Sequence record: MN882542 | Reading direction: 5' to 3' (one strand) | Length of the DNA stretch: 64,000 nucleotides | Source of the DNA: Escherichia phage JN01 | Shown: positions 1-64,000 of the stretch, piece by piece | Position numbering within the stretch: the first letter of the stretch is position 1 | Layout of the letters: each line of letters begins with the position of its first letter | Program-made: the position numbers and the translations under genes | The notes under the pieces: model-generated | Databases searched by the model: none | The model's input: only the letters and a program-made list of their open reading frames with translations | Told to the model about the DNA's origin: nothing

Positions 1-1180
1 GTTGCTTAAAAGTAGCTTAAAAGTTACGTAAATGCTAGCCCCCTTAACATTTTCTTAACAATTTCTTAACAAACCCTACATAGTTATGCTTTTAAGACAC
101 TTGTTAGCAACTTGTTAGCCCCTTGTTAAATCTCTGTTAAAACCACGTAAAAGCCTTGTAAGAGCCTTTGACATAGCCTTTAAAGCTCCTGTAAAGCCCT
201 ATAAAGAGCTTTCTACATAGTTGGTGTGTAATTACTAGAAAGAGACTAAAAAGAGCTTATAAGGAGCTATAAAGGGCTTTTAAGAGGGCTATTTAAAGGG
301 TCACTAAGAGGGAAAGGGAACGATAAGAAAAGAGATAGTGACCATGTTAATAGCTTGTTAAAAAGATTAAACACTTGTTAGGAACTTGTTAATTATCTTA
401 ACAAAATAACTCTTTAAAATTAACTTGTTAGCTCTTGTTAGTCATCTGTTAAGACTCTGTAAAGACCATGTATCAACTGTTAAGAAACTGTTAAGTTCTT
501 GTTAGTTCTGTTAAGAATCTGTTAAGACCTCTGAAGAGATGTTAAGAGGATGTAGTAGCTGTTAAGAGATTGTTAAGGATATTTTAAAATTCTGCAAAGG
601 GATGGTAAGGGAGCTGTTAAGGGCTACCAAGCAGATATACATCCTAATCAGATATTTTTCAGTTCCTTCAAAGACCCTAAAAAATGACTTGATAGTCCTA
701 TTTTATAAAAATTTTAAAATTCTGAATAATTACCTAGACAGTCTTCTAAAAATACAGGCATAAACAGGCTTATAAGATACCTTGTTAGTACCGTGTTAGA
801 CCTTGTGAGATAAGGTCTGTAAAGATATTCCTGTTAAGTTTGTTAAAACAGTCTATATAGAGGCTTAGTATTTCCTAGTGAACACCTATAGAGGGTATCA
901 TAGCTGACATAGAGATTAAGAGGTGTATAGGAGCTTCTAAGAGGGTGTAGAGGTATGGTTAAGGTGATTGTATAGGTTGTTAAGAAGGCTTGTTAGAAGA
1001 GTGTTTAGAAGGGCTATACAGAGGGGCTATTAAGACCACTAGATAGATACTAAGATACTATATAGTACTATATAACTATATAGAGAGTAAGATTAAGAAG
1101 GATGTTAAGAAGGGTAGATATTTTATTCACATATGATGGTGACCCAGAGGTTGGGACAACCGATAAAATTTTATAAAAAT
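1..1180. repeat. non-coding repeat-dense region; about 30 degenerate copies of YTGTTARR (core TGTTAAG), with reverse-orientation CTTAACA copies at 45-70, plus purine-rich TAAGAGG-type motifs and short TACTATA tandems near 1040-1085
   Basis: No ORF of 60 aa or more in any frame; stop codons are built into the repeat unit; motif copies visible by eye at 101-150, 347-585, 770-850, 960-1010. Confidence 0.8.
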
Positions 1181-1205
1181 TAAAAAGCCCCCAATTAAGG
1201 AGGCT
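1181..1205 (-). terminator. rho-independent terminator ending the leftward early block
   Basis: Minus-strand hairpin GCCUCC-UUAAUU-GGGGGC followed by a U run, immediately past the stop of the 1217 gene. Confidence 0.5.
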
Positions 1206-1216
1206 CTTAAGATATT

Positions 1217-1765
1217 TTAAACCAGTGTTTCCAGAACTGTTTTCAATGATGACTTGGTTGTCTGATAAAAATGAGTAAATCCATTGTTATTATCGAATAC
1301 CTGCATCATGATATCATCTCCCTTGATTGGGTACACTCGGATATCATAGTGAAAACCATTAAAGACACAAGAACCACTACAGAATCCTCTAAAGTCATCC
1401 ACTGAGATGTACTCTTCATGACCTGTGATTTTTATACAAACACCTTTACTCGGTCTCTTAGGGTTGATATCTTCCATCACAGACATACTCTGACCACCAA
1501 GAGACACTATAGTGACCACTTTACGGTTCTTCTGTCTAAAGTACATCTTAACTTTCTGTAAAGTGTCTTCATAGAACGGATAAGACTTCTCTACAAAGAT
1601 TCCTTCTAATGGCTCTTTACCGTTTACAATACCTCTGGTATGACGTACTGCAAAGATAATTTGTTGGAGCCAATCAAAATTTTCTTCGGATAGTGCTTCT
1701 CGAATATCATTCCAATCAAGGACTAGATAGTTACCTTCAACATCTTTTAAGTTATCTTTTTCCAT
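1217..1765 (-). CDS. hypothetical early protein
   Basis: ORF-track frame; track start at 1810 is TTG, so start moved to the internal ATG at 1765 just past the upstream stop. Confidence 0.5.
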   Translation of the reverse strand: MEKDNLKDVEGNYLVLDWNDIREALSEENFDWLQQIIFAVRHTRGIVNGKEPLEGIFVEKSYPFYEDTLQKVKMYFRQKNRKVVTIVSLGGQSMSVMEDINPKRPSKGVCIKITGHEEYISVDDFRGFCSGSCVFNGFHYDIRVYPIKGDDIMMQVFDNNNGFTHFYQTTKSSLKTVLETLV

Positions 1766-1778
1766 ATCTATCACACCA

Positions 1779-2243
1779 TTATCGTAAAACTTGGTAATCT
1801 GGTACTGCAAACTTGTTGTTGTTGTTTTTAATGAGGTCTTCTTTTGTTACAAAGAATGTAAGCCCACATAAGTGTGTATAGTGGCTACCATACTCAAATA
1901 CTTTAAGTAAGTATTCGCCATCATCATAAACATGCTCTACTACACCTTTTGCAACAATCTTTCCAGTCTTGAAATCTTTAAGAGGGTATACATTACCAAC
2001 TTTAGGAACTGTTTTCATCTCAGGTTCTTTTAGCTTCTCACCAGCTTCTACATCACCTAGTAAGTGAGAACTATCAAAAGCTACATGTTGCATATAAGCT
2101 TCTGAGCATTCCCAGATAAAGCAACTTACAAGAACCTTAGCAGCATGTCTTGAACAATTCAGCTTATCACAAATCTCTTTGTACATTTCATCTTTAGTTG
2201 AGTTGTCAAGCATTGCTTTTTGGACTACTTCTTTAATTTTCAT
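1779..2243 (-). CDS. hypothetical protein
   Basis: ATG start preceded by GGAGAG Shine-Dalgarno; tightly packed in a co-directional block. Confidence 0.6.
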   Translation of the reverse strand: MKIKEVVQKAMLDNSTKDEMYKEICDKLNCSRHAAKVLVSCFIWECSEAYMQHVAFDSSHLLGDVEAGEKLKEPEMKTVPKVGNVYPLKDFKTGKIVAKGVVEHVYDDGEYLLKVFEYGSHYTHLCGLTFFVTKEDLIKNNNNKFAVPDYQVLR

Positions 2244-2661
2244 AAGCTCTCCGAATAACCCTATTAAGCATCTCTAAAGTCAGCTTTCCAGATTCTAAAT
2301 GTGGCATGATGAGTTTTAAAGCTTTTTCAACATCATGCACAACATCTATTATACCTTCTGCATAGGCTTCTACAAGGATATCTTTTACATTTTGTGATTT
2401 ACCTTTTTGTGGTATCACTAGACGCATATCAAACTCATTTGCTTGAGGATGGTTCTTACCTTGCCAATAACCATCTTTGTTAAAGCTGATGTAGTCACCG
2501 TGGTAAAAGTGTACACCATTAGCTTTAAACTTCTCCAGCACAAGGCATTGAATTGGGTATTCAGTATTCCACTCCCTGACTCCTATAACCTTCACTGTTG
2601 CGATGTACTCCTGTGTTTTTGCATCTATGATGTCAAGTTCTTGACCAGCTATGATTTGCAT
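2233..2661 (-). CDS. hypothetical protein
   Basis: 142 aa ORF with ATG start, overlapping its neighbour as in an operon. Confidence 0.6.
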   Translation of the reverse strand: MQIIAGQELDIIDAKTQEYIATVKVIGVREWNTEYPIQCLVLEKFKANGVHFYHGDYISFNKDGYWQGKNHPQANEFDMRLVIPQKGKSQNVKDILVEAYAEGIIDVVHDVEKALKLIMPHLESGKLTLEMLNRVIRRAYEN

Positions 2662-2715
2662 ATTCGCTACCTTCTAAGTTCCTACAAAGGGGCTATCAAG
2701 TAACCCCTCAAGTGA

Positions 2716-2940
2716 CTACTCAGACTTTTCAGTCTTCTTATCGGATTTCTTACTAGTCTTCTTCTCAGCTTTCTGCTCAGGTTCCTTCTCAGAAGTTACC
2801 TTGATAACCATATCAAGAAGCTCTGATAAGTCACTCTTCAGCAGAGTAACAGGCTGCTCATTGTAGAAGTTTTTGTCAAGATAAACTTTAAACTCTTCTA
2901 TAGAAGGAAATCCAAAAATTGGTACAGGTGTCTTAATCAT
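2716..2940 (-). CDS. hypothetical protein with lysine-rich C-terminus
   Basis: 74 aa ORF with ATG start; its start overlaps the stop of the small ORF upstream (TAATG). Confidence 0.5.
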   Translation of the reverse strand: MIKTPVPIFGFPSIEEFKVYLDKNFYNEQPVTLLKSDLSELLDMVIKVTSEKEPEQKAEKKTSKKSDKKTEKSE

Positions 2941-3035
2941 TACTTAGTTTCTCCATAAGCATCTTTCAAGATTGCCTTGTTAATCATTTCAGCGATTGCA
3001 AAACGAACACATACAGCTATAATTGTAGGTTGCAT
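2940..3035 (-). CDS. small hydrophobic protein (31 aa)
   Basis: ATG start; stop overlaps the next start as TAATG; translation MQPTIIAVCVRFAIAEMINKAILKDAYGETK; below the ORF-track size cut-off. Confidence 0.3.
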   Translation of the reverse strand: MQPTIIAVCVRFAIAEMINKAILKDAYGETK

Positions 3036-3520
3036 TCTTTACTTACCTCTTCAAGTTTAACCTCAGAGTCCTTAAGACGTTTCTTATGAACTCTAAACCT
3101 CATTAGTGCGATGATGATACCAACTAAAGGAACAGCATACAAGTACCAAACATCATATACCTTTGCAGTAATCTGTGTAATGGTCAAGTCTTGAGCTATG
3201 GAACTGATTGCTGATACTGCCAGTAATGTTGCTAGGAAAAACGCTAGTATCATTACCGTGCTTAAACAACCTCTGGCATGGTGTTCATGCTTAATGCACT
3301 TATTCTTTTCGTCAACAACTCTGTTGTAGTCATTTGTAAAGTCTCTGTAGAAAGCTTTCAAGTATTCTTTATTGTAGCCTTCAAAGCAACCTGTACCGTA
3401 CCAATAATCACCACCAAAATGTGCTATGATACCAGTATCCCCATTTGGTTTAGTTACTCTCAAAGATGTGTGATGACGAGTATCTTGATAGTCTATTTTG
3501 TATCTTTCTTCGTAAATCAT
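3017..3520 (-). CDS. membrane protein (C-terminal transmembrane helices)
   Basis: Track start is GTG; ATG at 3520 has a GAGAGGG Shine-Dalgarno and ATGA overlap with the upstream stop; hydrophobic stretch ILAFFLATLLAVSAI. Confidence 0.55.
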   Translation of the reverse strand: MIYEERYKIDYQDTRHHTSLRVTKPNGDTGIIAHFGGDYWYGTGCFEGYNKEYLKAFYRDFTNDYNRVVDEKNKCIKHEHHARGCLSTVMILAFFLATLLAVSAISSIAQDLTITQITAKVYDVWYLYAVPLVGIIIALMRFRVHKKRLKDSEVKLEEVSKECNLQL

Positions 3521-3735
3521 TTTCCAATCCCTCTCAATCGTTTGTTCCACTCAAGGTCAACAAGTCTTTGTAGGACTTTCCCTCTAGGTGTTACACCTTT
3601 TAAATCTGCATCATAACAATGGTAAAAGTCACCTTCAGCGTGTTTACCATAGCATTTTCTGATGTTCTGACTCCTACGATACTGCTCTAATAGGGATAGT
3701 CTGTAGTAATCTTCAACTGTAGTTAATTTTTTCAT
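3517..3735 (-). CDS. hypothetical protein
   Basis: 72 aa ORF with ATG start, in operon context. Confidence 0.5.
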   Translation of the reverse strand: MKKLTTVEDYYRLSLLEQYRRSQNIRKCYGKHAEGDFYHCYDADLKGVTPRGKVLQRLVDLEWNKRLRGIGK

Positions 3736-3818
3736 TCTTTCACCACGTATCTTCTCAAGAAACTAAAAAGGGAACTACCTCTCGATAGCTCCCATCATAG
3801 TTAATATTGTATACTCGG

Positions 3819-4400
3819 TCAAGAGTATTTTTTAGGCAGTAATGCACTACGCTTGTTACTCTCTTCACTCAATAGTGCGATAAATTCATCACCTTTCCCT
3901 TTCCACGGACTGAATGTAGGGATGTGCTCTCTGATAGCCTCAATCACTGTTTTCAGGGCATTGTTCTTTAACCACCAATCAGACACTGCCGAAGCTACAA
4001 TGTAGTAAGCACCATCATCTGTGAAGATTGGCTCAGAGATACATGGTGAAATCATAGTGGTAATGATAGAACCATTATTCATGTAGTATGTTCTTTTTTC
4101 AACCTTATCAAGAAGCTTATGAAGGTCTGCAAAGAGACTTACCACCTCTTTATGGTCAATATCTTTTTCAAGGTTTGCCCTGTATTTCAATAGTGCAGCA
4201 TCAACCTCTTTATCATTGAATTTGAAGTATTGGACTTCTTCATTCACACATACACTGATATTGTTGGTGTTTATCGTCAATTTGCACAGTTTGACTGGAG
4301 AGTTGATGTTGGTCTGGAAAAGTGCTACACAGCCTTCTACATTCCCGAAATGCTTGACTAGTGTAACTTCTGGTTGGATGTGCTCATGCTCTTCTGACAT
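3819..4400 (-). CDS. hypothetical protein
   Basis: 193 aa ORF with ATG start. Confidence 0.6.
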   Translation of the reverse strand: MSEEHEHIQPEVTLVKHFGNVEGCVALFQTNINSPVKLCKLTINTNNISVCVNEEVQYFKFNDKEVDAALLKYRANLEKDIDHKEVVSLFADLHKLLDKVEKRTYYMNNGSIITTMISPCISEPIFTDDGAYYIVASAVSDWWLKNNALKTVIEAIREHIPTFSPWKGKGDEFIALLSEESNKRSALLPKKYS

Positions 4401-4744
4401 TACAGTTTCCTCATTAAATACTTTTTAAGTTGTGTGTTAGGTTTCTCAAAAACTTCTATAGAAGATATCTTGACAGATTCACCACGCATACCAGTGTGTT
4501 TGAAAATATAGTACTCCAACATACCTATGTATTTTGCTGGTAAGTCATACTTGACGTACACTGTTACAGAATCTTCAAATTCAACAACCTTTGTACCATC
4601 TTTGTAGTTAAACTCTTTAGGATGGTTGTAATTGTCGATGTCGTACATTAAAAAGAGTCTTTTCCGTTGCATGTCAAGCTTATTGGTTAAAGACTCTTTG
4701 ATATCTGAGAAGTTTTTATAGACTATGACATGGAGCTTACTCAT
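4400..4744 (-). CDS. hypothetical protein
   Basis: 114 aa ORF; stop overlaps the downstream start (TAATG). Confidence 0.6.
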   Translation of the reverse strand: MSKLHVIVYKNFSDIKESLTNKLDMQRKRLFLMYDIDNYNHPKEFNYKDGTKVVEFEDSVTVYVKYDLPAKYIGMLEYYIFKHTGMRGESVKISSIEVFEKPNTQLKKYLMRKL

Positions 4745-5030
4745 CGTTAAACTCTCTGACGAAGAAATAGTTGACTTTGTTATTACCTACCATAAGGTCA
4801 AAGCAGGTGTTCTCAAAAGGTTTGTTGTAGGCATCATATGAAGTGTACGTATCAGCTACTTGTTTAGTATTGAGCTTTTTACTTGATGGATTTAAGAGGC
4901 CACCATACAGTTTCTTGATAGCCTCTTCTACAACAGACCAGATGATTTCGTCAGTAATTTCTTCGTACAGGTCAAGTTCACGCTCTAGTGAGAAGTCACA
5001 AATAGGGAAAATAACCTGTACTTTACTCAT
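4737..5030 (-). CDS. hypothetical acidic protein
   Basis: 97 aa ORF with ATG start; D/E-rich. Confidence 0.55.
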   Translation of the reverse strand: MSKVQVIFPICDFSLERELDLYEEITDEIIWSVVEEAIKKLYGGLLNPSSKKLNTKQVADTYTSYDAYNKPFENTCFDLMVGNNKVNYFFVREFNDE

Positions 5031-5425
5031 TAACGGATAACCTGTGTGACTTGAATTGCTTCAGTTACGGACAATTCACCTACTTTCTCTTCTTTGATAA
5101 AAGTGAAGGTGAGTTCAACAGGTTCTTCTTCTTCTTGCTCAACTGGAATGCCGTTAAGCTCATCAAAGATTGATTGAGTTGTCCAATCTTCTCCACCATC
5201 TGGGTAGTGGATTGCGTAAAGTGGAAACTCTAAATTATACCAAGCAAAAACAGGGCAACCATCTGCATCATCTCGACATCTGTGGAGATATGTGTTTGTG
5301 CCTTCAAAATGCAAATGGAGATTACCATTCTTCTCAAAGAGAAGAGCATCTTGCAGGTCTAGTTCCTCATTTTTGCTGTAACGGCTGACATCAACTTTAA
5401 CGTGAATATGACTGTTATTATTCAT
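5030..5425 (-). CDS. hypothetical acidic protein
   Basis: 131 aa ORF with ATG start; contains an EQEEEEPVE acidic stretch. Confidence 0.6.
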   Translation of the reverse strand: MNNNSHIHVKVDVSRYSKNEELDLQDALLFEKNGNLHLHFEGTNTYLHRCRDDADGCPVFAWYNLEFPLYAIHYPDGGEDWTTQSIFDELNGIPVEQEEEEPVELTFTFIKEEKVGELSVTEAIQVTQVIR

Positions 5426-5816
5426 AAAAACCTCTCTCTGCTTGTTCGATTTTTGCTCTTAAAATTTCGCAATGTTGTAAATGGTAGTTAGCTTCTTGTT
5501 CATGTGTTGCTAACTGCCTTTCAAGAACAGTTTTATAATAACCTGCAAGTTGCTCTCTTGTCAATGGGTTCTCCGAAATAATATCGAGACCACTTTCACC
5601 TAGAGTATTAAACTGCCCATTTTCATTTACATGGTAAGTTTCAAACTTGAATAAACCGTTATTAGCAGCCTCAATAGGTGAGAGTTCAACCAACTCAACG
5701 GTGAACATTGTATGCACTCTATCACCAACTGTAACAACGTTACTTCCAATGATGCGTACAAGCGAACCATTACGTGTGTACTTAAAAGTTCCAAAGTCAC
5801 TGGCCCAAAGCTTCAT
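5418..5816 (-). CDS. hypothetical protein
   Basis: 132 aa ORF with ATG start and strong AAGGAG Shine-Dalgarno. Confidence 0.6.
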   Translation of the reverse strand: MKLWASDFGTFKYTRNGSLVRIIGSNVVTVGDRVHTMFTVELVELSPIEAANNGLFKFETYHVNENGQFNTLGESGLDIISENPLTREQLAGYYKTVLERQLATHEQEANYHLQHCEILRAKIEQAERGFYE

Positions 5817-5831
5817 AATTTTCTCCTTAGA

Positions 5832-5857
5832 AAATAAAAAAGGCTCCCGAAGGAGCC
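5832..5857 (-). terminator. rho-independent terminator downstream of the endolysin gene
   Basis: Hairpin GGCTCC-CGAA-GGAGCC with a U run on the transcribed (minus) strand. Confidence 0.5.
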
Positions 5858-5867
5858 TATGAAGATA

Positions 5868-6332
5868 TTACTTTGGATATACACTGTCAAGATAAATGTC
5901 AGCTTCCATTCTACGTCTGTTTTTCAGGCCGTTTGAAGTGACCTTCTTACCCTTGACTGTAACCTTGTTCCACCACTGCATAGCTTCTGCACAACCTACC
6001 TTATTACCAGCATTGTGGCGCTTGATAAATGTAGAATCCTGCATAGCTGTGATACCGATGTTGTATGTTTCACTTACAAGTGCATCGAACTCATTCTGAG
6101 AGGTTGGAACCTTGATAGCTTTATTCACTGCTGCAACGAACTTCTCAACATCTGCAAGAAGATACTGTTCAGCCTGTTCAGCAGTAATTTTCATACCCAG
6201 CTTAACAGGTTTTCCGTCAATACGGATTGTACCATACCCGATTGTTGGGATTCCGGCAGAGTCTTCGTAAGCCTCTAACTTCAGACCTTCAAAGAACTTG
6301 ATAGCTTCTAAACCTTTTCTTGAGAGTTGCAT
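5868..6332 (-). CDS. endolysin, phage lysozyme (glycoside hydrolase family 24, P22 gp19-like)
   Basis: Motifs EGLKLEAYEDSAGIPTIGYGT and QNEFDALVSETYNIG match phage lysozyme family signatures. Confidence 0.85.
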   Translation of the reverse strand: MQLSRKGLEAIKFFEGLKLEAYEDSAGIPTIGYGTIRIDGKPVKLGMKITAEQAEQYLLADVEKFVAAVNKAIKVPTSQNEFDALVSETYNIGITAMQDSTFIKRHNAGNKVGCAEAMQWWNKVTVKGKKVTSNGLKNRRRMEADIYLDSVYPK

Positions 6333-7216
6333 TATGCCTCCCCTGTTGGGTTAACTGTAACTGTTGCTGCATTAGATGTTACAGAGCCACCTGCGCCAGT
6401 CACTACACAGGTATAGCTTCCTGCATCAGCAGTAGTTGCACCTTCTTTGGTGTAAGTTGCAGCAGTTGCGTCTGGGATGACTTCCTCACCTTTCTTCCAC
6501 TGGTAACCTGTTGCACCGGTTGCCACAACATTCAGCGTTAAGGTTTCACCTTCAGTGATTTCTTGATTTGCTGGCTGTTGAGTGATAACTGGCAAAGCAT
6601 TCACAGTTACTGTTGCTGCATCTGAGGTGACACTTGTTCCACCATCTCCAGAGACAACACAAGTGTATGAACCAGCATCAGAAGGTGCTACGGATGGTTT
6701 TGTGTAAGTTGCAGAAGTGGCACTAGGAATGTCCTCACCATCTTTCTTCCACTGATAACCAGTGGCATTAGACGCAACAACACTCAGAGTAAGTGTCCCA
6801 CCTTCATTGACTGTTTGGTTTGTTGGTTGCTGAGTGATTGATGGTGGTGTGATGGCATCTTTCAACTTAGCATTCAGCATTGAGAAAGGTTTAACTCTTG
6901 CCAGCCATTCACAGTAAATTGTGTCAACATCTTTACCGTTGATGATTGCATACTGTAAATCCATGAAGAAATCAGCAGTTCTCATCTGTGCACCAACACT
7001 GTAAAGGAGTTCATCACTAAAAGGAACTTTGTAGTCTGGTTTGTAGTCAAACTTCTTAACTTCTGCGATGTCAGCTTCAGGCCAATATGAGCTATAGGTG
7101 AGTGGTAAAATAGCTTCTTGATATGTTCTAAAATCATATCTCTTACCAGCCTTTACATTTGCGATGAAACCCTTCACAAATTCTTTGAAGTCTGGGTAAG
7201 TCTTTGCTTTAATCAT
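6332..7216 (-). CDS. protein with two tandem Ig-like domains and an N-terminal domain paralogous to the next gene
   Basis: C-terminal repeats TLTLSVVASNATGYQWKKDGEDI...GSYTCVVSG and TLTLNVVATGATGYQWKKGEEVI...GSYTCVVTG. Confidence 0.7.
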   Translation of the reverse strand: MIKAKTYPDFKEFVKGFIANVKAGKRYDFRTYQEAILPLTYSSYWPEADIAEVKKFDYKPDYKVPFSDELLYSVGAQMRTADFFMDLQYAIINGKDVDTIYCEWLARVKPFSMLNAKLKDAITPPSITQQPTNQTVNEGGTLTLSVVASNATGYQWKKDGEDIPSATSATYTKPSVAPSDAGSYTCVVSGDGGTSVTSDAATVTVNALPVITQQPANQEITEGETLTLNVVATGATGYQWKKGEEVIPDATAATYTKEGATTADAGSYTCVVTGAGGSVTSNAATVTVNPTGEA

Positions 7217-7584
7217 TTCTTTTTAGCCTCTAAACGTGCGTTTAATCTAAAATAGCCTTTATGTTGTGGAGACACATCACCAACAACGATACCTTCAACT
7301 TTATAACCTTTACCGATTACATACTGGATATCCATAAGAAATGTACCAAGTCCTACAATGTGGAACATTGGGTATAATAACTTATCTGAATCTGGGAGAT
7401 TAATATCTGGGTTGTAGGTAGGCTGTTTACTAGTAGGTGTAATATCTTCTTCAGGCCATTTACTTAGTCTCCATGTCAAAGGTGTTGGGATAACATCATT
7501 AAGATTGTACCTCCCACCATTCTCCACGGAATGGATATAGGATTGTAGGAAGCAATAAAAGTCTTTTGCACTCTTAGCTTTCAT
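7213..7584 (-). CDS. hypothetical protein, paralog of the N-terminal domain of the 6332-7216 protein
   Basis: Shared motifs KAK..DF, GKRY/GGRY, LLY, F-MD-QY; ATG start with AAGGA Shine-Dalgarno. Confidence 0.6.
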   Translation of the reverse strand: MKAKSAKDFYCFLQSYIHSVENGGRYNLNDVIPTPLTWRLSKWPEEDITPTSKQPTYNPDINLPDSDKLLYPMFHIVGLGTFLMDIQYVIGKGYKVEGIVVGDVSPQHKGYFRLNARLEAKKK

Positions 7585-7599
7585 TAAATATCCTTATAA

Positions 7600-7624
7600 A
7601 TAGATAAAGGGGCATTAGCCCCTG
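7600..7624 (-). terminator. possible terminator hairpin
   Basis: AGGGGC-ATTA-GCCCCT hairpin between convergent-free gene ends; flanking T-rich sequence is weak. Confidence 0.35.
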
Positions 7625-7631
7625 TTTATAC

Positions 7632-8222
7632 TTAAGCTTTGGTCTTAAGTAGGTTCTTAAGTTTTTTGAGATTCATGCTCTCGTCAAACTTAAAACCAAA
7701 TCCATTGACATAATCAATGAACTCGGATTTCTTACTAAGTGATAGCGCGTAACTCATATCAAAGTTATTACTGGTTTCTGCGTCTGGACTAGAGTTCACA
7801 TCAAATGAAATTTCTGTAGGCTCTTGCTTGCTACTTCTCATATTATCAATTAATAGGCATGTATAGTTCGCTGGATAGAAGTTTGCACTGCCATCAACAT
7901 ACCCATACTTATTGTTGTGAATAAGGTTTGAAAATACCTTAAGAAATGTTTCTGAGTCGTGGCATACAAGTTTGAATTGACTGCACTCTCCAAGAGCCAC
8001 TAAAGAGTAAGGGCTTTCACTATCAATGTCGTAGTTTGGATTTGATGTTGTAACCGTCACACGCATCAAGTTATTAGCGATGGTCTTCTGTTTAAAAGAA
8101 TTTGGGACATAGTGAAGACCTCTATCACACTGATTAACTAACTCTTTAAGTAGGTCATTTGCATAAGGTGAATTAATTGATACAGAGCCATCACTATTGT
8201 AATTAAAACTTACTGTTAACAT
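7632..8222 (-). CDS. hypothetical protein
   Basis: 196 aa ORF with ATG start. Confidence 0.6.
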   Translation of the reverse strand: MLTVSFNYNSDGSVSINSPYANDLLKELVNQCDRGLHYVPNSFKQKTIANNLMRVTVTTSNPNYDIDSESPYSLVALGECSQFKLVCHDSETFLKVFSNLIHNNKYGYVDGSANFYPANYTCLLIDNMRSSKQEPTEISFDVNSSPDAETSNNFDMSYALSLSKKSEFIDYVNGFGFKFDESMNLKKLKNLLKTKA

Positions 8223-8449
8223 TTTTCAGTTCTCCTGCGGTTTATAATTTTGCTGCAATAGAGAAACGAAGTAAACTCACTGGAAGAAACCATTAAGTGT
8301 TGTTCACTAGACTGAGCCATTGCCCTGAAATACATTCCAGTCAAAGCATCGTAGTGACTATTCTTTCCAATTGAGGTTATATAGCCATGACTCTTTGCAG
8401 TTTTATATAAATCTATAATATCTGCGATTTCTAATTGGGAACTACACAT
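8216..8449 (-). CDS. hypothetical protein
   Basis: 77 aa ORF with ATG start and AGAGGA Shine-Dalgarno. Confidence 0.5.
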   Translation of the reverse strand: MCSSQLEIADIIDLYKTAKSHGYITSIGKNSHYDALTGMYFRAMAQSSEQHLMVSSSEFTSFLYCSKIINRRRTEKC

Positions 8450-8592
8450 AGATAATCCTCTTGTCTTCTGTAATTTTGAAAGAACAGGTACAGACCAATT
8501 TCAGAGGATGAATAGTAGAGCAACTCTACCCTTTTTGATTCCTTACAGTGATTGGTATTTTTACCTTTCTTCGGGTTGTTTGATTTTCTCAT
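8431..8592 (-). CDS. small basic protein (first gene of the leftward block)
   Basis: Track start is TTG; ATG at 8592 has an AAGGAG Shine-Dalgarno; 19 nt overlap with the next gene leaves this uncertain. Confidence 0.3.
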   Translation of the reverse strand: MRKSNNPKKGKNTNHCKESKRVELLYYSSSEIGLYLFFQNYRRQEDYLCVVPN

Positions 8593-8637
8593 TAAGTCTC
8601 CTTTGTAGAACAAGGCAGACCTACAGCTTTAAGTAAG

Positions 8638-8667
8638 ATGGTACAGTAATCCATACAACAAGTCAAG
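8638..8667 (-). promoter_or_regulatory. candidate sigma70-type promoter for the leftward block
   Basis: Minus strand reads TTGACT, 17 nt spacer, TACCAT. Confidence 0.35.
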
Positions 8668-8691
8668 AACTATTGCAAGTTAAAAAAGTTG

Positions 8692-8732
8692 TTGACAAAG
8701 GACTTGACAAGGTGTAGGCTTATAAATACTTA
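8692..8732 (+). promoter_or_regulatory. tandem TTGACA element (TTGACA-N6-TTGACAAGGTGT) followed by TATAAAT
   Basis: Almost the same element recurs at 49848-49870; sits in the divergent intergenic region upstream of the 8842 gene. Confidence 0.4.
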
Positions 8733-8774
8733 GAAGATAACTTAAAAGGTTCCTCTAAAAAGGCTATTTAAACA

Positions 8775-8794
8775 GATATCTTTCTGGATATCTA
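8775..8794. promoter_or_regulatory. inverted repeat AGATATC-N6-GATATCT (operator-like)
   Basis: Perfect 7 bp arms in the divergent regulatory region. Confidence 0.3.
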
Positions 8795-8841
8795 TCTTTT
8801 ATCTTAAAAGCCTTTTAAGAGGTCTTATAAGAGGCATACCA

Positions 8842-15529: not shown

Positions 15530-15605
15530 AGTCCAAGTAGCTTATATGGTTAAAGCGCGTGTCTGAAAAACATGAGAAGAGGGTTCAAATCCCACTGGAC
15601 TACCA
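15530..15605 (+). tRNA. tRNA-Phe (anticodon GAA)
   Basis: Anticodon arm CGTGT-CTGAAAA-ACATG; T-loop GGGTTCAAATCCC; CCA encoded. Confidence 0.65.
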
Positions 15606-15621
15606 ATTTCAAAGGTGCTTA

Positions 15622-16356
15622 ATGAAAGAGATGACAGAACAAGGTAAGGAGATTTTTAGTCTCTTAAAAACCGGTAGAGGGTTTTCTAATCCCCTTATTA
15701 CTGGTGCAGCAGTTCTCGGTGGAACCGTAGCTGCCTCTACATCACTTGTAAGCTCTATTAGCTCTGTAGCAGACCCTACAATAAAGGATAAACTTGTTGC
15801 TGCTGGACTTACAACAGTTCTGCTTAATAGCTTTACAACGAGTCTGACAAGCACTACATCAACTACTAAGACACTGACAGATTACGGTCAAAAGTCCATT
15901 GATGAGTTTTCATCACGTATGCAGGTAGCAAAAGGGTATTCCAATGTTATGGGTGCAGCAGGAGAGCAAGTTGGTTGTACACCATTTAGTGGTATTATGG
16001 GTGTTGCTACAGAGTACGGTCAAAAAGCTATTGACACAATTAACAGTACACTAGACGGTGTTAATGATGTATTAAGTGACTTACAAGATGCTATTGATAA
16101 AGGTCTTGATACTGTTTCTGATTTAGCTAACCAAGCTGTTAGCAAGATTAATGAAGGTATCTCGAAGATTACAGCTTATGCAGATGAAGTTGTGCAGATG
16201 ATTGAAGAAGAAGCTGCCCTTATTGCAGAGTACCTTAAAACGAATATCAATGGGTTCTTAGCAGGTATCTTACCAGACTGGTTTGATGATGCTTGTAAAA
16301 CTGGTGTAATTGATACTATTGCAACACCAGAAATGAAGAACGCATTACAGAAATAA
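15622..16356 (+). CDS. hypothetical Ser/Thr-rich protein with N-terminal hydrophobic segment, flanked by tRNAs
   Basis: Track start overlaps tRNA-Phe, so start moved to ATG 15622; stop abuts tRNA-Ser; hydrophobic LITGAAVLGGTVAASTSLV. Confidence 0.5.
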   Translation: MKEMTEQGKEIFSLLKTGRGFSNPLITGAAVLGGTVAASTSLVSSISSVADPTIKDKLVAAGLTTVLLNSFTTSLTSTTSTTKTLTDYGQKSIDEFSSRMQVAKGYSNVMGAAGEQVGCTPFSGIMGVATEYGQKAIDTINSTLDGVNDVLSDLQDAIDKGLDTVSDLANQAVSKINEGISKITAYADEVVQMIEEEAALIAEYLKTNINGFLAGILPDWFDDACKTGVIDTIATPEMKNALQK

Positions 16357-16357
16357 T

Positions 16358-16450
16358 GGAAGATTAACCCTAAAAGGTAAGGGAGCAGTTTGCTAAACTG
16401 CCAGTAGCTGAGAAATCGGTGTACCAGTTCAAGTCTGGTATCTTCCTCCA
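16358..16450 (+). tRNA. tRNA-Ser (anticodon GCT), long variable arm
   Basis: 93 nt; perfect acceptor GGAAGAT/ATCTTCC; anticodon arm GCAGT-TTGCTAA-ACTGC; CCA encoded. Confidence 0.75.
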
Positions 16451-16454
16451 ATTT

Positions 16455-16530
16455 GAATCCGTGACAGAAATGGCTATGTACCTGTCTGCAAAACAGGTTT
16501 ATAAGGGTTCGAGTCCCTTCGGATTCTCCA
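16455..16530 (+). tRNA. tRNA-Cys (anticodon GCA)
   Basis: Perfect acceptor GAATCCG/CGGATTC; perfect anticodon stem CCTGT/ACAGG with loop CTGCAAA; CCA encoded. Confidence 0.8.
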
Positions 16531-16569
16531 AGTTATTTTACTCTCTCTCTCAATTAAAATAATAATAAT

Positions 16570-16630
16570 GCCCTGCTATAAGTATTCTTCCTTTCGCTAC
16601 CGAAGAGTATTTTTAGACAGGGCTTTTTTA
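16570..16630 (+). terminator. terminator-like structure after the tRNA array
   Basis: Outer stem GCCCTG/CAGGGC around an inner imperfect hairpin, followed by TTTTTT. Confidence 0.45.
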
Positions 16631-16694
16631 CAGAGTTATACTTTATAAGAAGACTTATACAGTATGTCTCTGACGTACATTGTGGTTTCTCCTT

Positions 16695-16718
16695 GACGGT
16701 CTCTGTACCGTCTTTTTT
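16695..16718 (+). terminator. rho-independent terminator
   Basis: GACGGT-CTCTGT-ACCGTC followed by TTTTTT. Confidence 0.55.
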
Positions 16719-16754
16719 AAGGAGAAACATGGTTAATTATTTGGAGAAAACATA

Positions 16755-16955
16755 ATGAGCGAGACCGTTTATAAAGAACTTTATGAAGCTAATAAGAAGC
16801 TAGAATTTATGCAGAACACTATCATGGCAATTGCAGACAGATTGTCTGTAGCAACAGGTATTGATATCAAAGAAGCCTCTATGGATGCACTTCTTGATGC
16901 TGTTGATGCAAAGTTCGAAGTTAAGAAAGAAGAGACTGCTACAGACTCTGAATAA
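16755..16955 (+). CDS. hypothetical small protein upstream of terminase
   Basis: 66 aa ORF with ATG start and GGAGA Shine-Dalgarno. Confidence 0.5.
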   Translation: MSETVYKELYEANKKLEFMQNTIMAIADRLSVATGIDIKEASMDALLDAVDAKFEVKKEETATDSE

Positions 16956-16976
16956 TTCTATTTGCGGAGGTGCTTA

Positions 16977-18578
16977 ATGGACTTAAATGCTGTTAAGCAG
17001 AAGCGAGTGGAAGATGTTAGGAAAGTCCTAGCTGGAGAGTTGGGGCTTTCTGATGAAGTAAAAGAAATTATCAAATCATTCGGTAAAGACCCCTCTAAAT
17101 TCCTTCCAACTCAAATTCTGACTTTATTAAGATACACACCAGACCAAGTTAGACTTATCTTCAAATTGATGACTGATAAGAACTATGTAGCCCCTCAGCC
17201 GGGTTCTCAAGAGGTGTTTTTAAATACTAATGCTGACTTGGTTTTATATGGTGGTGCTGCTGGTGCTGGTAAAACTGCTGCATTGTTAATGGACTCTTTA
17301 AGGTTTATTGAAGACCCTAACTATAATGCTGTATATTTCCGTCGAAATACAACACAGTTACAAGGTGGTTTATGGCCTGCTGCAAAGAAACTATTTGGTA
17401 AGTTTGGTGGGGTTCCTCACGAGCAGAAGATGACTATCACATTCCCCTCTGGGGCAACTATCAAGTTCACCTACCTAGAACTTGAAAAGCACGCTGAAGG
17501 TCATCAGGGTATTGAATACTCAGCTATCTACTTTGACGAAGGTACACACTTCTCTGCTTCACAGATTTCATACCTACAGACCCGTCTACGTTCTGGTGCT
17601 GAAGGTGACTCATACATGAAGATTTCTATGAACCCAGATAGAGACCACTTCATTTATGATTGGGTAGAACCATTCTTAGATGAAGAAGGTTACCCAGACC
17701 CTGAGAAGTGCGGTCGTATTCGTTGGTATGTTATGAATGATGGTGTGATGGTTTCTGATTGGGAAAGAGACAAGATTCTTGAAATGTTCCCTCTTGAGAT
17801 TCCTCAGACATACACCTTCATCTCTGGTACGATTGATGATAACCCAATCCTTGACTTCTTAGAACCTAAATATCGTGGTAAGTTGGAAAACAACACACCT
17901 GTAAACGTTGCAAGACTTCGTTTCGGTAACTGGAAGGCTCGTGCAGAAGGTTCAAACTATTGGCAAAGACAGTGGTGTGAGATTGTTGATTCACTCCCAG
18001 AAGATGTGTTTGATGTCAGAGCATGGGACTTAGCAGCAACTTTACCATCTGAGATTAACCCTAATCCAGACTGGACAGCGGGTGTTAAGATGGGTAAATC
18101 TAAAAAAGACGGTTGCTATTATATCATTGATGTAGTAAGATTTAGAGATAGACCCTCTGGAGTCGAAACACAAATTAATTTGACTGCTGAAAGTGACGGT
18201 AAGCGAACTGGTATTTTTATCCCTCAAGACCCAGGCGCTGCTGGTAAATCCTATGCAACATCCCTCATCAGGAAACTTGCCGAGAAAGGTTATCGCGCAA
18301 GAGCTAAACCAACAAATAAAGATAAAGTTACCCGCTTTGCGGGATTTTCTGCTGCTTCTGAAGCTGGACTTGTAAAAGTCTTGAGAGGTAGCTGGAACGA
18401 AGCTTACTTCCAAGAACTTGAAGGTTTTTGTGGTGATGGCAAAACTAAAGATGACCAAGTGGATGCTACCAGTGATGCTTTCAACAGTCTTAACGAAGTT
18501 AAATTATTCAAGCCACCATCAATGGGTGCTCATACAGACTTAGTGAGAGGAAACCCATATGAGGGGCTTAGACGTTGA
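16977..18578 (+). CDS. terminase large subunit
   Basis: Walker A-like LYGGAAGAGKTAALL; about 530 aa; immediately upstream of the portal; start at ATG 16977 after GCGGAGG. Confidence 0.85.
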   Translation: MDLNAVKQKRVEDVRKVLAGELGLSDEVKEIIKSFGKDPSKFLPTQILTLLRYTPDQVRLIFKLMTDKNYVAPQPGSQEVFLNTNADLVLYGGAAGAGKTAALLMDSLRFIEDPNYNAVYFRRNTTQLQGGLWPAAKKLFGKFGGVPHEQKMTITFPSGATIKFTYLELEKHAEGHQGIEYSAIYFDEGTHFSASQISYLQTRLRSGAEGDSYMKISMNPDRDHFIYDWVEPFLDEEGYPDPEKCGRIRWYVMNDGVMVSDWERDKILEMFPLEIPQTYTFISGTIDDNPILDFLEPKYRGKLENNTPVNVARLRFGNWKARAEGSNYWQRQWCEIVDSLPEDVFDVRAWDLAATLPSEINPNPDWTAGVKMGKSKKDGCYYIIDVVRFRDRPSGVETQINLTAESDGKRTGIFIPQDPGAAGKSYATSLIRKLAEKGYRARAKPTNKDKVTRFAGFSAASEAGLVKVLRGSWNEAYFQELEGFCGDGKTKDDQVDATSDAFNSLNEVKLFKPPSMGAHTDLVRGNPYEGLRR

Positions 18579-18594
18579 TAGCTAGGTGAGAAGA

Positions 18595-20061
18595 ATGGCA
18601 GATATTACAGAAACACAAGAAAGCTTACCACCATTTAGAATGGGTGAAGTAGGTTCTTTGGGTCTGAAGGTTAAGAATGGTAGAATCTATGAAGAACCTC
18701 GTCAGGCACTAAGGTTCCCTGAAAGTATTAAAACTTTCCAATTAATGATGCGTGACCCTGCTGTAGCAGCATCTGTAAATATTATTAAGATGTTTGTCAG
18801 AAAAGTCAACTGGAGATTCGTACCTCCAAAGGGAAAAGAGCAAGACCCTAAAATGCTTGAAAGAGCAGACTTCTTTAATTCTTTAATGGATGACATGGAG
18901 CATGATTGGGCAGATTTTATTAACTCTGTAATGTCATTCTGCACTTATGGGTTCTGTGTTAACGAAAAGGTTTATAAGAAACGTCAGGGTAAAAAAGGAA
19001 AGTATCAGTCAAAATTTGATGATGGTCTAATTGGGTGGGCTAAATTACCAATCAGAAATCAATCAACGCTTGATAAGTGGTATTTTGACGAAGACTTTAG
19101 AAAAGTTACTGGTGTCAGACAAAATCTAAGAAATGTTTCACATATTGCTGGAGCAATTAATCTTGGAGAAAGACCACTAACAAGAAAACTCCCACGAGCT
19201 AAATTCATGCTGTTTAAGTATGATGATGAGTATGGTAACCCAGAAGGTCGTTCACCATTACTTAATGCTTATGTACCGTGGAAGTATAAAGTACAGATTG
19301 AAGAGTATGAAGCTGTTGGTGTTTCAAGAGACTTAGTAGGTATGCCAAAAATTGGTTTACCACCAGACTATCTAGATGAAAATGCAGAACCTGAAAAGAA
19401 AGCTTTCGTACAATACTGCAAAACTGTTGTTAATGATATGATTGCTAATGACAGAGCAGGTTTAATCTGGCCTAGATATATCGACCCAGAAACTAAAGAG
19501 GATATCTTTGAGTTCTCATTAGTTTCTAGACAGGGTGCTAAAGCATATGATACAGGTTCTATTATTGACAGATATTCTAAGCAGATTATGATGGCATTTA
19601 TGTCAGATGTTCTTGCTATGGGTCAGTCAAAATATGGTTCATTCTCTCTTGCAGATTCTAAGACAAGCTTATTAGCAATGTCAGTAGATATTCTGCTGAA
19701 GCAAATTAAGAACGTAATTAACCGTGATTTAGTTGCACAGACTTATGCTCTTAATATGTGGGATGATGAAGAACATGTACAAATCACATATGATGATATC
19801 GAAACTCCAGACCTTGAAGCAATTGGTTCTTATATTCAGAAGACTGTTGCAGTAGGTGCTTTGGAAGTTGACAAAGAACTATCTAACAAACTTAGAGAGC
19901 ATATTGGTCTTCCTCCTGCTGATGAGTCTCAGCCAGTATCTGAAAAGCTTTCTCCGAATAGCCAAAGCCGTTCAGGAGATGGTTATAAGACCGCTGGAGA
20001 AGGTACTGCAAAGACACCTTCAGCGAAAGACCCAAGCACAGCAAATAAGGCAAATAAATAA
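18595..20061 (+). CDS. portal protein (putative)
   Basis: About 490 aa gene directly after the large terminase; start at ATG 18595 after AGGTGA; assignment by position and size. Confidence 0.6.
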   Translation: MADITETQESLPPFRMGEVGSLGLKVKNGRIYEEPRQALRFPESIKTFQLMMRDPAVAASVNIIKMFVRKVNWRFVPPKGKEQDPKMLERADFFNSLMDDMEHDWADFINSVMSFCTYGFCVNEKVYKKRQGKKGKYQSKFDDGLIGWAKLPIRNQSTLDKWYFDEDFRKVTGVRQNLRNVSHIAGAINLGERPLTRKLPRAKFMLFKYDDEYGNPEGRSPLLNAYVPWKYKVQIEEYEAVGVSRDLVGMPKIGLPPDYLDENAEPEKKAFVQYCKTVVNDMIANDRAGLIWPRYIDPETKEDIFEFSLVSRQGAKAYDTGSIIDRYSKQIMMAFMSDVLAMGQSKYGSFSLADSKTSLLAMSVDILLKQIKNVINRDLVAQTYALNMWDDEEHVQITYDDIETPDLEAIGSYIQKTVAVGALEVDKELSNKLREHIGLPPADESQPVSEKLSPNSQSRSGDGYKTAGEGTAKTPSAKDPSTANKANK

Positions 20062-20561
20062 TGGCTGAAGTTATCTCTATTTCAAATGCTACACGAGTGC
20101 ATTCGTATAGAGGTGTCCTTGTCATTACTGATAAGTTATCTGTAGAGGCTGGCTCAAGGGTCAGCCTTTCAGGTTATGTTAGTGATGGTGGAATCTCTGA
20201 CGTTTTCACTATTTGTAGGTTACTTGATGCACCAATGAGTGGAAAATCGTTTATTTCAGGAAATTGTAGTGAAATTGTTAAAATTCCATTTGACAGTTCA
20301 TGCCTTTTGGGTGTAAAGTTATATAACTGCGAGAATAAACGTGTCAATGTTAATAGCATTGAAGCCGCTTTCATTACCCTTGACACTGCATTTCAATCTC
20401 CAATGACAGTTAACAAAGAAACAAATAGACTTGAATACATTTTTTCACAAAATGATTACAAAGTACTTGTCAAAGGTAAAGTATATGATATGATTGTAAA
20501 TGTGGTAGATGAATCTGGTAACCATTCAACAGTCCTTAAACAAAAAGTAAGGTTTAATTAA
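20061..20561 (+). CDS. hypothetical head-associated protein
   Basis: TAATG coupling to the portal gene; 166 aa. Confidence 0.55.
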   Translation: MAEVISISNATRVHSYRGVLVITDKLSVEAGSRVSLSGYVSDGGISDVFTICRLLDAPMSGKSFISGNCSEIVKIPFDSSCLLGVKLYNCENKRVNVNSIEAAFITLDTAFQSPMTVNKETNRLEYIFSQNDYKVLVKGKVYDMIVNVVDESGNHSTVLKQKVRFN

Positions 20562-20893
20562 TGGGAACATTAACTATTGATGGTAAGAATAAAATCCTCG
20601 CCACGCTAACCCCAACGACTATTATTTTACACAATGTAGACCCAACGGCAGACCCTACAGCAAATAAGGTTACTCAGCCAGTGGCTATTTATTTTTCTGA
20701 ACCGGATAATGGCTTAATTGCCTCAGAAGACACAGTTAATATTACTGTCCCAGCTTCTGCAACGGTCTCACACTATAGCTTGTGGGATGCTAACGATAAA
20801 TGCGTGGCAACTGGTGCTCTTAGCAAACCTCAATTCTTTGCTGAAGAAGGTATCTATGTTATCTCTTCAGTCTCTGTAGATTTAAACAAATAG
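20561..20893 (+). CDS. hypothetical head-associated protein
   Basis: TAATG coupling; 110 aa. Confidence 0.55.
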   Translation: MGTLTIDGKNKILATLTPTTIILHNVDPTADPTANKVTQPVAIYFSEPDNGLIASEDTVNITVPASATVSHYSLWDANDKCVATGALSKPQFFAEEGIYVISSVSVDLNK

Positions 20894-20904
20894 GGTGAGT
20901 AAAA

Positions 20905-22251
20905 ATGAGTTCGAATATCTTCAGACTTGCTGATAGATTATTCAACCAACCTTTACTAGCCACTGAATCATTAGCTCACTCAGCAGCAACTTATGTGAAT
21001 AACAGATTGCTGGGTGATGTCCAAGCAGCAGTAAACTTTGATAAACCCAAAGGTGAAGCAAGAAGTCTTTTAAAAGTAAAAGATGACATTGCTATTATTC
21101 CTATTATGGGTGGTTTAACTCATCGTATGACATTCATTGATGCAATGTGTACAGGTGGTTTAAGCTCTTATGAAGGTTTACGTAGAGGCTTTGACGAAGC
21201 TTTAGCAGATGAGTCAATCAAGACTATTGTTCTGCATATTGATTCTGGTGGTGGTGAAGCTTCAGGTTGCTTTGAATTAGCACGTCACATTATGGCTTCA
21301 AGAGGCCAAAAGAAAATTATTGCTTATGTAGATGAGTTCGCTTGTTCCGCTGCATATGCTCTTGCATCTTCTGCTGAAGAAATTATTGCATCACCAGACG
21401 CAGATGTTGGTTCTATTGGTGTAATCATGGTTCATCAGGAATTGACTAAGGCATTTGAAAAGAATGGCGTAACAATTAACGTCATTAAAGCTGGTGAGTT
21501 TAAAGGTATGGGTTCACCATTCCAAGCACTTTCAGAAGAAAGCAAAGAAAGACTTCAAAAGAGAATTAATGATACCTACGCAACCTTTACAGGTTTTGTA
21601 GCTGAATCACGTAATCTCTCTGAAGAAGCTGTAAAGAATACTGAGGCGAATGTTTATTCTGCTCAGGAAGCTCTTGAACTTGGTTTAATTAACTCAATCA
21701 TGTCTCAAGATGATTTCTTAAATTACTTACAAGGTTCTGAAGAGGCTCCTGTAAGTTTAAACGTTAACAATTCAGGTGAAGAAATGACTGAACAAGAAAA
21801 GCAAGAACTAGAAGCTTTGCGTCTTCAGGTTGCTCAAATGAAAGCTAAAGAACAGGAAGCTGCTTTGTCAGATTTGACTAATAAGATTTCTGCTTCTGCT
21901 GAAGCTTTTGGATTTGATGCAAAAGAAGCTGCAACGACTATTTTAGGTGCTGGTCTTGATAACCCTCTGAGTGTTCTGTTTATGAATGCTATGGAAGGTG
22001 CTAACCAGAAACTTAATGAAACTATCGCATCCCATGCTTCTGCAATGGAAGAAAAAGAATCAGAAATTACCAAGCTGAAAGAAACTGCTGGTGCTGTTCT
22101 TGAACATTCCAACGCTATGGAAGAAGTGGGTAATGACGGCGAAGCTGATTTGGTTGAAGAAGAAAAAGAACCAGCTAAGAATGCTTCCGAAGACACCGCT
22201 GAACAACGCAAACTGGCTCTCCAGAATGCTCTAAAATCTCTTATCAAATAA
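20905..22251 (+). CDS. prohead protease (S49/SppA-like) fused to a scaffold-like coiled-coil domain
   Basis: S49 peptidase core (IIAYVDEFACSAAYALAS...GSIGVIMVH) with an Ala/Glu/Lys-rich C-terminus. Confidence 0.8.
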   Translation: MSSNIFRLADRLFNQPLLATESLAHSAATYVNNRLLGDVQAAVNFDKPKGEARSLLKVKDDIAIIPIMGGLTHRMTFIDAMCTGGLSSYEGLRRGFDEALADESIKTIVLHIDSGGGEASGCFELARHIMASRGQKKIIAYVDEFACSAAYALASSAEEIIASPDADVGSIGVIMVHQELTKAFEKNGVTINVIKAGEFKGMGSPFQALSEESKERLQKRINDTYATFTGFVAESRNLSEEAVKNTEANVYSAQEALELGLINSIMSQDDFLNYLQGSEEAPVSLNVNNSGEEMTEQEKQELEALRLQVAQMKAKEQEAALSDLTNKISASAEAFGFDAKEAATTILGAGLDNPLSVLFMNAMEGANQKLNETIASHASAMEEKESEITKLKETAGAVLEHSNAMEEVGNDGEADLVEEEKEPAKNASEDTAEQRKLALQNALKSLIK

Positions 22252-22262
22252 GGAACACAATA

Positions 22263-22640
22263 ATGGCATATCAAGGTTTTACTAAGTTAGGTAAAAGAGA
22301 ACCTCTGAATGATATCATTCTTTGGGAACAGGTTACCCCAACAGGCCACTCTCGTAAAGAGTACACCCCACAGGCATCTACAGAATATCGTGTAGGTGAA
22401 GTTCTGAAAGCAGACGGTACTAAGGTTACAGCAGGGCAAGAAGCTCAGGCTGATTCAGTATGTATCGTTAACTTTTATGCAGACCTGCAACTGTCTTATC
22501 ATGGTCAGTTGAAAGTTGTTGGTATTTACCGCGACGCAGAACTGAAAGACATGCTTACTCTTGAAGCAAGCGTTGACGCTGCCGCAGTCAAGAAAGCTCT
22601 GGCTGCCAAAGGTATTGATTTCGTACCAACTGGCCTGTAA
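22263..22640 (+). CDS. head decoration protein (putative, lambda gpD-like position)
   Basis: 125 aa gene between protease-scaffold and major capsid genes; assignment by position. Confidence 0.45.
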   Translation: MAYQGFTKLGKREPLNDIILWEQVTPTGHSRKEYTPQASTEYRVGEVLKADGTKVTAGQEAQADSVCIVNFYADLQLSYHGQLKVVGIYRDAELKDMLTLEASVDAAAVKKALAAKGIDFVPTGL

Positions 22641-22673
22641 TAACAATAATAAGACATTCTGGAGAATTTTACA

Positions 22674-23780
22674 ATGTTGACTAATTCTGAAAAAAGCAGA
22701 TTTTTCCTTGCTGACCTGACTGGTGAAGTCCAGTCTATCCCAAATACTTATGGGTATATTTCCAACTTAGGTCTGTTCCGTTCAGCACCAATCACCCAAA
22801 CTACTTTCCTTATGGACTTGACTGATTGGGATGTTAGCTTGCTTGATGCGGTAGACCGTGATAGCCGTAAAGCAGAGACTAGCGCACCTGAGCGTGTTCG
22901 TCAAATCAGCTTCCCAATGATGTACTTCAAAGAAGTTGAAAGCATTACTCCTGATGAGATTCAGGGTGTACGTCAGCCAGGCACTGCAAACGAACTGACT
23001 ACTGAAGCTGTAGTACGTGCTAAGAAGCTGATGAAGATTCGTACCAAGTTCGATATTACTCGTGAGTTCCTGTTTATGCAAGCTCTGAAGGGTAAAGTTG
23101 TTGATGCTCGTGGTACTCTGTACGCTGACCTGTACAAGCAGTTCGACGTTGAGAAGAAGACTGTTTACTTCGACCTTGCCAACCCTAATGCTGACATCGA
23201 CGCTTCTATCGAAGAACTGCGTATGCACATGGAAGACGAAGCTAAGACTGGCACTGTAATCAACGGCGAAGAAATTCACGTAGTTGTTGACCGTGTATTC
23301 TTCAGCAAACTGGTTAAGCATCCTAAGATTCGTGACGCTTATCTTGCACAGCAGACTCCGCTGGCTTGGCAACAGATTACTGGTTCTCTGAGAACTGGTG
23401 GTACTGACGGCGTTCAGGCTCATATGAACACCTTCTACTACGGTGGTGTTAAGTTTGTCCAGTACAACGGTAAGTTCAAAGACAAGCGTGGTAAGGTTCA
23501 CACTCTGGTGGGCATTGATGGTGTAGCAGCAACTGTTGGTGTTGGTCATGCTTTCCCTAACGTATCTATGCTGGGTGAAGCAAACAACATCTTCGAAGTT
23601 GCATATGGTCCATGTCCTAAGATGGGTTATGCAAATACACTTGGTCAGGAACTGTACGTATTCGAATACGAAAAAGACCGTGACGAAGGTATTGACTTCG
23701 AAGCTCACTCTTACATGCTGCCATACTGTACTCGTCCTCAGTTGCTGGTAGATGTTCGCGCTGACGCTCAAGGTGGCTGA
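22674..23780 (+). CDS. major capsid protein (lambda gpE-like family, tentative)
   Basis: 368 aa; codon usage typical of a highly expressed gene; position after protease and decoration genes. Confidence 0.8.
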   Translation: MLTNSEKSRFFLADLTGEVQSIPNTYGYISNLGLFRSAPITQTTFLMDLTDWDVSLLDAVDRDSRKAETSAPERVRQISFPMMYFKEVESITPDEIQGVRQPGTANELTTEAVVRAKKLMKIRTKFDITREFLFMQALKGKVVDARGTLYADLYKQFDVEKKTVYFDLANPNADIDASIEELRMHMEDEAKTGTVINGEEIHVVVDRVFFSKLVKHPKIRDAYLAQQTPLAWQQITGSLRTGGTDGVQAHMNTFYYGGVKFVQYNGKFKDKRGKVHTLVGIDGVAATVGVGHAFPNVSMLGEANNIFEVAYGPCPKMGYANTLGQELYVFEYEKDRDEGIDFEAHSYMLPYCTRPQLLVDVRADAQGG

Positions 23781-23800
23781 TAAACTTAGGAGGGTTATGA

Positions 23801-24250
23801 ATGTGCTATACAGGCGACCCAGCCAATAACCCTCTTGATAGAGTAAGAATCCTCTGCACAGACACCAATAATGATGAAATTCTTATTGAGCAGTCTGTGC
23901 TAGAGTGGTTCTATCTAGAATCTGGAAAGGATGAAAAGAAAGCAGCCATCAAAGCTCTTAAATATTTACTCTTTCAAGTAGCCAAGATGGGAGATGAGAA
24001 GGTTGGTGGTGTTTATTTACGTAACTCTTCCAGATTCAAATCTCTGAAAGCTGTTTATGATGACCTTGTTAAAAGCTCTGTTTCAGGACTGCCCTATGCA
24101 GGTGGTATTAATCAGTGCGATATTGACATGCGTCGTCAAAATCCTTGCTCTGTCAAGAAATACACAGAATATGGTGATGCTGCCAGATACGAAGGCAGAG
24201 ATTACTGCAACCGTGTTAATGGCGTATTTATTATCGAGCGAGATGAATAA
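23801..24250 (+). CDS. hypothetical head-tail joining protein
   Basis: AGGAGG Shine-Dalgarno 7 nt upstream of ATG; 149 aa. Confidence 0.55.
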   Translation: MCYTGDPANNPLDRVRILCTDTNNDEILIEQSVLEWFYLESGKDEKKAAIKALKYLLFQVAKMGDEKVGGVYLRNSSRFKSLKAVYDDLVKSSVSGLPYAGGINQCDIDMRRQNPCSVKKYTEYGDAARYEGRDYCNRVNGVFIIERDE

Positions 24251-24732
24251 TGGTTAAAAGGGTTATTCACCCCGCTAGAGCAAAATTAGTCGGGGCTATG
24301 AAGAACTTGCAAACGGCTAATGCTCAAGTTGGGTATTTTCAAGAACAAGGTCAACATAGCTCTGGTTTTTCTTATCCTGCTTTAATGTATTTACAAGAAG
24401 TTATTGGGGTTCCTTCAGCTTCTGGTAAAGTATATCGTAGGTTGTTTGAAATCACTATGATGCTAAACAGACAGACCTTGTTAGAGCAGACTAAGAAGAA
24501 TCTATATAAGCAACTTAGCAGTCTCAACACAGACCCTTCAAATACCTTAGAAGCATTTGCAAAGAATGCTCAGAAGGCAATTAAAAGAGGTTTTGGTAAT
24601 TCTGCTATCCTCCCTCCTAACGCACCTTCCACAGTCAAGAAAAAAGGCTTTAATGCACCTCTTGTTGAGACAGGTGACTTAAGAGATAACCTTGCTTATA
24701 AAATTTCTACTAAGAAGGGTATTAAAAAATGA
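24250..24732 (+). CDS. hypothetical head-tail protein (HK97 gp10-like motif ETGDLRDNLAYKI)
   Basis: TAATG coupling; C-terminal motif resembles tail-completion family proteins; weak. Confidence 0.45.
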   Translation: MVKRVIHPARAKLVGAMKNLQTANAQVGYFQEQGQHSSGFSYPALMYLQEVIGVPSASGKVYRRLFEITMMLNRQTLLEQTKKNLYKQLSSLNTDPSNTLEAFAKNAQKAIKRGFGNSAILPPNAPSTVKKKGFNAPLVETGDLRDNLAYKISTKKGIKK

Positions 24733-25130
24733 GGCTCTTAAACAGACACAGCTTTGTAGTAAAGCGTAAAGTCTCTGAAGACGGTTATTATAATGATGAT
24801 GGTGATTGGGTAGCTTCACAAGATATTGTAGAGGTTAACTGTAAAGGTAATATCCAGCCGTATATCAAAGGTTCTGTAAAGAATGGTACACAGATTGCTT
24901 TACCGGAAGGTATTAGGCTTACCGATACAAGAATCCTGTATACCACATATAAACTTAGAACTTCAGATGATGTAGAGTGGAATGAGTCTGATATTGTTAT
25001 GATTGATGGTCATGAGTATGAAGTATTTATGACTATGGATTGGTCACAGCAATTAGCCCATACGTCCCATTATGAATATATCATTATTAGAAGGGATAAA
25101 ATGAATGCAGTTAGAAACAGCAGAACTTGA
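24729..25130 (+). CDS. hypothetical head-tail protein
   Basis: ATGA overlap with the upstream gene; 133 aa. Confidence 0.5.
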   Translation: MRLLNRHSFVVKRKVSEDGYYNDDGDWVASQDIVEVNCKGNIQPYIKGSVKNGTQIALPEGIRLTDTRILYTTYKLRTSDDVEWNESDIVMIDGHEYEVFMTMDWSQQLAHTSHYEYIIIRRDKMNAVRNSRT

Positions 25131-25704
25131 AAAAGGTCTAGTTAGAACCTTAGTGGATGTTATTGGTCACAGACTAGCTCGTGATAAAAATAATAGACCA
25201 AATGTAATTAGAGCTTACCCTTCTGATAACTCAAATGACAAAGGTTTAAAACCTGACCAGCCATTTATTACCGTATATTGTCAAGATGCTGCAACACCTT
25301 ATGGTTGGGTTCTTGATAAGTTTGTTGAGGATGATGTAGTTTGCTACAGAATTGCTTTTCAGATTCCAGTATTAATTACGGTAAATGGTAAAGGTGCTCA
25401 CAGTATTATGCTTGAGCTTAAACAACGATTAGAGATGAGTTCAGTCAGAGATTTAATTCTTGAAGAGACAGGAGCTACAGTTCTAGATACTGGAGCTATC
25501 CCAAATGACTACACTTATCTTAATACAGATTTCGAAAATTCTGCACCTCTTGTTGTAACTCTTGTAAAAAATTCAGTCCTGAAAGATGAACGTGGAGGTA
25601 TTATTGAACGTGTCATTGTTGATGGTGAATTGGTTTACGAAGAAGGACAAGAGCCACCAGAATATACTATCCATCTAGATGTAGACTCCAAAGGGGTAAA
25701 ATAA
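25105..25704 (+). CDS. hypothetical tail protein
   Basis: 199 aa ORF with ATG start, in structural operon context. Confidence 0.5.
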   Translation: MQLETAELEKGLVRTLVDVIGHRLARDKNNRPNVIRAYPSDNSNDKGLKPDQPFITVYCQDAATPYGWVLDKFVEDDVVCYRIAFQIPVLITVNGKGAHSIMLELKQRLEMSSVRDLILEETGATVLDTGAIPNDYTYLNTDFENSAPLVVTLVKNSVLKDERGGIIERVIVDGELVYEEGQEPPEYTIHLDVDSKGVK

Positions 25705-27057
25705 ATGTGGAATCCAATTGTTAATGTAGATATTACATTGAACACCGCAGGAACTACAAGAGAAGGTTTTGGGCTACCACTATTTTTAGCTTCAACAGAT
25801 AACTTTGAAGAAAGAGTCCGTGGTTACACTTCCTTAACTGAAGTTGCTGAAGATTTCGATGAAAACTCTGCTGCATATAAGGCTGCTAAACAACTTTGGA
25901 GTCAGACTCCTAAAGTAACCCAGCTTTATATTGGTAGACGTGCTATGCAGTACACTGTATCAATTCCTGACTCTGTTACTGAAAGTACCGATTATTCTTT
26001 AACTGTAGCTGTTAGAGGTGGAGTTTCTCAACCATTCCAGTACACTTCACAGTCAGAAGATACTGCTGAGAAGGTGTTACAGCAGCTTAAAACACAGATT
26101 GAAGCAGAACCTTCTGTAAAAGACCTTGTTACTGTCAATGTAACTGGTGCTGGCGGTTCAGCAACAATGGTAATCACCAAAGCTGGCGATAATGACTTCG
26201 TGAAGGTTACTACTACAGCACAAACAGTGTCAATTGCAAGCACAACTGCTGACACAGCATCGACTGCTCTGGCAGCTATTGAAGCTTATTCAACTGACTG
26301 GTATTTCATTGCAGCAGAAGACAGAACTCAACAGTTTGTCTTAGCAATGGCTTCTGAGATTCAAGCTCGTAAGAAGATTTTCTTTACAGCTAACTCTGAT
26401 GTAGCAGCACTGCAAGGTACAGAATTAGCCAGTGCAAATGACGTTCCAGCACAACTTGCTAAGAATAAGTACACTCGTACAGTTTGCTTGTGGCATCACA
26501 CAGCAGCAGAAGATTATCCAGAAATGGCATACATTGCTTATGGTGCTCCATATGATGCAGGTTCAATTGCTTGGGGTAACGCACAGTTAACTGGTGTAGC
26601 TGCTTCTCTACAGCCATCTAATCAGAGACCTCTGACAAGTATTCAGAAGTCAGCTTTAGATGCACGTCACTGTAACTTTATTGACCTTGATGGTGGTGTT
26701 CCAGTGGTTCGTAGAGGGATTACTTCTGGTGGGGAATGGATTGATATCATCCGTGGTGTTGACTGGTTAGAATCAGACCTGAAAACTTCTCTGAGAGACT
26801 TGCTAATTAACCAGAAGGGTGGTAAGATTACTTATGATGATACTGGTATTACCCGTATTCGTCAAGTCATTGAAACCTCTCTGCAAAGAGCAGTCAACAG
26901 AAACTTCCTGTCATCTTACACAGTTAATGTTCCTAAAGCCTCTCAAGTTGCTTTAGCAGACAAGAAAGCTCGTATCCTGAAAGATGTTACCTTCGCAGGT
27001 ATCTTAGCAGGGGCTATCTTGGATGTTGACTTGAAAGGTACAGTGGCTTACGAATAA
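25705..27057 (+). CDS. tail sheath protein (putative)
   Basis: 450 aa gene directly upstream of a 148 aa tube-like gene and the chaperone and tape-measure genes. Confidence 0.6.
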   Translation: MWNPIVNVDITLNTAGTTREGFGLPLFLASTDNFEERVRGYTSLTEVAEDFDENSAAYKAAKQLWSQTPKVTQLYIGRRAMQYTVSIPDSVTESTDYSLTVAVRGGVSQPFQYTSQSEDTAEKVLQQLKTQIEAEPSVKDLVTVNVTGAGGSATMVITKAGDNDFVKVTTTAQTVSIASTTADTASTALAAIEAYSTDWYFIAAEDRTQQFVLAMASEIQARKKIFFTANSDVAALQGTELASANDVPAQLAKNKYTRTVCLWHHTAAEDYPEMAYIAYGAPYDAGSIAWGNAQLTGVAASLQPSNQRPLTSIQKSALDARHCNFIDLDGGVPVVRRGITSGGEWIDIIRGVDWLESDLKTSLRDLLINQKGGKITYDDTGITRIRQVIETSLQRAVNRNFLSSYTVNVPKASQVALADKKARILKDVTFAGILAGAILDVDLKGTVAYE

Positions 27058-27072
27058 TAGAGGTAAATTGGA

Positions 27073-27519
27073 ATGGCTATGTATCAGCAATATTCCCCTA
27101 AAGACGTTGTGTGTAGCTGGAATGGTATTGCCATTGAAGGCTTTGCCCCAGACTCATTCTTACGTCTACAGAGAACATCACCACTTGTGACACCAGTTGT
27201 AGGTGCAGGTGGTCAAGTTGCTCTGACAAGAAATGCAGACAAGACAGGTACTATTGAGATTGAGCTAATGCAGACTTCTCTCTCTAATCAGATGCTTTCT
27301 GCAATTCAAGCTAAACAAGACAATATGGAACTTGAAGAAGATATCTCTTCTAACTTCGTAATCTACGACCCATCAGGCTCTGTTCTGGCAACTGGTATTA
27401 ATGCTTGGTTGCAGGAACTACCACAGATTGAACTTGGTCGTGACCAGAACTCTAAGACTTGGATTTTTGGTTGTGAGAAGCTAGACTACACTTCTACAAT
27501 TCCAGCGTCAAGTGTTTAA
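27073..27519 (+). CDS. tail tube protein (putative)
   Basis: 148 aa; AGAGGT Shine-Dalgarno; followed by a strong terminator. Confidence 0.55.
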   Translation: MAMYQQYSPKDVVCSWNGIAIEGFAPDSFLRLQRTSPLVTPVVGAGGQVALTRNADKTGTIEIELMQTSLSNQMLSAIQAKQDNMELEEDISSNFVIYDPSGSVLATGINAWLQELPQIELGRDQNSKTWIFGCEKLDYTSTIPASSV

Positions 27520-27531
27520 TAAATCCTATAA

Positions 27532-27564
27532 GGGGGAGACTTTAAAAGGTCTTCCCCTTTTTTG
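27532..27564 (+). terminator. rho-independent terminator after sheath and tube genes
   Basis: GGGGGAGAC-N8-GTCTTCCCC followed by TTTTTTG. Confidence 0.7.
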
Positions 27565-27592
27565 TTTCTTTTAAAAGTATTAAGGAATCACA

Positions 27593-27991
27593 ATGAAAAC
27601 AGAATCTAGAGTAATTAATGGTAAGAAAGTAAATATCGTTCTGCTTGGGGCAAGAGATGGTATTAAGATGTCTATGAAGTTGGGTAAAATTGTTGTTCCA
27701 ACCTTTGCACAGATGCTGTCAAGTTTGACTGATAAAGATAAGAAAGAAGCTCCGATGGTTCCGTTTAAAGAACTTGTTGAAGCTTGTTTTGACAGAATTG
27801 AAGAAATTAACCTTGAAGAAATGGCTACCCTGTTATTTCAAGGGGCAACTGTTGATGACTTCCCACTTAATATTGATACATACTTCCAAGCAAACTATGG
27901 TGAATTTATTGATTACTTAGCATTTGCGCTGGAGGCAAACTTCGGAAGTTTTTTCGAAGCAAGCATTTTCAAAAGCCTAACTTCTCAGTAA
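27593..27991 (+). CDS. tail assembly chaperone (G-like)
   Basis: 132 aa gene directly upstream of the tape measure; slippery site near its 3-prime end. Confidence 0.55.
   Translation: MKTESRVINGKKVNIVLLGARDGIKMSMKLGKIVVPTFAQMLSSLTDKDKKEAPMVPFKELVEACFDRIEEINLEEMATLLFQGATVDDFPLNIDTYFQANYGEFIDYLAFALEANFGSFFEASIFKSLTSQ
27949..27955 (+). other. programmed -1 ribosomal frameshift site (slippery heptamer T TTT TTC)
   Basis: In-frame X XXY YYZ heptamer; the -1 frame runs without a stop into ORF 27994-28233. Confidence 0.55.
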
Positions 27992-27993
27992 AC

Positions 27994-28232
27994 ATGGGTA
28001 ACACTCTACAGACACCACTAACTGATGCTGCTGTAGAGGCAACCTATGAAGAAGCAGACGAGATGAAATTTGTGCTTGCTATTTATGGTATGGAAGGGTG
28101 TAAAGAAACACTTGACCAACTCTTTGCTATGACATTCTCTGATTTATTATCATTGAGACAATTTCTTGAAATTCAGAGGTCGTATAAAGAGGAAATTGCT
28201 TACAACGAACTTAGAAGAGCAGGAAAAATGTA

Positions 28233-28233
<1 letters not shown>
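27994..28233 (+). CDS. tail assembly chaperone T segment (expressed as G-T fusion by frameshift)
   Basis: In the -1 frame relative to 27593-27991; stop overlaps the tape-measure ATG. Confidence 0.45.
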
Positions 28234-33617
<5,384 letters not shown>

Positions 33618-33618
<1 letters not shown>

Positions 33619-35087
33619 TGGCAGGACTAACTACAACAGGATTACAAACTCTAAGATATCAGGAGATTTTTGATAATATCAAATCAAGACTTCTTAGAGA
33701 TATTTCACCAAACCTTGACGTTTCTGAAGATAGTCAATTAGGACTCTTCCTAGCTTCAATTGCAAGGTCTTTAGCAGATACCCATGAGATTCTATCAGAA
33801 GTCTATGACGGTGGAACAATTGACAAGGCCGAAGGCTTTAACCTTGATGATATTACAGCTTTAAATGCTGTATATAGATATGTTGCTCAGGCAACAAGAG
33901 GTCAGGTAGAGTTTACTGGAACGACTGGTGCTACCATTCCTTCAACAACAAGATTAAGAAGTACTGCCGGAAATATCTTTTATCCAGTTAACAACATTAC
34001 CCTAACCCCATCATATTGTGTTGAAGCTGTCCTTGAAGTTAACTCTTTACGAACTGATGCAGATTATGTTATTATTATTGATAACGTCATTTTCTCATAT
34101 AAACCAACCTCATCAGACACAATCACCACACTTCTAACAAAATTAGCAGAAGCTATTAATGGTGGTATTGTAGCAAAGGCAGAAGTCATTAATGATGGAG
34201 CATCATTGAGAGTCTATAAAGATGAGGGTGATATCATTGCCAGAACAAACCCTATGGTTGTCACTGCGACAACATTTCTGACCTTTACAAAAATTACAAC
34301 TATTTCAGATGTAGTAGCTGAAGAGGTGGGTGCTACCCCTGCTTTGGCTGGTACACTTATTGAGATTGAGACAACTGTTGATGGTCTTGACAGTATTTAT
34401 AACAGGTATGACTTAACAACTGGTAGAAATGAAGAAACTGACACAGAACTGAGACAGAGATATTTAGAATCCTTAGCAGTTACTGGTGTGGGGACTTTAG
34501 ATGCAATTGTAGCTGCTGTTAAAAGAGTTCAAGGTGTCTCAGATGCTTCAGGTGTTGAAAATGATACTGAAGAGACAAACTCAGAAGGTCTTCCACCAAA
34601 ATCTTTTAAGATTGTCGTAGTTGGTGGTCAAAATGATAATGTAGCTCAGGCAATCTGGGATACAAAACCTGCTGGTATTAGGGCTTATGGTTCAATTTTT
34701 GGTACAGCCTATGATTTAGGTGGTTTGGCACATAATATCTATTTTAGCAGACCAACACCAAAATACGCATTTGTTAAGGTGTCTTACTCACTATATGATG
34801 AAGAAAGCTTGACAATCCCTGAAGAGGATATCAGAGACAGTATTGTACAAGGTATTAATGCCTACGGAAGAACTCTTAAGGTTGGTAATGACGTTATCCC
34901 TAACAGAATCTATGGATATATCTATGACGTAATTAAAGGTATTGAGATTAATGAAGTTAAAGTAGCATTATCAAACAGTCAATCAGTTCCACCTAGTGAC
35001 GGACAGTATACTACAGCAAGAATTACTGTTGACGGTGACCAATATACTGTTTGGGAAAGCAGCCAGTATACCATCACTAAGGAGTAA
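33618..35087 (+). CDS. baseplate J-like protein (putative)
   Basis: 489 aa; position in the baseplate module. Confidence 0.45.
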
Positions 35088-35089
35088 TA

Positions 35090-35944
35090 ATGTTTGAAAA
35101 GATTGATAGTGTTTATTACAAAACACTTGATGAACGAACTGTAACACAGTTTAAAGATAAGTTTATCTACACAAGCATCTTGAAAGCAATCACTGATGAG
35201 TTACAAACACTAGAGGATGTTTGCTGGCAGATGCACACAGAGAGAAATATCAGGACATCAGTAGGTCAACAACTTGATAATATTGGCTCACTGATTAAAG
35301 TTCCTAGACCTTTAGGTGCTGATGATGAAACATATAGAGCTATGCTTTATATCCAAATCTTCCTAAGACGCTCTGACACTACTCCAACATTCTTGCAAAA
35401 AGCAATTATGACACTGTATGGTGCAACTTTCTCTCAGATTTTTGAGCATATTACTCCTAAGACTGGTGGTATCGTTATCCGTATCAACACTAGGAAAAGC
35501 GTTCTAGATGCTGCATATACACTGTCAAAGATTTCTGCAACAACTACTGGTTCTGCTGTTATCTTAAGAGATGTTACTTTAAAAGGAACTGCTTGGACAC
35601 CTGTAGAGGTTGCTGATTCAGCACTTGCTATTGTTGATGATAAAGAGAACTGGTTCGTAACTGATGCTAACAGGGGTCTTGTTACAAATAACACTGGTGG
35701 CTCTCTGGAGTCCAACCTAGTAGGGAGTCTTGCAGATGCTGGTGTTATTGATGGTTACTTTAAGGTTGACAGAACAGCAAACTCACAGAGTGATGATTAC
35801 ATGACTGTAGATAGGTCTAATAATAGTGGATATTTCATCGTTGGTAAAGAAGCTGTTGCAGGTGGTGCATACGGAATCATGGCTGAGGTTGCACAAATTG
35901 TCAAAGGCAGAAAAGATAAATCACAACAAGAAGGAAATTCTTAA
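35090..35944 (+). CDS. baseplate or tail fibre attachment protein (putative)
   Basis: 284 aa ORF with ATG start, in structural operon context. Confidence 0.45.
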
Positions 35945-36246
35945 TGGCAGTTTTAAATTGGTCTACAAATGAAGTGGATACTGATGGTAATCAGTTAAAA
36001 GTTTTACCACCACCGGAAATTCAAGAGACAGGTCTTTTAAAGGGTGAGCCTATGGGTAGACAGTGGTTCAACTATATTATCAACTACCTGCTGAATAAAG
36101 TAAACGGCACTGTTGGGGAAGTTCGCTCATATGCAACTGAGCAACCAGATTTAGTGGCTAATGGCTGGAATCTAATTAAGTCTGAGACAGGGACTGCATC
36201 AACAAGCACAAGAAACCTTTACACATATGAATATGTAGGAGCTTAA
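35944..36246 (+). CDS. hypothetical tail protein
   Basis: 100 aa; TAATG coupling. Confidence 0.45.
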
Positions 36247-36248
36247 TA

Positions 36249-37424
36249 ATGGCAGTAGGTGAAATTCAAATTAGTGCCTTGCCACAAGCGGCCTTACCAA
36301 TTGATTTGAGTGATATCTTCCATCTTAAGCAAGGTGTTGAGGATAAAAGATGTACGCTTGAACAGTTGTTAGCACCTCACACATCTTTGAGGAATAACCC
36401 TCATGGTGTAACTAAATCGCAAGTTGGTCTTGATAATGTTATTAACTCACTCCAATTGGTCGCAGCTAATAACTTGTCAGACATTGTAGATGTTGCTGAG
36501 GCAAGAGCAAATCTACAGATTATGTCGTCAGATGAAGTGAGCAGTTTAATTCAGAGACATATCGACGACAAAAGTAACCCACACAACACAACGAAAGCAC
36601 AGGTTGGTTTAAGTAATGTTCAGAACTGGACAACATCCAACCTGTACAATGAAGATGCTGATAAATATGCTACCGCGAGAGCAGTGAATAATCTATACAA
36701 AGCTATCCAAGCATCATATCCAGTGGGGACTATTCATCTGTCTGTTAACTCTGCTAACCCATCCACTTACTTGCTTTGTGGAGGTACTTGGGAGTTGGTT
36801 TCTAAAGGTAGGGCGCTTGTTGGTTATGATACAGAAGCTAGACCTGTTGGTTCAACGTTCGGTTCTCAGACTGTAGCATTAACAAATAATAATTTACCAG
36901 CACACACCCACTCTATCTATTTAACAGGTGGTGGTCACACACACTCTGCAAGCGTATCTATCTCTAGTTTTGATTATGGTTCAAAAAGTACATCAACTTT
37001 TGATTACGGTACAAAAACGACTAATAGTGCTGGTGCTCACACTCACACGTTTAGCGGCACGACAAGTAATGATGGTAACCATAACCATAGAGTACCACTG
37101 AGAGGTAATGATAGAAGTGGGGGGGATGCTATTACTGCATCTGCTTATGCTGGGGTTAATAATAATACGTATACTGATTTAGCAGGTGCTCACACCCATA
37201 GCTTCTCAGGCACAACTGCATCATCTGGTGCTCATAACCATACTGTTGCAATTGGTGCTCATAGCCACACTGTTAATATTGGTTCACACAGTCATACGGG
37301 TACTGTTACTGTCTCTAGCTCTGAACATACACACTCAGGAACATCTGGTTCTGTTGGTGGTGGTCAAGCTTTCAGTGTTGAACAGCCATCTTTTGTACTA
37401 TATGTATGGCAGAGAACAGCTTAA
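36249..37424 (+). CDS. tail fibre protein with phage fibre repeats and His-rich C-terminal tip
   Basis: Repeats NPHGVTKSQVGLDNV and NPHNTTKAQVGLSNV; C-terminal HTHS/HNHT motifs; C-terminus homologous to the next gene. Confidence 0.7.
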   Translation: MAVGEIQISALPQAALPIDLSDIFHLKQGVEDKRCTLEQLLAPHTSLRNNPHGVTKSQVGLDNVINSLQLVAANNLSDIVDVAEARANLQIMSSDEVSSLIQRHIDDKSNPHNTTKAQVGLSNVQNWTTSNLYNEDADKYATARAVNNLYKAIQASYPVGTIHLSVNSANPSTYLLCGGTWELVSKGRALVGYDTEARPVGSTFGSQTVALTNNNLPAHTHSIYLTGGGHTHSASVSISSFDYGSKSTSTFDYGTKTTNSAGAHTHTFSGTTSNDGNHNHRVPLRGNDRSGGDAITASAYAGVNNNTYTDLAGAHTHSFSGTTASSGAHNHTVAIGAHSHTVNIGSHSHTGTVTVSSSEHTHSGTSGSVGGGQAFSVEQPSFVLYVWQRTA

Positions 37425-37470
37425 TTTCTTTACAGGGGCTTTATAGCCCCTTTTAAGAGGAAAATTTATA

Positions 37471-40020
37471 ATGGCAGATTACAAATTGAGTCAATTAAAC
37501 TCAATAGACACAATTCGTTCAGAAGACCTATTGCACATCAGAGTTAAGAAAAGACCTGAAATGTTGGGTGACGAAGACCGTAGAATGACCTATCAAGACT
37601 TCTTAGCTTCCTTCAAACTAGAAAGGTTTGTTCAGATTGCTGGGAGCACTATGATTGGGGATTTAGGTATTGTCAAGTTACTTTACGGTGGCAAGGCTGT
37701 ATTTGACCCAACAGGCTCTTCTGAGATTACTATTGGGGATGTTTTAAAGACTTTTAAACTTAACGCAAATGGTCTTAAACTCACTATTGCAGATGCTTCA
37801 AGGTCAGCAACTGTTTATCATACTTTGAATAAACCAAGCCCTAATGAACTTGGTATGAGAACTAATGAAGAGAATGATGCAAGATATGCAAGGCTTGCTG
37901 TTACAAACACATTCTCTGGAACTCAGAATATTCAAGGTGATGCTAACTTACTTCGCCTTAGAAACCAAAATGCAAATAATGCACAATACATTGAAGGTGT
38001 AAACCTAGATGGTTCAGCTAGATGGTGGGTTGGTATTGGTAGTAATGGCTCTGACGAAGTAAAACTGTACAATAACAAATACAACTCAGTTTTGACTGTT
38101 GCAAGTAATATCTCTGTTAATAAGTCTTTAGCAATCACTGGACAAGTTCAACCTTCAGATTTCTCTAACTTAGATGCCAGATACTTTACTCAGACAGTTG
38201 CTAATCAGAGATTTGCACAGTTAGCTGCTAATAATAATTTTACTGGAACAAACACGTTTAGTAGAAACCTACTTATTATCAGTGATAGTGCTGCTTTAAG
38301 GTTGAAAAATGCAACATCTAGTTCCCTATTTATTCAGGGAGTTGACTCTCAGAATGCCAACAGATGGTATGTAGGGAATGGTGATAACACCGCCTCTGTG
38401 TTACTACACAACTATGTACATGGTTCAAATATTAGACTTGATAATGGGTATATCTCAGTAAACCAAAATTTCAGAATCACTGGTCAAGTCCAACCTTCAG
38501 ATTGGGCTAATATTGACTCTAGATATATTCCGGCAGCAACTTTGAATACAATTGCAAGAACCAATGCAATGAATACTTTTAATGGTGTGCAGACAGTTGT
38601 TAGTGATAACGAAGGTCTAGTTATTAGAAACTCTACTCAGAGCAAGCCATTATATATTCGTGGTGTGGACACTGCTAATGTATCAAGATGGTGGATTGGT
38701 ATTGGTGGTGCAGATAGTAATAACGTGACACTAAGTAACAGCTTTTCTGGGACTCAGATTTCTCTTGAGTCAACGTTAGTAAGTGTAAATAAGAATCTGT
38801 ATATCAATGGTCAGGTTCAACCACAAGACTGGACTAATATTGATGGGAGATACTATAACAAATCATCTGCTGATAGCAGATACCTGAGAATCAGAAGCAC
38901 TGGATTTAACAATGTTAATGGGAATAAATGGGCTAAGATTGCTACTGTCACCATGCCACAAGGAACATCAACAGCAGTAATTGAACTATTTGGTGGTGCT
39001 GGTTTCAACTATGGTATATATAACCAAGCCTGTAAAACAGAAATTGTTCTTAGTACAGGGAATGGTAAACCAAAAGGCTTAAATGTTGTTGCATGGAAAA
39101 ACGCACCGAATGATGTTGTAGGCCAAGTTGGTTATGTTAATACCTCTGGTGATAATTATGACATTTATTGCTATGTTGGTGGTTATCAAAATGCTACGAC
39201 AGCTAGGGTTCAGTCCTCAGATAATGCAACAGTACAACTGTTTGCATCCCCAGAGACATACGATAATGCTCCAGATGACTATGTTGCTGGGACAATTGCT
39301 TATTATTATACTAGTCTCTTGAAACCAACACCTACAGATATTGGTGCATACACTAAAGCTGAAACTGACCAGAAAATTGCAGAAGCAATTAGTGACTCTA
39401 CAGACCTGAATAAAATCTACCCAGTAGGTATTGTAACGTGGTTTAACAGTAATGTTAACCCTAATACAGCACTTCCTGGTCTAACTTGGACGTACCTGAA
39501 TAATGGTGTTGGTAGAACTATTAGAATTGCAGCAGCAAACGGTTCAGATGTTGCTACAACTGGTGGTTCAGATTCTGTAACGCTATCTGTTGGTAACTTA
39601 CCTTCACACACACATAGTTTCTCTGCTACCACTTCATCATTTGATTATGGTACTAAGACGACAAATACGACTGGCAACCATGCTCACGATAGAGGTAACA
39701 TGGAAATTTCTGGTGTGGTTGGTTGGTTCAGAAGTGATAACAGTGCATTCTACACTGCGAGCGGTGCGTTTCAGATGGGTAGTTCTCAGGCTTCACATGG
39801 CTTCACAGGCTCTCACTTCACTTACGGTGCTGCTGCTGATTTCCGCGCGTCAAGAACTTGGACAGGTGTAACCAACACAACTGGCAACCACGCGCACAGC
39901 GTTGGCATTGGTTCTCACAACCACACAGTTAGCGGTAACACTGGTGGTACAGGTTCTGGTTCAGCATTTAGCGTCACTAACCAGTTCTACAAGTTAATGG
40001 CTTGGGTAAGGACTGCTTAA
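37471..40020 (+). CDS. large tail fibre protein with three internal repeats and His-rich C-terminal tip
   Basis: 849 aa; three copies of an about 113 aa unit (ITGQVQPSD...RY); C-terminus paralogous to the 36249 fibre. Confidence 0.75.
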   Translation: MADYKLSQLNSIDTIRSEDLLHIRVKKRPEMLGDEDRRMTYQDFLASFKLERFVQIAGSTMIGDLGIVKLLYGGKAVFDPTGSSEITIGDVLKTFKLNANGLKLTIADASRSATVYHTLNKPSPNELGMRTNEENDARYARLAVTNTFSGTQNIQGDANLLRLRNQNANNAQYIEGVNLDGSARWWVGIGSNGSDEVKLYNNKYNSVLTVASNISVNKSLAITGQVQPSDFSNLDARYFTQTVANQRFAQLAANNNFTGTNTFSRNLLIISDSAALRLKNATSSSLFIQGVDSQNANRWYVGNGDNTASVLLHNYVHGSNIRLDNGYISVNQNFRITGQVQPSDWANIDSRYIPAATLNTIARTNAMNTFNGVQTVVSDNEGLVIRNSTQSKPLYIRGVDTANVSRWWIGIGGADSNNVTLSNSFSGTQISLESTLVSVNKNLYINGQVQPQDWTNIDGRYYNKSSADSRYLRIRSTGFNNVNGNKWAKIATVTMPQGTSTAVIELFGGAGFNYGIYNQACKTEIVLSTGNGKPKGLNVVAWKNAPNDVVGQVGYVNTSGDNYDIYCYVGGYQNATTARVQSSDNATVQLFASPETYDNAPDDYVAGTIAYYYTSLLKPTPTDIGAYTKAETDQKIAEAISDSTDLNKIYPVGIVTWFNSNVNPNTALPGLTWTYLNNGVGRTIRIAAANGSDVATTGGSDSVTLSVGNLPSHTHSFSATTSSFDYGTKTTNTTGNHAHDRGNMEISGVVGWFRSDNSAFYTASGAFQMGSSQASHGFTGSHFTYGAAADFRASRTWTGVTNTTGNHAHSVGIGSHNHTVSGNTGGTGSGSAFSVTNQFYKLMAWVRTA

Positions 40021-40099
40021 TCCCTTGTTGACTGATTGTTAAGATGGTGTTAATATTCTTTATGGGTATTCTCACCATCTTGGCTGATGAGGTGATTAA

Positions 40100-40297
40100 A
40101 TGCCTACAATCCTAGCAATTCTTCTAAAAAATCTAGGTAGCTTCTTCTGGAAACTCATTTTATCCCTTCTAAGTGAATACATGATTGAGAAAGTGTTCTT
40201 TAGGCTTGCAAGATACCTTGCGAGTAAAACAGACACACCTATCGATGATGAGTTCGTAGATAACTTAGAAAAAGCTTTTAAGGGGGAGAATAAATGA
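40100..40297 (+). CDS. small membrane protein (holin-like candidate)
   Basis: 65 aa; hydrophobic helix ILAILLKNLGSFFWKLILSLL; GAGGTGA Shine-Dalgarno. Confidence 0.45.
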   Translation: MPTILAILLKNLGSFFWKLILSLLSEYMIEKVFFRLARYLASKTDTPIDDEFVDNLEKAFKGENK

Positions 40298-40665
40298 AGT
40301 GGCTAGAGGAAGCTTTTAAAAATAATATTGGTGCAATTGTAGTTGGTATTTTTAGTGTTATTGGGATGTATACCACCATGCAAGTTTCGGAAGGTAAACA
40401 AGAAGTGTCTGTCACAACAAAGTTACAGCAGTTAGATAATTATTCCAAAAGTAATTATTCAGCTATTCGTGATTTACAGTCTGATATGAGGCTGCTTCAG
40501 CTAGGGATGGAGAACCAGAAAGTCCAGTTAGAGAATGTTAAGGGTGAGAACGCAAAACTTACCAAAACCCTTGATAAATTCTCTGATAGCGTGAACAATC
40601 TGGCTCAATCAGTATCAGCCCTCCAAGCTATTACTGAAAAGAACACAAAGAATACTGAAAAGTAA
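40294..40665 (+). CDS. membrane-anchored coiled-coil protein (i-spanin-like or holin-associated candidate)
   Basis: 123 aa; N-terminal helix IGAIVVGIFSVIGMY then coiled-coil region; ATGA overlap with the upstream ORF. Confidence 0.45.
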   Translation: MKWLEEAFKNNIGAIVVGIFSVIGMYTTMQVSEGKQEVSVTTKLQQLDNYSKSNYSAIRDLQSDMRLLQLGMENQKVQLENVKGENAKLTKTLDKFSDSVNNLAQSVSALQAITEKNTKNTEK

Positions 40666-40671
40666 AGTTTA

Positions 40672-40698
40672 AGGCTCCTTTTTACGGGAGCCTTTTTT
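40672..40698. terminator. bidirectional rho-independent terminator between convergent blocks
   Basis: AGGCTCC-N7-GGGAGCCT with A run upstream and T run downstream. Confidence 0.7.
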
Positions 40699-40701
40699 GT
40701 T

Positions 40702-41601
40702 TTATTTACCTACTGATAAAGGTGCTTCAATCTTTCCTGCATGTTGGTAATTATTAATACCACCGATAAAATCACTTGCAGTGAGATGTTTTAAGTCACT
40801 TAAAGTGTTAAGTGGGATACCAATCTCAAAAGTTGGTGCATGGAACTCTTCATTGTTCATCAGTTCATAAACCTGTTTCATATGGTTCTGATAAATCTGA
40901 GTATCTCCAAAGACACCTATCAAGTACCGTGGAGTGTATCCAGTCATCTTACAAAGAACTTCCAGAATAAAACCGTAAGATGCAATATTAAATGGAAGTC
41001 CTAAAAAGGTATCTACTGAACGCTGATACCATTGTAAATCTACTTCACCCTCATTAGTGATATAAATCTGAAACAGAACATGACAAGGTGCTAAAGCCAT
41101 TGAGTTTGCTGCAATATCTGCTGCATTCCAAGCATTAACAAGCATGTAACGGTCTGTGATATCACCCTTCATCTTTGTTACTAAGGTCTCTAACTGGTCT
41201 ACAACACAACCGTTATGGCCTTCAAAGTTTCTCCACTGAACCCCATAGATTCTTCCACCTGCATCTTCTAACCAATCTTGTTCAGAAGAATAGTTAGAGC
41301 TTAACCAGCGTTTAAAATCATCTGACCAGATAGTCCAGCGTTCCCCATCATTTTCACCCCAAGTACGATAACGGAGTTCACCAAGCTTATTCTCACCATT
41401 CAGGAACCATAAAGCTTCCCCAATAACTTGCCGTGTAAACACCTGTTTAGATGTTAAGAGCGGGAAACCAGTTCGCATATCAAAACGAAACTGAGGTGGA
41501 GCAAATGCAGAGATAACATCTCCAGTTCGTGTAGTACGCAGTTCACCAACTGATAAAACATGGTTCAGGATATTTTTGTAACTCAAATCTGCTTGTGACA
41601 T
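40702..41601 (-). CDS. thyA: thymidylate synthase
   Basis: Active-site motif APCH and conserved ThyA blocks (FLNGENKL, WNAADI); 299 aa. Confidence 0.9.
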   Translation of the reverse strand: MSQADLSYKNILNHVLSVGELRTTRTGDVISAFAPPQFRFDMRTGFPLLTSKQVFTRQVIGEALWFLNGENKLGELRYRTWGENDGERWTIWSDDFKRWLSSNYSSEQDWLEDAGGRIYGVQWRNFEGHNGCVVDQLETLVTKMKGDITDRYMLVNAWNAADIAANSMALAPCHVLFQIYITNEGEVDLQWYQRSVDTFLGLPFNIASYGFILEVLCKMTGYTPRYLIGVFGDTQIYQNHMKQVYELMNNEEFHAPTFEIGIPLNTLSDLKHLTASDFIGGINNYQHAGKIEAPLSVGK

Positions 41602-41602
41602 A

Positions 41603-42148
41603 TCAAAAGTGCCCTTTTACTTGTGGAACATAAATTTCAAAAGTTGCTTTACCATCCTCTGATGGTTTTGACTGTACCTTTGTAAATACACGACCATCAT
41701 ACAACTTCTCGAAGAAGTTTTCAAAAGGTAAATGCACAGTGACCTCTTCAGTAACTTTATGGAAAACTGTATGAAACACTACATCAGCATACGGTAAAGC
41801 ATTGACAAGGACACCTGCACCACCAATTACAAAGACATCTTCATCAATAGAGCTATCAAGATACTTCAAAAATGCTCCAAACGACTCTTTACTGGCTTTA
41901 GCATACATTACCTCATCTTTGCCAAAGTCTATGCCTAAGTATGGTACAGAGTTTGTTAAGATGAGGTTTGCACGTTCTGGTAAAGGTTTACTACCCAGAG
42001 TCTTAAAAGTCTCATTCCCCATCACTACTAAGTTATTTTTAGTGAGTCTCTTAAACTCTTGCATGTCCTGTTTATGTCGAGGCCACGGCATACCAGTTGG
42101 AGTACCAAACTCCCCATTTTCACCACTTGCAAAGATTAATTTAATCAT
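41603..42148 (-). CDS. folA: dihydrofolate reductase
   Basis: DHFR N-terminal signature IFASGENGEFGTPTGMPWP and VVMGNETF; 181 aa. Confidence 0.85.
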   Translation of the reverse strand: MIKLIFASGENGEFGTPTGMPWPRHKQDMQEFKRLTKNNLVVMGNETFKTLGSKPLPERANLILTNSVPYLGIDFGKDEVMYAKASKESFGAFLKYLDSSIDEDVFVIGGAGVLVNALPYADVVFHTVFHKVTEEVTVHLPFENFFEKLYDGRVFTKVQSKPSEDGKATFEIYVPQVKGHF

Positions 42149-42405
42149 TTTGTAAACCCTTTCTTAATGAACCAGTTGATAACATTCTTCACAGCTTTAT
42201 TGCTATGGTAGATTAAGTGTGGTGTAGGTTGGTATGAACCATAGGCCCAGAATGATAGATGCTCACCACAACCAACACATGTAGTACTTTCTTCAGCTAT
42301 ATGACCATTAACAATCACATGAACTTCACCTTGCAAGTCTGTACACCCACAATGTGGGCAACGGATAGGTGTTCCATCAGACTCATAGCAGTGTTCAATT
42401 TTCAT
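42145..42405 (-). CDS. zinc-ribbon protein
   Basis: Paired CxxC motifs (CPHCGC, CVGCGEH); ATGA overlap downstream. Confidence 0.5.
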   Translation of the reverse strand: MKIEHCYESDGTPIRCPHCGCTDLQGEVHVIVNGHIAEESTTCVGCGEHLSFWAYGSYQPTPHLIYHSNKAVKNVINWFIKKGFTK

Positions 42406-42921
42406 TTATTTAACCTCAAAAACTGGTTCAAGAACCAATATAAAGTCTACACAGTCATCTTCTTCATCCAGAATACCATCAAAGTTCTTAGGAACGAAGT
42501 CGAAGAGGCTCATAACAAAGCAGTCAGAAGTAACCCTTATAGTCCCTCCCATATTCTCTACAGTCAACACTGTACGGCTTTCTTTTACCTCTCTCAGAAG
42601 ATTACTCACAAAGTCATCTAGGAAGTACTTCATTAGTGACTTAAAACCTTTAGGGTAATCTGTACCAGAGTATGTTTCAATCTGAGGTACAAGCTTAACA
42701 TTTATACTAGTCTTTGCTAAGAACGTGCTAGAGAACATACTATCAGGTAACTTGCAAACAGTCTTTCCAGTGCCTTCATGTTCAATCTCAACAAAACCAG
42801 CTTCATCGCCACACGTAACTATTTTAAAAGATGCTTCATTCTCATACTGTGAAGCCATAAACTTTTTAAGCATGACTTTAAGGAAGTCTGCATGAGCATC
42901 TTGTAAGTAGATATCAATCAT
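42406..42921 (-). CDS. hypothetical protein
   Basis: 171 aa ORF with ATG start. Confidence 0.55.
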   Translation of the reverse strand: MIDIYLQDAHADFLKVMLKKFMASQYENEASFKIVTCGDEAGFVEIEHEGTGKTVCKLPDSMFSSTFLAKTSINVKLVPQIETYSGTDYPKGFKSLMKYFLDDFVSNLLREVKESRTVLTVENMGGTIRVTSDCFVMSLFDFVPKNFDGILDEEDDCVDFILVLEPVFEVK

Positions 42922-42934
42922 AATTCATCACCTA

Positions 42935-43294
42935 TTATGGGAACAGACACTTAATGTCATCGTTTTTGAAAACGAAGCTTGTGTAGTTGTGACCGTCAAC
43001 ATCCAGCCAAACAGCCTGAACATCTACACCATCAAGATTGTGGTAAAGCTCTTTGATGAAGTGGTCTTTCACAATCTGGCTGCTGGTTGTTTCCAGCTTA
43101 ATGTTTGAGATTGCTGAACCTACAGCCATATAACCCATTACACGTTTCTTCTCAGTATGCTTAATCTTACCATCTTTGTAAGCCATAATGAGATTGGAAA
43201 GAATCTTCACACCATAATACTTTTCAAGGTGAGTAGGTACACCATAAAAGCCTAATGCGAAGTTTTCAGAGTGGATAATGTTTTCACGTTTCAT
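42935..43294 (-). CDS. hypothetical protein
   Basis: 119 aa ORF with ATG start. Confidence 0.55.
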   Translation of the reverse strand: MKRENIIHSENFALGFYGVPTHLEKYYGVKILSNLIMAYKDGKIKHTEKKRVMGYMAVGSAISNIKLETTSSQIVKDHFIKELYHNLDGVDVQAVWLDVDGHNYTSFVFKNDDIKCLFP

Positions 43295-43295
43295 A

Positions 43296-43595
43296 TTAAT
43301 CTGCCAACCTTAAGTTAAAATTAACACCAAATTTTTCGCATACTTCCAACATAAACTCAAGCGAGACATTACCAGTGAGATTGATTATGTTGGATACACG
43401 AGCCTGAGAGATACCACAAATTTTAGCAACTTGCTCTTGAGAAAGACCTCTGGATTTAATCTCTCTCTTAAAACGATGTGCAACGAAATCTCTCATTTCA
43501 TCTACATCCATTGGACAAATATAACTCTCCATTTCAGCCTCTCTGTCAGCCTCCCAATCATCTTGTGGAGCATAAGGGTCAAAAACCTCATTCAT
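43296..43595 (-). CDS. HTH (XRE-like) transcriptional regulator
   Basis: Helix-turn-helix LSQEQVAKICGISQARVSNI; track start is TTG, moved to ATG 43595. Confidence 0.65.
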   Translation of the reverse strand: MNEVFDPYAPQDDWEADREAEMESYICPMDVDEMRDFVAHRFKREIKSRGLSQEQVAKICGISQARVSNIINLTGNVSLEFMLEVCEKFGVNFNLRLAD

Positions 43596-43800
43596 CTTTC
43601 TTCTTCCGTTTGCGTGAAGTGTCAATCAATAAATCTATGTTTGTAGCCCTAACCTTTTCACGTTCACCGTTAAGATAATCATCAAGAGCCTTTTCAATCT
43701 GTGAATCATCTTGACAGATAACTGTAAAGACTGTAAAGCCGTCTGTATCATCAATTATCTTACCATAACCGCTTCTGGGATGTAACTTTTTAAGAGCCAT
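43588..43800 (-). CDS. hypothetical protein with basic C-terminus
   Basis: 70 aa ORF with ATG start. Confidence 0.45.
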   Translation of the reverse strand: MALKKLHPRSGYGKIIDDTDGFTVFTVICQDDSQIEKALDDYLNGEREKVRATNIDLLIDTSRKRKKKDE

Positions 43801-43801
43801 A

Positions 43802-44185
43802 TCAAATACCTGTGCAGCTTCTGTTTTCTAAGAAATACTCAACACCATACATAGCTTTTTGCATCAAATCTTCTTTAAACTGGATACGATGATTAAGCAT
43901 AGCCTGTACATCAATATCGTCAGGGTGCTTCTCTTTAATATTTGCAGATTGCAGGAAATACTCTGCAAGAACACGATACTGATAGTCGGTCACCTTATCA
44001 GTCATCTCTGTCAAAGACTCTTCAGAGATTGGTTTAAGTAACTCACCATTAGCCAAAGCAACACCTTTTACAATCTGGCAAGTGTCTTCTGGAACACCTG
44101 ATAAGTCCACATTTGGGAGTTCTGTTGCATTGACTGGTAAATTCATTGCCATAACCATTGCAGCAGCTAATAAAATCTTTTTCAT
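43802..44185 (-). CDS. secreted or periplasmic protein (signal peptide)
   Basis: N-terminal MKKILLAAAMVMAMNLPVNA signal-like sequence. Confidence 0.6.
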   Translation of the reverse strand: MKKILLAAAMVMAMNLPVNATELPNVDLSGVPEDTCQIVKGVALANGELLKPISEESLTEMTDKVTDYQYRVLAEYFLQSANIKEKHPDDIDVQAMLNHRIQFKEDLMQKAMYGVEYFLENRSCTGI

Positions 44186-44229
44186 AATGACCTCAAAGTT
44201 ATATTAAATTTTGTATTACATCGAGTATA

Positions 44230-44258
44230 AAAATAAGCTATAACACCTGACTTGTCAA
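44230..44258 (-). promoter_or_regulatory. candidate promoter (TTGACAAGTCAGGTG variant of the TTGACAAGGTG element)
   Basis: Minus-strand TTGACA with TATTTT 17 nt downstream, upstream of the 44185 gene. Confidence 0.35.
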
Positions 44259-44457
44259 CAGATTTTATAGCTTATTTGGCAGATTTTTTATAAGGCTACT
44301 GCCATCCTTCCATACCATACACTACAAGACCCAACAGCACCGAGCCACACACTACCTCACTTAAAAACCCTCTTAAAAGACTCTTAAGTGATGATGGTGA
44401 GTACCCGTTGGTTTATGCTGCTCAGTATACTCACCAAATTTTCTATGTCAACAACTT

Positions 44458-45561
44458 TTATTCATAATCTCGTATAACTAGACCAACAGGGAACTGTAAA
44501 GACCCCTTACGAGTCATCTTCTGGAACTGTACCGTTAAAGGCTTCCCGATAAACTCTTCAGGATGTTCAGCAAGATACTGTTTCTTCTCATGAGTAGTCT
44601 TCCATGAGACATCCACAAAGATGTTAGGGAGAGTCTCTACAACGAACTTACCATGACCACGTTTATCGGTCTTTACACCAGTCACTTTAAACTCTTCAGT
44701 GTGCATCTTCTTATGCTTAATCAAGAAGTATGAACGGTGACAACACTCATAGAAGGAGTCTTCAGAGATTGAACGGTACATTGCACCTTCAAACTTAGCT
44801 TCAACCCACTTATCATGAGCTTCGTCGAACTCTTCCCAAGAATTTACACGACGAGACTTAACAGGGACAACTTTACAGCCATCCCTAAAGTCATTCAGTG
44901 GTGAAGTCTCAATAATATCTCTACGCTCAGGCCACGTTTTAGTACTGTCACAGATATCGTACCAGTAAAACTTGAGCAAGTGTCTGTCAGGATTGTCTTC
45001 ATTTTTAATCATGGAGACGATATCTTCTAAGTCCAACCCATGAGCATAAATCTCTCCATCAAATTCATCAACATCTTTGTGGAGCCTTAACATTGCCATA
45101 ATGTCAGGTATTAGTTCAGTAGGGATTTTGTAAACAGTATTCTCACGAGAATATGCTGTAAATACACTGCCAATACTCAAGTGCCTTGAAATCCTACAAC
45201 GGACACCATCAAGTTTCGGTTGAGCATCAGCAGGGAACTTCAGATACTTTGCATGACTAACCTTTGCAGCATCATGAGCAAGCTGCACACCTACCTTCTC
45301 AGTATTCTGTGCAGACTCTTTTGTGTAAGCATAACCTTTGCGGTCAACTTGCTTTTTATACTTAGCAGCAACTTCAAAGAGAGCTTGCTGTTCAGCGTTA
45401 CGCTCATTCTTTTTACCGATGTTTTTAGGTTCTGCTGTGTACTCTTCAAACATCATCTTGCCATTTTCTTTACCATACGTGGTAACAACTTTGTCACCTA
45501 CAGCAACGCATGACCAGACGTTGAAAGAGCCATCTTTATTTTGTTTGTACAGTATTGTCAT
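44458..45561 (-). CDS. ATP-dependent DNA ligase
   Basis: Adenylation motif I KLDGVR; start moved from track 45597 to ATG 45561 with AGAGGA Shine-Dalgarno. Confidence 0.8.
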   Translation of the reverse strand: MTILYKQNKDGSFNVWSCVAVGDKVVTTYGKENGKMMFEEYTAEPKNIGKKNERNAEQQALFEVAAKYKKQVDRKGYAYTKESAQNTEKVGVQLAHDAAKVSHAKYLKFPADAQPKLDGVRCRISRHLSIGSVFTAYSRENTVYKIPTELIPDIMAMLRLHKDVDEFDGEIYAHGLDLEDIVSMIKNEDNPDRHLLKFYWYDICDSTKTWPERRDIIETSPLNDFRDGCKVVPVKSRRVNSWEEFDEAHDKWVEAKFEGAMYRSISEDSFYECCHRSYFLIKHKKMHTEEFKVTGVKTDKRGHGKFVVETLPNIFVDVSWKTTHEKKQYLAEHPEEFIGKPLTVQFQKMTRKGSLQFPVGLVIRDYE

Positions 45562-45562
45562 T

Positions 45563-45754
45563 TTATTCCTCTGAGTGATACCAAGTGTTGCAAGCATTAC
45601 ATGCGTAAAGCTCTAAGTCATTTTTATCTGGTTTATGAAAACAGTTTGCTCCGCAGTGGCAACGAAACGGCTTTCCACCAACTGTCAGGATGAAAGATTG
45701 AACCTTTCCATCAGGAGTTCGTACAGCATTTTTATGCTTATCTTCTTTGTTCAT
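45563..45754 (-). CDS. zinc-ribbon protein
   Basis: CHCGANC...CNAC cysteine motifs; 63 aa. Confidence 0.5.
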   Translation of the reverse strand: MNKEDKHKNAVRTPDGKVQSFILTVGGKPFRCHCGANCFHKPDKNDLELYACNACNTWYHSEE

Positions 45755-45957
45755 TTTCTCTTACCACCAATCTCTACGTCAATAACCTGAACATCACCAG
45801 CAACATCAAACTTGTGAATGATGCTTTCCACAGTGTAAGTCCAACCCTCGATGCGAACCAATTCACCTTCTCGTGGAACTATTGGGTTACGTTGAGCTAC
45901 GGTTGTAGTGGAGTGAACAACATCATAACAATAGATATAGTTTACTAGGACTTTCAT
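45751..45957 (-). CDS. hypothetical protein
   Basis: Track start 46056 is TTG and overlaps the lipoprotein gene; ATG 45957 with GAGG upstream chosen. Confidence 0.4.
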   Translation of the reverse strand: MKVLVNYIYCYDVVHSTTTVAQRNPIVPREGELVRIEGWTYTVESIIHKFDVAGDVQVIDVEIGGKRK

Positions 45958-45967
45958 CGTGAAAACC

Positions 45968-46204
45968 TCACTGAATAACCGTAGTGTGTGATTGACCATT
46001 TTTGCCATAGCTATAAGATGTTGTTGTTTGAGAGTTTGGACATCTGACAACAACAATATCCCTGCTTATGGCATCACCATGTAACTTATAGACTTTGCAA
46101 TCTTGCATCTCTGGTGGGAGGCTATAAGAAGCGTTTTTGTCCTCGTAAGAGGGATTACAGCCAGATAGAAAAATAACACCAAGCGCAATTACTGCTTTCC
46201 ACAT
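45968..46204 (-). CDS. small lipoprotein (lipobox LSGC)
   Basis: Signal peptide MWKAVIALGVIFLSGC with cysteine at the cleavage position; 78 aa. Confidence 0.6.
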   Translation of the reverse strand: MWKAVIALGVIFLSGCNPSYEDKNASYSLPPEMQDCKVYKLHGDAISRDIVVVRCPNSQTTTSYSYGKNGQSHTTVIQ

Positions 46205-46218
46205 AATACTTCCCCTAT

Positions 46219-46374
46219 TTACTGTTCACGATGTTCTACTTCTCTGTACGTTCGTCGATAGTTTATAATAAGCTGTGCTAATTCGTTGCTTTTAACATCT
46301 GAACGTAGCAGTTGCCAATCAAAACCTTTACCGACCCTTCCATATAAACTAAAGAGTTTTACTTTGCGTTTCAT
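46219..46374 (-). CDS. small basic protein (51 aa)
   Basis: Fills an otherwise empty 150 nt gap; ATG start; weak Shine-Dalgarno. Confidence 0.3.
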   Translation of the reverse strand: MKRKVKLFSLYGRVGKGFDWQLLRSDVKSNELAQLIINYRRTYREVEHREQ

Positions 46375-46391
46375 TTTGGTGTTCCCAATAC

Positions 46392-46604
46392 TCAGATGTC
46401 AATGCTAATACGTTCACCTTTAAGGACTCCTGTGCGGTCCCTTGCAATCTTACCGTCAACAATAAGGATATGCGCAGACCTTAAAGATTCACTGTTAAAA
46501 CCTTTTACGAACTTGCTAGGCATCACCACAATAAGCATTTCTTGAATTAACTCTGGAGTATAGCAGTTGTCGTGAAGTTGCTGAATAACGTCTGAAAGTG
46601 TCAT
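46392..46604 (-). CDS. hypothetical protein
   Basis: Track start is TTG; ATG 46604 with GGAGA Shine-Dalgarno and ATGA overlap. Confidence 0.45.
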   Translation of the reverse strand: MTLSDVIQQLHDNCYTPELIQEMLIVVMPSKFVKGFNSESLRSAHILIVDGKIARDRTGVLKGERISIDI

Positions 46605-46810
46605 TTTTGATGTCTCCAATACTCAATATCAATAAGTTCTTGTGCAATGCTTTTCAGATTACCTTTCAAGAAAACCTTCTCAGAACCTGAAAGAGATGAA
46701 TTGTCAATTAGCCTGTTCATTCTCTCAAACAACTTCTGCTTACGATTCTTGATAGTTTCCTTTGAAGCACCTTTCATCATCGCTGCATGGGTTCTTCCAC
46801 GGTGGCTCAT
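46601..46810 (-). CDS. hypothetical basic protein
   Basis: 69 aa ORF with ATG start. Confidence 0.45.
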   Translation of the reverse strand: MSHRGRTHAAMMKGASKETIKNRKQKLFERMNRLIDNSSLSGSEKVFLKGNLKSIAQELIDIEYWRHQK

Positions 46811-46855
46811 AGTAAACTCTCAATATTTACATGCTCACCTTTTAAGTAGCCTGTC

Positions 46856-47026
46856 TTATCTTTTGCGATTTTTTCCTCCAGCAATAAAGATATCTACTCT
46901 ACGTAGAACTTCAGGATTTACCTTCAAATTCCTACAGCTACTGCAAAGAACAATAAACATCCCTTCAATCTCTTTTTGAGAATAACCTGCACATTGCAAC
47001 TGAACTTCAATCTCTGAAAGTGTCAT
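46856..47026 (-). CDS. small protein (56 aa)
   Basis: ATG preceded by AGGAGG Shine-Dalgarno; below the ORF-track cut-off. Confidence 0.4.
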   Translation of the reverse strand: MTLSEIEVQLQCAGYSQKEIEGMFIVLCSSCRNLKVNPEVLRRVDIFIAGGKNRKR

Positions 47027-47039
47027 GTGACCTCCTATA

Positions 47040-47071
47040 TAAGATATTGTATAAGGTACTCTTCCATGAGC
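47040..47071 (-). promoter_or_regulatory. candidate promoter carrying the TTGACAAGGTG element
   Basis: Minus strand reads ATTAGTATTGACAAGGTGCTC; lies between the polymerase stop and the 47026 small gene. Confidence 0.35.
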
Positions 47072-47087
47072 ACCTTGTCAATACTAA

Positions 47088-49787
47088 TTAGTGTACTTCA
47101 AGCCAGCTTTTACCAACCTTACCAGTACCTGTAACAAGTGTTTCTTTCTTAAGACCTAAGTTTTTAGAAGCTTGTCCATAATACCAGTCAGTAACTGCTT
47201 TCACATCTGCCGTCATACTTTCTGGACATTCCCAGCTTGTTTCATCGTGATATGCGCAGAGCAAACGAGCACCAATAGCTGGTTGACGACCATTCAACTT
47301 CATCAAGCCTTCGTCAATCATACGGCGACAAGCAAGGTTAATTGCCTCATTTTGAATCTGAGCCTCTGAACCCATCAAAAGATAGTTCAACAGTTTGTGT
47401 GGAGATTTACACCACAACCAAGCTCCAGCAACCTTTACAAACCCCCCTTTAGAGATTGCAGCAGTCTTACCAAACACCTCTTCAAGTGCCTTTTTAGTCG
47501 CTTTGTAGTCAGCTTCCAAGTCATCTAGTAGCTTCTTAATCTTAGGCAAACGAATAAAGTAAGTCTGTTTAGTCAGTGCACCTTCCTGAGTAGTTGCAGC
47601 TTTAATCGTCTTAGCAAACTTCTCATCACCTGCACCGAACAGCAGTGCATAGATACCATTCTTAGCTTTCTTACGACCCTTGCTAATCTCATGGAGAAGG
47701 TTCTCATCCTGAGTAGCTCGACAAGTTAAGATATCTTGCTCATCATTCAAGCTAAAGTAAATACTGTTCAGTGTGTGTGCATCAGTCCCTGAATAGACAA
47801 CGTAAAGGTCGTTCTCAGAGTCATAGCGAAGGTACTTATCAATCTCTGGATTGAGGTACTCATCAAAGTGTTTGCAGTAATATCGTCCATCTTCTTGACG
47901 AATAAACTCAATCTCTTCTTTACCTTGCGTTACCGCTTTGGTGAAGTCTTTGTCACCCATAAAGTTACAAAGGAGAACTAGCTGGGCTGAGTTCATATCT
48001 ACAGAGACAACGTTAGTACCTTCCTCACAAATCCACACTGCCCTCATTGGTTCCCCATAGACAGCAGCACCAGACGGTACGTTTACAATACCATATTGTG
48101 TCATACGTCCAGTTGAAGTACCAAATACCATTGCACCAGCACTAAGGCGACCATCAGGACGAATCTGGTTCAACCAACCTTTTTCATCATCCTTTGAGTT
48201 CTCAATAGTTCTGCGTCGGTGCATCAAAGTATAGTACTTAGCAATCTTCTGTCCAAGCTCACCTTCAATCGTATCATAAGATGATTCAGTAAGTTTTGGT
48301 GAAGTACGGATTAAGCAAGGCTCAAGCAAATCTGTGTACTTCTTCACAGACCAGTTATGCTCAATGTACTGGACACCTTCATGTTCAACATAACTCAAAC
48401 CACACCGTTCAACCATCTCCTGCCACTTAGGATGCTTGGTAATCATCTTTTTGTTGTCTTTGAAACGACAAACCTTAACAGGACGACCATCTGAGTCTTT
48501 CTTGTAGTTCCAGTCATCTGGAATCCAACCAACTGATTTCAAGTAGTCTTTCACAACTGCTACCTGAGTCATACGAGAAACTTCGAACTCAATTGGTGTA
48601 TATGGTGCATCAATCAAACCTGTGTAGCGACTTGACTCAAGTTCAAAGTGGTTAACAACATGACTGTTATAGTACTTCACAGTCTTAACTGTTTTTACTG
48701 GCTTCCAGTCTTTGCATTTCTTACCAATCTTTGCATTCAACTCATTGCAAATTGCACGAGCATCCTTCATTGCTACAAAACCTTCCTTGTACTCTTCACC
48801 AGTTACAGAGTTGGTTGGTGTATAGCAATTCCGCTTTTCAATGTTAAAAATCTTTGTAGTTGGCTTACCAAATGGCTTGATTTCATATGTCTGCATCTCA
48901 CCGTTACGTACCTGCTGACGATACTTTGTCTTAGGGTACTTGGTAATTCTCTTCAGTCCATCTGCATGACCAAACGCTTCAACATACTCATTCCAAGCTT
49001 TTGCAAATTCTTCTCCAGTGACTTTACCTTTGGTCTTAATAGTTGGTGGAAGGTGTGGTTCAACTTCTGAAGCAAGCTCATTAGTCAACTTGTCAAGTTC
49101 CTTTACATGAAACTCCATAAGCTCTTTATCAGCTTTCCAACCATTGATAGCCTGTTGACTCATCCAGAAAGATGTTTCTTTAGCTCGCATGTAGGTTTCA
49201 TAAGTGTCTACACCACACTTCTTTAACTTCAGATATTCATTATCCAGTGCACGTTTAGTTTTGGCGTTAATACGGATATCTTCTACAACACGAGTGAAGA
49301 TTTCTGCATTCCACACACCCCAATGTTCAATCTCTGGTTTACGTACACCAACACGAGCACCCCATGCTGCCAAGCCATGAGCACCTTTATAGCCCTTTGG
49401 AGTTGGTCTATCCATCCACTGAACACGAGACTGGATAAGAGAATCCTGAAAGAAATTACCCCACGGCTTACACTTTGGATTATCAAAGTTCCACAAATCA
49501 GGTGCAATGTGATTGAAAACCCACCAGTCATACCCCAGACCATTATGGATGCAGAGTCGTTTTGCCTTTAACGCAAACTCAATACCTTCACGTAAGCCAC
49601 CCTTAATGTACTTGGTATACTTGTGACCGAGGATAGGCTCATCTGTAAATACCCATACAGGTGGCTCTTCATCGTCAGATTTATAGTCTGCGAAAGCCAT
49701 TACGTGCACTTTAGTGAACTCAAGGAGTAAACCATCAGTTTCTGTATCACCAACTAAATGTAAGTTTTTAAAATCTACGTTTTCCAT
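47088..49787 (-). CDS. DNA polymerase, family A, with 3-5 exonuclease domain
   Basis: Exo I motif DTETDGL; motif B KKAKNGIYALLFGAG; motif C YHDE; start at ATG 49787 with GAGGGAG Shine-Dalgarno. Confidence 0.9.
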   Translation of the reverse strand: MENVDFKNLHLVGDTETDGLLLEFTKVHVMAFADYKSDDEEPPVWVFTDEPILGHKYTKYIKGGLREGIEFALKAKRLCIHNGLGYDWWVFNHIAPDLWNFDNPKCKPWGNFFQDSLIQSRVQWMDRPTPKGYKGAHGLAAWGARVGVRKPEIEHWGVWNAEIFTRVVEDIRINAKTKRALDNEYLKLKKCGVDTYETYMRAKETSFWMSQQAINGWKADKELMEFHVKELDKLTNELASEVEPHLPPTIKTKGKVTGEEFAKAWNEYVEAFGHADGLKRITKYPKTKYRQQVRNGEMQTYEIKPFGKPTTKIFNIEKRNCYTPTNSVTGEEYKEGFVAMKDARAICNELNAKIGKKCKDWKPVKTVKTVKYYNSHVVNHFELESSRYTGLIDAPYTPIEFEVSRMTQVAVVKDYLKSVGWIPDDWNYKKDSDGRPVKVCRFKDNKKMITKHPKWQEMVERCGLSYVEHEGVQYIEHNWSVKKYTDLLEPCLIRTSPKLTESSYDTIEGELGQKIAKYYTLMHRRRTIENSKDDEKGWLNQIRPDGRLSAGAMVFGTSTGRMTQYGIVNVPSGAAVYGEPMRAVWICEEGTNVVSVDMNSAQLVLLCNFMGDKDFTKAVTQGKEEIEFIRQEDGRYYCKHFDEYLNPEIDKYLRYDSENDLYVVYSGTDAHTLNSIYFSLNDEQDILTCRATQDENLLHEISKGRKKAKNGIYALLFGAGDEKFAKTIKAATTQEGALTKQTYFIRLPKIKKLLDDLEADYKATKKALEEVFGKTAAISKGGFVKVAGAWLWCKSPHKLLNYLLMGSEAQIQNEAINLACRRMIDEGLMKLNGRQPAIGARLLCAYHDETSWECPESMTADVKAVTDWYYGQASKNLGLKKETLVTGTGKVGKSWLEVH

Positions 49788-49847
49788 TTTTACTCCCTCT
49801 AAAATCATTAACCTCATACATTACTGCAAAAAATTATAAAAAGCAAG

Positions 49848-49877
49848 TTGACAATGTGCTTGACAAGGTGTTAATCT
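49848..49877 (+). promoter_or_regulatory. tandem TTGACA element (TTGACA-N6-TTGACAAGGTGT) with TAATCT
   Basis: Near-identical to the element at 8692; divergent region between the polymerase and the 50045 gene. Confidence 0.45.
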
Positions 49878-49983
49878 TTGCGAAGTGGGTTTTTACTTAA
49901 AAGGTTACTTAACAGTTTAACTATACAGATACTTTAAAACTCTTAAAAGATTATTTAATAGCTTTTAAAAAGCTTTAAAGTAT

Positions 49984-50000
49984 AACGTATAGAATACGTT
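49984..50000. promoter_or_regulatory. palindrome AACGTAT-AGA-ATACGTT (operator-like)
   Basis: Perfect 7 bp arms between the promoter element and the 50045 start. Confidence 0.35.
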
Positions 50001-50044
50001 AAGATAAAAGATTAAAACTTAATAGTTACTTAAAAGAGGCTTAC

Positions 50045-50467
50045 ATGCAGAAAATGTTTGTTCACCCAGACATAGCTGACTTTGTTAGAGCTTTGCAGAA
50101 GTTGGAAGAACTTGACATTGCTGCTCAACGGGAATATGCTCACCATCACAGGAGAATGGTTGATATACAACATGAAATAGAGTTGTCTGAAAACTATGAA
50201 GATGACTTAAAATGCTCTGTGTTTGAGCATATGAAAGATGTTGCTACAGCGAGACGTAAAGCTAAAGACACAGTTGCTTTACTAGATTCTCTTAAAAAGA
50301 GGTTGCAAAGTGGTACAGACCTGTGTAATCTAGCGTCACTGATTAACGATGTTGAAACTTCTTGGGATAGACATTACTATCCACGTTCTGAAAAGACACT
50401 TGACTTTTCTTCATCAGAAAACTTAAAATGTTCTAGAAAGAAACTTAACCAACTGAGAGAGAAATAA
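50045..50467 (+). CDS. hypothetical protein
   Basis: 140 aa; ATG with AAGAGG Shine-Dalgarno. Confidence 0.6.
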   Translation: MQKMFVHPDIADFVRALQKLEELDIAAQREYAHHHRRMVDIQHEIELSENYEDDLKCSVFEHMKDVATARRKAKDTVALLDSLKKRLQSGTDLCNLASLINDVETSWDRHYYPRSEKTLDFSSSENLKCSRKKLNQLREK

Positions 50468-50468
50468 T

Positions 50469-51281
50469 ATGAATACTACTGTAGACCAGATGCTTGAAGA
50501 AAAAGGTATTGACGAAGCATTCTTAATCAATGCCGTAGAAAGCATGGCTATGATTCTTCGTGGAAACAACTACACAGAACAGTTTATGCCTGCAAGCTAT
50601 AACTTGCCTAAAGACAAGTCTGATAACGGTGCTTTTGCAGAACAGGTTAATATGATGCTGTGTGATAAAACACTTGCTTTAGCATCTATCGTTGTAGGTG
50701 TTGATGCTCTTGCAGAGTTCATTTTCTATGAGATGCAGAAAAATGACTATATTGCCATGACCTCTGAAGAAAAAGACTCGCTACTGCTCTTAGGTTATGA
50801 TGAGCTAGTTGACCTGTTAATTTCGTCAACAAGTGCTGTTATGGCTGCTCTTGAGAAGCGAATGGAAGAGAAGCTGTCACGATATGAAAAACTTGATTGG
50901 GGTGTAGAAGAGTTAAACCCACGAATCAAAGAGATTATCCAGCAAACTAAAGACTCTTTAGCAGAAGCTGTGAAAGATGATTCTGTAGCTGATGTAGAAC
51001 CACTACAGGTGAAGGTTGCTCTGATGATTCCAGCTATCTCTACAATGATGAATATCGTTGCACTAATCCAACTTTCTCAGATGTTGGGTGTAACCATTGA
51101 GTTCGTTGAGGAGATGACTGGTGGTGTCAGTATGCAAGCAATCAATGATGTTTTGGTAAACATTGGCGCTTCAATCATTGAAGAGAAGCTACGTATCAAC
51201 TTCGGTGATGATTTTGTGAAGCAAATCTCAGCTATTGCTGAAAAAGAGCACTCACAAATTACTAGTGACCAACTGCACTAA
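50469..51281 (+). CDS. hypothetical protein
   Basis: 270 aa ORF with ATG start. Confidence 0.6.
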   Translation: MNTTVDQMLEEKGIDEAFLINAVESMAMILRGNNYTEQFMPASYNLPKDKSDNGAFAEQVNMMLCDKTLALASIVVGVDALAEFIFYEMQKNDYIAMTSEEKDSLLLLGYDELVDLLISSTSAVMAALEKRMEEKLSRYEKLDWGVEELNPRIKEIIQQTKDSLAEAVKDDSVADVEPLQVKVALMIPAISTMMNIVALIQLSQMLGVTIEFVEEMTGGVSMQAINDVLVNIGASIIEEKLRINFGDDFVKQISAIAEKEHSQITSDQLH

Positions 51282-51299
51282 GTCTTTATAAATCTTACA

Positions 51300-51323
51300 A
51301 GCCTCCTTAGTTGGGGGCTTTTT
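51300..51323 (+). terminator. rho-independent terminator
   Basis: AGCCTCC-N6-GGGGGCT followed by TTTTT. Confidence 0.6.
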
Positions 51324-51342
51324 AGTAATTAAGGGAGATAAA

Positions 51343-52086
51343 ATGAGTAGTATTATTGCATTTACTGGAAAAGCACGTTCTGGAAAGGACACCTCATGTT
51401 CTATTGTCAAGAATATCTTAGAAGATGAGTATGGCTACAATGTTGCAGTAATGGCCTATGCAGACAATCTTAAGCTATCTGCATCAAAGATATTTGACTT
51501 GACGTGGAATGACCTGTACGGAGAAACTAAAGAGACTCCACAGGTTTTTGATTTATCATACCCTGAACTTATGAGTAAAGTTACAGAAGCTATGGAGTTC
51601 ACCTTCAGAGATGAACGTTACCATATGGACTTTAAGCTTATGTCAGAGTTAACCGGACGATTAATCATGGAACTTAAGAAGGTTGCTAAGCCAACTCTAT
51701 TGACACGTCTGGGATTTAGCAAGAAGTATAAATTCTCATCAAGACAAATTCAACAGATTTGGGGTACTGAAGTTATCCGTAAAGTTATGGGTGACAAGTT
51801 CTGGGCTAAAGACCTTGAAAAAAGAATGGTAAACTTCTTTGACGTTTGCTCACTTAGAAATCAAGAAGGTGTTGTTTTAATCAGTGACTTAAGGTTTGAC
51901 TCTGAAGCTGAGTGGCTGAGCAGATTTGCACACCAAATTATTGAAGTAAAAAGAGACAATTTGGACAAGGTTTCATCACATGTTTCAGAAAATGGAATTT
52001 CTACCAAATATGCGCGTGACATTATTCATAATAATGGTACTCTTGAAGACCTTGAAAGCAAGCTAAGAGCTATCCTGAAAATTTAA
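51343..52086 (+). CDS. deoxynucleoside monophosphate kinase (T4 gene 1-like), putative
   Basis: P-loop FTGKARSGKDT at the N-terminus; 247 aa. Confidence 0.6.
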   Translation: MSSIIAFTGKARSGKDTSCSIVKNILEDEYGYNVAVMAYADNLKLSASKIFDLTWNDLYGETKETPQVFDLSYPELMSKVTEAMEFTFRDERYHMDFKLMSELTGRLIMELKKVAKPTLLTRLGFSKKYKFSSRQIQQIWGTEVIRKVMGDKFWAKDLEKRMVNFFDVCSLRNQEGVVLISDLRFDSEAEWLSRFAHQIIEVKRDNLDKVSSHVSENGISTKYARDIIHNNGTLEDLESKLRAILKI

Positions 52087-52094
52087 AAGAGAGA

Positions 52095-52295
52095 ATGAAG
52101 ATGAGAGTAAAAGATAATTTTAAAGTTATTGACCATCGTTTAGTGGAACTCTCATCTCTTTCCAATGAGGTAATGATTGAACGTCTTAAGAGAGTTGAAT
52201 CACGAAGGAAAGAGATTGCAGATGAAATTCATGAACTGGACAAGATTGAAAATGGATTGAAGGCAGAACTACAACGAAGAGGTGCTAATGTCTAA
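52095..52295 (+). CDS. hypothetical small coiled-coil protein
   Basis: 66 aa ORF with ATG start. Confidence 0.45.
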   Translation: MKMRVKDNFKVIDHRLVELSSLSNEVMIERLKRVESRRKEIADEIHELDKIENGLKAELQRRGANV

Positions 52296-54273
52296 AGGTC
52301 GTAAATTGAAAGAGGCTGGTCAGTTTATTGGTCATTGTGCATGTCCACGTTGTGGTTCATCAGATGCTGGTTCAATCTACCATCATGACGATGATTCTTA
52401 TTCGATGACTTGCTTTAGCTGTAACAAAGGTTTCCCAGAGTGGGATTTTGATAAAGGACAAATCGTGAGCACTTATTCTACTGGTTCAGATAATAAAAAC
52501 CGTACTTTCCGTGGAATGGATTTAGACGATGTAAAAGAAAACCTAGAAGCAATGGACTTGAAAGACAGGAAGATTCCTGCAAAAGTCCTCGAACGCTTAG
52601 GTATCAAGGCTGACATTGACAGTGACGGCGAAATTGACGCACATTTCTATCCAACTTACAAACGTAATGAAGATGGCAAGCTAGAACATGTTGGCTATCG
52701 TGTTCGTCACCGTTACCCAGAAGACCATCCAAAAGAACACCTACGTGGTAAGTTAAAAGACTTTTCAGGTGGTGTTGGGGACATTAAAGGTGAACTGGCA
52801 ATGTTCGGTTCATGGATTGCTCCAGAAGGTGGTAACCGTCTATTCATTTGGGAAGGTGAGATGGAATGTGCCACAGCAATCTACATGACTTCTCTGGCGA
52901 TTAAAGATAAGTCTCGTCGTAAGAATTACTGTCACGTATCTGTTCCATCAGGTGCAAACATTAAGTCTATCAAAGACAACTATCAGTACATTACATCATT
53001 TGATGAGATTTACTTGTGCTTTGATAACGATGAAGCAGGTGCTAAAGCTACCAAAGAGGCTGCTGGCATCCTACCTATTGAGAAGGTTCGTTTATTCCAG
53101 TATCCAGAAGGTGTAAAAGACCTTAACGAATGGTGGACAAAGTTCTATAAAGAGAAAGACACAGTTCTGGAAGGATTTAAACAGCGTATCTACAACGCAC
53201 CTCGTTACTGTCCTGCTGGTATCAAGAACTTCGCAGATGGTTTTGAGGCAATGAAGAATCGTGGTCAGATTCCTTTGATTCCTTTCCCAGAATCTTTCGG
53301 GGATTTGAACAGGTTGACTTATGGTGGTTATGGTTTAGGTGAGATTACAACTCTGGCAGCACCATCTTCAGTAGGTAAATCAGCATATACCCGTGAAATG
53401 ATTTACACTGCTTGGAAGGAAACCGATTATAATATTGGTGTAATTCCTGTAGAAGATACCTATGAAGAGTTGATGGAGATGCTCTGTGCAATTCATCTGA
53501 GCAAGCAGATTTCTGAGATTCCTTATGACGAACGTGATTGGGATGAATTAAAGGAAGCACACGCAGAACTATCTAAAGGTCGTCGTATCCACATCGTAGA
53601 CCATCAAGGGGCAATTGACCAAGATAACCTGCTGGAATTTGTTGACTATCTTGTTAACAGTTTAGACTGTAAGATTATTATTCTTGACCCTATTACGTTG
53701 GCTCTGTCACGTTCAGATACGGATGAAGAGGAAGTTTTGTCTGAACTATTGCGTCGTTGCAAACGCTACCAGTATGCGCAGGTAAACGTATGTCACGTTC
53801 GTAAGAGTGCAGGTGGTCAGAAAGCTAACTCTGAAGGTGGAGATATCTCTGAAGAGGATATTAAGGGTTCTGGTGCATACTTCCAGATTTCCATGAACAA
53901 CATTCTGTTAATGCGTAACAAGGTTGACCCAGACCCTGTTAAGAAAAACTTGACAAAAATCAAGTTAACTAAGTGTCGTCGTCATGGTAAGTCAACAGGT
54001 ATTGCTGGTCATACTTGGTACAATCCAGATACAGGCCGCCTTATCAAAGCTTCTGGATGTGGTGTTGACATTGATGGTGCAGCAGAAAATATTCGTCAAC
54101 AGTTTGGCATTGGTGAAGCTGAAGACCATTACGATGACTCTTTACCTCATTATGAGGATGAAGTGTTTGACCGTGAGACTGGTGAAGTCTATACTGAAGA
54201 ACAGCGTCAAAGTTCAACAATTCCACCTGTATTAAGCGAGGATGCAGATGACTGCCCGTTCGAAACTGAGTGA
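52288..54273 (+). CDS. bifunctional DNA primase-helicase (T7 gp4-like)
   Basis: N-terminal zinc finger CPRCGS...CFSCNKGF; Walker A LAAPSSVGKS in a DnaB-like helicase domain; start at ATG 52288. Confidence 0.85.
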   Translation: MSKGRKLKEAGQFIGHCACPRCGSSDAGSIYHHDDDSYSMTCFSCNKGFPEWDFDKGQIVSTYSTGSDNKNRTFRGMDLDDVKENLEAMDLKDRKIPAKVLERLGIKADIDSDGEIDAHFYPTYKRNEDGKLEHVGYRVRHRYPEDHPKEHLRGKLKDFSGGVGDIKGELAMFGSWIAPEGGNRLFIWEGEMECATAIYMTSLAIKDKSRRKNYCHVSVPSGANIKSIKDNYQYITSFDEIYLCFDNDEAGAKATKEAAGILPIEKVRLFQYPEGVKDLNEWWTKFYKEKDTVLEGFKQRIYNAPRYCPAGIKNFADGFEAMKNRGQIPLIPFPESFGDLNRLTYGGYGLGEITTLAAPSSVGKSAYTREMIYTAWKETDYNIGVIPVEDTYEELMEMLCAIHLSKQISEIPYDERDWDELKEAHAELSKGRRIHIVDHQGAIDQDNLLEFVDYLVNSLDCKIIILDPITLALSRSDTDEEEVLSELLRRCKRYQYAQVNVCHVRKSAGGQKANSEGGDISEEDIKGSGAYFQISMNNILLMRNKVDPDPVKKNLTKIKLTKCRRHGKSTGIAGHTWYNPDTGRLIKASGCGVDIDGAAENIRQQFGIGEAEDHYDDSLPHYEDEVFDRETGEVYTEEQRQSSTIPPVLSEDADDCPFETE

Positions 54274-54529
54274 TAGTTATAAAAGAGAGGGGTTTATACC
54301 TTTCTTTGAAGAAAAAAGTTTAAATGAATTTCAGGAAGAGTGTTTGACAAAGATTGATAGGTTCTATAGAATGCTCCTCATGAAATGCAATGGGGAGGTT
54401 GAGATAAAAGAAGATTTCTACCAAAGCACGATTACAGTCATCGTTGCACTGCCTAAGCATAATATCAGTTGGCTGTTTATAATTAAAGAAAATGTGTTTG
54501 AATATCAAGTATATCGGAGAATATCATGA
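54248..54529 (+). CDS. hypothetical protein
   Basis: Overlaps the primase-helicase 3-prime end by 26 nt; start uncertain. Confidence 0.3.
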   Translation: MTARSKLSDSYKREGFIPFFEEKSLNEFQEECLTKIDRFYRMLLMKCNGEVEIKEDFYQSTITVIVALPKHNISWLFIIKENVFEYQVYRRIS

Positions 54530-54675
54530 AACACTCTAAAGCATTTGAAAAAGTTTTTGGGGATTCCTTAAAAGCCACTGCTGGCAAACCAGCAAAATAC
54601 TATGAAGAGAAGCGTGTAAGAACTGGAAAAACTGCACGTAAAGCAGCTTCTAAAGATAAGCACAACTTCCAGTAA
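54526..54675 (+). CDS. small basic protein (49 aa)
   Basis: ATG with GGAGA Shine-Dalgarno 5 nt upstream; lysine-rich. Confidence 0.35.
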   Translation: MKHSKAFEKVFGDSLKATAGKPAKYYEEKRVRTGKTARKAASKDKHNFQ

Positions 54676-54682
54676 TTAATGT

Positions 54683-54711
54683 TTGACAATAGAGTATCAA
54701 CAAATTAGAAT
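54683..54711 (+). promoter_or_regulatory. sigma70-type promoter (TTGACA, 17 nt, TAGAAT)
   Basis: Consensus -35 and 5 of 6 -10 at ideal spacing, upstream of the SSB-like gene. Confidence 0.55.
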
Positions 54712-54747
54712 TGGTACTCTTCATAAATTGAGATAGAGGTTTAAATA

Positions 54748-55605
54748 ATGTCTAAAGTTGTTAAAATGAAAGCTCCGGTAGAGAAGTACAACGGTACTGA
54801 ACGTCAAACTCTGCGTTACCTTCTGAAAGATGTTTGGTTTTATTACCTGAACACTTCACCACGTCCGGGAAAAGGTAAATCCATTGATAAGAAATTCCCA
54901 GGCAAAGACTGTAACTACAGTGTTTCAATTCTGGCAGAAGATGGTAACAAGCTGTTTAAAGAGTTCACTAAGTCTAAGAAAAACCCAGAAGGTTGGGATA
55001 AAGTTACTACTGAAGCAGTTGATGCAGATGACTTTGAAGAGAAGTTTGGTTGCAAACCACCATTTGAAGCAGACACTTACTACATCTTGAAAGTAAGTCG
55101 TGCAGCAGCTTATAAGGATGGTGCTGTGTGGACAGCTAAACAGTCATTCCCTGTAATGCTGATTGAAGAAGTAAATGGTAAGCGTGTAGCTGTTAAGCAG
55201 CCGATGAAGAAAATCAAAGCTCAAGCATCTGATAAGCATGAAGATGACAAGAACTATGATGTAATTCATCCAGATATCGCAGTTGGTAACGGTTCTTTTG
55301 GTAGTGTGATTCTTTCTACTCACTTCTACACTTTTGAGAACAATGTTCTGACAAAACCTATTCAGGAACAGTTTATCATTGATACTCTTGTACCTTACAC
55401 TGGTGGTAACGGTGCTAATGGCGAACCTGAACTGGATGAAGATGAACTGGCTATGCTTGGTCTTGATGGTGTTGAAGATAACGGTGAAATCACTGAAGAA
55501 GATGCAACAGACCACAAACCTTCGAATGCTTCTGATGATGGTGATGATGAAGACTTGCCAGACCCAGATGACGAAGAAGATGAAGACTTCGATACAGAAG
55601 ACTAA
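54748..55605 (+). CDS. single-stranded DNA-binding protein (putative) with acidic C-terminal tail
   Basis: C-terminus DDGDDEDLPDPDDEEDEDFDTED; sits between primase-helicase and exonuclease. Confidence 0.55.
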   Translation: MSKVVKMKAPVEKYNGTERQTLRYLLKDVWFYYLNTSPRPGKGKSIDKKFPGKDCNYSVSILAEDGNKLFKEFTKSKKNPEGWDKVTTEAVDADDFEEKFGCKPPFEADTYYILKVSRAAAYKDGAVWTAKQSFPVMLIEEVNGKRVAVKQPMKKIKAQASDKHEDDKNYDVIHPDIAVGNGSFGSVILSTHFYTFENNVLTKPIQEQFIIDTLVPYTGGNGANGEPELDEDELAMLGLDGVEDNGEITEEDATDHKPSNASDDGDDEDLPDPDDEEDEDFDTED

Positions 55606-55623
55606 TCTCTAAAAGTTACTTTA

Positions 55624-55650
55624 AAGCCCTGTACTTAGTATGGGGCTTTT
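55624..55650 (+). terminator. weak terminator-like hairpin
   Basis: AGCCC-N13-GGGGCT followed by TTTTTC. Confidence 0.35.
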
Positions 55651-55667
55651 TCATATGGAGAGTCACA

Positions 55668-56708
55668 ATGGAGAAGTATACACTAACAAAACTTCCCGAT
55701 TCAGTTACACATGTCTTTATTGATTCTGATAGTATTGCCTATAAAGGTGCTTGTGTAGTTGAGAAAGCAAAATACAAATATGTCAATAAACTCACAGCAG
55801 AAGAATCTGAACCATTTGATAATGCAAAAGATGCTGCAAGATGGTTAGCAGACCAGAGAATCCTTGTAGAAGAGCTTGGCCTAGCATTTGATGAAGATGA
55901 ATGGGAAAGACAGACTTGGAAAGAAGCTAAGAGTGAAAAAGAAGCTATAATGGCGACTCAGCAGGTTCTTCAGGAATGGCTTAAGGTTGTTGGTAAAGAA
56001 AGAACTTGGGTAGGTTACTTAACAGAGAAGGGTGTACATAAACATAAAGACATTAAAGGTCTTGAGCACCAATATCAAGGTAACCGTAAAGAGGCTATCA
56101 CACCAACACACTTAGTTGCTTGTCGTGAATATCTTTTATCCAGACCAGAGTTCAAGCTCTTAAAGGGAGGCTTCGAAGCCGATTCCATCGTAATTGCTAA
56201 AGCTGAAAAGATGGGTAAGAAGGCTGCTCTTATGAGTATTGACAAAGACCTTCGACAAGCTGAAGGGACTTATTGTATTGATATGACTTATGAAAAGTCA
56301 CCACTAATTTTTATTGCTGATAATAATGTTGGTGATATCTGGGATTGTCCTATCAAATCAAAACCAAAAGCTGCAAAAACAGTTGGTGTAGGTTTTAAAT
56401 TCTTGTGTTATCAGGCTGTTGCTGGAGATAATGCAGACAACTACTTCGGCCTCAAAGGTGCTGGCAAAGTAGCTGTGATGAAGGCTTTAGATGGTAAAGA
56501 GACCTACAAAGAGTGTCTCGATGCTATCTATGAACTCTATGCTAAAAAAGAGTCTTACACCTATGTATCATGGGATGGACAGACTGTTACAAAAACGCCA
56601 TTAGAGTTAATGGAACAGCATTTCTGGATAGCATATCAAGAGAGAAATCCAAAAGATAATTTCTCTTTTAAGAAATATAATTGGGAGCCGTGTATGAATG
56701 AAGATTAA
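55668..56708 (+). CDS. 5-3 exonuclease (T7 gp6-like)
   Basis: Blocks SIDKDL and GDNADNYFGLKGAG parallel T7 gp6 SCDKDF and GDITDGYSGIAGWG. Confidence 0.65.
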   Translation: MEKYTLTKLPDSVTHVFIDSDSIAYKGACVVEKAKYKYVNKLTAEESEPFDNAKDAARWLADQRILVEELGLAFDEDEWERQTWKEAKSEKEAIMATQQVLQEWLKVVGKERTWVGYLTEKGVHKHKDIKGLEHQYQGNRKEAITPTHLVACREYLLSRPEFKLLKGGFEADSIVIAKAEKMGKKAALMSIDKDLRQAEGTYCIDMTYEKSPLIFIADNNVGDIWDCPIKSKPKAAKTVGVGFKFLCYQAVAGDNADNYFGLKGAGKVAVMKALDGKETYKECLDAIYELYAKKESYTYVSWDGQTVTKTPLELMEQHFWIAYQERNPKDNFSFKKYNWEPCMNED

Positions 56709-57195
56709 AGGATTTGGCAATTGTCCTACCTATGGTCATTGGGTATCTTTATGCGGGGAAGTTGACCCCGCTAAACATTTTGGTTTTGTCTATTTAGTAT
56801 ACTGTAAGAAAACCGGACAATATTATATTGGAAAGAAACAGCTTAATAGCGTGACCAAAAGAAAAGTTGCTGGTAAGACTCGGAAGAAGGTAGTCACTAA
56901 GGAGAGTGATTGGATGACTTATGAGACTTCTTCTGAGTATATTAAAAAAGATATCGAGAGCTTTGGAAAAGAATTTTTTGACTTTTACATTATCCAAACC
57001 TACTACACAAAAGGTGGTCTAGTTTATGGTGAAGCAAACCTCCAACATAAATTCGATGTAATGACAAAAAGGATTGACTCTAAGCTCAGACTCTTCTACA
57101 ATGCCAATATTGCAGCAATTAAGTTTATTACTAAAGAAACTTATGAAGATGCTGAAAAAAGAATCCATAAGGTAATGAAAGCAAACTGTGCTTGA
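56698..57195 (+). CDS. GIY-YIG family endonuclease (putative homing endonuclease)
   Basis: GIY-YIG-like motif FGFVYLVYCKKTGQYYIGKK; free-standing between replication genes. Confidence 0.6.
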   Translation: MKIKGFGNCPTYGHWVSLCGEVDPAKHFGFVYLVYCKKTGQYYIGKKQLNSVTKRKVAGKTRKKVVTKESDWMTYETSSEYIKKDIESFGKEFFDFYIIQTYYTKGGLVYGEANLQHKFDVMTKRIDSKLRLFYNANIAAIKFITKETYEDAEKRIHKVMKANCA

Positions 57196-57216
57196 TAACT
57201 ATTGAGAGAGAATAAA

Positions 57217-57447
57217 ATGTTTAACAAAAGTAAAGCTGTGAGTCATGTAGCAAAGGTTGACAGCAAGATAGAAGAACTTGAGCGCATTCTTGCAAATGCC
57301 AGAGAGTCAATAATTAAAGAAGTTGAAGCTGTTGAATCTCAAATGCAGCACCTAATGCTTAAACGTCAAGAGTTACGTGAGCATCTGGAATATATTGAAA
57401 CACGAGAGCTAAAAGTTAACAGATTTTTAAGGAGTCCGAATGTTTAA
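57217..57447 (+). CDS. hypothetical small coiled-coil protein
   Basis: Track start is TTG; ATG 57217 with GAGAGAG Shine-Dalgarno. Confidence 0.45.
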   Translation: MFNKSKAVSHVAKVDSKIEELERILANARESIIKEVEAVESQMQHLMLKRQELREHLEYIETRELKVNRFLRSPNV

Positions 57448-58195
57448 CTCAAGAGAATCAGTAAAAAACTGGAATCTTCGTTGCGGAAACACCCAAAAGC
57501 AACCTTACAGTGATGAGTATTGGGAATCTTTGAAATCCCAGTCTCTGTGTATGCTTGAAGAAGCAAAAGAGCTTGTAAAAGCAATTGAAGAGAAAGACCC
57601 CATTGAGACACTGGATGCTCAGGCAGATTTGCAATATGTTCTTGACGGTCTAATTTATCTGTCACAACATGACCACAATGGCGCTATGGAAGCTGTTTGC
57701 CATAATAATGACCTGAAGTATACAGACGACTATGAAGAAGCTTTAAAGCGTCTTGCAGATGTTGAGAAGCGTACTGGTCAAGAGTGTATCATCAGAATGT
57801 CAGTGGTTGATGGTAAAGAGTGGTATGCGATTGTCCGTGCAGCAGATGGGAAGATTATGAAGCAATCAAATCTCCCTAAAGTACAGCTTGGTGAATACAT
57901 TGTAGAACTTGAAAGCCAAGAACTTTTTGTGGTAGTATCTGACACATGCGTTATCTGCAAAGGTATTGTATGTAGCTTAAAGGATTTGGGTGTAGATGGT
58001 TTTGTAGAAGTTAATCCAATTACCTCTAAAGCAGATAAAGATTTCTGTAAAGAGAATGGACTATGGATTGCAGATATTGTCTACTATGATGGTGAGCAGT
58101 TCCATGTAACCTCATACCCGAAACTGAATTATGATGCTAATAACCTGAAGTGCTGGTTAAAAGGGGTTGGTTATAATGGATTCACAGAACATTAA
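57440..58195 (+). CDS. hypothetical protein
   Basis: 251 aa; AGGAG Shine-Dalgarno. Confidence 0.55.
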   Translation: MFNSRESVKNWNLRCGNTQKQPYSDEYWESLKSQSLCMLEEAKELVKAIEEKDPIETLDAQADLQYVLDGLIYLSQHDHNGAMEAVCHNNDLKYTDDYEEALKRLADVEKRTGQECIIRMSVVDGKEWYAIVRAADGKIMKQSNLPKVQLGEYIVELESQELFVVVSDTCVICKGIVCSLKDLGVDGFVEVNPITSKADKDFCKENGLWIADIVYYDGEQFHVTSYPKLNYDANNLKCWLKGVGYNGFTEH

Positions 58196-58499
58196 TAAAG
58201 AAGGTGTGGCTCAGAAGAGCCACTTCTCAAACTACAATATTTCTATGACGGTGTTTATGTATGACCCGTTACTTGAGAAGTATGGTGAGACTCCAGATAC
58301 ACTTCTGGATAATGAACAAGTTTTAAAAGCAGTCCTGTACAAATATGGGATTGATATCGAGAAAGAGTATTCCTTTGAAATCTGCCAACACAGAAATACT
58401 TTTGGTAAAGTTGTGATGGCTCCACTCTTCATGGGTGTAGAAAGAACCGACTATGGTTGGTTATACCTAAAAAGAAACTTGGAGAAATACCGTGTCTAA
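58176..58499 (+). CDS. hypothetical protein
   Basis: Start moved to ATG 58176. Confidence 0.45.
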   Translation: MDSQNINKEGVAQKSHFSNYNISMTVFMYDPLLEKYGETPDTLLDNEQVLKAVLYKYGIDIEKEYSFEICQHRNTFGKVVMAPLFMGVERTDYGWLYLKRNLEKYRV

Positions 58500-58836
58500 A
58501 GCAAAAAAGTTATCTTATGATGACATTATCTCAGGTGCTAAGTTAGGTGTTGACAGTATCGGACAAGACGTTAAGCACGGAGACACAGTTATGTACTGTG
58601 ATGACCGAAGAGGGAGAAGTGCAATCTTGTTTGGAAGAATTGTTTGCAAGATGCGAGGTAATTACGTTGTTGCAGACATGGATGTGAACGTCACACAAAA
58701 ACTTGAAACACTTATGGATGATAATACATCATCATCATCATGGTTCTTCCTGAATTGTATGCACACTTCTTCAGTCACAAAAGTAAGTGATAAGTTTTAC
58801 GATATGTGGCAGAATGAGCAAATTTTCAAGATTTAA
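58492..58836 (+). CDS. hypothetical protein
   Basis: GTG start 5 nt after GGAGAAA; no in-frame ATG nearby. Confidence 0.45.
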   Translation: MSKAKKLSYDDIISGAKLGVDSIGQDVKHGDTVMYCDDRRGRSAILFGRIVCKMRGNYVVADMDVNVTQKLETLMDDNTSSSSWFFLNCMHTSSVTKVSDKFYDMWQNEQIFKI

Positions 58837-58842
58837 ACTAGG

Positions 58843-58864
58843 GAGCCTCTTCTGAGGCTCTTTT
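58843..58864 (+). terminator. rho-independent terminator
   Basis: GAGCCTC-TTCT-GAGGCTC followed by TTTT. Confidence 0.65.
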
Positions 58865-58882
58865 CACCTGTAGGATTTAAAA

Positions 58883-61117
58883 ATGATTAAGACAATTAAA
58901 AAATCAAACGGTACAGTAGTAAACTTTGACCCAGAAAGATTGAATAAGTGGGCATCATGGGCAGATAAGCGTGGTATTATCTGGTCAGAAGTCACTATGG
59001 AAGCTATGAAACGTGTCTATGAGGGTTGCACCACAAAAGAGATGCACCAAGCCATGATTGATGTCTGTGTTGATAAGCAAACTCAAGAGTACTCAGACAT
59101 GGCTGGACGGCTACTTCTGGGAATTATCTACAAAGAAGCCTTTGGAGGCTTTACTAAGGTTCCTACGCTGGTTACCTTCGTTAAAAATATGGAGAGAGCA
59201 GGACTTTGGGAGAAGATGGACTATTCTCAGGAAGAGCTTGAATATCTGCAAGGGTACATTGTGCACTCAAAAGATATCTCTTACGGTTATGCAGTCCTGA
59301 AACAGTTCAGAGACAAGTATGGTATCCGTGATATTAAAACGGGAAGACTTTTTGAGTCACCACAATTTATGTTTATGGGTATGGCTATGAAAGCCTTTGA
59401 GAAGCAACCAAAGCACCGTAGACTGCAAGATGTTATCAAACTGTACACTTACCTATCTGACCTGAAGATTAACGCTCCTACGCCTTATCTGAATGGTTTA
59501 AGAGCTACTAAATCAGGTTATGCGTCATGCTGTTTGATTAAGGCTAATGATACCGCTGAATCACTTGGTATTGCTGCAAAGGTTGCTTATGATATGACTA
59601 CAAAGCAAGCTGGTATTGGGATGCTGATGGAGACTCGCACTATTGGTGATGGTATCCGTCAAAACACTATCGAACACATGGGTAAACTACCTTATTACAA
59701 GCTTGTACGTTCATCTGTAGAGGCAAATAAACAGAAGAGTCGTGGTGGTTCAGCTAACAACTTCTACACTGCTCTAGACCCGCAGATTGAAGATTTACTA
59801 CGTTTGAAGCACCCTACAACGGTTCCTTCTAAACGTATTAACGAGATGGACTACTCATTTGGTACAAATGATTATTTCTGGCAGTGTGTTCAGTATGATA
59901 CAGATTGGTTGCTATTCTCTTACAAGGATGCACCAAAACTTTATGATATGTTCTACACCGCATCTGCTGATGAGTTTGCTATGGCAGTTGGTCACGCAGT
60001 ACATTCTGGTGTTAAGCACAGACGAGTAAAGGCTCGTGAAATTGCTAAACTGTTTATCCAGCAGCGTTATGCAACAGGTCGTGTGTATCCATTCTTCACA
60101 AATAATGCAAACACACATACACCATTTAAAGAACCTTTGAAGATGTCAAATCTTTGTATGGAAATTGTGTTGCCAGTGTACGGATTTGAGAAAGAGACAG
60201 ACCTTTACAGAGACGATGCTGTGAAAGAGGATGGTGAGGTAGCTCTTTGCTTCCTAGCTAGTTTGGTTGCAGGGAGAATTTCAGAAGATGAATACGCTGA
60301 CGTTGCTTATTATGCTCTTGCAATGGTTGACTCCGTTATTGACCTTATGGATTATCCGTATCCGTCGATGCGCAACCATGTTCAGAAGCGTCGCTCTGTT
60401 GGCATTGGCCTTACAAATGTGGCTCATTACCTTGCGAAAAACTATGTGAACTACTCTTCAAGAGCAGGTAAGACGAAGCTTCATGAGCTTGCTGAAATGC
60501 ACTCTTACTACTTACACGAAGCTTCTTTAAGACTTGCTAAAGAACGTGGTGTACCTGAGTATATGCAGTTCACTAAGTATCCTGAAGGTTGGGTTCCTCC
60601 GAAGACAGCTAACAGGAAGATTGATGAGAAGCATGATGCAAAACTTCGTTATGATTGGGATGACTTAGCACAACGTATTAAAGAAAATAGTGGAATCCGT
60701 AATTCTGTATTAGAAGCTTACATGCCTAATGAGAGTTCTTCACTGGCAACTAATACGACAAATGGCTTGTACCCAATTCGTGACTTTATTTTAACTAAAA
60801 AGTCTGCAACTGGTAACGTACTGTTTATTGTTCCAGATTACGAAGAGTTGAAGTATGTCTATGAAATTGCTTGGGATATTGACACCTTTGACCTGATTGA
60901 TTGTTATGCAATTGTTCAAAAGTTCACTGGTCAAGCTATCTCTTCAGATTTCTATGTTGACTACGCAAAAGCTAAGAAGGTATCATTGGCTCAAGCTTTG
61001 AAGTACATGATTTATGCCAACTCAGTGGGTATGAAAACCATGTACTACCTTAACAGTCGCATTGGTGTAGGTAAATCTGCACTGCAAGATGCTTATTGCG
61101 AGGGTTGTGGTGTTTAG
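58883..61117 (+). CDS. nrdA: ribonucleotide reductase class I large subunit
   Basis: 744 aa; active-site NLCMEIVLP; C-terminal cysteine pair CEGCGV. Confidence 0.9.
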   Translation: MIKTIKKSNGTVVNFDPERLNKWASWADKRGIIWSEVTMEAMKRVYEGCTTKEMHQAMIDVCVDKQTQEYSDMAGRLLLGIIYKEAFGGFTKVPTLVTFVKNMERAGLWEKMDYSQEELEYLQGYIVHSKDISYGYAVLKQFRDKYGIRDIKTGRLFESPQFMFMGMAMKAFEKQPKHRRLQDVIKLYTYLSDLKINAPTPYLNGLRATKSGYASCCLIKANDTAESLGIAAKVAYDMTTKQAGIGMLMETRTIGDGIRQNTIEHMGKLPYYKLVRSSVEANKQKSRGGSANNFYTALDPQIEDLLRLKHPTTVPSKRINEMDYSFGTNDYFWQCVQYDTDWLLFSYKDAPKLYDMFYTASADEFAMAVGHAVHSGVKHRRVKAREIAKLFIQQRYATGRVYPFFTNNANTHTPFKEPLKMSNLCMEIVLPVYGFEKETDLYRDDAVKEDGEVALCFLASLVAGRISEDEYADVAYYALAMVDSVIDLMDYPYPSMRNHVQKRRSVGIGLTNVAHYLAKNYVNYSSRAGKTKLHELAEMHSYYLHEASLRLAKERGVPEYMQFTKYPEGWVPPKTANRKIDEKHDAKLRYDWDDLAQRIKENSGIRNSVLEAYMPNESSSLATNTTNGLYPIRDFILTKKSATGNVLFIVPDYEELKYVYEIAWDIDTFDLIDCYAIVQKFTGQAISSDFYVDYAKAKKVSLAQALKYMIYANSVGMKTMYYLNSRIGVGKSALQDAYCEGCGV

Positions 61118-61172
61118 TTTTAATAACTATGAGGGTCGTAAAAGACCCTCTAAAATTAACTTTGGAGAAACT

Positions 61173-61430
61173 ATGAAAGACCTAATAGAAAAACATGAGA
61201 GACCCATATACTTGTTCTACAAACCCCGCAAAACATTATACTACGTGAGCAGCACAGGCATCATGATAAAGCAGAATGATGACTTATGGGTCACTGGAGC
61301 CTCTTACATCTCTACAGCAGATGGTAAAATCTACGCAAGACCTTATGAGATGTTCAATGAAGAAAATTGGGAAGTTTTAGACAGAAAACAAGCCTTAGAG
61401 ATGATAAAGAAAGGAGAAATCACACTATGA
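61173..61430 (+). CDS. hypothetical protein between nrdA and nrdB
   Basis: ATG 61173 with GGAGA Shine-Dalgarno; ATGA overlap with the nrdB start. Confidence 0.45.
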   Translation: MKDLIEKHERPIYLFYKPRKTLYYVSSTGIMIKQNDDLWVTGASYISTADGKIYARPYEMFNEENWEVLDRKQALEMIKKGEITL

Positions 61431-62500
61431 TTAACCAACACCCAATCTTTTTAGGTGGTGAGAGAAAGACATTTGACTCACTTAACAAACACTACCCAAA
61501 AATCTTTGAGCTATATAAACAACAAAAAGCACAAGACTGGTCAGAAGATGAGTTCCCTTTTGAACAATCACGTCTTGATTTTGAGAGTGTACCAGCATCA
61601 ATGTCAGGTGTAATGCTTGAGATTCTTAAGTGGCAGTGGGAAGCAGATACCCAAGTTGCTAAGAGTTTAGCATTTGCCTTTGCACCATTCATCTCTGATG
61701 ACATTTATGCAACTGCAATTATGAAGCAGTCTGAGATTGAAAACCTACATGCTCTTACTTACTCGGAGATTGTAAGACAATGTATTAAAAATCCTGAAAC
61801 AATCTTAGATGAGATTAACCAGAACATTGCTGTACAAGACCGATTAAAAACTGTGAATCGTGTTCTTGAAGAATTACTGGATGAAGGTATAAATTATCGA
61901 CTGAGTTATGTCCGTGACTCGCTTCTGGACAAAGACCCTTTGCACTTCCATAAAGTGATTCTAAAAGGTCTATTTGCAGTGACTGCACTTGAAGGTATTT
62001 CTTTTATGGCATCCTTTGCATGTACTTTTGCACTTGATGCTCAAGATAAATTTCAAGGTATTGCTCAAGCTGTCCAGAAAATTATGCTTGACGAAATCCT
62101 TCACACTAAAATTGATATTGAGGTTTTAAAAGAAACTTTAAGAGATGATGAGTGGCAAAAAGCTTTCCAACAAATTCTTCCAGAGATTAAAGTAATCTTA
62201 GATGAAGTAGTTGAAAGTGAAGAGAAATGGTCGTATTATATCTTCTCCGAAGGACGTGCTGTAGTTGGGCTAAATACAAAGCTTCTTCATGAGTGGGTTT
62301 ACTATAATGCTGCCCCACTGTATGATATGTTTGGCATTCCCAGAGATTTTGTAGCTCCTAAAGAACCACCTTTGAAGTATATGATTAAGAAGATGGAAAT
62401 TGATAAAGAGCAGAATGCTAATCAGGAGCAACAGAACGGTGCGTATTTATTGAATACTGTTGTAGATGATTTGAATAGTGGATTTTTAGAGGTTCCTTAA
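61427..62500 (+). CDS. nrdB: ribonucleotide reductase class I small subunit
   Basis: Diiron ligand motifs ENLHALTYSE and DEILHTK; about 357 aa; adjacent to nrdA. Confidence 0.8.
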   Translation: MINQHPIFLGGERKTFDSLNKHYPKIFELYKQQKAQDWSEDEFPFEQSRLDFESVPASMSGVMLEILKWQWEADTQVAKSLAFAFAPFISDDIYATAIMKQSEIENLHALTYSEIVRQCIKNPETILDEINQNIAVQDRLKTVNRVLEELLDEGINYRLSYVRDSLLDKDPLHFHKVILKGLFAVTALEGISFMASFACTFALDAQDKFQGIAQAVQKIMLDEILHTKIDIEVLKETLRDDEWQKAFQQILPEIKVILDEVVESEEKWSYYIFSEGRAVVGLNTKLLHEWVYYNAAPLYDMFGIPRDFVAPKEPPLKYMIKKMEIDKEQNANQEQQNGAYLLNTVVDDLNSGFLEVP

Positions 62501-62742
62501 TGACTTATGTAATTTACTCCAAAACTGGATGCCCTCAGTGTGAGACTGCAAAGAATTTTGCGAAAGCTCGTGGTATTGACCATGTTGTGAGAATGTTAGG
62601 GCAGGATTATGAACTGTCAGACCTGATGGATATTGCACAGATGCCAGTTCGTCAGATGCCATTCATCATGAAAACTGACGGTCAAAACCTAAAACCTGTT
62701 GGAACGCTACAGAATTTTATGGCAGAGGTGAATAATGCTTAA
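62500..62742 (+). CDS. nrdH: glutaredoxin-like protein (NrdH-type redoxin)
   Basis: CPQC active-site motif near the N-terminus; 80 aa; TAATG coupling to nrdB. Confidence 0.7.
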   Translation: MTYVIYSKTGCPQCETAKNFAKARGIDHVVRMLGQDYELSDLMDIAQMPVRQMPFIMKTDGQNLKPVGTLQNFMAEVNNA

Positions 62743-62941
62743 ACGCCTTTGGGAAGGTTTGGTTGTTGATGCACCAGCTATTGTGATTGGTATGCTTGTT
62801 GTTAACCTATTTACTGATTTTGAACAAGGTTCATTGTTTGGAGCCATGTTACTATGGGTTATCTTTGAAATATTAGAAATACAGTTAGGCATCACTGAAA
62901 AACTAAGAGAACTCTTTTCGAAGTTTTCTAAAAAGATTTAA
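62735..62941 (+). CDS. small membrane protein
   Basis: Hydrophobic IVIGMLVVNLF and LFGAMLLWVIF segments. Confidence 0.4.
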   Translation: MLKRLWEGLVVDAPAIVIGMLVVNLFTDFEQGSLFGAMLLWVIFEILEIQLGITEKLRELFSKFSKKI

Positions 62942-62949
62942 AATGAAAG

Positions 62950-62970
62950 GGTCTCTTCGGAGACCTTTTT
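62950..62970 (+). terminator. rho-independent terminator with UUCG tetraloop
   Basis: GGTCTC-TTCG-GAGACC followed by TTTTT. Confidence 0.7.
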
Positions 62971-62989
62971 AGCATGTAAAGGGGCAATA

Positions 62990-64000
62990 ATGAACAAAGT
63001 ACAAATTATTAAAAAGAATGGCTCACTTGAAGAACCGGATATCAAAAAAGTTTTAGCAGCAGTAACTAAGTCAGCTAACAGGGTTGGATATAAAGAACTT
63101 CCACCAGATGTTACCCAAGCTCTTGAGTCAGCATTTATGAGGATTCTGGTAAAGTCCACTAAGCAGAATAACTTACTTATCTCGGTAAACGATATTCACA
63201 GTATTGTTGAGGGTGCTTTGGCAGAAGTCAATCACGAGATTTATGAATCTTATTCAACATACAGAAATTACCGTAAAGAAGTTGCTCAAAATTGGGATGA
63301 GCTTTACCAAAAGACCAGAGACACACTCTTCTTAGGTGACCGTGAAAATGCTAACTTTGACAGCAGTTTAATTTCTACAAAAGGTTCAATTATTCGTGGT
63401 TATCTGACTAAAGAAATCTTTAAACAGTACCATTTAACACCCGAGGAACTTGAATCCATTGAAAAAGGGTTTATCTATATCCACGATTTAAGAGACCTGA
63501 TTTTTGGTGGTATTAACTGTTGCTTGTTTGACATTGGTAAAGTACTGGAAGGTGGCTTTGAAATGTCTGGCATCGAATACTGTGAACCAAAGTCTGTACT
63601 GTCAGCCTTACAAGTTATCGGTGATGTAGTTCTTTCAGCAACTGCACAGCAATTTGGTGGATTTACTTTAGCAGAGATTGATAAGGTGCTTGTACCGTAT
63701 GCTAAGAAGTCTCTACGCTATCATGCTGAGAAAGCAGCATCTTACGGTATTCCTAAAGAACATTACCATAACTATGTCATGGAGCAGCTACAGATTGAAT
63801 TAACTCAAGGCTTCCAGTCACTAGAGATGAAACTAAATACTGTACCTTGCAGCCGTGGTGATTTTGCATTCACAACTTTAACATTTGGTCTACTTGACTC
63901 AGACATGTCTAATGAAGACAACCGGCTACAATACATGATTGCAAACACCATTCTTGATGTTCGCATGAATGGACAAGGTAAGAGCAAGAAGCCTGTTGTA
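62990..64000 (+). CDS. nrdD: anaerobic ribonucleotide reductase (class III), 3-prime partial at window end
   Basis: ATG 62990; open frame to the window edge; N-terminal ATP-cone-like region (MNKVQIIKKNGSLEEPDIKKV); not in the ORF track because no stop is reached. Confidence 0.75.
   Translation, partial: MNKVQIIKKNGSLEEPDIKKVLAAVTKSANRVGYKELPPDVTQALESAFMRILVKSTKQNNLLISVNDIHSIVEGALAEVNHEIYESYSTYRNYRKEVAQNWDELYQKTRDTLFLGDRENANFDSSLISTKGSIIRGYLTKEIFKQYHLTPEELESIEKGFIYIHDLRDLIFGGINCCLFDIGKVLEGGFEMSGIEYCEPKSVLSALQVIGDVVLSATAQQFGGFTLAEIDKVLVPYAKKSLRYHAEKAASYGIPKEHYHNYVMEQLQIELTQGFQSLEMKLNTVPCSRGDFAFTTLTFGLLDSDMSNEDNRLQYMIANTILDVRMNGQGKSKKPVV

What the first reader, a model, noticed from the sequence alone, without database searches (positions are those of the whole stretch)
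1..1180. 1.2 kb ORF-free region built from about 30 copies of a TGTTAAG heptamer
Dense phage genomes rarely leave 1.2 kb non-coding. This stretch holds many degenerate YTGTTARR copies, with three reverse-orientation CTTAACA copies at 45-70 and direct copies clustered at 100-150 and 350-585, followed by purine-rich TAAGAGG motifs and TACTATA tandems. Iteron-like arrays in two orientations suggest a protein-binding array: a replication origin, a packaging or terminase recognition region, a partition-like site, or a terminal regulatory region. The window may begin near a genome end.
Basis: seen in the sequence. Interest (0 to 1): 0.7.

Follow-up and report, generated by a model that had tools for sequence, protein, structure and literature searches.

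The report
Terminal repeat of Felix O1-like phage
The repeat-filled, gene-free stretch is the roughly 590-bp direct terminal repeat, plus its non-coding flanks, of a Felix O1-like phage, so it holds the physical ends of the packaged DNA; the end region was already mapped in relatives, but its roughly 30 evenly phased, conserved TGTTAR sites seem undescribed.

Summary
Window 1-1216 has no conserved ORF and holds 31 TGTTAR sites, 16 of them exact TGTTAAG. That is about 14 times the density in the rest of the window. The sites are spaced 10-11 bp apart, so they lie on one face of the helix.

The window is a Felixounavirus (Felix O1-like myovirus), and the region is 90-96% identical in more than 229 phage records. 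Records opened at experimentally or PhageTerm-defined ends place the physical genome end at window 36-38. They place the other edge of the direct terminal repeat (DTR) at 628-630. So the array largely is the DTR, and 629-1216 is the non-coding spacer inside the left end.

Across 15 genomes of three genera, the TGTTA core is 94-99% conserved while the spacers are 67-84% conserved. Both DTR edges are invariant and are inverted copies of TAGCCC(CC)TTAACA. Erwinia phage M7, a fourth genus, has the same layout in its 444-bp DTR.

The most likely function is a phased protein-binding platform that guides terminase cutting and repeat duplication. T7's CCTAAAG arrays next to its terminal repeat are the nearest analogue. 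The binding protein is unknown, and no small terminase subunit is recognisable.

The DTR itself is already known; the array architecture appears undescribed. Interest is moderate.

The parts
1..37 (.). Last 37 bp of the non-coding spacer that precedes the DTR at the right genome end (as it appears in a concatemer or circularised assembly). It includes the conserved AAAGTTACGTAAA at 20-32.
   Evidence: The alignment with the right end of Pr103Blw and with UAB_69 shows the same sequence directly upstream of the DTR. In relatives the spacer extends about 420-450 bp further left, to a terminator.
34..45 (.). Left DTR junction, GCTAGCCCCCTT. The physical left end of virion DNA maps at 36 (UAB_69 annotation) or 38 (PhageTerm-opened records).
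   Evidence: Records Pr103Blw, I14.1, ZX4221, SeKF_63 and SPJ41 start or end at window 38. Pr103Blw carries an annotated DTR at 1-581 and 87841-88421, and the two copies are identical. The UAB_69 DTR starts at TAGCCCCC. The junction is near-invariant (0.976) in 15 genomes of three genera.
38..628 (+). Direct terminal repeat (about 591 bp; 36-630 by the UAB_69 boundaries). It is present once in this window and would be at both ends of packaged DNA.
   Evidence: Mapping from the Pr103Blw and UAB_69 annotations. A 608-bp DTR was shown by Bal31 digestion and run-off sequencing in UAB_Phi87 (PMC4837284), and a 581-bp DTR by PhageTerm in Pr103Blw (PMC8303462). 23 of the 31 TGTTAR sites lie here.
43..71 (-). 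Three reverse-orientation heptamers (CTTAACA on the top strand) at 11-bp spacing, immediately inside the left end.
   Evidence: They are conserved in Felixounavirus, Suspvirus and Mooglevirus. Erwinia phage M7 likewise has reverse TTAACA copies at positions 21 and 32 of its DTR.
102..140 (+). Four direct (C)TTGTTAR units at exact 11-bp spacing.
142..340 (+). Second repeat family of 10-11-bp units ending in TAAAG or TAAGAG (for example GCCCTATAAAG). This is the less conserved centre of the DTR and the stretch of highest predicted intrinsic curvature in the 64 kb.
   Evidence: TRF finds periods of 10-12. The spectral peak is at 11.2 bp. Conservation is 0.77-0.83. The wedge-model bend maximum, 187 degrees per 105 bp, starts near 118 (model parameters recalled from memory).
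345..621 (+). Main array of 17 direct TGTTAR sites phased at 10.3 bp, plus one reverse copy at 397-403. That copy forms the perfect inverted pair TTGTTAA-N5-TTAACAA (386-404) inside the best conserved island of the DTR (385-414).
   Evidence: Motif columns are 96.8% conserved against 80.2% for the rest. The right cluster in M7 has the same phasing, 10.2 bp with R = 0.89.
615..643 (.). Right DTR junction, TGTTAAGGGCTACC|AAGCAGATATACATC. The physical right end maps at 628 (PhageTerm-type records) or 630 (UAB_69). Read from the end inward it is an inverted copy of the left junction, TAGCCC(CC)TTAACA.
   Evidence: The Pr103Blw right copy ends at window 628. pEP20 and EcSzw_1 start at 628 and 627 on the minus strand. 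UAB_69 ends at 630. The 27 bases TGTTAAGGGCTACCAAGCAGATATACA are identical in 14 of the 15 genomes (SUSP1 reads TGTTTAG), and GTAGATATACA is kept in M7. The island scores 0.988.
629..1182 (+). Unique non-coding spacer inside the left genome end. It holds 8 more TGTTAR sites and purine-rich TAAGAGG-type units (900-1120, 65% purine). It also holds the TACTATATAG tandem (1045-1084) and nearly invariant islands at 698-716, 764-806, 844-863 and 1058-1086.
   Evidence: Promoter-like matches are not enriched, 6 against 4.7 +/- 2.5. There is no Rfam family above noise.
1183..1208 (-). Intrinsic terminator that ends the leftward operon (first gene 1217-1810, minus strand). It marks the right limit of the non-coding terminal region.
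   Evidence: The same terminator is annotated in phage ASO1A.

Best explanation
Window 1-1216 is the concatemer-junction region of a Felix O1-like phage (Felixounavirus). It holds the last 37 bp of the right-end spacer, the roughly 590-bp direct terminal repeat (36/38 to 628/630) and the roughly 550-bp left-end spacer. The spacer ends at the terminator of the leftward operon.

The TGTTAR units are sequence-specific binding sites set one helical turn apart. A protein that reads them would coat one face of the DNA, and the DTR centre between the two arrays is predicted to be intrinsically curved.

I propose that this nucleoprotein structure is the packaging recognition complex. It would position the large terminase nuclease on the two invariant junction sites, which are inverted copies of TAGCCC(CC)TTAACA. 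One strand would then be cut at each edge of the single repeat in a concatemer. Strand-displacement synthesis across the 590 bp would give every packaged genome a repeat at both ends, as in the T3/T7 model.

Shown here:
- the position of the ends, by homology to mapped relatives;
- enrichment, phasing and orientation of the sites;
- purifying selection on TGTTA(R);
- invariance and inverted symmetry of the two junctions;
- the same layout in a fourth genus.

Inferred: that a protein binds, that it belongs to the packaging machinery, and the nick-and-duplicate mechanism.
For: Identity:
- 255-267 phage records match, 229-236 of them nearly full length, almost all Felixounavirus.
- TerL in the window is 99-100% identical to Felixounavirus TerL.

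Ends:
- Pr103Blw carries identical 581-bp repeats at both record ends, and the left one starts at window 38.
- Four more records start or end at 38, and two start at 627/628 on the other strand.
- UAB_69 annotates its DTR at the equivalent of 36-630.
- A 608-bp DTR was shown by Bal31 digestion and run-off sequencing in UAB_Phi87.

Sites:
- About 14-fold enrichment.
- The arrays are confined to the terminal region; only one 11-bp-spaced pair lies elsewhere, against about 0.8 expected.
- Phase is 10.3 bp with R = 0.85, reached by 0 of 3000 simulations.
- The TGTTA core is 94-99% conserved against 67-84% for the flanks in 15 genomes at 76-95% identity.
- Six of the seven indels of at least 5 nt inside the DTR are 11 or 22 nt long.

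Junctions: both are near-invariant islands and mutually inverted.

Cross-genus: Erwinia phage M7 has a 444-bp DTR with reverse copies at its left edge, phased direct TGTTAAG copies toward its right edge and a conserved junction. Only about 127 nt of it is alignable to the window.

Context: the region lies between convergent terminators, has no promoter excess, no RNA family and no conserved ORF.

Analogue: T7 has 11 CCTAAAG heptamers in its first 420 bp, inside and next to its terminal repeat.
Against: - No binding, cleavage or packaging experiment exists for these sites.
- The ends of this particular phage were not measured; the window holds only one copy of the repeat.
- Boundary calls differ by 2 nt between sources (36/630 against 38/628). 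A few records start at window 24 or 58, which may reflect BLAST trimming or looser end calls.
- No small terminase subunit or other candidate binder was found. The ORF upstream of TerL is a 66-aa acidic protein of unknown family, and the flanking genes have no known domains.
- The only annotated HTH protein has no detectable homologue in the Erwinia phages that keep the motif.
- Indels of 11 or 22 nt can arise from slippage without any selection on phase.
- The function of the T7 arrays used as the analogue is itself unsettled (my recollection of the literature).
- The curvature result rests on model parameters recalled from memory.
Confidence: 0.6

Rival explanations
1. The arrays serve replication rather than packaging. 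They could be iterons of an origin. Alternatively they could be a dense set of priming sites that lets the phage primase-helicase start the last lagging-strand fragment close to each 3' end, which would fix the length of the single-stranded tails that anneal to form concatemers.
For: - Iteron-like phased repeats, AT-rich stretches (681-740 is 85% A+T) and high predicted curvature.
- Orientation fits a priming role. At each virion end, the strand whose 3' end is terminal carries 5'-TGTTAAG-3' near the terminus. These are the reverse copies at 43-71 for the left end and the direct copies up to 615-621 for the right end.
- The phage encodes a primase/helicase, as annotated in SeKF_63.
Against: - No initiator-like gene adjoins the region.
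- Only one DnaA-box match in 1.2 kb.
- The conserved core is 5-6 nt, much shorter than classical 17-22-bp iterons.
- Another candidate origin exists at the divergent DNA polymerase / primase region near 49-50 kb, where GC skew flips and predicted curvature ranks second.
- The recognition sequence of this primase is unknown.
- In T7 the comparable arrays hold no T7 primase site; this rests on my knowledge of the GTC recognition site.
Confidence: 0.15
2. The array binds a phage or host DNA-architectural protein for a purpose other than terminase recognition. Possibilities are protecting the ends from exonucleases, anchoring or pausing DNA during ejection, condensing the first or last packaged segment at the portal, or insulating the ends from the two converging transcription units.
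For: - Phased sites on one helix face and strong predicted curvature are typical of wrapping or filament-forming proteins.
- The region is kept free of genes and is closed by terminators on both sides.
- Both ends present the same 12-14-nt inverted sequence, which would suit an end-binding protein.
Against: - No candidate protein was found.
- No consensus sites for IHF, and only one Fis-like match.
- The arrays extend hundreds of bp from the ends, more than end capping would need.
- The exact coincidence of the array edges with the DTR cut sites is more simply explained by packaging.
Confidence: 0.15
3. The repeats have no sequence-specific role. They would be slippage-generated filler in a spacer whose only requirements are its length, its curvature and the two cut sites.
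For: - Indels in units of 11 and 22 nt show active slippage.
- The central 142-340 block and the spacers between sites drift freely.
Against: - The TGTTA core is 94-99% conserved while adjacent bases are 67-84% conserved.
- The same hexamer and layout persist in Erwinia phages, where the rest of the region is not alignable.
- Orientation is strongly biased, 27 direct to 4 reverse, with the reverse copies at fixed places.
Confidence: 0.06
4. The stretch encodes small proteins or a non-coding RNA, or is an assembly artefact.
For: Some GenBank records annotate short hypothetical proteins here.
Against: - The two longest ORFs are disrupted in most relatives.
- There is no 3-nt periodicity.
- There is no Rfam match better than E = 0.25, and promoters are not enriched.
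- The sequence was recovered independently in more than 229 genomes.
Confidence: 0.03

Closest known systems
Direct terminal repeats of Felixounavirus phages (UAB_Phi87 608 bp, Pr103Blw 581 bp, UAB_69 618 bp annotated)
   Same: It is the same element. The sequence is 90-93% identical, with the same left and right junctions, and it lies between the same convergent gene blocks.
   Different: Those reports and records give only the coordinates of the repeat. None that I could read describes the TGTTAR arrays, their phasing, the inverted junction motif or their conservation beyond the genus.
Phage T7 terminal repeat with its adjacent short-repeat arrays (called SRL and SRR by Dunn and Studier 1983; names from memory)
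   Same: Both are non-coding ends of a phage that packages from concatemers with exact short terminal repeats. In both, a heptamer is repeated many times inside and right next to the repeat. T7 has 11 CCTAAAG in its first 420 bp, 3 of them inside the 160-bp repeat, and more copies upstream of the right repeat.
   Different: - The heptamer differs (CCTAAAG against TGTTAAG).
- T7 spacing is 13 bp and multiples of it, not 10-11 bp.
- T7 has a single reverse-strand match among its copies, with no inverted cluster at an edge.
- The T7 repeat is 160 bp against about 590 bp.
- T7 has a known small terminase (gp18; my knowledge) and the phage promoters phiOL and phiOR on either side. Neither was found here.
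- There is no sequence homology.
SPP1 pac region, with pacL and pacR boxes bound by the small terminase G1P (from memory: Chai, Lurz and Alonso 1995)
   Same: In SPP1, short repeated boxes phased with the helix and intrinsically bent DNA flank the cleavage site and are wrapped by an oligomeric recognition protein. This is the mechanism I propose here.
   Different: SPP1 is a headful packager with one cut site, far fewer boxes and an identified TerS. Here there are two fixed cut sites, about 30 sites and no identified binder. The comparison was not tested with tools.
Iteron-type replication origins (lambda ori, P1 oriR, plasmid origins; from memory)
   Same: Clusters of direct repeats in helical phase, next to AT-rich DNA and bent DNA.
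   Different: Classical iterons are 17-22 bp long and sit beside or inside the initiator gene. Here the conserved core is 5-6 bp, no initiator gene is adjacent, and the cluster coincides with the mapped genome ends.
Long terminal repeats of Twort-like/SPO1-like phages bounded by short inverted boundary sequences (from memory: Lobocka et al. 2012)
   Same: The edges of the terminal repeat carry the same short sequence in inverted orientation, which has been proposed as the terminase recognition or cut signal.
   Different: Those repeats are several kb long and code for proteins, and the boundary sequences are unrelated. The comparison was not tested with tools.

Membership tests
Short exact direct terminal repeat (DTR) of a concatemer-packaging phage | The same sequence is present at both ends of the linear virion DNA. 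| tested here: met
   The window holds only one copy, so the test was done on homologues. Pr103Blw carries 581 bp identical at both record ends and M7 carries 444 bp identical at both record ends. Several other records hold a second partial place at the opposite end.
Short exact direct terminal repeat (DTR) of a concatemer-packaging phage | Fixed, non-permuted physical ends. | not testable with these tools
   This needs reads or virion DNA of this phage. For relatives it was shown by Bal31 digestion plus run-off sequencing (UAB_Phi87, PMC4837284) and by PhageTerm (Pr103Blw, PMC8303462).
Short exact direct terminal repeat (DTR) of a concatemer-packaging phage | The large terminase belongs to a clade of DTR-generating terminases. 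| tested here: met
   Window TerL (16962-18578, Terminase_6N/6C) is 99-100% identical to Felixounavirus TerL. Bardina et al. place that TerL in a Felix O1-type DTR cluster.
Short exact direct terminal repeat (DTR) of a concatemer-packaging phage | The junction sequences at the repeat edges are conserved among relatives. | tested here: met
   Both junctions are near-invariant in 15 genomes of three genera, and the right junction is partly kept in Kolesnikvirus.
T7-type short-repeat arrays at the terminal repeat | Many copies of one heptamer inside and immediately next to the terminal repeat, in non-coding DNA. | tested here: met
   Here 23 TGTTAR sites lie in the DTR and 8 in the adjoining spacer. 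T7 has 11 CCTAAAG in its first 420 bp. This is a likeness of layout only, with no sequence homology, so it is an analogue rather than a homologous family.
Iteron-type replication origin | Repeats of about 17-22 bp that are the binding sites of an initiator protein. | tested here: not met
   The conserved footprint is TGTTA(R), 5-6 nt within a 10-11-bp unit whose remaining bases drift.
Iteron-type replication origin | The initiator gene lies adjacent to, or overlaps, the repeats. | tested here: not met
   The three genes on each side have no Pfam domain and fall only in PHROG families of unknown function. This is a weak negative, because an unknown initiator cannot be excluded.
Iteron-type replication origin | DnaA boxes and an AT-rich unwinding element next to the repeats. 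| tested here: inconclusive
   There is one TTWTNCACA match, at 1123, and two 85% A+T stretches within 681-740.
Iteron-type replication origin | Replication starts there. | not testable with these tools
   This needs marker-frequency or 2D-gel data. GC skew in the window follows gene orientation and is uninformative.
Partition (parS-type) site | ParA/ParB-type genes in the genome, usually next to the site. | tested here: not met
   No such product appears in the full Pharokka annotation of the related phage SeKF_63 or among the flanking genes. The phage is virulent.
Small-terminase pac site (SPP1/P22 type) | A small terminase subunit is encoded, usually just upstream of TerL, and binds the site. 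| tested here: not met
   No TerS family matched the ORFs upstream of TerL. The adjacent 66-aa ORF is acidic and of unknown family, and none is annotated in SeKF_63. Binding could not be tested.

The most novel reading that the evidence does not exclude
Ounavirinae phages, which have no recognisable small terminase, may use a different recognition system. An unidentified protein, or an N-terminal module of TerL, would polymerise on about 20-30 helically phased TGTTAR sites spanning the whole terminal repeat. It would read the same inverted junction motif at both edges. The array would then measure out and mark the segment to be duplicated, which would be a new type of pac or terminal-repeat recognition apparatus.
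Probability: 0.3. Interest if true: 0.55.

Novelty: new member of a known kind. Interest (0 to 1): 0.38.

Why it matters
Felix O1-like phages are widely used for Salmonella and E. coli typing, biocontrol and therapy, and they are becoming engineering chassis (for example Bas63). How their DNA is recognised and cut for packaging is nevertheless unknown, and no small terminase has been identified.

Knowing that the gene-free 1.6 kb is the terminal repeat plus its flanks has practical uses. It shows where genomes should be opened for annotation. It marks which DNA must be kept in synthetic or rebooted genomes. It also shows where insertions are likely to be harmful.

The phased, selected TGTTAR sites and the two inverted junction sites give concrete, mutable targets. 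They can be used to find the recognition protein and to test the long-standing nick-and-duplicate model of terminal-repeat formation outside T7 and T3.

Tried and rejected
- **PhageMaP essentiality study of Bas63.** This Felixounavirus is 94% identical to the window here. I read the study for insertions in this intergenic region, but it reports no data for it.
- **Literature.** The Felix O1 and wV8 genome papers do not mention the array. Searches for TGTTAAG with phage and repeat, and for Ounavirinae with DTR, found nothing relevant. A search for T7 repeat arrays was unproductive, so I read the T7 ends directly. The paper on Erwinia phage M7 is not held.
- **RNA and promoters.** No Rfam family, no promoter excess.
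- **Coding.** Both small ORFs decay in relatives.
- **Candidate binders.**
  - The ORFs upstream of TerL and the six genes flanking the region gave no DNA-binding or terminase small-subunit family.
  - The XRE-type HTH protein at 43296-43625 was rejected as a binder, because tblastn finds it in three genera but not in the Erwinia phages that keep the same motif.
- **More distant relatives.** Hafnia phage SPARTY is another Kolesnikvirus and added nothing beyond M7. Pseudomonas phage JG004 (TerL 41% identical) has a different gene order within 20 kb of TerL, so its end region could not be located with the calls left.
- **Scan of viral contigs for three TGTTAR at 11-bp spacing.**
  - It recovered Ounavirinae contigs and also unrelated contigs with TTAACA/TGTTAA arrays.
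  - The pattern itself selected these contigs, so they say nothing about shared function.
- **Host-factor consensus sites.** IHF, Fis, DnaA and Chi sites are not enriched.
- **Failed run.** One simulation timed out and was rewritten.
Full report
**What is in the sequence.** Window 1-1216 has no ORF longer than 53 aa. The two longest ORFs (602-763 plus strand, 267-374 minus strand) lose their start codons or gain stops and frameshifts in related genomes. The first real gene is 1217-1810 on the minus strand, preceded by an intrinsic terminator at 1208-1183.

Exact TGTTAAG occurs 16 times in 1-1109. The whole 64 kb holds 44, and shuffles predict 17.4 +/- 4.7 for the entire window. The degenerate TGTTAR occurs 31 times (27 direct, 4 reverse). 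That is 25.5 per kb against 1.8 per kb elsewhere.

The reverse copies lie at 43-71, the direct clusters at 102-140 and 345-621, the TAAGAGG units follow, and the TACTATATAG tandem is at 1045-1084.

The sites are spaced one helical turn apart:
- For the 17 sites between 340 and 630 the best period is 10.3 bp with R = 0.85. None of 3000 simulated arrays reached that value.
- In 38-340 the spectral peak is at 11.2 bp.
- There is no 3-nt periodicity.
- Outside this region there is a single 11-bp-spaced pair in 63 kb, about what chance predicts.

**Where it comes from.** The region matches 255-267 phage records, 229-236 of them over nearly its full length at 85-96% identity. Almost all are Felixounavirus, the Felix O1-like myoviruses. 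The large terminase in the window (16962-18578) is 99-100% identical to that of these phages.

In annotated relatives the non-coding tract is about 1.65 kb. It extends 420-450 bp to the left of window position 1 and lies between two converging transcription units, each closed by a terminator.

**The physical genome ends lie inside the finding.**
- Phage Pr103Blw (PhageTerm, 581-bp repeats; PMC8303462) is deposited with identical repeats at both ends. Its first base aligns with window 38 and the last base of the repeat with window 628.
- I14.1, ZX4221, SeKF_63 and SPJ41 also start or end at window 38. pEP20 and EcSzw_1 start at 628 and 627 on the other strand.
- UAB_69 annotates a 618-bp DTR equivalent to window 36-630.
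- For the close relative UAB_Phi87, a 608-bp DTR was shown by Bal31 digestion and run-off sequencing (PMC4837284).

So 36/38 to 628/630 is the direct terminal repeat. Positions 1-37 are the tail of the right-end spacer, and 629-1216 is the spacer inside the left end. The window therefore runs almost exactly from the left virion end inward, as comparison with the end-opened SeKF_63 genome shows. The TGTTAR array begins at the left DTR edge; only one site occurs in the 450 bp upstream in relatives. 23 of the 31 sites lie inside the DTR.

**Evidence that the repeats are functional sites.** I aligned the whole non-coding region of 15 genomes from Felixounavirus, Suspvirus and Mooglevirus, which are 76-95% identical to the window.
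- Inside the DTR, the columns under TGTTAR are 96.5% conserved and the others 80.3%.
- Averaged over the 20 direct sites in the DTR, conservation is 0.94-0.99 for T-G-T-T-A and 0.90 for the R. It is 0.67-0.84 for the six bases before and the five after, and the seventh base (G) scores only 0.75. Selection therefore acts on a 5-6-nt core, not on the unit as a whole.
- Six of the seven indels of at least 5 nt inside the DTR are exactly 11 or 22 nt. That preserves phase, although slippage alone could produce it.
- The best conserved islands are the two junctions. They are GCTAGCCCCCTT at 34-45 and TGTTAAGGGCTACCAAGCAGATATACATC at 615-643.
- The other standout island is 385-414, which holds the perfect inverted pair TTGTTAA-N5-TTAACAA.
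- Read from each end inward, the two junctions are inverted copies of TAGCCC(CC)TTAACA.

**A fourth genus.** Erwinia phage M7 (Kolesnikvirus) shares only about 127 alignable nucleotides with the window. Its 444-bp DTR is identical at both record ends. It has reverse TTAACA copies at its left edge and direct TGTTAAG copies toward its right edge. The direct copies are phased at 10.2 bp with R = 0.89, and the conserved junction ...|GTAGATATACA follows. A Salmonella Kolesnikvirus (SeKF_13) shows the same pattern. The motif and layout are thus older than the alignable sequence.

**Physical property.** A dinucleotide wedge model, with parameters recalled from memory and therefore approximate, ranks this 1.2 kb first of 104 chunks for predicted curvature. 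It puts the maximum for the whole window at about 118-230, the TAAAG-type block between the two TGTTAR clusters.

**What it is not.**
- No Rfam family matches, and promoter-like sites are not enriched.
- Classical origin features are missing. The conserved core is too short for iterons, no initiator-like gene adjoins the region, and there is only one DnaA-box match.
- No partition genes are annotated in a complete related genome.
- It is not an artefact, since more than 229 independent assemblies carry it.

**Most likely mechanism.** I take this to be a phased protein-binding platform that organises packaging. A sequence-specific protein would coat one face of the repeat. The curved centre would bring the two edges together. 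The terminase nuclease would cut one strand at each inverted junction site, and displacement synthesis would duplicate the 590 bp, as in the T3/T7 model.

The nearest known analogue is T7. Its first 420 bp carry 11 CCTAAAG heptamers inside and next to the 160-bp terminal repeat, with further copies before the right repeat. T7 differs in motif, in spacing (13 bp), in near-uniform orientation and in having a known small terminase. From memory, the SPP1 pac site (phased boxes wrapped by the small terminase) and the inverted boundary sequences of Twort-like long terminal repeats resemble the proposed mechanism.

The weak point is the binder:
- No small terminase is recognisable.
- The 66-aa ORF upstream of TerL is acidic and of unknown family.
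- The flanking genes have no domains.
- The one annotated HTH protein has no detectable homologue in the Erwinia phages that keep the motif.

**Rivals.** A replication role is the best alternative. At each end, the strand whose 3' end is terminal carries 5'-TGTTAAG-3' close to the terminus. That would suit priming sites that limit terminal under-replication, but nothing else supports it. An architectural, end-protecting or ejection-related binding array is also possible. Functionless slippage repeats are unlikely given the core-specific conservation across genera.

**Novelty and verdict.** That felixounaviruses have a roughly 0.6-kb DTR at this place is already known and annotated. I found no description of the TGTTAR arrays, their helical phasing, the inverted junction motif or their conservation across Ounavirinae, neither in the Felix O1, wV8 or UAB papers nor by text search. 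I file it as a new member of a known kind, short-repeat arrays at phage terminal repeats. Interest is moderate: the identity is ordinary, but the architecture gives direct handles on an unknown packaging recognition system.

Noticed in passing
window 1-64000: GATC is completely absent from the 64 kb: 0 sites against 189 +/- 13 in shuffles and 209 by a second-order Markov estimate. Thirty of the 64 six-base palindromes are also absent, including GAATTC, CTGCAG, ATGCAT, CAGCTG and GGTACC. This suggests strong avoidance of restriction or Dam sites.
   Followed up: partly
window 386-404 (island 385-414): The perfect inverted pair TTGTTAA-N5-TTAACAA is the only head-to-head pair of the hexamer inside the DTR. 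It sits in the DTR's best conserved 30-nt island (0.993 across 15 genomes). It could be a nucleation or dimer site for the unknown binder.
   Followed up: partly
window 698-716, 764-806, 844-863, 1058-1086: These are nearly invariant islands (0.99-1.0) in the unique spacer just inside the left end. They are better conserved than most of the DTR. Their function is unknown; a pac-type recognition site or a promoter is possible.
   Followed up: no
window about 49200-50500 and about 41000: GC skew flips sign at about 41 kb and about 50 kb, where gene orientation changes. The chunk starting at 49249 has the second highest predicted curvature. By the SeKF_63 annotation this is the divergent DNA polymerase / primase-helicase region, an alternative origin candidate.
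   Followed up: no
window 14374-18578: No small terminase is recognisable upstream of TerL. The neighbours are a 66-aa acidic protein (phrog_4397, unknown), a 265-aa DUF7217 coiled-coil protein and a 185-aa DUF7338 protein.
   Followed up: partly
window 43296-43625 (minus strand): This XRE-type helix-turn-helix protein is annotated as a transcriptional regulator or repressor in relatives. It is present in Felixounavirus, Suspvirus and Mooglevirus, but tblastn finds no hit in Erwinia Kolesnikviruses.
   Followed up: partly
L097 7180-7530; L100 10870-10980; L125 4290-4500; L089 595-730; L102 75-235: Unrelated IMG/VR viral contigs, with no blastn similarity to the window, carry clusters of TTAACA/TGTTAA or CTAACA at about 11-bp spacing. 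Several are two opposed arrays, and one lies at a contig start. The search pattern selected them, so their meaning is unclear.
   Followed up: partly
window 9728-10944: This 1.2-kb chunk has an unusually strong 11.3-nt spectral peak (power 5.5, the highest of the background chunks). By the SeKF_63 annotation it is mostly coding.
   Followed up: no
window 36-38 and 628-630: PhageTerm-opened records put both ends 2 nt further inside than the UAB_69 annotation does (38/628 against 36/630). This symmetric offset could reflect short single-stranded overhangs trimmed during library preparation, or simply different calling methods.
   Followed up: no

What the first reader, a model, noticed from the sequence alone, without database searches (positions are those of the whole stretch)
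6332..7584. Ig-domain protein and paralogous partner beside the endolysin, outside the structural module
The 294 aa protein ends in two tandem Ig-like domains (shared GYQWKK and GSYTCVV motifs), and its N-terminal domain is paralogous to the adjacent 123 aa protein. Phage Ig-like domains usually decorate capsids or tails, but this pair is in the leftward early/lysis block about 10 kb from the capsid genes. It could be a virion decoration protein encoded away from the morphogenesis genes or a cell-surface binding accessory.
Basis: seen in the sequence. Interest (0 to 1): 0.5.

Follow-up and report, generated by a model that had tools for sequence, protein, structure and literature searches.

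The report
Known capsid decoration gene plus Ig-less paralogue
The Ig-domain protein is the already described Hoc-like protein that sits at the centre of capsid hexamers of Felix O1-type phages. The small gene next to it is an uncharacterised copy of its capsid-binding domain alone, made late in infection but so far not found in virions.

Summary
The window is a Felixounavirus genome, about 97% identical to phages PHB11 and BPS17L1.

**The 294-aa protein (6332-7216, minus strand)**
- It has an N-terminal domain of about 120 aa and two tandem Ig domains that are 67% identical to each other.
- The N-terminal domain is 36% identical (E = 1e-16) to the adjacent 123-aa protein (7213-7584, minus strand).
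- It is the orthologue of Bas63 Hex-Dec (PDB 9NCF chain S, E = 1.6e-243), Sf14 gp20 (9C2D/9C3A) and Felix O1 gp36.
- These relatives were shown by cryo-EM (2025) and virion mass spectrometry (2010, 2025) to be a monomeric Hoc-like decoration protein. It plugs the centres of the pentamer-adjacent hexamers of the T=9 capsid.
The "tail protein" label in databases is a known mis-annotation.

**The 123-aa paralogue**
- It is the only open item. I found no description of it in the papers I could search.
- It is predicted to have the same capsid-binding fold, is under purifying selection (dN/dS 0.12), and is transcribed late together with Hex-Dec.
- It lacks the two arginines that anchor Sf14 gp20 to the capsid.
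- It is absent from the published Felix O1 and VpaE1 virion proteomes and from both cryo-EM models.
- It is a decayed pseudogene in one viable sublineage.
- Its function is inferred only.

The parts
6332..7216 (-). Hex-Dec (Hoc-like hexamer-centre capsid decoration protein), 294 aa. Orthologue of Felix O1 gp36, Bas63 bas63_0124 and Sf14 gp20.
   Evidence: ORF. PDB matches: 9ncf_S E = 1.6e-243, 9c2d_S E = 1e-165. phrog_3995 at 2.3e-169. Literature.
6851..7216 (-). Capsid-binding domain (CapBD), residues 1 to about 122 of Hex-Dec.
   Evidence: Aligns residue for residue with the modelled parts of 9ncf_S and 9c2d_S. The Sf14 paper places the capsid-binding domain in the first 118 aa, anchored by Arg79 and Arg107; both are present here. 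dN/dS is 0.04.
6593..6844 (-). Ig-like domain 1 (residues 125-208).
   Evidence: Pfam Ig_3/Ig_2/I-set. 89-93% identical to the first Ig repeat of the 3- and 4-Ig alleles.
6335..6592 (-). Ig-like domain 2 (residues 209-294).
   Evidence: Pfam I-set at residues 209-283. 91-92% identical to the last Ig repeat of the 3- and 4-Ig alleles.
7213..7584 (-). CapBD-only paralogue, 123 aa. Equals Felix O1 ORF37, Sf14 gp21, bas63_0125 and VpaE1 ORF40c; phrog_4463, function unknown.
   Evidence: ORF. Paralogy. Fold. dN/dS 0.12. Orthologues.
5868..6332 (-). Endolysin (154 aa). Last gene of the three-gene unit; its ATG overlaps the Hex-Dec stop codon.
   Evidence: Pfam Phage_lysozyme 1.6e-40. Junction sequence.
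7608..7623 (-). GC-rich hairpin between the upstream 196-aa gene and the paralogue. Equivalent to Felix O1 terminator t38 and marks the upstream edge of the unit.
   Evidence: Felix O1 Table 2.
5841..5858 (-). Intrinsic terminator just after the endolysin. Equivalent to Felix O1 t35 and marks the downstream edge of the unit.

Best explanation
**The three-gene unit.** The region is a compact unit bounded by two hairpins: 123-aa paralogue, then 294-aa Hex-Dec, then endolysin. Start and stop codons overlap, so the genes are probably translationally coupled. In Felix O1 the first two genes peak late in infection.

**Hex-Dec (shown for the orthologues).** The 294-aa protein is the Felixounavirus Hex-Dec protein.
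- Its N-terminal domain of about 120 aa binds as a monomer in the centre of the 60 pentamer-adjacent hexamers of the T=9 capsid.
- In Sf14 the binding uses salt bridges from Arg79 and Arg107 to Asp221 of the capsid protein.
- The two Ig domains project outward as a short fibre.
- The role of the fibre (adhesion to surfaces or mucus, particle aggregation, as for T4 Hoc) is inferred by analogy only.

**The paralogue (shown here).** The 123-aa protein is an old duplicate of the capsid-binding domain without any display domain. It is a real gene under purifying selection, and it has the same predicted fold.

**The paralogue (inferred).**
- It is not a stable stoichiometric virion component.
- It is not an obligatory helper of Hex-Dec.
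- The face that holds the anchoring arginines has been remodelled and then conserved.
- My best guess, at about 40%, is a late, capsid-directed factor with a different binding specificity. It would act transiently or at low copy number, for example on unexpanded procapsid hexamers or on the 20 hexamers on the threefold axes, and would be lost from purified mature particles.
- A neofunctionalised role unrelated to the capsid is nearly as likely, at about 30%.
For: **Identity of Hex-Dec**
- PDB matches: 9ncf_S E = 1.6e-243 and 9c2d_S E = 1e-165, both over residues 1-290.
- Cryo-EM descriptions in PMC12609058 and PMC11821841.
- Felix O1 gp36 detected in virions: 31.6 kDa, 14 peptides. ORF36 is the 885-nt gene beside the lysin.
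- Arg79 and Arg107 are conserved in the window protein.

**The unit**
- Hairpins at 7623-7608 and 5858-5841 correspond to Felix O1 t38 and t35.
- ORF36 and ORF37 both peak at 60 min, together with portal and tail-fibre genes.
- ATGA and TAATG overlaps join the genes.

**The paralogue**
- 36% identity, E = 1e-16.
- The AF2 model matches only the two solved capsid-binding domains.
- dN/dS is 0.12 over 31 sequences, against 0.04 for the Hex-Dec CapBD.
- It is kept in Felixounavirus, Mooglevirus and a more diverged metagenomic lineage, always in the same position.
- 41 positions are conserved within each paralogue but differ between them. They are concentrated around the Arg79 and Arg107 equivalents, which are Gly and Gln in the paralogue.
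- It is not among the 17 Felix O1 or 22 VpaE1 virion proteins, although it would give 6 usable tryptic peptides.
- Bas63 and Sf14 both encode it intact, yet no density was reported on the other hexamers.
- It is a decayed pseudogene, with Hex-Dec intact, in 19 phage records.
Against: **Hex-Dec.** Nothing of weight. This particular phage has not been imaged or analysed by mass spectrometry, so virion presence rests on orthologues that are about 90-95% identical in the capsid-binding domain.

**The paralogue**
- All functional statements are indirect.
- Non-detection by mass spectrometry is negative evidence. The VpaE1 peptide table was only an image, so I relied on the main text. The Sf14 table lists only modelled or structural products.
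- The two anchoring arginines are not universal in the wider family: distant Ig-bearing members also lack Arg79. Their absence therefore does not prove loss of capsid binding.
- Loss in one sublineage shows only that the gene is dispensable.
- The 'transient procapsid binder' idea has no direct support.
Confidence: 0.9

Rival explanations
1. The 294-aa protein is a tail protein, as most GenBank records and PHROG 3995 call it.
For: Annotated 'tail protein' in most hits. phrog_3995 is labelled 'tail protein'. The Felix O1 paper called gp36 the 'major tail protein'.
Against: Two cryo-EM structures place the orthologue at capsid hexamer centres. The Bas63 authors state explicitly that the tail annotation is wrong. 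The sheath and tube proteins are other gene products.
Confidence: 0.02
2. The 123-aa paralogue is a second capsid decoration protein. It would fill the centres of the 20 hexamers on the icosahedral threefold axes, which Hex-Dec does not occupy. The two paralogues would then divide the two hexamer classes of the T=9 shell between them.
For: - It has the same fold as the capsid-binding domain.
- It is expressed late together with Hex-Dec.
- The Sf14 paper attributes gp20's hexamer selectivity to the geometry of Asp221 relative to Arg79 and Arg107. These are exactly the positions that are changed and then conserved in the paralogue.
- It has a basic pI of 8.9, which would suit an Asp-lined pocket.
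Against: - Both cryo-EM studies report no density on those hexamers, although both phages encode the paralogue intact.
- It is not in the Felix O1 or VpaE1 virion proteomes, which did detect proteins of 9.7-14 kDa and 22 proteins in all.
- One viable sublineage has lost it.
Confidence: 0.15
3. The paralogue keeps the fold but has acquired a function unrelated to the capsid, for example binding another phage or host protein late in infection.
For: - The anchoring arginines are replaced, and K-P-[FY] has become K-G-Y.
- It evolves three times faster at the protein level than the CapBD of Hex-Dec.
- It is absent from virions.
- It is dispensable.
Against: - It is strictly linked and translationally coupled to Hex-Dec in every lineage that has it.
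- Its timing is late, with the structural genes.
- No other domain or motif suggests a different activity: there are no Pfam hits.
Confidence: 0.3
4. The paralogue is a chaperone for Hex-Dec or a competitor that tunes its occupancy. It would either mask the Hex-Dec binding domain or compete for the same hexamer sites.
For: ATGA translational coupling would give co-production at a fixed ratio. The two share a fold.
Against: - Hex-Dec stays intact and under strong constraint in the sublineage where the paralogue has decayed. It also works alone in Kolesnikvirus and more distant relatives.
- The cryo-EM density at the occupied hexamers was modelled as Hex-Dec with strong local density.
- The loss of the anchoring arginines argues against effective competition for the same site.
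Confidence: 0.1
5. The paralogue is a functionless duplicate on its way to being lost.
For: It is pseudogenised in 19 records. One isolate (SP3_SHan-2021) has fused the two genes by a microhomology deletion.
Against: - dN/dS is 0.12.
- The ORF is intact, with its own Shine-Dalgarno sequence, in about 230 of 252 records.
- It is retained in lineages so diverged that their paralogues are only about 48% identical.
Confidence: 0.05

Closest known systems
Bas63 Hex-Dec (PDB 9NCF chain S), Sf14 gp20 (PDB 9C2D/9C3A chain S), Felix O1 gp36
   Same: - It is a direct orthologue. The capsid-binding domain is nearly identical, and Arg79 and Arg107 are kept.
- The Ig type is the same.
- The gene position is the same, between the paralogue and the endolysin.
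- Felix O1 gp36 has the same length (294 aa) and the same two Ig domains.
   Different: Only the number of Ig repeats differs: 2 here, 4 in Bas63, 3 in Sf14. Alleles with 1 to 4 repeats occur among close relatives. The two repeats here correspond to the first and last repeats of the longer alleles.
[quoted passage not shown]
   Same: - It works the same way: a monomer at the hexamer centre with a string of Ig-like domains projecting outward.
- The Ig part hits PHROGs labelled 'Hoc-like head decoration', phrog_4069 at 1.9e-28 and phrog_2973 at 1.4e-27.
   Different: - The domain order is reversed: Hoc has its capsid-binding domain at the C-terminus.
- The capsid-binding domain is larger, topologically distinct and pseudo-C2 symmetric.
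- The sequence similarity is confined to the Ig region.
- As far as I know (own knowledge, not tested here), T4 has no paralogue consisting of the capsid-binding domain alone.
T5 pb10 decoration protein (PDB 5LXK, 8ZVI)
   Same: - The architecture and orientation are the same: N-terminal capsid-binding domain and C-terminal Ig domain, as a monomer at hexamer centres.
- The Ig domain matches 5lxk_A at E = 7.6e-13 over residues 133-207.
   Different: No detectable similarity between the capsid-binding domains. pb10 has one Ig domain and occupies all 120 hexamers of a T=13 capsid, as described in the PMC5292684 abstract.
Single-copy CapBD proteins of Kolesnikvirus (Erwinia phage phiEa21-4 group) and metagenomic Ounavirinae-like phages
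   Same: The N-terminal capsid-binding domain is homologous (profile E from 4e-9 to 2.5e-4). In the Kolesnikvirus record and in the P0103 contigs the gene sits just upstream of the endolysin; the short contigs carrying P0104 end at the gene, and the gene downstream of P0101 has no family hit on record.
   Different: - They carry other display modules: Big_2, a Big-like domain, one I-set domain, or only a Lys/Ser-rich tail.
- None of them has a stand-alone paralogue next to it.

Membership tests
Ounavirinae Hex-Dec / gp20 (hexamer-centre decoration protein), for the 294-aa protein | N-terminal capsid-binding domain homologous to the modelled domain of 9NCF_S / 9C2D_S | tested here: met
   phmmer E = 1.6e-243 and 1e-165, aligned from residue 1.
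Ounavirinae Hex-Dec / gp20 (hexamer-centre decoration protein), for the 294-aa protein | Anchoring residues Arg79 and Arg107, which form salt bridges to capsid-protein Asp221 in Sf14 | tested here: met
   Both arginines are present at the aligned positions.
Ounavirinae Hex-Dec / gp20 (hexamer-centre decoration protein), for the 294-aa protein | One to four C-terminal tandem Ig-like domains | tested here: met
   Two domains, at residues 125-208 and 209-294. Pfam Ig_3 1.9e-22 and I-set 1.7e-15.
Ounavirinae Hex-Dec / gp20 (hexamer-centre decoration protein), for the 294-aa protein | Conserved gene position: paralogue (or a ~190-aa gene), then Hex-Dec, then endolysin | tested here: met
Ounavirinae Hex-Dec / gp20 (hexamer-centre decoration protein), for the 294-aa protein | Physically present in virions, bound as a monomer to pentamer-adjacent hexamers | not testable with these tools
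   Shown for the orthologues only: Felix O1 gp36 by mass spectrometry; Sf14 gp20 by mass spectrometry and cryo-EM; Bas63 by cryo-EM.
T4 Hoc family, for the 294-aa protein | Hoc-type C-terminal capsid-binding domain with N-terminal Ig domains | tested here: not met
   - The domain order is reversed.
- Similarity to Hoc-like PHROGs covers only residues 121-292, the Ig part.
- The Bas63 paper reports a topologically distinct capsid-binding domain.
- So it works like Hoc but is not a member by its anchor domain.
Hex-Dec CapBD fold family, for the 123-aa paralogue | Sequence and fold homology to the capsid-binding domain | tested here: met
   - BLASTP E = 1e-16.
- phmmer against 9ncf_S E = 3.1e-12.
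- AF2 model TM 0.72 and 0.71 to 9c2d_S and 9ncf_S, with no other significant PDB hit.
- It shares the family-invariant residues F12, G23, Y71, F82, D85, Q87 and N115.
Capsid decoration protein (Hex-Dec-like), for the 123-aa paralogue | A display (Ig-like) module | tested here: not met
   The protein ends after the capsid-binding fold with EAKKK. No Pfam hit.
Capsid decoration protein (Hex-Dec-like), for the 123-aa paralogue | Anchoring Arg79 and Arg107 equivalents | tested here: not met
   They are Gly and Gln in all Felixounavirus and Mooglevirus paralogues, and K-P-F has become K-G-Y. Caveat: distant Ig-bearing family members also lack Arg79.
Capsid decoration protein (Hex-Dec-like), for the 123-aa paralogue | Presence in purified virions | not testable with these tools
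   - The published data are negative: it is not in the Felix O1 or VpaE1 virion proteomes.
- It is not mentioned or modelled in the Sf14 or Bas63 studies.
- The raw Sf14 spectra (MassIVE MSV000096931) could not be searched here.

The most novel reading that the evidence does not exclude
The 123-aa protein is a second, display-less protein that binds capsid hexamer centres, and its specificity has diverged from that of Hex-Dec. Two forms of this reading remain open:
- It recognises the hexamer class or conformation that Hex-Dec rejects (the threefold-axis hexamers, or the skewed hexamers of the unexpanded procapsid). The phage would then use two paralogous pseudo-twofold plugs to read out the two hexamer environments of a T=9 lattice.
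- It acts as an external, transient assembly factor that is shed on maturation.

Neither form has been described for a Hoc-like decoration system.
Probability: 0.3. Interest if true: 0.55.

Novelty: already known. Interest (0 to 1): 0.27.

Why it matters
**For annotation.** This window's "tail protein" should be called a Hoc-like hexamer decoration protein. Its place beside the endolysin is normal for the whole subfamily.

**For biology.** Little is new about the Ig protein itself. The modest open point is the capsid-binding-domain-only paralogue.
- It is conserved, expressed late and apparently not in the virion.
- The two recent structural papers that I could read and search do not mention it.
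- If it does bind capsids, it would offer a handle on how a monomer distinguishes chemically identical hexamers in different lattice environments.
- It would also be a natural display-free anchor to compare with the Ig-bearing one for phage-display engineering.
- Nature has already provided a null (the REP5 lineage) and a lobe-swap chimera (SP3_SHan-2021) to work with.

Tried and rejected
- **Sigma-70 promoters.** The scan of 1-9400 found 27 sites against 25.4 expected by chance. There was no convincing promoter in front of the unit, so no promoter is claimed.
- **Internal repeat.** I tested for a sequence-level repeat behind the reported pseudo-C2 symmetry of the capsid-binding domain. hhalign of lobe 1 against lobe 2 gave probability below 5%, so none is detectable.
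- **Word-indexed protein searches.** They returned only close relatives. The full profile search was needed to reach distant family members.
- **Further virion proteomes.**
  - The wV8 paper analysed only the tail fibre.
  - STGO-35-1 turned out to be an unrelated siphovirus.
  - The VpaE1 peptide table is held only as an image.
  - The Bas63 supplements are not held.
  - The Sf14 supplement mentions 'gp21' only for SPP1.
- **Wrong accession.** A guessed accession for Bas63 was wrong. The right record, MZ501086, was found by tblastn.
- **Rejected readings.**
  - A frameshift fusion of the two ORFs: they have separate Shine-Dalgarno sequences and starts, and an ATGA overlap.
  - A secreted or membrane role for the paralogue: read by eye, the sequence shows no hydrophobic N-terminal or membrane-spanning segment; no predictor was run.
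Full report
**1. What is in the sequence**

The finding's coordinates match two minus-strand ORFs exactly: 294 aa at 6332-7216 and 123 aa at 7213-7584. They overlap by ATGA. The stop of the 294-aa ORF overlaps the start of a 154-aa endolysin at 5868-6332 (TAATG). The endolysin matches Pfam Phage_lysozyme at 1.6e-40.

A GC-rich hairpin lies 5' of the 123-aa gene at 7623-7608. A strong intrinsic terminator follows the endolysin at 5858-5841. The three genes therefore form a compact unit.

The window is a Felixounavirus genome. Region 5800-8300 is 97% identical to Escherichia phage PHB11 and Salmonella phage BPS17L1, and 249 phage records match it.

**2. Check of the observation**

- *Ig domains.* Residues 125-208 and 209-294 are two Ig domains: Pfam Ig_3 1.9e-22, Ig_2 2.9e-20, I-set 1.7e-15, each with two matched stretches. 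They are 67% identical to each other, and each carries GYQWKK and GSYTCVV.
- *Paralogy.* Residues 1 to about 120 are 36% identical to the 123-aa protein, BLASTP E = 1e-16. PHROG cross-hits confirm it: the paralogue against phrog_3995 gives 4e-15, and Hex-Dec against phrog_4463 gives 5e-16.
- *Position.* The pair is on the leftward strand, separated from the rightward morphogenesis genes by 25 tRNA genes at 10875-16530. The major capsid protein gene starts at 22674.

**3. What the 294-aa protein is**

It matches two solved chains from end to end: 9NCF chain S (E = 1.6e-243) and 9C2D/9C3A chain S (E = 1e-165).

- 9NCF is the icosahedral capsid of phage JohannRWettstein (Bas63), and 9C2D is the Sf14 capsid.
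- The Bas63 paper (PMC12609058) calls the protein Hex-Dec. [quoted passage not shown] It binds only hexamers at facet edges, and four predicted Ig domains were not resolved. The authors note that it was wrongly annotated as a tail protein in most Felixounavirus genomes, and that species carry one to four Ig domains.
- The Sf14 paper (PMC11821841) identifies gp20 as the Hoc-like decoration protein and detected it by mass spectrometry of particles. The binding domain is in the first 118 residues, anchored by Arg79 and Arg107 to Asp221 of three capsid-protein subunits. It binds only pentamer-proximal hexamers.
- In Felix O1, ORF35 is the lysin, ORF36 is the 885-nt "tail protein" and ORF37 is a 372-nt hypothetical gene. 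Gp36 (31.6 kDa, 14 peptides) was found in CsCl-purified virions in 2010 and called the "major tail protein". That is probably where the mis-annotation began.

The window protein keeps Arg79 and Arg107. Its two Ig repeats correspond to the first and last repeats of the 3- and 4-Ig alleles. Alleles of 210, 294, 377 and 461 aa occur among close relatives.

The Ig protein is therefore a known capsid decoration protein.

**4. The position beside the endolysin is ancestral**

The same order recurs in:
- Sf14 (gp21-gp20-gp19);
- Bas63 (bas63_0125-0124-0123);
- Felix O1 (ORF37-36-35);
- all 27 IMG/VR loci, apart from two that end before the Hex-Dec gene;
- a diverged 87-kb metagenomic contig.

A profile of the CapBD, searched against 1.84 billion representative proteins, found only 14 proteins. 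The distant ones are single-copy. They carry CapBD plus Big_2 (Kolesnikvirus Erwinia phages), CapBD plus a Big-like or I-set domain, or CapBD plus a Lys/Ser-rich tail. In the Kolesnikvirus record and in the contigs that carry the tail-only member (P0103), the gene lies directly upstream of a lysozyme gene. The P0103 and Big-like (P0104) contigs also keep the upstream neighbourhood (a DUF2828 gene and a DUF5681 gene on the opposite strand, then a ~185-aa gene); the short P0104 contigs end at the CapBD gene, and the gene after the I-set member (P0101) has no family hit on record. The CapBD is thus a small, lineage-restricted anchor that has carried different display modules.

**5. The 123-aa paralogue**

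*Shown here*
- It has the CapBD fold. An AF2 model with an 18-sequence alignment has pLDDT 77 and pTM 0.75. Its only significant PDB matches are 9c2d_S (TM 0.72) and 9ncf_S (TM 0.71). A shallower model gave the same result.
- It is a functional gene. Nei-Gojobori dN/dS over 31 sequences is 0.12. The comparison values are 0.04 for the Hex-Dec CapBD, 0.14 for Ig1 and 0.08 for the endolysin.
- It is old. Stand-alone copies with shared diagnostic motifs (FYCFLQ, VGLGxFLMD, GY..LNA.LE) occur in Felixounavirus, Mooglevirus and a lineage only about 48% identical to them (P0097). They always sit directly upstream of Hex-Dec. Kolesnikvirus and the more distant relatives have a single CapBD gene.
- Its divergence from Hex-Dec is patterned. 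35 positions are conserved and identical in both paralogues. 41 are conserved within each but differ between them, and these are concentrated in the second lobe: the start of helix 2 and the β-hairpin loop.
- That region holds the Sf14 anchoring residues. Arg79 aligns with Gly and Arg107 with Gln, and the K-P-[FY] motif of all Ig-bearing members becomes K-G-Y.

*From the literature*
- Felix O1 ORF36 and ORF37 both peak at 60 min, together with portal and tail-fibre genes. The lysin peaks at 25 min. Terminators t38 and t35 bracket ORF37-36-35.
- ORF37 is not among the 17 Felix O1 virion proteins, although proteins of 9.7-14 kDa were detected.
- In VpaE1, 22 virion proteins were identified against a database of all ORFs longer than 50 codons. 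The only ones not already seen in Felix O1 were gp54, gp58 and gp68, so ORF40c (the paralogue) was not detected.
- The paralogue would give six tryptic peptides of 7-30 residues.
- Neither structural paper mentions a paralogue or Sf14 gp21. Both report no density on the remaining hexamers, although both phages encode the gene intact.

*Natural variants*
- Nineteen records share a decayed copy. They are REP5-12, Shigella phages Tf and Z31, SP116 (two records), mio, fBSPA4, fKMPT1, P54, EcF-vB and two CECAV phages.
- In these the start codon is changed to ATA, the Shine-Dalgarno sequence is lost, there are frameshifts, and about 223 nt are deleted internally. Hex-Dec remains intact.
- One isolate, SP3_SHan-2021, carries a single chimeric gene. 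Residues 1 to about 50 come from the paralogue and the rest from Hex-Dec, joined at a TGGCCTGAAG...GATAT microhomology.

**6. Interpretation of the paralogue**

- The gene is functional but dispensable for plaque formation.
- It is not an obligatory Hex-Dec chaperone, because Hex-Dec persists without it.
- It is not a stoichiometric component of purified virions.
- Late co-expression, tight linkage and the conserved remodelling of the capsid-facing region suggest that it still acts on the capsid, but on a different target state. This would be transient or low-copy binding, for example to procapsid hexamers or to the threefold-axis hexamers. I put this at about 40%.
- A role unrelated to the capsid is about 30%.
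- A stable plug on the threefold hexamers is about 15%, because both cryo-EM studies and two virion proteomes argue against it.
- A chaperone or competitor role is about 10%, and no function about 5%.
- All of these are inferences. None is tested.

**7. Comparison with known systems**

- *Membership.* The 294-aa protein belongs to the Ounavirinae Hex-Dec/gp20 family. Every sequence-testable feature was met.
- *T4 Hoc.* It works like Hoc, as a monomer at the hexamer centre with an outward Ig fibre. It is not a Hoc-family member by its anchor domain: the domain order is reversed, the fold is distinct, and similarity is confined to the Ig region.
- *T5 pb10.* It shares pb10's orientation and Ig type (5lxk_A E = 7.6e-13 over residues 133-207), but not its anchor domain.
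- *The paralogue.* It belongs to the CapBD fold family. It fails the decoration-protein criteria that could be tested: it has no display module and no anchoring arginines.

**8. Verdict**

The finding is real and correctly interpreted, but the main item is already known. Interest is low overall. The undescribed CapBD-only paralogue is a modest, tractable open question.

Noticed in passing
L003 (Salmonella phage SP3_SHan-2021, MW296865.1) 2501-3379; corresponds to window 6332-7584: A single 292-aa chimeric gene replaces the pair. The first ~50 residues (lobe 1) come from the 123-aa paralogue and the rest from Hex-Dec. The junction is at a TGGCCTGAAG...GATAT microhomology. This amounts to a natural lobe-swap of the capsid-binding domain. 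It is a single record, so a sequencing or assembly artefact cannot be fully excluded.
   Followed up: partly
L004 (Escherichia phage REP5) 2305-2498, and 18 other records: One Felixounavirus sublineage, isolated on E. coli, Shigella and Salmonella, shares a decayed pseudogene of the 123-aa paralogue. The start codon is ATA, the Shine-Dalgarno sequence is lost, there are frameshifts, and about 223 nt are deleted. Hex-Dec is intact. These phages are natural null mutants.
   Followed up: yes
window 6335-6844, and loci L006-L032: Hex-Dec length varies among near-identical genomes: 210, 294, 377 and 461 aa, corresponding to 1-4 Ig repeats. The 2-repeat allele in this window matches the first and last repeats of the longer alleles. 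This suggests gain and loss of internal repeats by recombination between the tandem copies.
   Followed up: partly
window 7632-8222 (-) and 8216-8449 (-): The 196-aa (phrog_4034) and 77-aa (phrog_5064) genes just upstream have no known function. They are nevertheless syntenic with the CapBD gene even in very distant relatives, as a 183-205-aa gene directly before it. In one distant relative the homologue carries a faint Pfam Phage_Inh_N hit.
   Followed up: no
window 9294-10709 (+) and 8842-9213 (+): A 471-aa ORF and a 123-aa ORF are transcribed divergently from the unit. Their counterparts in relatives are annotated as a DUF2828/TROVE-like 'RNA-binding protein' and a DUF5681 protein. A 25-gene tRNA cluster (10875-16530) follows directly. 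A Ro-like RNA-binding protein next to a large tRNA array may deserve a separate look.
   Followed up: no
window 1-1216: The first ~1.2 kb of the window has no ORF of 60 aa or more, and the first 2 kb has the lowest G+C in the window (0.345). It corresponds to the ~1.6-kb gap without annotated genes between Felix O1 ORF23 and ORF24.
   Followed up: no
Felix O1 gp23 (literature; the gene lies upstream of the window start): A 9.7-kDa hypothetical protein, also encoded outside the morphogenesis module, was detected in Felix O1 virions but not in VpaE1 virions. It is a second possible virion protein encoded away from the structural genes, with conflicting evidence.
   Followed up: no

What the first reader, a model, noticed from the sequence alone, without database searches (positions are those of the whole stretch)
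27593..28233. Programmed -1 frameshift joining the two tail-assembly chaperone ORFs
An in-frame slippery heptamer T TTT TTC (27949-27955) sits 36 nt before the stop of the first chaperone ORF, and the -1 frame is open from there into ORF 27994-28233. This matches the conserved G/GT chaperone frameshift upstream of tape-measure genes in tailed phages.
Basis: partly seen in the sequence, partly recalled or inferred. Interest (0 to 1): 0.45.

Follow-up and report, generated by a model that had tools for sequence, protein, structure and literature searches.

The report
Tail-chaperone frameshift in Felix O1-like phage
This is the well-known ribosome "slip" that tailed phages use to make a small amount of a longer tail-assembly chaperone from two overlapping genes; it is real here and very well conserved, but GenBank records of near-identical phages already annotate it.

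Summary
The window is a Felix O1-like E. coli myophage (Felixounavirus, 98-99% identical to published genomes). T_TTT_TTC (27949-27955) is in the zero frame of a tail assembly chaperone gene (27593-27991, Pfam Phage_TAC_15). The -1 frame is open from 27913 to the stop at 28231-28233, directly before the tape-measure gene. It is not chance: of 67 in-frame slippery heptamers in the window, only this one opens a long -1 extension (92 codons). All 92 relatives with the two-frame layout keep T_TTT_TTY in phase, down to about 25% protein identity. Synonymous variation collapses at the site. The one relative without the heptamer (a Buttiauxella chromosomal element) encodes the long form as a separate in-frame gene, and that protein aligns across the predicted junction (E=5e-13). 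The best explanation is a lambda G/GT-type programmed -1 ribosomal frameshift giving a 213-aa fusion. No conserved downstream RNA structure was found. A Shine-Dalgarno-like GGAGG sits 13 nt upstream, is conserved against codon bias, and may stimulate the shift as in dnaX. The feature is already known: phages Mushroom and Mordin carry joined CDSs, and the Moogle, Michonne and Mijalis papers report it. No fusion protein has been shown experimentally for this group. Interest is low.

The parts
27593..27991 (+). ORF1: short tail assembly chaperone (G-like), 132 aa, the product of standard decoding
   Evidence: Pfam PF21822 Phage_TAC_15, E=1.2e-19, 71.5 bits against a cut-off of 22. phrog_1613 'tail assembly chaperone', E=8e-49.
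27931..27935 (+). Internal Shine-Dalgarno-like GGAGG, 13 nt upstream of the heptamer; candidate 5' stimulator (inferred)
   Evidence: GAGG lies at the identical 13-nt spacing in 30 of 37 non-redundant relatives. The Glu codon there is GAG in 30 of 34 against 13 expected. GAG before G is used in only 27 of 182 cases in the window's structural genes. The spacing falls in the 9-14 nt range reported for -1 stimulation (PMC5009743).
27949..27955 (+). Slippery heptamer T_TTT_TTC in the zero frame (Phe120-Phe121)
   Evidence: It is conserved in phase in 92 of 93 relatives examined.
27955..28233 (+). -1 frame segment read after the shift (T-like part: 92 codons plus stop). It starts RSKHFQKPNFSVNMGNT... 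and ends at the stop overlapping the tape-measure ATG.
   Evidence: The segment is conserved as a protein domain across clades. It aligns to an in-frame homologue in L092.
27593..28233 (+). Predicted trans-frame fusion (GT-like), 213 aa: residues 1-121 from frame 0 plus 92 from frame -1
   Evidence: Mushroom and Mordin carry a joined CDS over the same span. BLASTP against the L092 201-aa protein runs through the junction, E=5e-13.
27994..28233 (+). ORF2 as usually annotated (79 aa from ATG 27994); probably not an independent gene
   Evidence: phrog_4963, E=2.8e-55. There is no SD-like motif before the ATG. Most relatives have no ATG at this position.
27530..27569 (+). Strong intrinsic-terminator-like hairpin plus T-run between the tube gene and the chaperone gene (context)
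   Evidence: 13-pair stem. Phage AYO145A annotates a rho-independent terminator at the same place.
27073..27519 (+). Tail tube gene (context; the likely binding partner of the T part, by analogy with lambda)
   Evidence: PF11681 and phrog_280. The homologue is called the tail tube in Sf14.
28233..30461 (+). Tape measure protein gene (context)
   Evidence: PF20155 TMP_3 and phrog_4036.
15530..15605 (+). Phage-encoded tRNA-Phe(GAA), which can decode both codons of the shift site (relevance inferred)
   Evidence: ARAGORN.

Best explanation
This is a lambda G/GT-type programmed -1 ribosomal frameshift in the tail assembly chaperone gene of a Felix O1-like myophage. Most ribosomes translate 27593-27991 and release the 132-aa chaperone. 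A minority, with tRNA-Phe on UUU (P site) and UUC (A site), slip back one base on U_UUU_UUC. They then read 27955-28233 in the -1 frame and make a 213-aa fusion (...ANFGSFF-RSKHFQKPNF...GKM). By analogy with lambda, the shared N-terminal part binds the tape-measure protein and the extension recruits the tube protein; this step is inferred. Many short and few long molecules would then coat the tape measure during tail assembly. The shift is probably helped by an internal Shine-Dalgarno-like GGAGG 13 nt upstream pairing with 16S rRNA, as in dnaX, rather than by a downstream RNA structure. Shown here: the sequence anatomy, its conservation, the dual-coding signature, and that the fusion corresponds to a real protein elsewhere. 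Inferred: ribosomal rather than transcriptional slippage, the exact junction, the efficiency, the role of the SD-like element, and the binding partners.
For: Anatomy and gene context:
- The anatomy and phase are confirmed.
- The gene order is sheath, tube, TAC, -1 ORF, tape measure.

Uniqueness in the window:
- Only 1 of 67 in-frame heptamers leads to a long -1 ORF, and only 1 of 26 Phe-Phe dipeptides is slippery.

Conservation in relatives:
- T_TTT_TTY is in phase, with the -1 frame open 30-93 codons past the zero-frame stop, in 10 of 10 GenBank relatives found by tblastn. These span Suspvirus, Mooglevirus, Kolesnikvirus, Yersinia and Pectobacterium phages and Vequintavirinae at 28-30% identity.
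- The same holds in 80 of 80 IMG/VR loci and in L093 and L094.
- Phe120 and Phe121 are invariant in the protein alignment.
- Between Felixounavirus and Kolesnikvirus, whose chaperone proteins are 40% identical, the only DNA-level match is 41 nt around the site, at 92.7% identity.
- Third-codon-position identity rises from 0.42 to 0.86 at the site.

The long form needs the shift:
- Most relatives have no ATG from which to start the -1 part independently.
- The -1 products align as a conserved domain.
- L092 lacks the heptamer (TCA TTC TTC) and instead has a separate in-frame G'-T gene. That protein aligns through the predicted junction, E=5e-13.

SD-like element:
-; spacing rule from PMC5009743.

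Published support:
- UUY A-site codons and all-pyrimidine heptamers are frameshift-prone in E. coli (PMC4066793).
- Mass spectrometry of particles of the Mooglevirus Sf14 detected the ORF2 homologue gp42 (PMC11821841).
- Prior annotation and publication exist.
Against: - No experiment shows the fusion protein in any Felix O1-like phage.
- The Sf14 proteomics reported the ORF2 homologue but not the ORF1 homologue. That is not what a fusion as the sole source would most simply predict.
- In this genome an ATG (27994) lies 2 nt after the ORF1 stop, so re-initiation could also express the downstream part.
- No significant or conserved downstream stimulator was found: z-scores ranged from +1.2 to -1.8, and the consensus fold energy was -0.23 kcal/mol.
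- The 80 IMG/VR loci were picked by a peptide pattern that required Phe-Phe. Only their codon choice, phase and frame openness are independent evidence.
- The statistics are not corrected for shared ancestry.
- A weaker U_UUC tetramer at 27967-27970 is a possible alternative junction.
Confidence: 0.88

Rival explanations
1. There are two independent genes. ORF2 is translated on its own from ATG 27994 by termination-reinitiation coupling (TAA-ac-ATG). The heptamer merely encodes Phe-Phe, and no fusion is made.
For: The ATG lies 2 nt after the ORF1 stop. Most GenBank records annotate two separate CDSs. Sf14 particle proteomics listed the ORF2 homologue as detected and the ORF1 homologue as not detected.
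Against: There is no SD-like sequence before the ATG. In most relatives the first ATG in the -1 frame lies 28-74 codons after the shift site or is absent, yet the heptamer and the open frame are universal. Synonymous-site conservation starts at the heptamer, not at the ATG. The in-frame L092 homologue aligns across the junction, including the residues encoded upstream of the ATG. Phe-Phe is otherwise encoded non-slippery in this genome, in 25 of 26 cases.
Confidence: 0.05
2. The long form arises by transcriptional slippage. RNA polymerase adds one extra U on the T6 run, and standard translation of that mRNA subset then gives the same fusion.
For: A homopolymeric T run of 6-8 is conserved. A weak hairpin (27929-27945) directly precedes the run, and the terminator scan flagged it. 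Sequence alone cannot tell the two routes apart, because both give the same protein.
Against: Productive bacterial slippage is described for runs of about 9 A or T (PMC5009743), and here the run is 6. The run is always in X_XXY_YYZ phase: the base before the first Phe codon is T in 92 of 92 relatives with the two-frame layout. Phase matters for tRNA re-pairing but not for a polymerase. The upstream hairpin is not supported by covariation: 76% of cells pair against 67% in a shifted control, with no compensatory changes. The conserved upstream element is a fixed-distance GAGG, which suggests action on the ribosome.
Confidence: 0.06
3. It is coincidence: a chance heptamer beside a chance open frame.
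For: In-frame heptamers are common (67 in the window). A 26-codon overlap would hold one by chance in roughly 9% of cases (derived from the counts).
Against: See the conservation, dual-coding and natural in-frame homologue results above.
Confidence: 0.01

Closest known systems
Phage lambda gpG/gpGT and the conserved tail-assembly-chaperone frameshift of dsDNA tailed phages (Levin 1993; Xu, Hendrix & Duda 2004, as cited in PMC5009743 and PMC4591319)
   Same: Two overlapping ORFs lie between the major tail/tube gene and the tape-measure gene. [quoted passage not shown] The layout predicts many short and few long products that share an N-terminal domain.
   Different: The heptamer is U_UUU_UUC; from my own knowledge, not checked in a paper here, lambda uses G_GGA_AAG. 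The chaperone belongs to Pfam PF21822 and shows no detectable sequence similarity to gpG. The phage has a contractile tail. The product ratio and the binding partners have not been measured.
Annotated frameshifted 'tape measure chaperone' of Felix O1-like phages Mushroom (KP143762), Mordin (KT363872), Moogle, Michonne and Mijalis
   Same: It is the same gene pair. In Mushroom the DNA is 98% identical, and the joined CDS spans the equivalent of 27593-28233. The papers state a -1 translational frameshift.
   Different: Nothing substantive. Those records give no experimental proof and do not discuss stimulatory elements. Most other Felixounavirus records still annotate two separate genes.
E. coli dnaX -1 frameshift (A_AAA_AAG with a 5' Shine-Dalgarno-like stimulator and a 3' stem-loop)
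   Same: An internal SD-like sequence lies at a spacing within the 9-14 nt range that stimulates -1 shifting; here it is GGAGG at 13 nt.
   Different: The slippery heptamer is different. There is no conserved 3' stem-loop. The expected efficiency is low rather than the roughly 50% of dnaX. The stimulatory role here is inferred only.
Buttiauxella noackiae chromosomal element (JPRU01000001, locus L092) with separate G and G'-T genes
   Same: It has a homologous chaperone (PF21822), a homologous T-like domain, and the same position before a TMP_3 tape-measure gene.
   Different: The long form is encoded by its own in-frame gene, with a duplicated and diverged G domain (31% identity). The heptamer is absent (TCA TTC TTC) and the -1 frame is closed.

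Membership tests
G/GT-type tail assembly chaperone programmed frameshift | A pair of ORFs located between the major tail (tube) gene and the tape-measure gene | tested here: met
   Tube 27073-27519, ORF1 27593-27991, ORF2 27994-28233, tape measure 28233-30461.
G/GT-type tail assembly chaperone programmed frameshift | The upstream ORF is a tail assembly chaperone | tested here: met
   PF21822 at 71.5 bits against a cut-off of 22; phrog_1613 E=8e-49.
G/GT-type tail assembly chaperone programmed frameshift | The downstream reading frame overlaps the 3' end of the first ORF in the -1 (or +1) frame | tested here: met
   The -1 frame is open from 27913 to 28233, a 79-nt overlap. The +1 frame is closed.
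G/GT-type tail assembly chaperone programmed frameshift | An in-phase slippery sequence (X_XXY_YYZ) lies inside the overlap | tested here: met
   T_TTT_TTC at 27949-27955.
G/GT-type tail assembly chaperone programmed frameshift | The slippery site and the two-frame layout are conserved in diverged relatives | tested here: met
   92 of 93 relatives keep both. The single exception has an in-frame GT gene instead.
G/GT-type tail assembly chaperone programmed frameshift | The downstream part lacks its own translation start | tested here: inconclusive
   This genome has ATG 27994 without an SD-like motif. Most relatives have no ATG near that position.
G/GT-type tail assembly chaperone programmed frameshift | The fusion product is detected, at a low ratio to the short product, and is required for tail assembly | not testable with these tools
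   Only indirect evidence exists: Sf14 gp42 (the ORF2 homologue) was detected by MS, and an in-frame natural homologue spans the junction.
dnaX-type stimulated -1 frameshift | An internal SD-like sequence 9-14 nt 5' of the shift site | tested here: met
   GGAGG at 27931-27935 with a 13-nt spacer; conserved against codon bias. Function was not tested.
dnaX-type stimulated -1 frameshift | A stable stem-loop or pseudoknot a few nt 3' of the shift site | tested here: not met
   Folds are no better than shuffles, and the Ounavirinae consensus energy is -0.23 kcal/mol.
Programmed transcriptional slippage | A long homopolymer run (about 9 A or T in bacteria) | tested here: not met
   The run is T6 here and T6-T8 in relatives. 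The threshold is taken from PMC5009743.
Felixounavirus (Ounavirinae) | Near-identity of DNA to classified members | tested here: met
   98-99% identity over 2 kb to many Felixounavirus genomes, including AYO145A, a classified species.

The most novel reading that the evidence does not exclude
The frameshift in this chaperone family (PF21822) may be driven by a dnaX-like 5' stimulator rather than a 3' RNA structure. The candidate is an internal Shine-Dalgarno-like GAGG/GGAGG held at exactly 13 nt upstream of U_UUU_UUY across very diverged phages, against the local avoidance of GAG-G. I found no mention of such an element in the papers I read on tail-chaperone frameshifts. If it acts this way, it would set the G:GT ratio.
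Probability: 0.45. Interest if true: 0.3.

Novelty: already known. Interest (0 to 1): 0.15.

Why it matters
The biology is textbook and the site is already annotated in sister genomes, so the main value is practical. Most Felixounavirus records, including RefSeq entries such as NC_028825, still list two separate 'tail assembly chaperone' or 'hypothetical' genes, and a few call them 'head closure protein'. They could be corrected to a joined CDS at T_TTT_TTC. Two by-products are modestly useful. First, a conserved SD-like element at dnaX-like spacing suggests how a low-efficiency shift is tuned without a downstream structure. Second, a natural relative has replaced the frameshift by gene duplication and lost the slippery codons. 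That is a clean comparative argument that the heptamer is kept only for recoding.

Tried and rejected
- **Downstream stimulatory structure.** I folded 60, 90 and 120 nt after the site and 81 nt around it. None beat the shuffles convincingly (z-scores +1.2 to -1.8). RNAalifold on 8 Ounavirinae gave -0.23 kcal/mol and essentially no covariation. Some GC-rich metagenomic relatives have clade-specific hairpins 7-9 nt downstream (L070 z=-2.5), but these are not shared.
- **Hairpin enclosing or preceding the site.** Neither the hairpin enclosing the heptamer (27940-27959) nor the weak one before it (27929-27945) is conserved or supported by covariation.
- **Solved structures.** A profile search of the PDB with the chaperone alignment found nothing.
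- **Family matches for the T part and the fusion.** NCBIfam has no model for ORF1, ORF2 or the fusion. Pfam has none for the T part.
- **Exact look-up of the fusion.** The predicted 213-aa fusion is not in the protein collection. ORF1 and ORF2 fall in one 90% cluster, which hints that fused members exist.
- **In-frame fusions by homology search.** The search with the fusion returned only representatives of 124-136 aa and no in-frame fusions. The Buttiauxella case emerged only from looking at the genes next to one of those hits, P0100.
- **VpaE1 virion proteome.** The table that could show whether ORF63/64 were detected is an image and could not be read.
- **Bacterial genome scan.** It returned a single locus.
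- **Literature.** Searches found no experimental test of this frameshift in Ounavirinae.

Full report
**What the window is.** A 2-kb stretch around the finding is 98-99% identical to dozens of Felix O1-like myophages of E. coli, Salmonella and Shigella: 296 records matched, most of them Felixounavirus. The matches include the classified species Felixounavirus AYO145A. The local gene order is tail sheath (25705-27057; DUF3383, phrog_205), tail tube (27073-27519; PF11681), ORF1 (27593-27991), ORF2 (27994-28233), tape-measure protein (28233-30461; PF20155, phrog_4036), and then Dit-like and baseplate genes. ORF1 is a tail assembly chaperone (Pfam PF21822 Phage_TAC_15, E=1.2e-19; phrog_1613, E=8e-49). 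ORF2 matches phrog_4963 end to end (E=2.8e-55) and has no Pfam family.

**Checking the observation.** The sequence has T at 27949-27954 and C at 27955. With ORF1 codons starting at 27593+3k, the site reads AG**T TTT TTC**, that is X_XXY_YYZ in phase and encoding Phe120-Phe121. Eleven sense codons and TAA (27989-27991) follow. ORF2 is in the -1 frame relative to ORF1, and that frame is open from 27913 to the stop at 28231-28233, while the +1 frame is closed. A tandem slip therefore gives a 213-aa protein ...EANFGSFF|RSKHFQKPNFSVNMGNTLQ...AGKM. The coordinates and the description are correct.

**Is it more than chance?** Within the window I took 88 non-overlapping ORFs and found 67 in-frame X_XXY_YYZ heptamers.
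- Only this one leads into a long -1 read: 92 codons, 80 beyond the zero-frame stop. The runner-up passes its stop by 8 codons.
- TTTTTTC is depleted in the window, with 14 found against 26.4 ± 4.9 in shuffles.
- Of 26 Phe-Phe dipeptides, 21 start with TTC, and this is the only one encoded T_TTT_TTY. The genome avoids the slippery pattern everywhere except here.

**Comparative evidence.** Ten GenBank relatives were chosen by BLAST, not by motif. They are AYO145A, Mushroom, SUSP2 (Suspvirus), Mordin and Silverhawkium (Mooglevirus), phiEa21-4 (Kolesnikvirus, 40% protein identity), Yersinia phage P778, Pectobacterium phage Wc4, and two Vequintavirinae (A5-4 and Av-05, 28-30% identity). All have TTTTTTC in phase and a -1 frame open through to just before the tape-measure gene.
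- Eighty IMG/VR loci all have T_TTT_TTC (71) or T_TTT_TTT (9), with the -1 frame open 30-93 codons past the zero-frame stop.
- Caveat: those 80 were retrieved with a peptide pattern that demanded Phe-Phe. Only the codon choice, the T before the first Phe codon and the open frame are independent evidence. Given the 1-in-26 usage seen in the window, that remains highly non-random.
- Two further loci found by other routes agree: L093 from a sequencing-run assembly and L094 from an Erwinia MAG.
- Between Felixounavirus and Kolesnikvirus, the only DNA-level match in an 801-nt query covering this region (window 27500-28300) is a 41-nt stretch (window 27938-27978) at 92.7% identity, centred on the heptamer.
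- In a codon alignment of eight Ounavirinae, third-position identity is about 0.42 across the gene. It rises to 0.73-0.86 in the ten-codon windows covering the heptamer and the codons after it. This is the expected signature of two frames being read.

**The downstream part needs the shift.** In Felixounavirus, Suspvirus and Mooglevirus an ATG lies just after the ORF1 stop. In the other relatives the first ATG in the -1 frame is 28-74 codons after the shift site, or absent. Several records accordingly annotate nothing there, for example phiEa21-4 and Wc4. The -1 products of 35 non-redundant relatives nevertheless align as one conserved domain. ATG 27994 has no SD-like motif in front of it.

**A natural control.** One homologue, P0100, lies on a 1.88-Mb Buttiauxella noackiae contig (L092).
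- Its chaperone gene ends ...ENFGSFFKAEIAKGV, with Phe-Phe encoded TCA TTC TTC. That is not slippery, and the -1 frame is closed.
- Directly downstream is a separate 201-aa gene, followed by a TMP_3 tape-measure gene.
- The 201-aa protein has a diverged second copy of the chaperone domain (31% identical to gene 1, E=7e-10), joined in frame to a T-like domain.
- BLASTP of the window's predicted trans-frame fusion against it gives 30% identity over 132 residues (E=5e-13). The alignment runs straight through the junction: ANFGSF--FRSKHFQKPNF against ENFGVFLSFVVKPFVKPDF.

So the fusion corresponds to a real protein. Where it has its own gene, the slippery codons have been lost.

**Stimulatory elements.** No downstream structure stands out. 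Folds of 60-120 nt after the site score no better than shuffles, and the consensus fold of eight Ounavirinae is essentially zero.

Upstream there is a perfect GGAGG at 27931-27935, 13 nt before the heptamer.
- GAGG sits at exactly that spacing in 30 of 37 non-redundant relatives, and 16 of these have GGAGG.
- It arises from a conserved Glu codon followed by Ala or Val. That Glu is GAG in 30 of 34 cases against 13 expected from local usage (Poisson-binomial P about 4e-10, not corrected for relatedness).
- In the window's structural genes, GAG before a G is used in only 27 of 182 cases.
- The review by Atkins et al. gives 9-14 nt as the SD-to-site spacing that stimulates -1 shifting, as in dnaX (PMC5009743).

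I therefore think a 5' SD-like stimulator is plausible, though it is untested. It is absent from Kolesnikvirus and a few other relatives.

Sharma et al. report that in E. coli UUN A-site codons, homogeneous ZZN codons and all-pyrimidine heptamers are the more shift-prone classes (PMC4066793), which fits U_UUU_UUC. The phage also carries its own tRNA-Phe(GAA) within a 25-tRNA cluster.

**Rival explanations.**
- *Independent translation of ORF2 by re-initiation.* This is contradicted by the missing ATG in most relatives, by where synonymous-site conservation begins, and by the in-frame homologue, which covers residues encoded upstream of the ATG.
- *Transcriptional slippage on T6.* Sequence alone cannot exclude it. 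However, the run is short compared with the roughly 9-nt runs described for bacteria, and the strict X_XXY_YYZ phase and the fixed-distance GAGG point to the ribosome. A weak hairpin before the run has no covariation support.
- *Chance.* The comparative data reject it.

**What is already known.** GenBank records of Salmonella phage Mushroom (Felixounavirus, 98% identical here) and Citrobacter phage Mordin carry a two-piece joined 'tape measure chaperone' CDS over exactly the equivalent span. Meda and Maleficent show two chaperone CDSs over ORF1 alone, which implies the same joined annotation. [quoted passage not shown] Most other records, including RefSeq NC_028825 and NC_042075, list two separate genes.

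**Experimental status.** The only data I found are from the Sf14 (Mooglevirus) structure paper. Its Table 1 lists gp42 (FDI99_gp115, the ORF2 homologue) as detected by mass spectrometry of particle preparations, and gp41 (the ORF1 homologue) as not detected (PMC11821841). This shows the -1 frame part is translated, but not how. Detecting only that part is a small oddity and is left unexplained.

**Verdict.** It is an ordinary member of a well-known class, already annotated for sister phages, so interest is low. The conserved SD-like element and the Buttiauxella 'frameshift replaced by a second gene' case are the only mildly new points.

Noticed in passing
window 27931-27935: An internal GGAGG lies 13 nt upstream of the slippery heptamer. 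GAGG is conserved at the same spacing in 30 of 37 diverged relatives, against a local avoidance of GAG before G (27 of 182). It may be a dnaX-like 5' frameshift stimulator.
   Followed up: partly
L092 3001-3986 (Buttiauxella noackiae JPRU01000001, 1.88-Mb contig): A prophage-like element has a non-slippery chaperone gene followed by a separate in-frame gene that fuses a diverged chaperone domain to a T-like domain. The frameshift appears to have been replaced by gene duplication.
   Followed up: partly
window 10875-16530: There is a cluster of 25 tRNA genes on the + strand. It includes tRNA-Phe(GAA) at 15530-15605, which can read both codons of the shift site. Whether phage tRNA supply affects the shift is unknown.
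   Followed up: no
window 27530-27569: A 13-pair GC-rich hairpin plus T-run lies between the tube gene and the chaperone gene. Phage AYO145A annotates it as a rho-independent terminator. It would lower transcription of the chaperone and tape-measure genes relative to sheath and tube.
   Followed up: partly
window, all ORFs: Phe-Phe dipeptides are encoded TTC-first in 21 of 26 cases although TTT is the commoner Phe codon (463 against 327). TTTTTTC is about two-fold depleted against shuffles. This suggests genome-wide avoidance of slippery T runs.
   Followed up: partly
Shigella phage Sf14 NC_042075 29825-30462 (L091): Published particle proteomics lists the ORF2 homologue (gp42) as detected but the ORF1 homologue (gp41) as not detected. 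This is unexpected if the only source of the T part is a G-T fusion that leaves the tail. It may be sampling noise, a retained or cleaved T part, or independent translation.
   Followed up: partly
public records matching window 27593-28233: The annotation is inconsistent or wrong in several records. ORF1 or ORF2 is called 'head closure protein' (C600M2, SUT_S820, VpaE1_ev78) or 'tape-measure protein' (BPSELC-1). Near-identical Felixounavirus sequence is filed under 'Campylobacter phage A132' and Staphylococcus hyicus assemblies, probably through contamination or mislabelling.
   Followed up: no
window 27967-27970: A U_UUC tetramer (codon TTC preceded by T) lies 12 nt downstream of the heptamer, inside the overlap, and is also conserved in Ounavirinae. 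It is a possible minor alternative shift site that would give a fusion with a slightly different junction.
   Followed up: no
L049, L062, L070, L080 (IMG/VR loci), 7-9 nt after the heptamer: GC-rich metagenomic relatives carry clade-specific stable hairpins right after the slippery site (for example L070, -26.6 kcal/mol, z=-2.5). The enterobacterial phages have none, so different lineages may use different stimulators.
   Followed up: partly

What the first reader, a model, noticed from the sequence alone, without database searches (positions are those of the whole stretch)
36249..40020. Two tail fibre genes with a shared C-terminal tip, His-rich motifs and a triple internal repeat
Both fibres end in homologous tips carrying clustered HxH motifs (HTHS, HNHT, HSHT) and a conserved C-terminus ending in RTA. 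Similar motifs coordinate metal ions in the distal tips of T4-type fibres. The long fibre also has three copies of an about 113 aa unit (ITGQVQPSD...RY). Duplicated tips with divergent upstream parts suggest modular receptor-binding exchange and possibly dual receptor specificity.
Basis: partly seen in the sequence, partly recalled or inferred. Interest (0 to 1): 0.5.

Follow-up and report, generated by a model that had tools for sequence, protein, structure and literature searches.

The report
Felix O1-type phage tail fibre pair
These are the short and long tail fibres of a Felix O1-like phage, both ending in a T4 gp37-type histidine-studded receptor-binding tip; the feature is real and correctly read, but this architecture was already published in 2025 for close relatives, so it is ordinary.

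Summary
Two adjacent + strand genes encode a 391-aa short fibre (STF, 36249-37424) and an 849-aa long fibre (LTF, 37471-40020) of a Felixounavirus. Their C-terminal ~230-255 aa are homologous (E about 1e-10). HxH motifs (9 in STF, 4 in LTF) are far beyond chance. The LTF has three repeat units of 109-114 aa (Pfam PF20744 x3). Two corrections apply. First, the tips are not a recent duplication. STF scores higher against T4 gp37, and LTF against a Klebsiella prophage fibre, than they score against each other. Second, the variable part is a segment inside the tip, which in T4 forms the receptor-contacting head, not the conserved RTA terminus. Relatives show independent swapping of each repeat domain, of a central beta-sandwich domain and of the head. 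All of this matches what cryo-EM papers on Bas63 and Sf14 (2025) described for the homologous fibres, so the finding is already known. Only the LTF allele is a new mosaic (82% to the nearest GenBank phage). The receptors, and whether the two fibres bind different ones, remain untested.

The parts
35944..36246 (+). 100-aa long-fibre attachment platform, homologue of Bas63 gp25.
   Evidence: 88% identical to Bas63 gp25 and in the same gene order. PHROG 4141. The role as a gp9-like LTF platform comes from the Bas63 cryo-EM paper, PMC12609058.
36249..37424 (+). Short tail fibre (STF) gene, 391 aa.
   Evidence: ORF. 99.5% identical to the protein of Salmonella phage SP3_SHan-2021. 73% identical to Bas63 gp26. 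PHROG 2097 tail fibre, E=2e-137.
36249..36683 (+). STF N-terminal baseplate-binding region and shaft (aa 1-145). It carries the EDKRCT motif at aa 31 and two copies of NPHxxTKxQVGLxNV at aa 50 and 110.
   Evidence: Motif positions. Nearly identical to Bas63 gp26 over this part. Baseplate binding is taken from PMC12609058 and PMC11821841.
36684..36884 (+). STF collar domain (about aa 146-212), of the T4 gp10/gp37 collar type.
   Evidence: Pfam Gp10_C PF21939 at aa 154-276, 67 bits, above the cut-off of 27. PDB 2FKK gp10 E=4.5e-6, and 2XGF.
36885..37088 (+). STF needle, outgoing strand (about aa 213-280), with 4 HxH motifs and two FDYG motifs.
   Evidence: Alignment to 2XGF. Motif positions.
37089..37184 (+). 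STF head segment (about aa 281-312), the variable and presumed receptor-contacting end.
   Evidence: It lies between the outgoing and returning HxH strands, opposite the T4 gp37 segment between its 3rd and 4th HxH. It is the part that differs from Bas63 gp26.
37185..37421 (+). STF needle, returning strand (aa 313-362, 5 HxH motifs), and conserved C-terminus ending in WQRTA.
   Evidence: C-terminal conservation among relatives.
37433..37458 (+). Conserved intergenic hairpin (AGGGGCT-loop-AGCCCCT, then TTTT), followed by the LTF ribosome-binding site AAGAGGAAAA. Possible partial terminator.
   Evidence: Sequence. Folding energy -16.5 kcal/mol. The stem is identical and only the loop varies in PHB11, wV8 and Bas63. 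The wV8 record annotates a rho-independent terminator here. The consensus scanner did not call it because the T-run is short.
37471..40020 (+). Long tail fibre (LTF) gene, 849 aa.
   Evidence: ORF. PHROG 4277 tail fibre, full length. 56% identical to Bas63 gp27. The best GenBank phage match is 82.4%, KEP2. A near-identical protein occurs in raw-read assemblies.
37471..37839 (+). LTF N-terminal baseplate-binding region (aa 1-123), near-invariant in the genus, with EDRRMT at aa 35.
   Evidence: 90-100% identity windows in all relatives compared. Weak similarity to the STF N-terminus (hhalign P=1.3e-3).
37840..38802 (+). Three tandem repeat units (aa 124-221, 222-335, 336-444). Each is a helical linker (xDxRY...) followed by a trimeric beta domain (PF20744, T7 gp17 pyramid-like).
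   Evidence: PDB 4A0T and 7BOZ (T7 gp17), E about 7e-7. Each unit is replaced independently in relatives. One relative has only two units.
38893..39306 (+). LTF central beta-sandwich domain (about aa 475-612), which has no Pfam family.
39409..39588 (+). LTF collar domain (about aa 647-706), essentially invariant in the genus.
   Evidence: Pfam Gp10_C 24.5 bits, below the cut-off of 27. 98-100% identity windows in relatives. Aligns with the STF and T4 collars.
39589..39687 (+). LTF needle, outgoing strand (aa 707-739), with 2 HxH motifs and one FDYG motif.
39688..39885 (+). LTF head segment (about aa 740-805), 66 aa and hypervariable in the genus.
   Evidence: 12-95% identity windows among relatives. 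Alternative heads are listed. This head type occurs with 4 HxH motifs in 65 of 120 relatives.
39886..40017 (+). LTF needle, returning strand (2 HxH motifs), and conserved C-terminus ending in AWVRTA.

Best explanation
These are the two receptor-binding fibres of a Felix O1-like myovirus (Felixounavirus), homologous to Bas63 gp26/gp27 and Sf14 gp52/gp53. Each is presumably a homotrimer. It attaches to the baseplate by its conserved N-terminus, the STF to a wedge protein and the LTF to the small platform protein encoded just upstream.

Each fibre ends in a T4 gp37-type tip. After a globular collar, the three chains run outward as a beta needle, form a small distal head, and run back, so the C-terminus (…RTA) ends near the collar. 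HxH motifs on the outgoing and returning strands point into the needle core. There, three chains together give six histidines per site and most likely hold a metal ion (Fe2+ in T4), which stiffens the needle. That gives up to 9 sites in the STF and 4 in the LTF.

Host specificity most likely resides in the head segment between the two sets of HxH strands. The LTF shaft is built from three repeated trimeric beta domains joined by conserved helical linkers, followed by a beta-sandwich domain.

The conserved linkers, collar and HxH strands flank variable cassettes. Recombination between related phages can therefore swap repeat domains, the central domain or the head independently, which accounts for the mosaic LTF allele seen here.

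Shown here: the homology, the motif statistics, the domain order and the mosaic pattern. Taken from the published cryo-EM of relatives: trimer state, attachment sites and chain reversal. Inferred: metal binding, the head as the receptor site, and the recombination mechanism.
For: Identity of the phage and synteny. The structural module is 98% identical to phage ZX4221, and the gene order is the same as in Bas63, with gp23, gp25, gp28 and gp29 at 88-100% identity.

Tip homology to a solved structure: STF 146-362 against 2XGF, E=3e-27, with all seven T4 HxH motifs opposite STF HxH motifs. LTF 707-828 against 2XGF, E=2.4e-4, and BLASTP E=3e-10.

Collar: Pfam Gp10_C and PDB gp10 hits.

HxH enrichment: 0 of 20,000 shuffles reach the observed counts.

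Repeats.

Mosaic cassettes with conserved flanks.

Modules shared with unrelated phages: T2 gp37 aa 823-945 and the Klebsiella prophage fibre.

Published cryo-EM description of the homologous fibres, with collar, HxH needle, head, chain reversal, baseplate attachment, and variable tips and repeats: PMC12609058 and PMC11821841.
Against: No experimental atomic model of any Felixounavirus fibre is in the PDB (searches found none). The Bas63 fibre density was too poor for side chains.

My monomer AF2 model of the LTF tip was unusable (pLDDT 45), so the chain reversal and the inward-facing histidines are not shown for this protein.

The LTF collar is below Pfam's cut-off (24.5 bits against 27).

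Metal binding has never been measured in this genus.

No receptor-binding residue has been mapped. The only experimental variants I found lie in the central domain, not in the head.
Confidence: 0.88

Rival explanations
1. Two-step, T4-like division of labour. The LTF makes the first, reversible contact, and the STF then binds a second site irreversibly. On this view the two tips are sequential parts of one adsorption pathway and do not provide two alternative host specificities.
For: In Bas63, LTF occupancy in the retracted position varies from 0 to 6 per virion while the STFs stay in place. The authors suggest T4-like behaviour. The STF is far more conserved than the LTF: 99.5% against 82% to the best GenBank match.
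Against: The STF is not a gp12 homologue. Its tip matches gp37 and its collar matches gp10, and no gp12 hit was found. Both fibres lie folded up along the sheath in Bas63 and Sf14. No adsorption kinetics or receptor data exist for either fibre.
Confidence: 0.4
2. Dual, independent receptor specificity. Each fibre recognises a different surface structure, and either fibre is enough to start infection on the appropriate host, which broadens host range.
For: The two heads are unrelated in sequence and length, 32 aa against 66 aa. Both fibres are present in virions of relatives. Felix O1-type phages are known for broad host ranges, and one paper speculates on more than one receptor.
Against: This has not been tested. 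Relatives depend on the LPS core, with no second receptor identified. This reading and the previous rival are not mutually exclusive.
Confidence: 0.3
3. The shared tips come from a recent duplication of one fibre gene within this phage lineage, followed by divergence of the upstream parts.
For: The genes are adjacent and on the same strand. They are homologous at the C-terminus and share a weak N-terminal motif, EDKRCT and EDRRMT (hhalign P=1.3e-3).
Against: The tips are only 30% identical (47 bits). STF against T4 gp37 gives 96 bits, and LTF against the Klebsiella prophage fibre gives 139 bits. Bas63 shows the same pattern. Any duplication would therefore predate the spread of these tip types among very different phages.
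Confidence: 0.07

Closest known systems
Bas63 (Escherichia phage JohannRWettstein) STF gp26 and LTF gp27; Sf14 gp52 and gp53 (cryo-EM, 2025: PMC12609058, PMC11821841)
   Same: The gene order and domain order are the same: a conserved N-terminal baseplate-binding region; three PF20744 repeats with ITGQVQPSD linkers at the same positions in the LTF; then collar, HxH needle, head and the …WxRTA terminus in both fibres. STF is 73% and LTF 56% identical to Bas63.
   Different: HxH numbers differ: 9 and 4 here against 7 and 6 in Bas63. The head segments are different. The LTF central domain is a beta-sandwich of about 140 aa here, whereas Bas63 has the shorter PF12604 domain.
T4 long tail fibre distal tip, gp37 residues 785-1026 (PDB 2XGF)
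   Same: Collar, six-stranded needle with HxH motifs, a head in the middle of the tip sequence, and a C-terminus ending R-x-A. STF aligns at E=3e-27 with the seven T4 HxH motifs matched.
   Different: Here the tip sits directly on a short, single-protein fibre bound to a simple Mu-like baseplate, not on a four-protein kinked fibre. STF has two extra HxH motifs, and LTF has only four, with a larger head. No gp38-like gene follows, and the two small downstream ORFs belong to PHROGs of unknown function. The Sf14 authors also report finding no Mu-type fibre chaperone homologues.
T7 gp17 pyramid domain (PDB 4A0T, 7BOZ) / Pfam PF20744 gp37_trimer
   Same: The LTF repeat core (for example aa 250-348) aligns with gp17 residues 348-445, E about 7e-7. 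PF20744 hits three times.
   Different: The domain is present in three tandem copies as a shaft element and is not followed by a T7-type tip domain.
T2-type gp37 shaft module, and the tailspike-like WceF (PDB 6TGF)
   Different: I found no described function for this domain in any of these proteins. Here it sits between the repeats and the collar.
Klebsiella temperate myovirus fibre (ST16-OXA48phi5.2, 257 aa)
   Same: The tip is 41% identical to the LTF tip (E=1.5e-42), ends in WYRSA, and is encoded behind a Baseplate_J-DUF2612 gene pair as here.
   Different: It has no repeat shaft, a smaller head, and its first HxH is replaced (AQALS).

Membership tests
T4 gp37-type receptor-binding tip (collar-needle-head, PDB 2XGF) | Significant sequence similarity to the solved tip | tested here: met
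   STF E=3e-27. LTF E=2.4e-4 by phmmer and E=3e-10 by BLASTP of the excised tips.
T4 gp37-type receptor-binding tip (collar-needle-head, PDB 2XGF) | gp10/gp12-like collar domain directly before the needle | tested here: met
   STF: Pfam Gp10_C 67 bits, above the cut-off of 27, and PDB gp10 E=4.5e-6. LTF alone scores 24.5 bits, just under the cut-off, but it aligns with the STF and T4 collars.
T4 gp37-type receptor-binding tip (collar-needle-head, PDB 2XGF) | HxH motifs on both an outgoing and a returning strand, flanking a head insert | tested here: met
   STF has 4 + 5 and LTF has 2 + 2. This is beyond chance. The STF motifs are in register with the T4 motifs.
T4 gp37-type receptor-binding tip (collar-needle-head, PDB 2XGF) | Octahedral metal (Fe2+) sites formed by six histidines from three chains | not testable with these tools
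   This needs a trimer structure or metal analysis. It is inferred from homology only.
T4 gp37-type receptor-binding tip (collar-needle-head, PDB 2XGF) | Intertwined homotrimer with chain reversal at the head | tested here: inconclusive
   The monomer AF2 model of the LTF tip has pLDDT 45 and is unusable. The feature is reported for Bas63 homologues from low-resolution density plus AlphaFold.
T4 gp37-type receptor-binding tip (collar-needle-head, PDB 2XGF) | Dependence on dedicated chaperones (gp38, gp57A) | not tested
   The two ORFs after the LTF gene hit only PHROGs of unknown function. The whole window was not scanned for gp57A-like genes.
Felixounavirus STF/LTF pair (Bas63 gp26/gp27) | Gene order wedge 2 - wedge 1 - platform - STF - LTF - two small ORFs - td/frd on the opposite strand | tested here: met
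Felixounavirus STF/LTF pair (Bas63 gp26/gp27) | Full-length similarity, with conserved N-termini, linkers, collar and C-terminus | tested here: met
   73% (STF) and 56% (LTF) identity over the full length.
PF20744 gp37_trimer / T7 gp17 pyramid-like repeat | Match above Pfam's gathering score | tested here: met
   251 bits against a cut-off of 21.7, in three stretches.
T4 short tail fibre gp12 | Sequence similarity of the STF to gp12 | tested here: not met
   The PDB search returned gp37 and gp10 but no gp12 chain at E<=0.01. The name 'short tail fibre' reflects length, not gp12 homology.

The most novel reading that the evidence does not exclude
The LTF central beta-sandwich domain (aa ~475-612, window 38893-39306) may be a second, lateral glycan-binding site and not an inert shaft bead. 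The virion would then carry three exchangeable recognition modules: the STF head, the LTF head and the LTF mid-fibre domain. The pointers are as follows. It swaps as a cassette independently of the tip. Its fold resembles domains of polysaccharide-acting tailspike-like proteins and, weakly, galectins and CBMs. In another Felixounavirus, variants at aa 497 and 534 of the alternative (PF12604) cassette at this position rose in frequency under host challenge, though at very low read depth.
Probability: 0.2. Interest if true: 0.4.

Novelty: already known. Interest (0 to 1): 0.15.

Why it matters
For this window it gives a correct, domain-level annotation of two genes that many GenBank records still call hypothetical. 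It also gives a map of where host-range cassettes begin and end, which is useful for engineering Felix O1-type phages used in Salmonella and E. coli O157 typing and biocontrol. It adds nothing conceptually new: the shared gp37-like HxH tips, the repeat shaft and their hypervariability were published for Bas63 and Sf14 in 2025. The open questions are which receptor each fibre binds, whether the needles hold metal, and how these fibres fold without a known chaperone. Sequence analysis does not bring them closer to an answer.

Tried and rejected
1. BLASTP of the LTF against itself returned only the diagonal. Splitting the protein into fragments was needed to show the repeats.

2. The AF2 monomer prediction of the LTF tip (aa 623-849) gave pLDDT 45. 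I did not use it for fold search or for any structural claim.

3. The consensus terminator scan did not call the intergenic hairpin. I kept it only as a possible partial terminator, on the basis of its conservation.

4. Profile-profile comparison of the two N-termini gave P=1.3e-3 and 18% probability. This is too weak to claim homology, partly because the LTF N-termini have no diversity (Neff 1.0).

5. I considered the overlapping ORFs inside the fibre genes (for example 37186..37446 on the + strand and 39417..39632 on the - strand). I dismissed them as frame artefacts of the real genes, because the full-length fibre ORFs have strong homologues.

6. The T4 gp37 tip paper and the T4 fibre review are not held in the paper library. 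Statements about T4 therefore rest on the 2XGF alignment, on the summary in PMC12609058 and on general knowledge.

7. Several guesses were needed to find the Bas63 accession. The records hit on the way are irrelevant.
Full report
**What is there.** The window comes from a Felix O1-like myovirus (genus Felixounavirus). The fibre region matches 249 phage records, almost all of them Escherichia, Salmonella or Shigella Felixounavirus. The 22 kb of structural genes upstream are 98% identical to phages such as ZX4221 and SME50. Gene order matches phage Bas63 (MZ501086): wedge 2 (Baseplate_J), wedge 1, a 100-aa platform protein, STF, LTF, two small ORFs, then thymidylate synthase and dihydrofolate reductase on the other strand. 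Identities to Bas63 are 95% for gp23, 84% for gp24, 88% for gp25, 73% for the STF, 56% for the LTF, and 98-100% for the two small ORFs.

**Checking the observation.** Every element holds.
- The two proteins align over STF 136-391 and LTF 623-849 at E=1e-10. The excised tips give E=3.6e-11.
- The STF has nine HxH motifs and the LTF four. Shuffling the residues gives means of 1.4 and 0.22, and none of 20,000 shuffles reaches the observed count.
- Both proteins end in W-x-RTA, and 118 of 120 LTF relatives end in AWVRTA.
- The LTF has three repeat units. The I(T/N)GQVQP linker recurs at aa 222, 336 and 445, a spacing of 114 and 109 aa. The cores match pairwise at E=8e-12 to 4e-24, and Pfam PF20744 hits three times at E=4.5e-76.
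- One correction of register: the stretch after the third linker is not a fourth repeat. It leads into another domain.

**Anatomy of the tips.** The STF's C-terminal half is a plain sequence homologue of the crystallised T4 gp37 tip (2XGF). The match is E=3e-27 over STF 146-362, and each of the seven T4 HxH motifs lies opposite an STF HxH. It is preceded by a gp10-type collar (Pfam Gp10_C, 67 bits; PDB 2FKK, E=4.5e-6). The LTF tip matches 2XGF more weakly, at E=2.4e-4 and BLASTP E=3e-10.

As summarised in the Bas63 paper, the gp37 chain leaves the collar, runs out as needle strands, forms the head, and returns to the collar. HxH motifs from three chains coordinate iron ions along the needle axis. 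Mapped onto these proteins:
- The STF has four outgoing and five returning HxH motifs around a head of about 32 aa (aa 281-312).
- The LTF has two outgoing and two returning HxH motifs around a head of about 66 aa (aa 740-805).

The conserved RTA terminus is therefore expected to lie back near the collar, not at the receptor end.

I could not confirm this fold directly. A monomer AlphaFold2 model of the LTF tip was unusable (pLDDT 45), as expected for an intertwined trimer.

**Anatomy of the LTF shaft.** After a near-invariant N-terminal region (aa 1-123) come the three repeat units. Each is a helical linker followed by a beta domain that also matches the pyramid-domain region of T7 gp17 (4A0T and 7BOZ, E about 7e-7).

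Then comes a domain (about aa 475-612) with no Pfam family.
- Its AlphaFold2 model has a confident all-beta core (pLDDT 70-93).
- By sequence it is 42% identical to T2 gp37 residues 823-945 of 1341, so it is a shaft module there, not a tip.

A short helical linker then leads to the collar.

**Mosaicism.** The STF is 99.5% identical to a known phage protein. The best LTF match in GenBank phages is only 82%. The protein-cluster search lists a representative at 100% (rounded), found only in raw-read assemblies, which differs from the window at one or more residues in the tip. The next closest is 88%.

Windowed identities against 16 relatives show a clear cassette pattern.
- Conserved: aa 1-120, the collar (641-720) and the last 50 aa stay at 90-100%.
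- Variable: repeat 1, repeat 2, repeat 3, the central domain and the head each drop to 0-35% independently in different relatives.

Some relatives, including PHB11 and Bas63, carry PF12604 in place of the beta-sandwich. One metagenomic protein (P0075, 740 aa) has only two repeats. Among 120 relatives, 65 have the 4-HxH tip seen here and 53 have 6-HxH tips with other heads.

It also fits the idea from T-even phages, which I am citing from general knowledge and did not check here, that conserved motifs flanking variable segments act as recombination points.

**Are the tips 'duplicated'?** Not recently. On one BLASTP scale the STF tip scores 96 bits against T4 gp37, and the LTF tip scores 139 bits against a 257-aa fibre of a Klebsiella temperate myovirus. 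They score only 47 bits against each other. The Bas63 pair behaves the same way.

The N-termini share a short motif, EDKRCT in the STF and EDRRMT in the LTF, which was already noted for Sf14. The profile comparison is only suggestive, at P=1.3e-3.

**What is already known.** Two cryo-EM papers from 2025 describe the homologous fibres.
- For Sf14 (PMC11821841): two fibres of 430 and 630 Å folded along the sheath, with T7 gp17-like, gp10-C-like and gp37-like parts. The authors report no Mu-type fibre chaperone homologues in the genome.
- For Bas63 (PMC12609058): both fibres have a gp37-like tip with collar, HxH needle and head. The paper counts 7 and 6 motifs. It also reports a repeat shaft resembling the T4 gp34 rod region, attachment of the LTF to the gp25 platform and of the STF to wedge 2A, variable LTF occupancy, and hypervariable tips and repeats across the genus.

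The finding therefore restates published knowledge. The differences here are matters of degree: 9 and 4 HxH motifs, a larger LTF head, and the beta-sandwich version of the central domain. These variants are themselves common among relatives such as wV8, HY02 and ZX4221.

**Function.** The best-supported reading is that both fibres are trimeric receptor-binding proteins, stiffened by metal-binding HxH needles, with specificity residing in the heads. Relatives depend on the LPS core. The STF is not a gp12 homologue.

One pointer leads away from the head. In a Salmonella Infantis challenge experiment, variants at aa 497 and 534 of the LTF homologue rose in frequency. These positions lie in the PF12604 central domain. 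Read depth was only 5-6 reads.

**Verdict.** The feature is real and correctly recognised. Its interpretation needs two corrections: the tips are not a recent duplication, and the receptor end is not the C-terminus. The architecture is already described in the literature. Interest is low.

Noticed in passing
window 37433-37458: A GC-rich hairpin (AGGGGCT / AGCCCCT, about -16.5 kcal/mol) with a short T-run lies between the STF stop codon and the LTF ribosome-binding site. The stem is identical and only the loop differs in PHB11, wV8 and Bas63. The wV8 record calls it a terminator. If it terminates some transcripts, it could lower LTF expression relative to STF, which would fit the sub-stoichiometric LTF occupancy reported for Bas63.
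   Followed up: partly
window 36396-36440 and 36576-36620 (STF aa 50-64 and 110-124): The STF shaft holds two copies of a 15-aa motif, NPHGVTKSQVGLDNV and NPHNTTKAQVGLSNV, 60 aa apart. This N-terminal part of the STF also gives tblastn hits to structural proteins of jumbo Pseudomonas, Erwinia and Salmonella phages.
   Followed up: partly
P0075 (metagenomic LTF relative, 740 aa), compared with window 38476-38802: This relative has two PF20744 repeats where the window's LTF has three, and it is exactly one unit (109 aa) shorter. So repeat number does vary in nature. The Bas63 paper found no such variation among the ICTV-recognised species.
   Followed up: partly
L010 (Klebsiella phage ST16-OXA48phi5.2) 2240-3013: A 257-aa protein of a temperate Klebsiella myovirus carries an LTF-type tip (41% identity, ending in WYRSA). 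It is encoded directly after a Baseplate_J gene and a DUF2612 gene, the same arrangement as in the window. A 658-aa protein follows it. This suggests the two-fibre layout on a simple baseplate is wider than Ounavirinae.
   Followed up: partly
window 10875-16530: A cluster of 25 tRNA genes on the + strand covers 19 of the 20 amino acids (no tRNA-Trp was called). It includes two tRNA-Met, three tRNA-Leu and two each of Lys, Gln and Ser.
   Followed up: no
window 40100-40297 and 40294-40665: Two small ORFs lie directly after the LTF gene. One (65 aa) has a hydrophobic N-terminus. The other (123 aa) has a hydrophobic N-terminal segment and a weak Pfam DivIC match (aa 72-111). They are 100% and 98% identical to Bas63 gp28 and gp29, match only PHROGs of unknown function, and are annotated as holin in some records. 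A strong terminator-like hairpin follows at 40671-40694. Their position would also suit a fibre assembly factor. This was not tested.
   Followed up: partly
window ~40000 and ~50000: GC skew changes sign at about 40 kb and again at about 50 kb. The first change coincides with the switch from + strand structural genes to - strand nucleotide-metabolism and replication genes (td and frd at 40702-42148).
   Followed up: no
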